Both the position numbers and the translations under genes were made by a program. Positions 1-5,734 of a stretch of DNA of 5,734 bases are shown here, in pieces. Positions within the stretch are counted from its first letter, which is position 1; every line of letters begins with the position of its first letter. The notes under the pieces were generated by a model. It had not been told where the DNA came from. It saw only the letters and a program-made list of their open reading frames with translations, and ran no database searches. This stretch comes from a virus (taxonomy: Duplodnaviria > Heunggongvirae > Uroviricota > Caudoviricetes): the IMG/VR virus record IMGVR_UViG_2778261417_000002. One strand, given 5' to 3'.

Positions 1-3000
1 GGGAATGATTTGGATACTGTTTTAACAAAATCGCCTCTGACCTGATTCGCCTCCAGCATGCCCTTAATCGTACAGTTCTCATTTATCGTGACGTTGTTTA
101 GCGTCCCGGAGTTAGCATTCACACTGCCACTGATATCCGCATTTTTCGCCGTCAGTCGCCCGTCCGGTGCCAGGGAAAATGCCGGAGGATTACCGCCGCT
201 GGTAATGGTGGGAGCCGTCAGATATTTCAGGAACACGTCATTCATGAATATCTGATCGCCCTGACCAACAAACATCGGTTTTGTGTTGCCATTCGCAGGA
301 TTAACCATCGCTATCCTGTCTGCCGCCAGCAGCACCTGACTCTGCATGCCGTCGGGGGTGTTCTCAATACCGGCACCGATACCCGCAATATAAAGGCGTC
401 CGTCCTGCATCTGCTGCAGCTTCACAGCCCACATGCTGTTCAGGTTATTATTTGTATCAACCTGAACCTTCTGTATCTGCTGAATTGCCGCACTCTGGTC
501 TTCCAGTTTCTTATTGACGGTCTGCGTGATTTCATTGCTGACATCCGTAATGGATGTCCTGATTTCAGCCAGGTCAGGCGCAAGCTGACCGTTATCAATC
601 TGCGTCCACAGCTCCTGAGCCAGATGGGTTTTCCCTATCTCGCCTTTGAAAAAATCCAGATAGCCGGATGCATCATCACTCGGCTGACCAACAGCCTCCA
701 CGAATGCCGATTTGCCAACGGTGTTCACACTGCGAACGTAAAAATAATAATCATGGCCCGGTTTGATATTGATACTGGCGGCTATCCAGTACAGCGCCGT
801 ACCAAGATAGCGGGCTGTGGTTTCAACCTGCCTGATATCGGTAATCCGCTTTTCCGAGAACCAGAACTCAAACTGTACCGTCGGGTCATAAACGGCAAGA
901 TGCGGCGTGGCGGTTATCTGAAAATAGCCCGGCGTCAGCTCAATCCGCGACGGCACTGCAGGTGCGGCAATCCGGAACGATACCGACGCCGGATCGCCCC
1001 GCTGCCCCCGGGCATTTACCGCCCGGACTGTCAGCCTGTAGTTCCCCAGCGCCAGTTGTGTGAAGCGGTAAGTGGTTTCCGTCGTCCGGGCCGTGCTGAC
1101 CAGCCGCTCACTGCCGTCATCCGCTGTTACGGTCAGACGGAGCAGGAAGCTCACCCCCTTCACCACCTTCGGCGTGTCCCAGCGCGCCAGCACCTGATAT
1201 TCCCCGCTGTCTGCGGTGACTTCGGCAGTCAGGTGCTGCACCGCTGGCGGCGTGACACCATTCACCGTGCCGCTCTGGTCGCCGTCAAAGTGCGCCCCGT
1301 TATCCACGATGGCCTCTTTTTCCGGTACATGCTGCACGGCGGTGATGGCATACGTGCCGTCGTCATTCTCACGGATACTCACGCAGCGGAACAGGCGCTG
1401 GCGCAGCGTCGGCAGCTTCAGTCCCCACACGCTGTATTCGGCAACGCCGTCAGGAACCCGGCTCACTTTCACCTTCACGCCGTCGGTGACGGACTGAACC
1501 TCCACGCTGACCGGATTGCCACTTCCGTCAACCAGGCTTATCAGCGTGGTACCGGAGGATGGCAGCGTGATTTCACGGTCGAGCGTCAGCGTCCGGGTCT
1601 GGCTGTTCACCGCCAGCACGCGCCCGCCGGTGCGGATACCGGCATAGTCATCATCGCAGATTTCAATGACATCGCCCGGTACATGGCGAAGCCCTTCGGC
1701 ACCCACGCTGAAGTCCACGGTCTGCGTTTCCAGCAGTTCTGTTTTAATCAGCCACAGCCCGGCGCGGTGCGCCTGCCCCCGGCTGGTACAGCCAAAGGCA
1801 TCCATCTTCGTGACATTACGACCGTAACGGGCAATGGCCTGCGTGTCCTCCACAAGCTCTGTTGCCGTTTCCCAGCCGTTATCCGGGTCAATCCAGTTCA
1901 CCTCAACGGCATTATGGCGGTCCTTCAGGGCGCTGAAACTGTAGCGGAACGGCGCGCCATCATCCGGCATCACCACATTACTGCGGTTATAGGTCCACAC
2001 CTTATCCGACGGCCGGTCCTGCACGAACGTCAGCGTCTGCCCGTTCCATACCGGCATACAGCGCATCGCCGAGCAGAAATCACTGAGCACATCCCACGCC
2101 TTGCGCTGCGTGGTCAGGTACGCATTACAGGTGATACGCGGTTCCGTGCCACCAAAGCCATCCGGCACCGACTGGTCGCAATTCTGGCCGATGACATACA
2201 GCGCCCATTTATCCACATCCGCCGCACCAAGACGTTTCCCCATGCCGTAGCGCGGATGGGTCAGCATATCCCACAGACACCAGGCCATGTTGTTGCTGTA
2301 TGCCGGTTTTAACGTTCCGTCCCAGATACCGCTGTATTGTCGCGTCTGCGGGTTATAGTTCGACGGCACCTGCAGAATGCGCCCGCGAAGATGATAATTA
2401 CGGCTCACCTGCTGGCTGCCGAACTGCTCCGAGTCCACCTGCACGCCGACCAGTGCCGTGTTCGGGTAGCACTGTTTCACATCGATGATTTCGGTGTATG
2501 ACGACCAGAGCGTTTTGTTCTGCAGCTGGTCTGTGGTGCTGTCCGGCGTCATCCTGCGCATCCGGATATTGAACGGGCGCGGCGGCAGGTTACCCACCAC
2601 CACCGAGGCCAGATACTGTGAGGTGGTTTTGCCTTTAATGGTGATGTCTTTTTCCGTCACCCAGCCACCGTTACGTTGTATCTGAACCAGCAGGCGGACT
2701 TCCGACGGATTCCTGTCCCCCTTTGAGGTGGTTTCCACCAGTGCCTGCACGCCGAAGGTAAAACGCAGTCGGTCAATGTTTGCCGACGTGATGGTCCGGG
2801 TGATCGGCGTGTCGTATTTCACTTCCGTACCCAGCACCGCCTCGGAGCCGGAGGATTCAAATCCCTCCGGCGGTGTCTGCTCCTGCTCACCGGCCCGGAA
2901 CACCACCGTGACGCCGGAGATGTTGGTATTCCCCTCAGTGTCCAGCACTGGCGTACTGTTCAGCAGCACGCTTTTTAATCCATCCACCGGACCTTCAACC

Positions 3001-3101
3001 GGCCCTTCGCTGATGGCATCGATCACACTCAGCAACTGCGTGGACTTCAGGTTGTCCTTCGCTTCGCGCGGAGTATGCCCCTTACTGCTGCCTTTACCCA
3101 T
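1..3101 (-). CDS. J: Host specificity / tail tip attachment protein J (central tail fibre), N-terminal ~1033 codons; 3' end of the gene lies beyond the window start
   Basis: Minus-strand ATG at 3101..3099 translates [17 protein letters not shown], which matches my recollection of the lambda gpJ N-terminus. The frame (codon low ends divisible by 3) is still open at 258..231, where it reads [10 protein letters not shown], also a remembered gpJ segment, and at 3..59 (...[11 protein letters not shown]). No other minus-strand ORF appears in the track across 1..3161, consistent with one long frame that runs off the window and so was not listed. GGAG lies 8 nt upstream of the ATG. Lambda gpJ is 1132 aa, so roughly 100 C-terminal codons are missing. 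Confidence 0.93.
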
Positions 3102-3111
3102 TCCTCACGCT

Positions 3112-3143
3112 CCATAAACGACAAAACCGCCCGGAGGCGGTTT
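3112..3143 (-). terminator. Terminator-like or attenuator-like hairpin in the I-J intergenic spacer
   Basis: Perfect inverted repeat aaaccgcc (3124..3131) / ggcggttt (3136..3143) with 4-nt loop cgga. On the coding (minus) strand it reads AAACCGCC-TCCG-GGCGGTTT followed by TGTCGTTTAT, a T-rich tail. It lies 12-40 nt upstream of the J start codon in the 60-nt I-J gap. Confidence 0.3.
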
Positions 3144-3161
3144 CACATAAAACGTTTTTCA

Positions 3162-3809
3162 TCAGCGACCAATCACCACAACCTGACCACCATCCCCTTC
3201 GTCTGCCGTGCTGATCTCCTGAGAGACCACCCGCGACCCCACGCGCATTTCACCGTACAGAACGGGCAGAACATTGCCCTGGGCAACCATGTTATCCAGT
3301 GACGAGAAATACGTGTTCTGTTTGCCGTTATCTGTACTGGCTGCCGTGGGCGTCCTGGCTTTCGGTGCCAACATCTGCGCCACACCGCCCAGGATCATAC
3401 TGGCCCCTGCCGCATACATACCCGATACAGCCGTGGCCCCCAGCCAGCCCACAGGGTTCCACCATGCAACCGCAATCAGCGCCGCCCCCAGCACTGCCTG
3501 AAAAATACCGCCACTTTTAGCACCCGCCGGACGCGGTACGATGTGGATCACGGCACCATTTTCCAGCGGCTCATTAAGACGGGCAGACAATTCAGTTTCA
3601 CCTGCATCACGCCCGGCAATGCGTACCTGGTACCAGCCGTCGCTCAGTTTCTGACGAAATGCCGGGATCTGCATGGCCAGCGCCCGGATGGCTTCGGACC
3701 CCGTTTTCACTCGAAGGTCGATGCGGCGGCCAAATCGTTGTAAATCCCCGTAAAGGCAGATGCGTGCCATGCCCGGTGACGCCAGAGGGAGTGTGTGCGT
3801 CGCTGCCAT
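3162..3809 (-). CDS. I: Tail assembly protein I (gpI), ubiquitin-like N-terminal domain followed by a hydrophobic Gly/Ala-rich segment
   Basis: 215-aa minus-strand ORF, MAATHTLPLASPGMARICLYGDLQRFGRR...GGQVVVIGR, in the position of lambda gene I (lambda gpI is 223 aa from memory). ATG at 3809 is preceded by GAGAGAGG; an in-frame stop at 3845..3843 excludes a longer N-terminus. Stop is TGA at 3164..3162. Sits between K and J as in lambda. Confidence 0.9.
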   Translation of the reverse strand: MAATHTLPLASPGMARICLYGDLQRFGRRIDLRVKTGSEAIRALAMQIPAFRQKLSDGWYQVRIAGRDAGETELSARLNEPLENGAVIHIVPRPAGAKSGGIFQAVLGAALIAVAWWNPVGWLGATAVSGMYAAGASMILGGVAQMLAPKARTPTAASTDNGKQNTYFSSLDNMVAQGNVLPVLYGEMRVGSRVVSQEISTADEGDGGQVVVIGR

Positions 3810-4450
3810 TTGTCGGTGTACCTCTCTCGTTTGCTCAGTTGTTCAGGAATATGGTGCAGCAGCTCGCCGTCGCCGCAGTAAATAGCGGCATGATTCGGCA
3901 CCGATGAACCAAAACAGCACAGCAGCACATCGCCCGGCTGCGCCGCTGACAACGGCACCTGATACAGCCCTGTGGCCTCCAGATTATCCAGATAGAGATT
4001 CTGACCGTTACGCCACCAGTTATCCCCGCGATGAAAATCCGGCATCTCAATTCCCGCCAGATGGTAAGCGTCCCGGAACAGCGTGTAACAGTCCGTCACC
4101 CCGTGCTCAAAGCGCCGCCCGGTGAGATGCGGCACACAGCGGAATTTATGAATCGCCCCCCGGCAGACCAGCCACCACGGCAAATCACTCTGTACCTGCA
4201 GCCGCCGGTCGGCCTCACTCAGCCAGGGCAGACCACCGGGGTGGCTGTGGACCAGCGCCACAATCTCTCCCTGCATTTCTGCACTCAGCCAGTCCTCCGG
4301 CGACATCCGGAAATACGCCTCCGGCTCACCGGAGATATTCACGCAGGGAAAATATCTTTCCTCCTCCGGCGTTCTCACCACGAAGCCGCACGACTCCGCT
4401 GGCGCACATCGCCGGGCGTGCGCCAGAATCGCTGATTCTGTCTCTGTCAT
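3707..4450 (-). CDS. K: Tail assembly protein K (gpK), JAB/MPN metallopeptidase-like domain plus NlpC/P60 (C40) peptidase-like domain
   Basis: 247-aa minus-strand ORF. JAMM motif HSHPGGLPWLSEAD (H-x-H-x7-S-xx-D) at residues 68-81, with an upstream E-x-C-G element (PAESCGFVV, E20). NlpC/P60-like Cys/His/His candidates at C121 (DCYTLF), H187 and H199. ATG at 4450 lies 5 nt after the L stop, suggesting translational coupling. An alternative internal start is Met49 (ATG 4306..4304) with GGAGG 11 nt upstream, which would give the 199-aa product that I recall the lambda reference annotating. The 3' end overlaps I by 103 nt in a different frame. Confidence 0.88.
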   Translation of the reverse strand: MTETESAILAHARRCAPAESCGFVVRTPEEERYFPCVNISGEPEAYFRMSPEDWLSAEMQGEIVALVHSHPGGLPWLSEADRRLQVQSDLPWWLVCRGAIHKFRCVPHLTGRRFEHGVTDCYTLFRDAYHLAGIEMPDFHRGDNWWRNGQNLYLDNLEATGLYQVPLSAAQPGDVLLCCFGSSVPNHAAIYCGDGELLHHIPEQLSKRERYTDKWQRRTHSLWRHRAWHASAFTGIYNDLAAASTFE

Positions 4451-4455
4451 GGGAT

Positions 4456-5154
4456 TTACTGCGAAAGTTTGTTAATGGAAAGGAAGCTGCCAAAGTTGCC
4501 GACATTATTGCGAAACTTACAGCCACTCAGGCATTTGCTGCATTTATCCTTCGTGATATCGGACGTCGGCTGGTCATATTCATCCGCGACCGCCGGACCG
4601 CTATAACCGCACTCATCGCCGCGATAGGTCCAGGTGCAGGTGTTGGCCAGCATGATACGTCCCGGAAAAACAGCGCCATCCGTTTCAGTCGGCGTGGACA
4701 GTACAAAAGAGGCACTGACCGCGCTCAGTTCGCTGCACTGCTCGATGCGCCAGCGGCTGATCACCTCCTGCTCCGGATCGGCTTCGCTGTTTCCGTTGAC
4801 GAAGTTCACCGCATCCAGAAAGCGGGCGTAAACCTTACGCCGGACCACCGTTCCGCCGACCAGACTCTGCAGATCTTCCGCCATCCCGGTGATCATGCCG
4901 TGCAGGTTAGAGACCGTCAGTGTCGGACGGGCAGCACTGCCCTTGCCGTTCATCTCAAATCCACTCCCCTGAATGGGATAGGCCTGATACTGCCGACTCT
5001 GCCAGGTGACAGACTCACCTTTTTCGTTCTGCTCATTACAGAAAAAGTAGCGATCCCCGCCTACCTCGGTCAGGTCGATTTCCCAGAGCACCACGCTGGC
5101 CGACTGCTCCGCACGAATGCATTCATTCAGCGTTTCCTGTTGTATGTCCTGCAT
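4456..5154 (-). CDS. L: Minor tail protein L (gpL), tail tip protein with C-terminal cysteine cluster (Fe-S binding in lambda gpL)
   Basis: 232-aa minus-strand ORF, MQDIQQETLNECIRAEQSASVVLWEIDLTEVGG...FLSINKLSQ, the same length as lambda gpL and closely matching my recollection of it. C-terminal cysteines C173, C182, C205, C208, C212. Start ATG overlaps the M stop as TGATG (5156..5152). Confidence 0.93.
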   Translation of the reverse strand: MQDIQQETLNECIRAEQSASVVLWEIDLTEVGGDRYFFCNEQNEKGESVTWQSRQYQAYPIQGSGFEMNGKGSAARPTLTVSNLHGMITGMAEDLQSLVGGTVVRRKVYARFLDAVNFVNGNSEADPEQEVISRWRIEQCSELSAVSASFVLSTPTETDGAVFPGRIMLANTCTWTYRGDECGYSGPAVADEYDQPTSDITKDKCSKCLSGCKFRNNVGNFGSFLSINKLSQ

Positions 5155-5492
5155 CAGATCACCACTTCGTCAAACTGACACGAAAAATCGGTATAGGTGA
5201 TATGTTCTGTCGCTGACCACGTTCGACACACCACTCTGATTTTTCTGTTAATACCCGGCGGGCGCCAAAAAAAAGATTTATAGCCTTCATGCCGGGCTAA
5301 AAATTTTTCAAATGAATCACGTTCATTCGCCTCAACTTTGAAATCACAGGTGAAAACGCGCAGAGAATGATTAAGTCCATTTGGACTTCGTTGCTCATAA
5401 CCATCGCCAAATCTTACAGTTTTTATCGATGGTTTATTTTCTGTTTTCATTCCATCCTCTGGTAACCAGTGAAATTCTTCCGTATTAGCCAC
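5154..5492 (-). CDS. M: Minor tail protein M (gpM), divergent from lambda gpM
   Basis: 112-aa minus-strand ORF starting at GTG 5492..5490: MANTEEFHWLPEDGMKTENKPSIKTVRFGDGYEQRSPNGL...KSFFWRPPG...QFDEVVI. It aligns colinearly with my recollection of lambda gpM (109 aa: ...FRWKVKPGMD...VRFGDGYSQRAPAGL...KSFLWTPP...EFEQVVN) at roughly 50% identity. The GTG start overlaps the H stop by 8 nt and has GGGGGA 7 nt upstream. An alternative start is ATG 5450..5448 (GAGGA 4-5 nt upstream), giving 98 aa. Stop TGA at 5156..5154. Confidence 0.8.
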   Translation of the reverse strand: MANTEEFHWLPEDGMKTENKPSIKTVRFGDGYEQRSPNGLNHSLRVFTCDFKVEANERDSFEKFLARHEGYKSFFWRPPGINRKIRVVCRTWSATEHITYTDFSCQFDEVVI

Positions 5493-5734
5493 TTAACATT
5501 CCCCCATCACGTCGCATATTTAACAGATTGCCCTGCACCCGCTGATCAACCATCCCCATAAGTGCTTTTATTGCCTGAGGGCCAATCTCTCCATTCTGGC
5601 CGTCATTTTGAATAGTGATTTGGTATACAGGGGCATAGGTAATATCTCCGCCTCCATGGTAATGGTGCCAACTTACTGATTTAGTGTATGATGGTGTTTT
5701 TGAGGTGCTCCCGTGGCTTCCATCTCCATCAGTT
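5485..5734 (-). CDS. H: Tail length tape measure protein H (gpH-like), C-terminal fragment; 5' end beyond the window end
   Basis: Minus-strand frame with codon low ends at 1 mod 3 is open from the window edge to TAA at 5487..5485. I translated it by hand as ...TDGDGSHGSTSKTPSYTKSVSWHHYHGGGDITYAPVYQITIQNDGQNGEIGPQAIKALMGMVDQRVQGNLLNMRRDGGMLSG*. The call rests mainly on synteny (immediately upstream of M, overlapping its start, as H is in lambda). I cannot confirm sequence similarity to lambda gpH from memory. Confidence 0.6.
   Translation of the reverse strand, partial: TDGDGSHGSTSKTPSYTKSVSWHHYHGGGDITYAPVYQITIQNDGQNGEIGPQAIKALMGMVDQRVQGNLLNMRRDGGMLSG

What the first reader, a model, noticed from the sequence alone, without database searches (positions are those of the whole stretch)
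3162..4450. K-I pair: a JAB/MPN plus NlpC/P60 double peptidase next to a ubiquitin-like protein, with a 103-nt out-of-frame overlap
K carries an intact JAMM metal-binding motif and a candidate Cys/His/His papain-like triad. I has a beta-grasp-like N-terminal region (ARICLYGDLQRFGRRIDLRVKTG...VIHIVP) and ends in a Gly-Gly-containing tail. This is the phage tail-assembly JAB/ubiquitin-like association described in comparative-genomics work on prokaryotic ubiquitin-like systems, and its biochemical role in tail-tip assembly is, to my knowledge, still poorly defined. The last 34 codons of K (3707..3809) are encoded on the same DNA as the first 34 codons of I in another frame, so the two are tightly constrained together. 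Not novel as a gene pair, but a tractable place to look for real proteolytic processing.
Basis: partly seen in the sequence, partly recalled or inferred. Interest (0 to 1): 0.5.

Follow-up and report, generated by a model that had tools for sequence, protein, structure and literature searches.

The report
Lambda-type tail-tip K peptidase and I
This is the well-known K-I gene pair of lambda-like phage tails: a non-structural double peptidase next to a tail-plug protein with a removable ubiquitin-like head. It is ordinary as a gene pair, although which enzyme removes the head has still not been shown.

Summary
The window is the minus-strand M-L-K-I-J tail-tip operon of a lambdoid (pro)phage, 96-97% identical to phage mEp460. 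K (3707-4450, 247 aa) has a Prok-JAB domain with an intact E19...H68-S-H70-x7-S78-x2-D81 motif, plus an NlpC/P60 domain with C121/H187/H199. I (3162-3809) has a MoaD/SAMP/Urm1-like beta-grasp N-domain. The ORFs overlap by 103 nt, with I in K's -1 frame.

First, the relevant Gly-Gly is G100-G101, directly after the beta-grasp in a family-wide P-x3-G-x-K-x-G-G-x-F motif. The C-terminal GDGG tail is lambda-group-specific and lies in the virion plug. Second, the overlap is not jointly constrained: I codons 1-13 evolve under K's frame and I codons 14-34 under I's frame. The long overlap is also lineage-specific (0-26 nt in HK97-, T1- and Burkholderia-type phages).

The pair, and the idea that K's JAB cuts I after the Ubl's last Gly, were published in 2006. 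Cryo-EM and mass spectrometry since then show only I's C-terminal plug in particles, and K absent. A 2026 F-pyocin preprint shows the N-domain is removed but does not identify the protease.

Verdict: already known, modest interest.

Side finding: the lambda reference annotates a truncated 199-aa K because one G is missing from its sequence.

The parts
3707..4450 (-). Gene K: non-structural tail-tip assembly protein, 247 aa, JAB/MPN+ domain followed by NlpC/P60. Its ATG lies 5 nt after the stop of L, with no Shine-Dalgarno sequence.
   Evidence: ORF; Pfam; 96-100% identical homologues annotated as tail tip assembly protein K; PHROG phrog_30.
4157..4441 (-). K JAB (Prok-JAB/MPN+) domain, residues 4-98. 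Catalytic Glu19 is at 4394-4396.
4208..4249 (-). JAMM metal-binding motif H68-S-H70-P-G-G-L-P-W-L-S78-E-A-D81.
   Evidence: Read directly from the sequence. It aligns with the HSH...S..D of solved JAMM1 and 2kks. In 121 diverse representatives H68 is kept in 117, H70 in 115, S78 in 112 and D81 in 117.
3779..4120 (-). K NlpC/P60 (C40) papain-like domain, residues 111-224. Cys121 is at 4088-4090, His187 at 3890-3892 and His199 at 3854-3856.
3707..3772 (-). Lambda-group-specific C-terminal tail of K (residues 227-247 plus stop), overprinted on I codons 14-34.
   Evidence: Distant homologues and the family profile end at about residue 225-233. K second codon positions vary at 13 of 21 sites here against 8 of 64 in K-only sequence, p = 2e-5.
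3707..3809 (-). K/I ORF overlap of 103 nt, with I in the -1 frame of K. There is no canonical slippery heptamer.
   Evidence: The overlap is identical in lambda and in about 100 loci.
3162..3809 (-). Gene I: tail-tip plug precursor, 215 aa from Met1. The alternative start Met14 is at 3768-3770.
   Evidence: ORF; Pfam Lambda_tail_I; E = 1e-105 to lambda gpI chains 8iyk/8k35/8xcg; PHROG phrog_32.
3534..3770 (-). I N-terminal ubiquitin-like beta-grasp domain, residues 14-92, of the MoaD/ThiS/SAMP/Urm1 type.
3501..3536 (-). Domain-boundary motif P92-R-P-A-G96-A-K98-S-G100-G101-I102-F103. The predicted scissile bond is G101|I102 (codons 3507-3509 | 3504-3506).
   Evidence: P92, G96, G101 and F103 are invariant, and K98 and G100 nearly so, across the lambda-group and T1-like clades. 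The motif is present in HK97, Burkholderia, Pseudomonas and Mannheimia I proteins and in the experimentally processed PA0640. The cleavage site itself is inferred.
3438..3506 (-). Hydrophobic, Gly/Ala-rich linker of I (residues 102-124), which the literature predicts to be membrane-active.
   Evidence: Sequence. Unresolved in cryo-EM. TM predictions are cited in PMC7291167 and PMC12617516.
3165..3437 (-). I C-terminal plug domain (residues 125-215), the part that stays in the virion as a trimer holding the C-terminus of the tape-measure protein.
   Evidence: E = 7e-44 to the 90-residue gpI chains of 9e7m. Lambda residues 134/135-223 are resolved.
4456..5154 (-). Gene L (tail-tip hub protein), operon context.
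   Evidence: Pfam Phage_tail_L, E = 7e-98.
5154..5492 (-). Gene M (distal tail protein), operon context.
   Evidence: Pfam Phage_min_tail, E = 1e-31.
1..3101 (-). Gene J (central tail fibre), 5' part, open to the left edge of the window (1033 codons, no stop).
   Evidence: annotations of related phages.

Best explanation
K and I form a protease-substrate pair that acts during assembly of the lambda-type tail tip.

I is made as a precursor with three parts: an N-terminal MoaD/SAMP-like ubiquitin-like domain (residues 14-92), a short tail ending in G100-G101, and then a hydrophobic linker followed by the plug domain.

K is a soluble, non-structural enzyme with two conserved active sites. Its JAB/JAMM zinc site recognises the Ub-like domain of I and cuts the peptide bond after G101. 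This is how archaeal JAMM1 and other JAB enzymes cut after the terminal Gly-Gly of their ubiquitin-like partners.

The released Ub-like domain and K leave the complex. The C-terminal fragment of I stays as the trimeric plug that holds the tape-measure C-terminus inside the tip. The Ub-like domain probably acts as a removable cis-chaperone or steric shield for the hydrophobic plug until the tip is built.

What is shown here: both folds, both intact and conserved active sites, the conserved boundary motif, and the conserved K-then-I gene order.

What is shown by others: only the C-terminal part of I is in particles. K is absent from particles but essential. The N-domain of the F-pyocin homologue is proteolytically removed.

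What is inferred: that K's JAB is the protease, that the cut is after G101, and what the NlpC/P60 site acts on.

The 103-nt overlap is an incidental, lambda-group-specific read-through of K into the start of I. It is not part of the mechanism.
For: Domains and motifs.
- Pfam domains and motifs.
- Both catalytic sets are kept in 112-117 of 121 representatives at a median 37% identity.
- I N-domain: beta-grasp of the GG-terminated MoaD/SAMP/Urm1 branch.
- The P-x3-G-x-K-x-G-G-x-F boundary motif is invariant or nearly so across clades, and present in PA0640.

Genomic context.
- JAB+NlpC/P60 K sits immediately upstream of I, or one inserted gene away, in six of the seven distant phages fetched (HK97, T1-like tiwna, Webervirus KLPN1, and Burkholderia, Pseudomonas and Mannheimia phages). 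All seven K proteins carry both domains. In the Vibrio phage, reverse-strand genes follow K and no I gene lies in the stretch fetched.

Literature.
- The prediction was made by Iyer et al. 2006.
- Lambda gpI is resolved only from residue 134/135, and gpK was not detected in virions.
- The single gpI peptide in lambda virion MS equals the C-terminal 22-mer.
- F-pyocin PA0640's N-terminal region is present in stalled precursors and absent from mature particles. Deleting PA0639 (the K homologue) gives tip-less tubes.
Against: - No experiment links K's JAB to the cleavage.
- PA0640 expressed alone in E. coli loses its N-terminal region to unknown host proteases, so a dedicated protease may not be needed.
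- My attempt to dock I's tail into K's JAB site with a natural K-I fusion gave pTM 0.33, so it is uninformative.
- The exact N-terminus of virion gpI is unknown. The resolved part starts about 33 residues after G101.
- The lambda MS evidence rests on a single peptide.
- The role of the equally conserved NlpC/P60 site is not explained.
Confidence: 0.6

Rival explanations
1. The N-domain of I is removed by a host protease or by K's NlpC/P60 cysteine site. K's JAB domain only binds the Ub-like domain, as a chaperone or adaptor, or has another substrate.
For: PA0640 expressed alone in E. coli is trimmed by unknown host proteases. The NlpC/P60 triad is as conserved as the JAMM site. Iyer et al. also allowed that NlpC/P60 might process I.
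Against: An inactive binding-only JAB would not keep E19, H68, H70, S78 and D81 in about 95% of diverse members. The conserved Gly-Gly directly after a MoaD/SAMP-type beta-grasp is the canonical JAB cleavage context.
Confidence: 0.15
2. K's JAB domain is mainly an anti-defence deubiquitinase. It strips bacterial Bil-type ubiquitin-like conjugates off the central tail fibre J. This is the speculation made in the Bil-system paper.
Against: Contigs encoding the exact I protein of the Bil-sensitive phage SECphi27 carry a JAB+NlpC/P60 K, so K does not prevent Bil defence there. K homologues are essential for tip assembly in lambda and in F-pyocin with no Bil system involved. In every locus where I was identified, K is paired with a cis-encoded Ub-like substrate carrying a conserved GG boundary.
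Confidence: 0.07
3. In the lambda group, I is not cleaved at all. The N-terminal domain stays attached but is flexible and invisible to cryo-EM, and K acts purely as an assembly chaperone.
For: The cryo-EM papers report only missing density, not cleavage. gpI is a low-copy protein, so missing MS peptides are weak evidence.
Against: Three copies of a roughly 100-residue domain plus linker would have to fit in or near the tip lumen. The homologous F-pyocin protein is demonstrably processed. The only gpI peptide detected in lambda virions is C-terminal, although six suitable N-terminal tryptic peptides exist. Conserved catalytic sites argue for enzymatic activity.
Confidence: 0.08
4. K's NlpC/P60 domain is a cell-wall (peptidoglycan) endopeptidase used at infection or lysis, like most members of that family.
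For: The closest solved folds for that half are peptidoglycan D,L-endopeptidases (CwlO, LytE, MepS) and a phage endolysin. RefSeq names K 'C40 family peptidase'.
Against: K is not detected in lambda virions or F-pyocin particles, so it cannot act at entry. It has no signal peptide or cell-wall-binding domain in the Pfam scan. Its loss blocks tip assembly, not lysis.
Confidence: 0.05
5. The long -1-frame overlap serves programmed ribosomal frameshifting that makes a K-I fusion protein, by analogy with lambda G/GT.
For: I is in the -1 frame of K. Databases hold K-I fusion proteins.
Against: There is no X_XXY_YYZ heptamer in K's frame. The fusions are singleton clusters with different junctions, typical of sequencing errors or pseudogenes. 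HK97 and Mannheimia phages separate K and I by 268-321 nt, and Burkholderia phages overlap by only 4 nt.
Confidence: 0.02

Closest known systems
Bacteriophage lambda gpK / gpI (tail tip assembly proteins K and I)
   Same: Same operon position (M-L-K-I-J), the same 103-nt overlap, K about 96% and I about 80% identical, and the same domains. The window is simply another member of this group.
   Different: The hydrophobic linker of I is 8 residues shorter than in lambda. The lambda reference annotates only 199 aa of K because one base is missing from its sequence.
P. aeruginosa F-pyocin PA0639 / PA0640 (bioRxiv 10.64898/2026.02.24.707460)
   Same: PA0640 aligns with I over residues 11-201, including the boundary motif (IRIVPLVIGSKQSG|LFQ). 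Only its C-terminal plug is in particles, and its N-terminal region is proteolytically removed. PA0639 is described as a gpK homologue, is essential and is absent from particles.
   Different: It is a tailocin, not a phage. The protease was not identified, and the authors do not discuss the JAB/Ub-like link. I did not examine PA0639's domains here.
Archaeal JAMM1 with SAMP ubiquitin-like modifiers (PDB 5ld9, 5lda)
   Different: SAMPs are free modifiers conjugated through an E1. [quoted passage not shown]
Bacterial Ubl-deubiquitinase pairs of defence systems (BilA/BilC, PDB 8tyy; CBASS Cap3, PDB 9ild)
   Different: Those are host immune systems with E1/E2 conjugation. K/I is a phage assembly module with no conjugation enzymes.
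Ubiquitin-ribosomal-protein fusion precursors of eukaryotes (my own knowledge, not tested here)
   Same: An N-terminal ubiquitin-type domain is fused in cis to a cargo protein and removed by a deubiquitinase after the terminal Gly-Gly. It acts as a transient chaperone during assembly of a large complex.
   Different: Different kingdom. Cysteine DUBs are mostly used there, and there is no sequence relationship beyond the fold.

Membership tests
JAB/MPN+ (JAMM) metallopeptidases | Sequence match to the family model above its curated threshold | tested here: met
   Pfam PF14464 Prok-JAB, 52.8 bits against a cut-off of 25, residues 4-98. PDB sequence hits 2kks (E = 2e-5/2e-6), 2kcq and JAMM1.
JAB/MPN+ (JAMM) metallopeptidases | Complete E-x(n)-H-S/T-H-x7-S-x2-D motif (MPN+, not a degenerate MPN-) | tested here: met
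   E19, H68-S-H70, S78 and D81 are present. They are kept in 112-117 of 121 diverse family representatives.
JAB/MPN+ (JAMM) metallopeptidases | JAB fold | tested here: met
JAB/MPN+ (JAMM) metallopeptidases | Zinc binding and peptidase or isopeptidase activity | not testable with these tools
   Needs purified protein. No model coordinates were available to measure site geometry.
NlpC/P60 (MEROPS C40) papain-like peptidases | Sequence match to the family model above its curated threshold | tested here: met
   Pfam PF00877, 47.6 bits against a cut-off of 23, profile positions 1-105 of 105.
NlpC/P60 (MEROPS C40) papain-like peptidases | Catalytic Cys plus His plus a third polar residue (His) | tested here: met
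   C121 (D-C-Y-T), H187 (N-H-A-A-I-Y) and H199 are kept in 116, 117 and 117 of 121 representatives. Their identity with catalytic residues of solved enzymes is inferred from the Pfam match, not from a significant pairwise alignment (PDB sequence hits only E = 0.3-0.9).
NlpC/P60 (MEROPS C40) papain-like peptidases | Papain-like alpha+beta fold | tested here: met
NlpC/P60 (MEROPS C40) papain-like peptidases | Peptidoglycan or other amidase/peptidase activity and its substrate | not testable with these tools
   The substrate is unknown. K is absent from particles according to the literature.
Lambda_tail_I / TAPI (tail-tip plug protein gpI) | Sequence membership, with a C-terminal domain homologous to the structurally defined plug | tested here: met
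   Pfam PF06805, 88.4 bits against a cut-off of 23.8. E = 1e-105 to lambda gpI and E = 7e-44 to the resolved 90-residue plug chains.
Ubiquitin-like beta-grasp proteins, ThiS/MoaD/SAMP/Urm1 branch | Beta-grasp fold | tested here: met
Ubiquitin-like beta-grasp proteins, ThiS/MoaD/SAMP/Urm1 branch | Conserved Gly(-Gly) ending the domain's C-terminal tail | tested here: met
   G101 is invariant and G100 nearly so, 9 residues after the last strand. Here the Gly-Gly is internal because the domain is fused to cargo.
Ubiquitin-like conjugation systems (E1/E2-dependent) | E1-like adenylating enzyme and/or E2 encoded with the Ubl | tested here: not met
   The operon holds only H, M, L, K, I and J. I therefore do not file it as a conjugation system, only as a Ubl-fusion plus JAB processing pair.
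Programmed -1 frameshift gene pairs (lambda G/GT type) | Slippery heptamer in the upstream frame within the overlap, and a conserved fusion product | tested here: not met
   No X_XXY_YYZ site. Fusion proteins are singletons with differing junctions. The overlap is absent in HK97 and Mannheimia phages.

The most novel reading that the evidence does not exclude
K could be the single maturation protease of lambda-type tails, with two substrates. Its JAB site would remove the ubiquitin-like head of I (the 'proteolytic checkpoint' seen in F-pyocin). Its equally conserved NlpC/P60 cysteine site would perform the other unexplained cut in tail assembly, gpH to gpH* in the Gly-rich region of the tape measure. 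The 2025 Ur-lambda paper says the enzyme for that cut is unknown.
Probability: 0.1. Interest if true: 0.6.

Novelty: already known. Interest (0 to 1): 0.25.

Why it matters
The gene pair is textbook lambda. Its JAB/ubiquitin-like reading and the cleavage hypothesis date from 2006, so this window adds no new kind of system.

What makes the locus mildly worthwhile is timing. Cryo-EM and proteomics now show that only the plug half of I survives in particles. The F-pyocin work names a 'proteolytic checkpoint' whose protease is unidentified. The bacterial-ubiquitin field openly asks what phage tail DUB domains do. A simple K/I co-expression experiment with active-site mutants would answer a question about K that goes back to the classic lambda tail-assembly genetics, and it would give a minimal, E1/E2-free Ubl-DUB pair.

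Practically, people working on lambda should know that the reference K annotation (199 aa) lacks the first third of the JAB domain, including the catalytic Glu. Constructs based on that annotation would be JAB-dead.

Tried and rejected
1. K-I docking. I modelled a natural K-to-I fusion (P0037) to see whether I's GG tail enters the JAB site. The first alignment (A4) was mis-registered by MAFFT. The corrected one (A5) gave a model with pTM 0.33 and low confidence outside the JAB domain. I draw no inter-domain conclusion from it.
2. Programmed -1 frameshifting in the overlap. Rejected: there is no slippery site, the database fusions are singleton artefacts, and the overlap is not conserved at distance.
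3. A JAB-less K fused to I (P0256) as a counter-example to JAB-Ubl coupling. It is a gene call truncated inside the NlpC/P60 profile.
4. An I-like G-x-K-x-G-G motif in lambda gpH, to link K to the gpH* cleavage. None was found; there are only generic GG dipeptides in residues 700-745.
5. Rfam scan of the window: no hits. The consensus promoter/terminator scan found no more sites than shuffled sequence gives.
6. Literature searches for gpK together with JAB/JAMM/MPN, and for the 14266/14267 discrepancy. Nothing was found beyond Iyer 2006 and the Bil preprint's one-sentence speculation.
7. Peptide-level MS data for lambda gpI are not in the held supplements. Only the summary line was available.
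8. Significant pairwise sequence alignment of K's NlpC/P60 half to a solved enzyme was not obtained (E = 0.3-0.9). Fold comparison was used instead.
Full report
WHAT THE WINDOW IS. All long ORFs with database support lie on the minus strand. They form the tail-tip operon of a lambdoid phage:
- the end of H;
- M (5154-5492);
- L (4456-5154);
- K (3707-4450);
- I (3162-3809);
- a hairpin;
- J from 3101 to the left edge.

The K-I segment is 96-97% identical to phage mEp460 and over 90% identical to more than 100 phage records. In those records the genes are annotated as tail tip assembly proteins K and I, flanked by L and J. IMG/VR prophage contigs encode proteins 100% identical to both K and I.

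CHECK OF THE OBSERVATION. The coordinates and numbers are right. K is 247 aa and I is 215 aa. The ORFs share 3707-3809 (103 nt), and I is in the -1 frame of K.

K matches Pfam Prok-JAB (residues 4-98) and NLPC_P60 (residues 111-224, whole profile), both well above the curated thresholds. The JAMM motif is intact: E19, then H68-S-H70-x7-S78-x2-D81. The papain-like candidates are C121, H187 and H199/H200.

I matches Pfam Lambda_tail_I at residues 14-97. Lambda itself has exactly the same 103-nt overlap, K 14276-14875 and I 14773-15444.

ARE THE ACTIVE SITES REAL? An exhaustive profile search found 535 cluster representatives at E <= 1e-30 and 2205 at E <= 1e-10. I examined 121 full-length representatives with a median 37% identity to the window's K.

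| Residue | Conserved in (of 121) |
|---|---|
| E19 | 114 |
| H68 | 117 |
| H70 | 115 |
| S78 | 112 (plus 6 Thr) |
| D81 | 117 |
| C121 | 116 |
| H187 | 117 |
| H199 | 117 |

Both sites are therefore under strong purifying selection. That argues for two working enzymes, not degenerate scaffolds.

FIRST CORRECTION: WHICH GLY-GLY MATTERS. I aligned I proteins from lambda, mEp010, HK97, a T1-like phage (tiwna), a Webervirus (KLPN1), and Burkholderia, Pseudomonas and Mannheimia phages. The C-terminal '...GDGGQVVVIGR' exists only in the lambda group. Most of the others end at '...ED-x-x', and the mEp010 and Mannheimia proteins end in other unrelated tails. That segment is also part of the plug resolved in virions.

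The conserved feature is P92-x3-G96-x-K98-x-G100-G101-x-F103, directly after the last beta-strand. P92, G96, G101 and F103 are invariant, and K98 and G100 nearly so, across 66 sequences from two clades. The F-pyocin protein PA0640 has the same motif, IRIVPLVIGSKQSG|LFQ. [quoted passage not shown] 2006.

SECOND CORRECTION: THE OVERLAP IS NOT A JOINT CONSTRAINT. I compared 75 distinct haplotypes from related loci by codon position.
- K-only sequence varies mainly at K third positions, and I-only sequence at I third positions, as expected.
- I codons 1-13: variation follows K's frame. K third positions vary at 10 of 13 sites. I third positions vary at only 2 of 13, against 61 of 66 in I-only sequence (p = 3e-8).
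- I codons 14-34: variation follows I's frame. K second positions vary at 13 of 21 sites, against 8 of 64 in K-only sequence (p = 2e-5).

So each stretch is effectively constrained by one gene only. Three other results agree with this:
- the family profile and distant homologues of K stop at about residue 225-233;
- the PHROG and Pfam models of I start at residues 12-14;
- residues 1-13 of I are predicted disordered.

The upstream ATG of I is created by K's invariant Lys-Trp codons (AAA TGG), so its conservation says nothing about its use. Which start is used remains open:
- Budvicia, Limnobaculum and mEp010 loci have a stop codon just upstream of the Met14 equivalent, so they must start there.
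- E. albertii-type and Edwardsiella anguillarum loci have Leu at codon 14, so they must use the upstream ATG.

Across phage groups the overlap varies.

| Phage group | K/I overlap |
|---|---|
| Lambda group | 103 nt (106 nt in Edwardsiella piscicida) |
| Budvicia/Chania/mEp010 | 58-73 nt |
| T1-like and Webervirus | 20-26 nt |
| Burkholderia phage | 4 nt |
| HK97 | none (321-nt gap) |
| Mannheimia phage | none (268-nt gap) |

In the two phages with no overlap, the gap holds a terminator or an inserted gene. The long overlap is therefore a lineage-specific read-through of K into I, not a feature of the mechanism. Frameshifting is also unlikely. There is no slippery heptamer, and the K-I fusion proteins in databases are singletons with different junctions.

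WHAT IS KNOWN.
- Iyer, Burroughs and Aravind 2006 described TAPI (Ub-like N-domain, Gly-rich linker, C-domain) next to TAPK (JAB + NlpC/P60). They proposed that JAB releases the Ub-like domain by cutting at its last glycine.
- Lambda cryo-EM resolves only gpI 134/135-223, as a trimeric plug holding the C-terminus of gpH. MS did not find gpK in virions.
- In that MS table gpI has one unique peptide at 9.87% coverage, which is 22 of 223 residues. The only 22-residue tryptic peptide of gpI is the C-terminal one (202-223), and six suitable N-domain peptides were not reported. This is weak evidence, but it is consistent with loss of the N-domain.
[quoted passage not shown] Deleting the gpK homologue PA0639 gives tip-less tubes, PA0639 is absent from particles, and the cleavage mechanism is unknown. 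The paper never mentions JAB or ubiquitin.
- The Bil-system paper notes that the function of phage tail-assembly DUB domains is not understood, and speculates about counter-defence.

MOST LIKELY MECHANISM. I is a precursor whose Ub-like head shields or chaperones the hydrophobic plug half. K's JAB site recognises the head and cuts after G101. K and the head then leave, and the plug stays.
- Shown here: the folds, the active sites, the boundary motif and the conserved gene order.
- Shown by others: the particle composition and the processing in F-pyocin.
- Inferred: the identity of the protease and the exact cut site.

I put this at about 0.6. The main rivals are:
- a host protease or the NlpC/P60 site does the cutting (0.15);
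- there is no cleavage in lambda (0.08);
- the JAB is anti-Bil counter-defence (0.07), weakened because contigs with the exact I protein of the Bil-sensitive SECphi27 carry a JAB-bearing K;
- K acts as a peptidoglycan hydrolase (0.05);
- K-I frameshift fusion (0.02).

The substrate of the NlpC/P60 site is unexplained. A link to the unexplained gpH to gpH* cut is possible, but nothing here supports it.

SIDE FINDING. The lambda reference (NC_001416) annotates K as 199 aa. It reads CCGGAGGC-TATTTCCG at coordinate 14267, where the window and all relatives have an extra G. The 47 codons upstream are conserved but out of frame.

Thirteen lambda contigs assembled as contaminants in unrelated bacterial genomes match the reference with zero mismatches and exactly one gap over up to 2500 nt. 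A fourteenth (L010) has two mismatches and the same single gap. In the seven contigs I checked base by base the gap is at coordinate 14267. All of them that include the start of K carry an intact 247-aa K that starts 5 nt after the stop of L.

The 2022 Lambda imm21 record contains the intact ORF but still annotates only 199 aa. So lambda K as resequenced has a full JAB domain including Glu19. Work based on the 199-aa annotation (for example HHpred on '199 residues') misses it. I found no paper in the held library that notes this. It may be documented elsewhere.

VERDICT. As a system it is already known. Interest is modest (0.25). The window is an ordinary lambdoid prophage copy of a textbook locus, although the biochemical question it points to is real, timely and easy to test.

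Noticed in passing
L001 position 1268 (lambda NC_001416 coordinate 14267); corresponds to window ~4310: The lambda reference lacks one G present in the window and in 14 independently assembled lambda contigs (13 otherwise identical to the reference, one with two mismatches). This puts the first 47 codons of K out of frame, so K is annotated as 199 aa ('C40 family peptidase') without the N-terminal third of its JAB domain and the catalytic Glu. Lambda imm21 (OM418625) has the intact 247-aa ORF but copies the short annotation.
   Followed up: yes
L005, L007-L016, L018, L023, L025, L027, L028 and others (genome-contig hits): Genome assemblies of unrelated bacteria (Neobacillus, Pseudomonas, Shewanella, Chromatium, Enterococcus, Bradyrhizobium, Streptomyces-type and others) contain low-coverage contigs identical to phage lambda, some about 48.4 kb long. 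These are almost certainly spike-in or reagent contamination and not real prophages.
   Followed up: partly
window 3124-3143 (-), between I stop (3162) and J start (3101): There is a stable GC-rich hairpin, AAACCGCC-UCCG-GGCGGUUU, followed by UUGUCGUUU. In its 66-nt context it folds at -22.9 kcal/mol with z = -3.8. It is terminator-like and sits inside the late operon. One related phage record (Ayreon) lists a 'terminator' among the features under the 3100-4500 match. The simple terminator scan did not list it.
   Followed up: partly
window 4448-4458 (-): K's ATG lies 5 nt after L's TAA with no Shine-Dalgarno sequence (TAAATCCCATG), which suggests translational coupling of K to L. In the lambda reference annotation the same junction appears as an odd 148-nt untranslated gap.
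   Followed up: partly
P0014, P0037, P0066, P0092, P0117, P0145 and similar database proteins: Public protein sets contain K-I (and L-K) fusion 'proteins' from lambdoid prophages. Each is a singleton or near-singleton cluster with a different junction or frameshifted stretches, so they are most likely sequencing errors or decaying prophages.
   Followed up: partly
window 624-2312 (+): A 562-aa ORF runs antisense to J. Its Arg/His/Pro-rich translation has no PHROG match, so it is probably a spurious antisense ORF in a GC-rich gene.
   Followed up: partly
L127 (HK97), L128 (Mannheimia phage), L133 (Vibrio phage), L134 (Pseudomonas phage): In several distant phages the K-I junction is a site of gene insertion: a moron or terminator in HK97, a 41-aa ORF plus terminator in the Mannheimia phage, reverse-strand genes in the Vibrio phage, and two small ORFs in Pseudomonas phage 5400. 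K and I therefore do not need to be translationally linked.
   Followed up: no
window 5485-5734 (-) and L136: The tape-measure protein ends ...RRDGGMLSG in the window and ...RDGGLFSGGGR in lambda. This GG-hydrophobic-hydrophobic ending superficially resembles I's KSGG-IF boundary. It is too short to mean anything on its own.
   Followed up: no

Follow-up and report, generated by a model that had tools for sequence, protein, structure and literature searches.

Of the essential tail proteins of phage lambda, the reference siphovirus, gpK is the one that is least understood. A 2003 paper listed the JAMM motif in lambda K (PMC300881), and in 2006 the combination of a JAB domain with an NlpC/P60 domain was described and K was proposed to process the ubiquitin-like protein I (PMC1779556). 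The protein that databases hold as lambda K (AAA96551, TIPK_LAMBD, NP_040598) is 199 aa long, and it has been the basis of recent work. In a 2020 review 199 residues were analysed and nothing but the peptidase at 52–182 was seen (PMC7291167), and a 2025 screen cited NP_040598.1 (199 aa) for gpK (PMC12236752). In structural papers of 2023–2026 (including PMC10721106 and PMC12617516) the role of gpK is described as unknown.

The two domains of K have well described relatives. The prokaryotic JAMM/MPN+ isopeptidases, such as Pyrococcus furiosus JAMM1 (5LDA/5LD9) and the haloarchaeal desampylase, share with K the fold and the complete motif; K differs from them in being fused to NlpC/P60 and encoded in a phage tail operon, and its substrate is presumably gpI, not SAMP. 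Escherichia coli MepS/Spr and Bacillus subtilis LytE (C40) have the same papain-like fold and Cys-His-His triad as K. Unlike MepS and LytE, K carries neither a signal peptide nor a module for cell-wall binding, and gpK is not in virions; it may thus act on protein and not on peptidoglycan.

Here we describe a K gene in a window of 5,734 nucleotides, the whole stretch of DNA that was analysed, from a tailed phage (Caudoviricetes; IMG/VR record IMGVR_UViG_2778261417_000002). On the basis of sequence comparison and structure prediction, we consider it highly probable that this is the lambda tail-tip assembly gene K, that its main product is a protein of 247 aa made from the ATG at 4450 and carrying two peptidase domains, and that the 199-aa K stems from a G missing from the lambda reference. 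The window K is an ordinary member of a known family that is already correctly annotated in prophages, and it shows no substantive difference from the JAB + NlpC/P60 K family of 2003 and 2006, with the same two domains and the same ubiquitin-like TAPI neighbour. The long form and its architecture were thus already known; new here is the reason for the 199-aa annotation of lambda K.

The K locus and its reading frame

The minus strand of the window carries the tail genes M, L, K and I and the start of J. The K reading frame runs from ATG (4450..4448) to TGA (3709..3707) with no interruption, as seen in both the ORF list and the sequence. Upstream of it lies L, an ORF of 232 aa (Phage_tail_L, 326 bits), and downstream lies I (Lambda_tail_I, 88 bits), so that K occupies the position of a lambda-type K (TAPK) in the tail operon, between an L homologue and a ubiquitin-like I homologue. 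The gene order was the same in the phage records examined. The features of the gene and of its borders are as follows.

3707..4450, minus strand: full-length K, 247 codons and stop (ORF list, sequence, database match)
4451..4458, minus strand: L stop TAA (4458..4456) and 5-nt spacer ATCCC (4455..4451), a likely termination–reinitiation site (sequence)
4448..4450, minus strand: proposed K initiation codon ATG (ATG in 91 of 91 unique close sequences)
4318..4322, minus strand: GGAGG within the coding sequence, codons Pro43-Glu44, with an 11-nt spacer to the Met49 ATG (anti-Shine–Dalgarno duplex)
4304..4306, minus strand: ATG of Met49 inside the frame, from which the classical annotation of lambda K counts its 199 aa (sequence)
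3707..3809, minus strand: 103 nt shared by the 3′ end of K and the beginning of gene I, whose ATG is at 3809 (ORF list)

The first-pass annotation had read the K frame as open from the ATG at 4450, 5 nt past the L stop and with no Shine–Dalgarno sequence, and had placed an internal Met49 ATG at 4306..4304 with GGAGG 11 nt upstream; we found all of these coordinates to be right.

A protein identical to the window K is already present in NCBI under the name 'C40 family peptidase'. Phage PhiR49_1 is 99.4% identical to the window K in DNA and labels the gene as a 744-nt 'tail tip assembly protein K'; a K of 744 nt is also annotated in phage 434, mEp460 and lambda PV340536. Lambda gpK is encoded by the same gene in the same order (M-L-K-I-J), with 96–97% protein identity; the spacer that follows the L stop and the 103-nt overlap with I are the same too. 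The database protein of lambda differs in being 199 aa long and in coming from a reference without one G, whereas the window and independent lambda sequences give 247 aa. Indeed, the exact 247-aa lambda protein is found on at least 1,000 contigs, where it is called 'C40 family peptidase' or 'metal-dependent protease of the PAD1/JAB1 superfamily'.

The plus strand of the window holds an ORF of 562 aa (624–2312), antisense to the J region, which is probably a composition artefact of the antisense frame.

Codons 1–48 and the N-terminal JAMM domain

Although an open extension of 48 codons would arise by chance alone in about 1 in 10 cases, the domain, conservation and selection tests described below led us to regard the upstream extension of K as coding. 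The regions of the protein to which these tests refer are the following.

4307..4450, minus strand: codons 1–48, missing from the 199-aa lambda annotation; predicted helix 1 and strands 1–2 of the MPN/JAB fold (Pfam, PDB profile, AlphaFold, dN/dS)
4130..4450, minus strand: predicted MPN/JAB domain, approximately residues 1–107 (Foldseek to Pyrococcus JAMM1)
4394..4396, minus strand: Glu19 codon GAG, predicted JAMM catalytic glutamate (Glu in 95 of 96 homologues; alignment to E-x-C-G of solved JAB proteins)
4208..4249, minus strand: H68-S-H70-x7-S78-x2-D81, predicted zinc-binding part of the JAMM motif (homologue conservation)
3779..4120, minus strand: predicted NlpC/P60 (C40) papain-like peptidase domain, residues 111–224 (Pfam, Foldseek, conservation)

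The Pfam Prok-JAB model (PF14464, curated cut-off 25 bits) matched the 247-aa form with 52.8 bits over residues 4–98, covering profile positions 4–103 of 114, whereas the 199-aa form scored 22.7 bits, under the threshold, and covered only profile positions 64–103. Similarly, the NCBIfam desampylase model gave an E value of 5e-7 on the 247-aa form versus 0.087 on the 199-aa form. Comparison of the two forms by profile search, which the first-pass annotation had proposed, thus shows that Prok-JAB needs residues 1–48. The same annotation had likened PAESCGFVV (K residues 17–25) to the Glu-containing strand of JAMM domains, and had argued that a product initiated at Met49 would lack this element. 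Both suggestions hold: Glu19-x-Cys-Gly aligns to the catalytic-glutamate strand of solved JAB proteins, and Glu19 falls within codons 1–48. With the downstream element HSHPGGLPWLSEAD (residues 68–81, 4249..4208), K has a complete JAMM motif composed of E19, H68, S69, H70, S78 and D81, in the exact E-x(n)-H-S/T-H-x7-S-x2-D spacing.

Structure-based searches gave the same picture. A PDB search with a profile of 96 homologues matched the JAB proteins 2kks, 2kcq and 5lda from profile position 3 onwards. The AlphaFold model of K, built on the alignment of these homologues, had a pLDDT of 97.3 and a pTM of 0.91; its helix 3–15 and strands 21–26 and 31–36 form the ordered core of the N-terminal domain with pLDDT 97–98. 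In Foldseek, this domain matched JAMM1 (5lda/5ld9) over 107–109 aligned columns with an rmsd of 2.5–2.6 Å and a TM score of 0.66–0.69, and also AMSH, Rpn11 and CSN5. Met49 is situated between strand 2 and helix 2 (51–60), about 60 residues before the domain boundary. It is therefore well inside the MPN fold, and initiation there would not yield a clean NlpC/P60 module. We take the N-terminal domain of K to be an MPN+/JAMM zinc isopeptidase with Glu19, His68, His70, Ser78 and Asp81 as predicted catalytic residues; in the model, codons 1–48 supply its first helix, its first two strands and the catalytic Glu.

The C-terminal domain is unaffected by the truncation to 199 aa. Pfam NLPC_P60 (PF00877, cut-off 23) scored 47.6 bits over residues 111–224, the Cys-His-His triad C121, H187 and H199 is kept, each residue in 95 of 96 homologues, and Foldseek returned MepS/Spr, LytE and Acd33800. 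This domain is predicted to be an NlpC/P60 cysteine peptidase.

Conservation was analysed at two distances. A scan of 1.84 billion cluster representatives yielded 2,721 relatives, among which 96 full-length homologues of 31–58% identity formed the conservation set. G22, N38, H68, H70, D81 and D120 are invariant in all 96, E19 is kept in 95, and P17, C21, F47, S69 (Ser in 92), S78 (90), C121, H187 and H199 are conserved in at least 90%. Every one of the 96 has at least 36 residues preceding the Met49 column. At close range, in 91 unique sequences, dN/dS in the K frame was 0.22 for codons 1–48 and 0.13 for codons 49–247, versus 2.7 and 1.8 for the other two frames over the same 144 nt; 33 of the 55 variable sites in codons 1–48 are at third positions. 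The conservation of the upstream 48 codons, a further test that the first-pass annotation had named, thus shows purifying selection in the K frame. Related loci were searched with a seed alignment of 10 sequences. In 42 divergent loci (Citrobacter, Budvicia, Gilliamella, Pasteurellaceae and others; 45–77% identity) the ORFs are 237–253 aa long and include the segment. Stops or frameshifts in related phages had been pointed to as evidence that would speak against a coding segment; the frame was broken in only 3 of the 171 related loci tested by tblastn, all of them J02459-type records.

These results bear directly on the classical annotation, by which K would be a 199-aa protein only, with the upstream 48 codons untranslated and open by accident. 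The upstream ATG indeed has no Shine–Dalgarno sequence, and 199 aa is what the lambda reference gives, as do several curated records, DE3 and lambda imm434 among them. However, purifying selection acts on codons 1–48 in this frame alone, P17, E19, C21, G22, N38 and F47 are near-invariant at 31–58% identity, the JAB model passes its threshold just with residues 1–48, and the segment belongs to a fold predicted with high confidence. Moreover, the 199-aa labels of DE3 (L088) and lambda imm434 (L089) are 600-nt annotations copied from lambda onto DNA with an intact 247-codon ORF; the lambda imm434 record even gives an RBS feature for its 600-nt K. In a further record, KT232076 (L087), 636 nt are annotated and the ORF is again intact. 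A K protein of 199 aa only is thus almost certainly not what the gene encodes.

The missing G in the lambda reference

In the lambda reference NC_001416, the K frame is open for just 6 codons above the ATG at 14276, and the ORF that begins at the homologous upstream ATG (14133) leaves the K frame after codon 45 and ends at 76 aa. Alignment traced this to a single G, absent in GGAGGC[G]TATTTCC between reference bases 14266 and 14267.

4316, minus strand: the G that is missing from J02459/NC_001416 (alignment, frame analysis, independent lambda sequences)

Because of the missing G the upstream K frame is closed in J02459, and the 199-aa K of J02459, NC_001416 and UniProt follows from it. The first-pass annotation had stated that the classical annotation omits 48 codons. 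The segment is omitted, as it said, but not by the mere choice of a later ATG, since the frame of the reference itself is closed by the omission of 1 nt.

The G is present in lambda LC730321, PV340536 and KT232076, in the DE3 prophage of BL21(DE3) and in the hybrid lambda imm434, and the hybrids imm21 and h434 imm21 have the same extra base by megablast table alignment; none of these independent lambda sequences is confirmed to derive from the very cI857 S7 stock behind the 1982 sequence. PV340536, a PaPa-type lambda obtained from an MG1655 lysogen, has its stf gene split by the stf frameshift. It has nine differences from J02459 (at 138, 14267, 20661, 22444, 25662, 31016, 31966, 34934 and 45618), a count in agreement with Feiss et al. 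2022, according to whom many laboratory strains have 9 differences from the original lambda sequence (PMC9119081). We had also considered LC730321 (48,503 bp) as a resequenced Sanger strain, and rejected it because it has 15 differences, including the Ur-lambda-type stf base. The comparison therefore rests on PV340536 and on stray lambda contigs. At least 18 of these were assembled de novo in assemblies of unrelated bacteria, and every one of them has the extra G. In the 16 cleanest this is the sole difference from J02459 over up to 3.7 kb, and a few others have the G together with further mismatches. They presumably represent sequencing-control or reagent contamination.

The stray contigs (loci L097–L108, L115, L117, L119, L120, L124, L126 and L145) have low coverage, and some are approximately 48.4–48.5 kb long. 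Their nominal hosts are Neobacillus, Pseudomonas, Shewanella, Chromatium, Paenibacillus, Bradyrhizobium, Kitasatospora and others.

The deletion was found in 0 of 7,890 matches in E. coli, which came from 4,066 of 5,426 complete genomes. Two GenBank lambda records, OR974322 and OR474059, share it with the reference. OR474059 is flagged UNVERIFIED. The first 600 bases of OR974322 are exactly those of J02459, down to the G at 138 that is absent from the independent sequences, so this record is probably a reference-guided consensus, although this identity is not proof. J02459 has this extra G at 138 relative to both LC730321 and PV340536.

We also weighed whether the missing G might be a real mutation of the 1982 stock, in which case a phage with a truncated K would be viable and laboratory growth would not need the JAB domain. 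There is a precedent in that laboratory lambda has one real inactivating frameshift, in stf (PMC10721106), and the deletion is shared by the two records just described. Yet K is required for tail assembly (PMC12617516), and PV340536, a PaPa-type phage that does have the stf frameshift, has the G, as do DE3, the imm434 hybrid and the stray contigs (at least 18) that otherwise match J02459. The second single-G discrepancy, at 138, is moreover as expected for gel-reading errors. We therefore regard a real mutation of the stock as highly improbable.

Programmed frameshifting in lambda K was considered as well and rejected, since the lambda sequences outside the J02459-type records simply have the extra G. 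A literature search on bases 14266/14267 of J02459 found nothing relevant, and the MutaMouse lambda-gt10 paper makes no mention of a K indel. A commercial supplier's corrected sequence of lambda cI857 Sam7 lists one G deleted at 138 and one G inserted at 14266. From the sequence comparisons we conclude that a single base is wrong in the reference or, at best, that the clone sequenced had a mutation of its own, and that lambda K is a protein of 247 aa.

The K of J02459, NC_001416 and TIPK_LAMBD is thus without the catalytic Glu and one third of the JAMM domain; any gpK cloned or modelled from these records would be a crippled protein. Full-length K is already annotated in thousands of genomes by the NCBI pipeline. 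Tracing the 199-aa K to one missing base is a useful correction and not a new type of biology.

Translation start and the proposed action of K on gpI

At the upstream ATG of K we detected no pairing with the anti-Shine–Dalgarno sequence (best duplex +0.7 kcal/mol). The ATG usually lies 4–5 nt past the L stop, and the layout of stop, spacer and ATG was found in 68 + 20 + 14 related loci. Since this start has no Shine–Dalgarno sequence and follows the L stop by 5 nt, K translation most likely begins by reinitiation, with ribosomes that terminate on L restarting at the ATG at 4450.

The M stop and the L start of the window overlap at 5154–5157 (minus strand) in an ATGA-type junction, and the pairing of the L Shine–Dalgarno sequence is weak (−3.7 kcal/mol). 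Tight coupling without a strong Shine–Dalgarno sequence thus looks usual in this part of the operon.

The internal ATG at Met49 could in principle provide a second start. Two isoforms would then be made, the 247-aa protein by coupling to L and an N-truncated 199-aa protein from Met49 by means of the internal GGAGG. That sequence pairs well with the anti-Shine–Dalgarno (−9.5 kcal/mol) 10–11 nt ahead of an ATG, at a spacing that is usable if long, and the Met49 codon is ATG in 86 of the 91 close E. coli-type sequences. In the other five, however, it is CTG (3), ATA (1) or ATC (1), and the Met49 column of the 96 distant homologues holds Ile in 60, Leu in 13 and Met in 13, with Ile, Leu and Val together accounting for 78. 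A start codon is found at this position in only 2 of the 42 divergent genomic loci, neither of them with a Shine–Dalgarno sequence. Because GGAGG is also constrained by the coding of the conserved Pro43-Glu44, its presence is not evidence of an initiation site, and the short product would amount to a broken JAB domain and not to a clean NlpC/P60 module. Two isoforms therefore seem unlikely to us. We also judge it quite unlikely that the internal start is an innovation of the E. coli lambdoid lineage, in which a recent Ile-to-Met change at codon 49 beside the coding GGAGG would have created a JAB-defective 199-aa form that modulates, or competes with, the full-length enzyme in tail-tip assembly. 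The first-pass annotation had allowed either that the long form is the functional one or that two isoforms are made: the former is supported by the domain, selection and conservation data, and the latter is without comparative support.

As to the action of the 247-aa K, gpK is absent from virions, and only residues 135–223 of gpI are resolved in the cryo-EM structure of the lambda tip (PMC10721106); of the F-pyocin gpI homologue, only residues 127–200 are seen. Since K was absent from virions by mass spectrometry, it would act as a non-structural assembly enzyme. In the proposal of Iyer et al. 2006 (PMC1779556), the JAB domain clips off the ubiquitin-like domain. Applied to this locus, the JAMM domain of K would clip the N-terminal ubiquitin-like domain off gpI after a Gly-Gly, and what remains of gpI would be the C-terminal plug seen in virions. 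The I protein of the window (3162–3809, minus strand; 215 aa) is consistent with such a cut: Lambda_tail_I covers its residues 14–97, and these are followed by Gly-Gly at 100–101, which, placed after the ubiquitin-like domain, would be the kind of C-terminus that a JAMM isopeptidase cuts after, by analogy with such enzymes. With the 247-aa form, this prediction of 2006 can be put to a direct test.

Annotations disagree on where gene I starts. In lambda and in the window ORF the start is an ATG 103 nt inside K, which gives proteins of 215–223 aa, and in PV340568 and PV340536 it is a GTG that overlaps the K stop (L002, 1591–2133; L086, 1446 onward). Lambda_tail_I begins at residue 14 of the long I ORF, inside the overlap with K, so the short annotation would cut approximately 20 residues off the ubiquitin-like domain.

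Follow-up and report, generated by a model that had tools for sequence, protein, structure and literature searches.

Results

A fixed joint between two phage structural modules at the M/L boundary

The short segment at positions 5154-5177 of the 5,734-nt window (the whole stretch of DNA that we analysed) is very probably where two phage structural modules that differ in ancestry were joined, in a mosaic joint that is now fixed and inherited. At this point an AT-rich virion module (41-51% GC) running from the terminase to M would abut a GC-rich (56-60%) tail-tip module of the lambda type, L-K-I-J, and hundreds of prophages in E. coli, Shigella and E. ruysiae have the same joint. A preliminary description made from the sequence had proposed a mosaic recombination junction with a crossover near the M stop and the L start. 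This proposal is supported by a step in identity, by a step in GC content, by the occurrence of the same L-J block beside different H-M types and by the low GC of the whole portal-to-M module in intact relatives, and the joint can be placed within about 10-25 nt.

All of the genes in the window, J, I, K, L, M and H, lie on the minus strand in the list of its open reading frames (Table 1). M is positioned between H, whose stop is at 5485, and L, whose start is at 5154, as expected for the gpM family, and the M stop and the L start overlap in the sequence ATGA, with one base common to both, an arrangement which is the same in lambda. The M protein matched PF05939 in the Pfam search over its full profile (positions 1-108 of 108, 1.2e-31) and matched the solved lambda gpM (PDB 8IYK chain M) over residues 6-111 (2e-25). 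Judged by these sequence matches and by its position, M is a true gpM homologue.

Table 1. Features of the 5,734-nt window, with coordinates, strand and the basis of each assignment.
Feature	Position	Strand	Basis and remarks
J (central tail fibre / host-specificity), N-terminal 1033 codons	1..3101	-	Open frame from 3101; gene cut by the window start; lambda-type
I (tail tip assembly/insertion protein)	3162..3809	-	Pfam Lambda_tail_I 4e-25; 103-nt overlap with K, same in lambda
K, full length 247 aa	3707..4450	-	Pfam Prok-JAB (N-terminal JAB/MPN) and NLPC_P60 (NlpC/P60)
L (hub protein), lambda-type, GC-rich; right-hand side of the joint	4456..5154	-	Pfam Phage_tail_L 7e-98
Junction segment: last 7 sense codons of M and stop	5154..5177	-	Contains the change-point of identity to lambda
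M (distal tail protein, gpM family), divergent AT-rich type; left-hand side of the joint	5154..5492	-	Pfam Phage_min_tail (PF05939)
H (tape-measure), last 57 codons, same AT-rich lineage as M	5485..5657	-	Upstream part truncated by IS1
IS1-family element, left terminal inverted repeat and insA start, inserted in H	5658..5734	+	Alignment to annotated IS1

Composition and identity to lambda both change in steps

The GC content per gene is 59.7% in I, 59.7% in K and 55.8% in L, against 41.0% in M and 46.8% in the 3' end of H, and third codon positions show the same contrast, with a GC of 0.674 for L and of 0.345 for M. A maximum-likelihood single change-point, fitted over positions 901-5657, was placed at 5115/5116 (2-lnL interval 5101-5152) and separated 59.3% from 42.8% GC with a log-likelihood ratio (LLR) of 26.4, while the largest value obtained in 300 codon-block shuffles was 9.7. 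The lowest GC content of any 480-nt stretch within 901-5153 was 55.4%, compared with 42.7% in 5178-5657 (Fisher p = 7e-12); at the other end of the window, positions 1-900 have about 50% GC. The GC step that had been suspected near M/L from hand counts is thus borne out by the windowed calculation and by the change-point, and the hand counts themselves were exact (40.0% GC at 5281-5340 and 56.7% at 4141-4200). The AT-rich region had been described as M and the H 3' end continuing to the end of the window, which does not hold, because the homology to phages ends at 5657 and is followed by IS1. M genes of other types have 53-57% GC (55.8% in lambda, 52.7% in Ayreon and 56.7% in Stx phages), so low GC is no general property of M genes and the step belongs to the joint.

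Identity to lambda also changes abruptly. Counted per 100 nt, most of 700-5165 is about 90-100% identical, and past that region the values are about 44-66%. The change-point analysis against lambda placed the change at 5165/5166 (2-lnL interval 5163-5177), with identity passing from 93.7% to 50.8% (LLR 208.6). This point falls inside the last 4-8 codons of M, and the drop is a step within about 15 nt, without a gradient. The preliminary description had put M at about half identical to lambda gpM; the divergence is real and the figure was somewhat high, since the proteins share 42% (44/105). It had also held that L, K, I and the N-terminus of J are nearly identical to lambda. This is accurate for L (217/232 amino acids, 94%; 91.7% of the DNA), for K (95.6% of nucleotides) and for residues 1-700 of J (98-99%), and does not extend to I, with 79% nucleotide and 83% amino acid identity and a divergent patch at about 3300-3650 (52-78%), nor to a 78% patch in L at 4901-5000. 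Residues 801-1033 of J (window 1-700) are 36-76% identical to lambda, with an insertion.

On the other side of the joint, the C-terminus of H, whose translation ends in ...NDGQNGEIGPQAIKA...MRRDGGMLSG*, shares only common motifs with H of lambda and of Stx phages; the motifs kept across H proteins are NDGxNGxIGP and MRxDGG..SG. Within M the block VRFGDGYxQR.P.GLN stands out, since four M types agree at 12 of its 16 positions.

The AT-rich partner is a head and tail-shaft module containing ydaY

Ten phage records match the M/H region at 5155-5657 with 99.8-100% identity, and many E. coli chromosomes are equally close to it. The prophage of E. coli 7/2, which adjoins ydfJ/ydfK/pinQ, is an intact relative in which M closes a long series of genes consisting of the terminase, a DUF4055 portal, a Mu-F-like minor head protein, a coat protein with the P22 fold, a tail terminator-like protein, the tube, ydaY, the tape measure and M. 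The portal-to-M module measures about 12 kb and is low in GC throughout, every gene having 41-51%, while L-J have 56-59%, like the whole left arm of lambda. No detectable relative of lambda V was found for its tube protein, and the nearest relatives of the tube are in Klebsiella phages (68-69%), followed by Pseudomonas and Acinetobacter phages. The AT-rich partner is not of the lambda, HK97, N15 or Stx type and is none of the references that had been named for comparison; its head and tail-shaft genes include ydaY and a coat protein with the P22 fold.

The Klebsiella phages ST846-OXA48phi9.2 and Kpn_R1 resemble this module in the tube (68-69%), the DUF4055 portal, the Mu-F-like head genes and the N-terminus of the tape measure (54-59%). 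Unlike it, they have a different tail tip of their own (a DUF1833 protein, among others), and they are not among the matches listed by a tblastn search of M against phages; with a tip of the DUF1833 type and no listed match to M, these phages do not supply the parent of M. The tape measure of E. coli 7/2 (locus L004, 13086-16319) is itself of two parts: its residues 1-354 are 54-59% identical to the tape measure of a Klebsiella phage, and the rest, towards the C-terminus, aligns at 28-36% with H of lambda, Ayreon and Stx phages, a distribution of similarity which suggests a chimeric tape measure with an older joint inside H.

Prophages of E. coli with ydaY, such as that of E. coli 7/2, have the same H-M-L joint as the window. 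The two are 98-100% identical over about 3600-5600, except for one bin with 96% (3801-3900), and 100% identical over 4401-5600, bin 4301-4400 having 99%; the 3' end of H up to 5657 is 100% identical to the E. coli 7/2 tape-measure gene. They differ in that E. coli 7/2 has no IS1 in H and in the central patch of I (3301-3500), where identity is 59-76%; the remaining J and I are about 91-100% identical. The Rac prophage of K-12 has retained ydaY as well, and presumably keeps remnants of the tape measure.

The database records carrying the M type of the window are all prophage predictions from clinical isolates, with no plaque-isolated phage among them, so that the function of the hybrid tail is inferred from the intact open reading frames and from the wide distribution. 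The record of Salmonella phage SPF_0923 (L001) is entered as a complete phage genome and has the bacterial manganese transporter genes sitC/sitD at 1-1047; this host flank marks it as a prophage prediction and no isolated phage.

The joint is widespread and old

The same junction, at up to 100% identity, was found in E. coli 7/2, in Shigella flexneri, in E. ruysiae and in about 60 IMG/VR prophages. In the S. flexneri locus identity is 100% across H-M-L (L008), and in Escherichia ruysiae it is 99% in H-M (L009). Of 5426 complete E. coli genomes, 721 carry the M/H type of the window (median, one copy), 671 of them at 99% identity or more. Among IMG/VR loci, 13 have an H-M which differs from that of the window in 23-37 of 480 bases (about 5-8%), and a lambda-type L adjoins in all 13. 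The joint therefore predates this divergence and is no event of the window's own genome: it is old and inherited, older than about 5% divergence within its lineage.

A parent combining the M type of the window with an L of another type was not found in tblastn searches of M against phages, species-representative genomes and IMG/VR. Wherever a locus of this M type continues beyond M, the adjoining L is of the lambda type, and the nearest other M type is only 49% identical. As no such parent was found, the original event is not reconstructable, and either the L-J block or the portal-to-M block may be the incomer.

L-side sequences are probably exchanged beside a nearly clonal M and H

The L-K-I-J block, at about 95% identity, adjoins at least three H-M types, those of lambda, of Ayreon/cdtI/PhiR55_1 and of the window, and a fourth M type, that of Stx phages, adjoins a more distant L (74% of nucleotides). 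Conversely, the M type of the window adjoins several L alleles. In 34 loci H-M is nearly that of the window, with no more than 2 differences over 480 nt, yet 21 of them differ from it at 9-64 of the 699 nt of L; in one locus the counts are 1/480 in H-M and 61/698 in L (Fisher p = 2e-13). In the loci that were checked base by base, the mismatches in L start at 5141, 5131, 5074/5068, 5055, 5038 or 4822, and in none of them do differences start upstream of the joint. Locus L042 combines an M that is 99.7% identical to that of the window with an L that is nearer to lambda L (97, 98 and 96% by thirds) than to the L of the window.

Possible partners for such exchange are the copies of lambda-type L, which was found in 4333 of the 5426 complete E. 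coli genomes, at 9534 places and mostly at 90-95% identity; the median is 2 copies per genome and the maximum 11. It is known from experiments that phage recombinases recombine diverged sequences efficiently and build mosaics with resident prophages (PMC3945230). On the simplest reading of these distributions, L-K-I-J would form a multi-copy pool with ongoing exchange of tracts, the cell would offer M/H no diverged partner, and homology would end on the left at the M/L joint. A single variant that spread recently, instead of missing recombination partners, may account for part of the near-clonality of H-M.

Fine structure of the joint

Positions 5154-5177 encode the end of M, QFDEVVI*, together with the ATGA overlap. 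This 24-nt island matches lambda at 19 of 24 positions, compared with 7 of 24 in the next 24 nt, and it is also conserved in M genes of the Stx type. Outside the island, the DNA of M is about 46% identical to lambda, which is background. Similarity to the window is lost at 5165-5176 in lambda-type phages; in Ayreon/cdtI/PhiR55_1 it is lost at 5106, in about codon 16 of L, and a 10-nt insertion lies between M and L. Given this second break and the spacer, the boundary is a zone and no single site. No Chi site was found in the window. The conservation of the island could come from constraint on the protein and on translational coupling alone, without any role in crossover.

An IS1 element interrupts H

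Positions 5658-5734, which begin GGTAATGGTGCCAACTTACTGATTTAGTG..., have the IS1 terminal inverted repeat GGTRATG..TGCCAACTTACTGATTTAGTGTATGATGGTG followed by the start of insA. They match one end of the IS1 annotated in locus L002 at 69 of 75 positions, on the same strand as its transposase CDS, and gave thousands of IS1 matches per search, while all matches to phages and prophages end at 5657. Only the first 77 nt of the element, which the preliminary description had overlooked, are covered by the window. The insertion lies 165 nt upstream of M and about 500 nt from the joint, and this prophage copy is defective, because IS1 interrupts H and only its last 57 codons are left beside M. The exact H/IS1 junction had no contiguous match in complete RefSeq E. 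coli genomes: the four records that reach 99% coverage do so in two joined pieces.

Discussion

How the joint may have formed and been maintained

We propose that the short conserved segment made up of the C-terminus of M (F-D/E-x-V-V) and the ATGA overlap either served the first crossover or is where its product was kept. Since then the joint would have acted as the left limit of homology to the other lambda-type tail-tip modules that are usually co-resident in E. coli, and homologous or homeologous recombination would keep replacing tracts of L-K-I-J without reaching the nearly clonal M and H. Temperate phages have been described to recombine homeologously with defective prophages resident in the host (PMC3945230, PMC2327257), and tail genes are known to be co-transferred (PMC9836094).

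The location of the joint may also be understood from the structure of the tail. In lambda, gpM forms a hexameric distal ring, in which the beta-sandwich contacts gpV and the E-loops stack on the ring of gpL HDI and gpJ HDII, and the C-terminal helix of H also sits in the tip (PMC10721106). [quoted passage not shown] Likewise, it would split the proteins that fit the shaft (tube, H and M) from those of the hub (L, J, I and K), so that the contact of M with L/J and the C-terminus of H would be expected to stay compatible. The conserved VRFGDGYxQR.P.GLN block of M and the motifs kept at the C-terminus of H agree with this. The block is a putative hub-contacting loop, and an M with 42% identity evidently still works with a lambda-type hub, as far as intact genes can tell.

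Alternative explanations of the joint

A different origin for the joint would be illegitimate joining at an arbitrary point, followed by selection for an intact M/L, with the island serving as no substrate (the model of Hendrix and Juhala). The background-level identity of M to lambda outside the island (about 46% of the DNA), the break at 5106 with a 10-nt M/L insertion in the Ayreon type, which speaks for no single fixed site, and the absence of a Chi site from the window all agree with such joining. We nevertheless hold it to be a possible but unlikely origin, since the island matches lambda at 19/24 positions against 7/24 immediately upstream, is common to the M genes of lambda, of the Stx type and of the window, and since phage recombinases use short diverged homologies, illegitimate exchange being much rarer (PMC3945230). 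Segment 5154-5177 could also be a dedicated linker or preferred crossover site, coupling any lambdoid H-M type to an L-K-I-J cassette that evolves in concert among the co-resident prophages of one E. coli genome; conversion would then stop sharply on the left at the M/L joint. We regard this as doubtful; if it were true, the tail tip would be a communal and exchangeable host-range unit, standing outside any single phage lineage.

The position of IS1, about 500 nt from the joint, and the several copies of lambda-type L per E. coli genome, which are possible partners, might instead point to a recent event particular to the genome of the window, for example between two resident prophages and possibly linked to IS1. 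This reading is refuted, and we consider it very improbable, because the identical joint without IS1 occurs at 100% in E. coli 7/2, in many genomes and in other species, and because lineages with 5-8% divergence in H-M have the joint too. It could also be argued that no recombination took place and that M and the 3' end of H are simply fast-evolving and AT-biased parts of a tail operon derived from lambda, M being the least conserved tail-tip protein across lambdoid phages (37-50% between types). Such an account is contradicted by the low GC of the whole 12-kb portal-to-M module, by a tube without detectable lambda V relative and with its nearest relatives in Klebsiella, Pseudomonas and Acinetobacter phages, by a change in identity that is a step within about 15 nt and by the 53-57% GC of the other M types, and we give it hardly any credence. 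As to an assembly artefact or chimera in the source record, the exact H/IS1 junction was not found in complete RefSeq E. coli genomes and nothing specific speaks in its favour; complete genomes assembled independently, hundreds of them, and viral contigs have the M/L junction as well, making an artefact next to impossible as the origin of the joint.

Comparison with known systems and significance

The window resembles M-L-K-I-J of lambda (PDB 8IYK/8K35; PMC10721106) in gene order, in the ATGA overlap, in the K/I overlap, in domain content and in the 94-99% identity of L, K and residues 1-700 of J. It differs in having an AT-rich M that is 42% identical, an H C-terminus that shares motifs only, and a K of 247 aa. 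As at other lambdoid module boundaries, to which the modular genome hypothesis applies, identity switches sharply from about 94% to background at a gene boundary, a block is found with different neighbours and the tail genes move as functional sub-modules. There is no difference in kind, the ydaY-type partner and the one-sided exchange being the particulars of this case: the joint is ordinary, already known textbook lambdoid mosaicism. It matters little beyond annotation, where it offers a clean and quantified module boundary inside a tail operon. The lambda-type tail-tip genes would be, in E. coli, a multi-copy pool that is still exchanging, while the shaft module attached to them stays clonal.

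Further mosaic patches in the tail-tip genes

Several other patches of different ancestry were seen in the window. In J, at about residues 800-1033, there is a second one, which is 94-100% identical to J of E. coli 7/2 over window positions 101-700 and 74% over 1-100; this distal patch is plausibly linked to receptor specificity. A third one occupies the centre of I, where positions 3401-3500 are 59% identical to E. coli 7/2 and 95% to the SPF_0923 prophage. The 5' third of L (window 4900-5150) exists as several alleles that are about 85% identical, namely those of the window, of SPF_0923, of lambda and of the Ayreon type, and these combine freely with one M type, that of the window. In lambda, the N-terminal third of L is the domain stacked on the ring of M. 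Finally, compared with window positions 4250-4450, the lambda reference (L003, 5120-5335) has a 1-nt deletion in K (GGAGGC-TATTTCC), and because of this deletion K of lambda is annotated as shorter, starting 148 nt after L.
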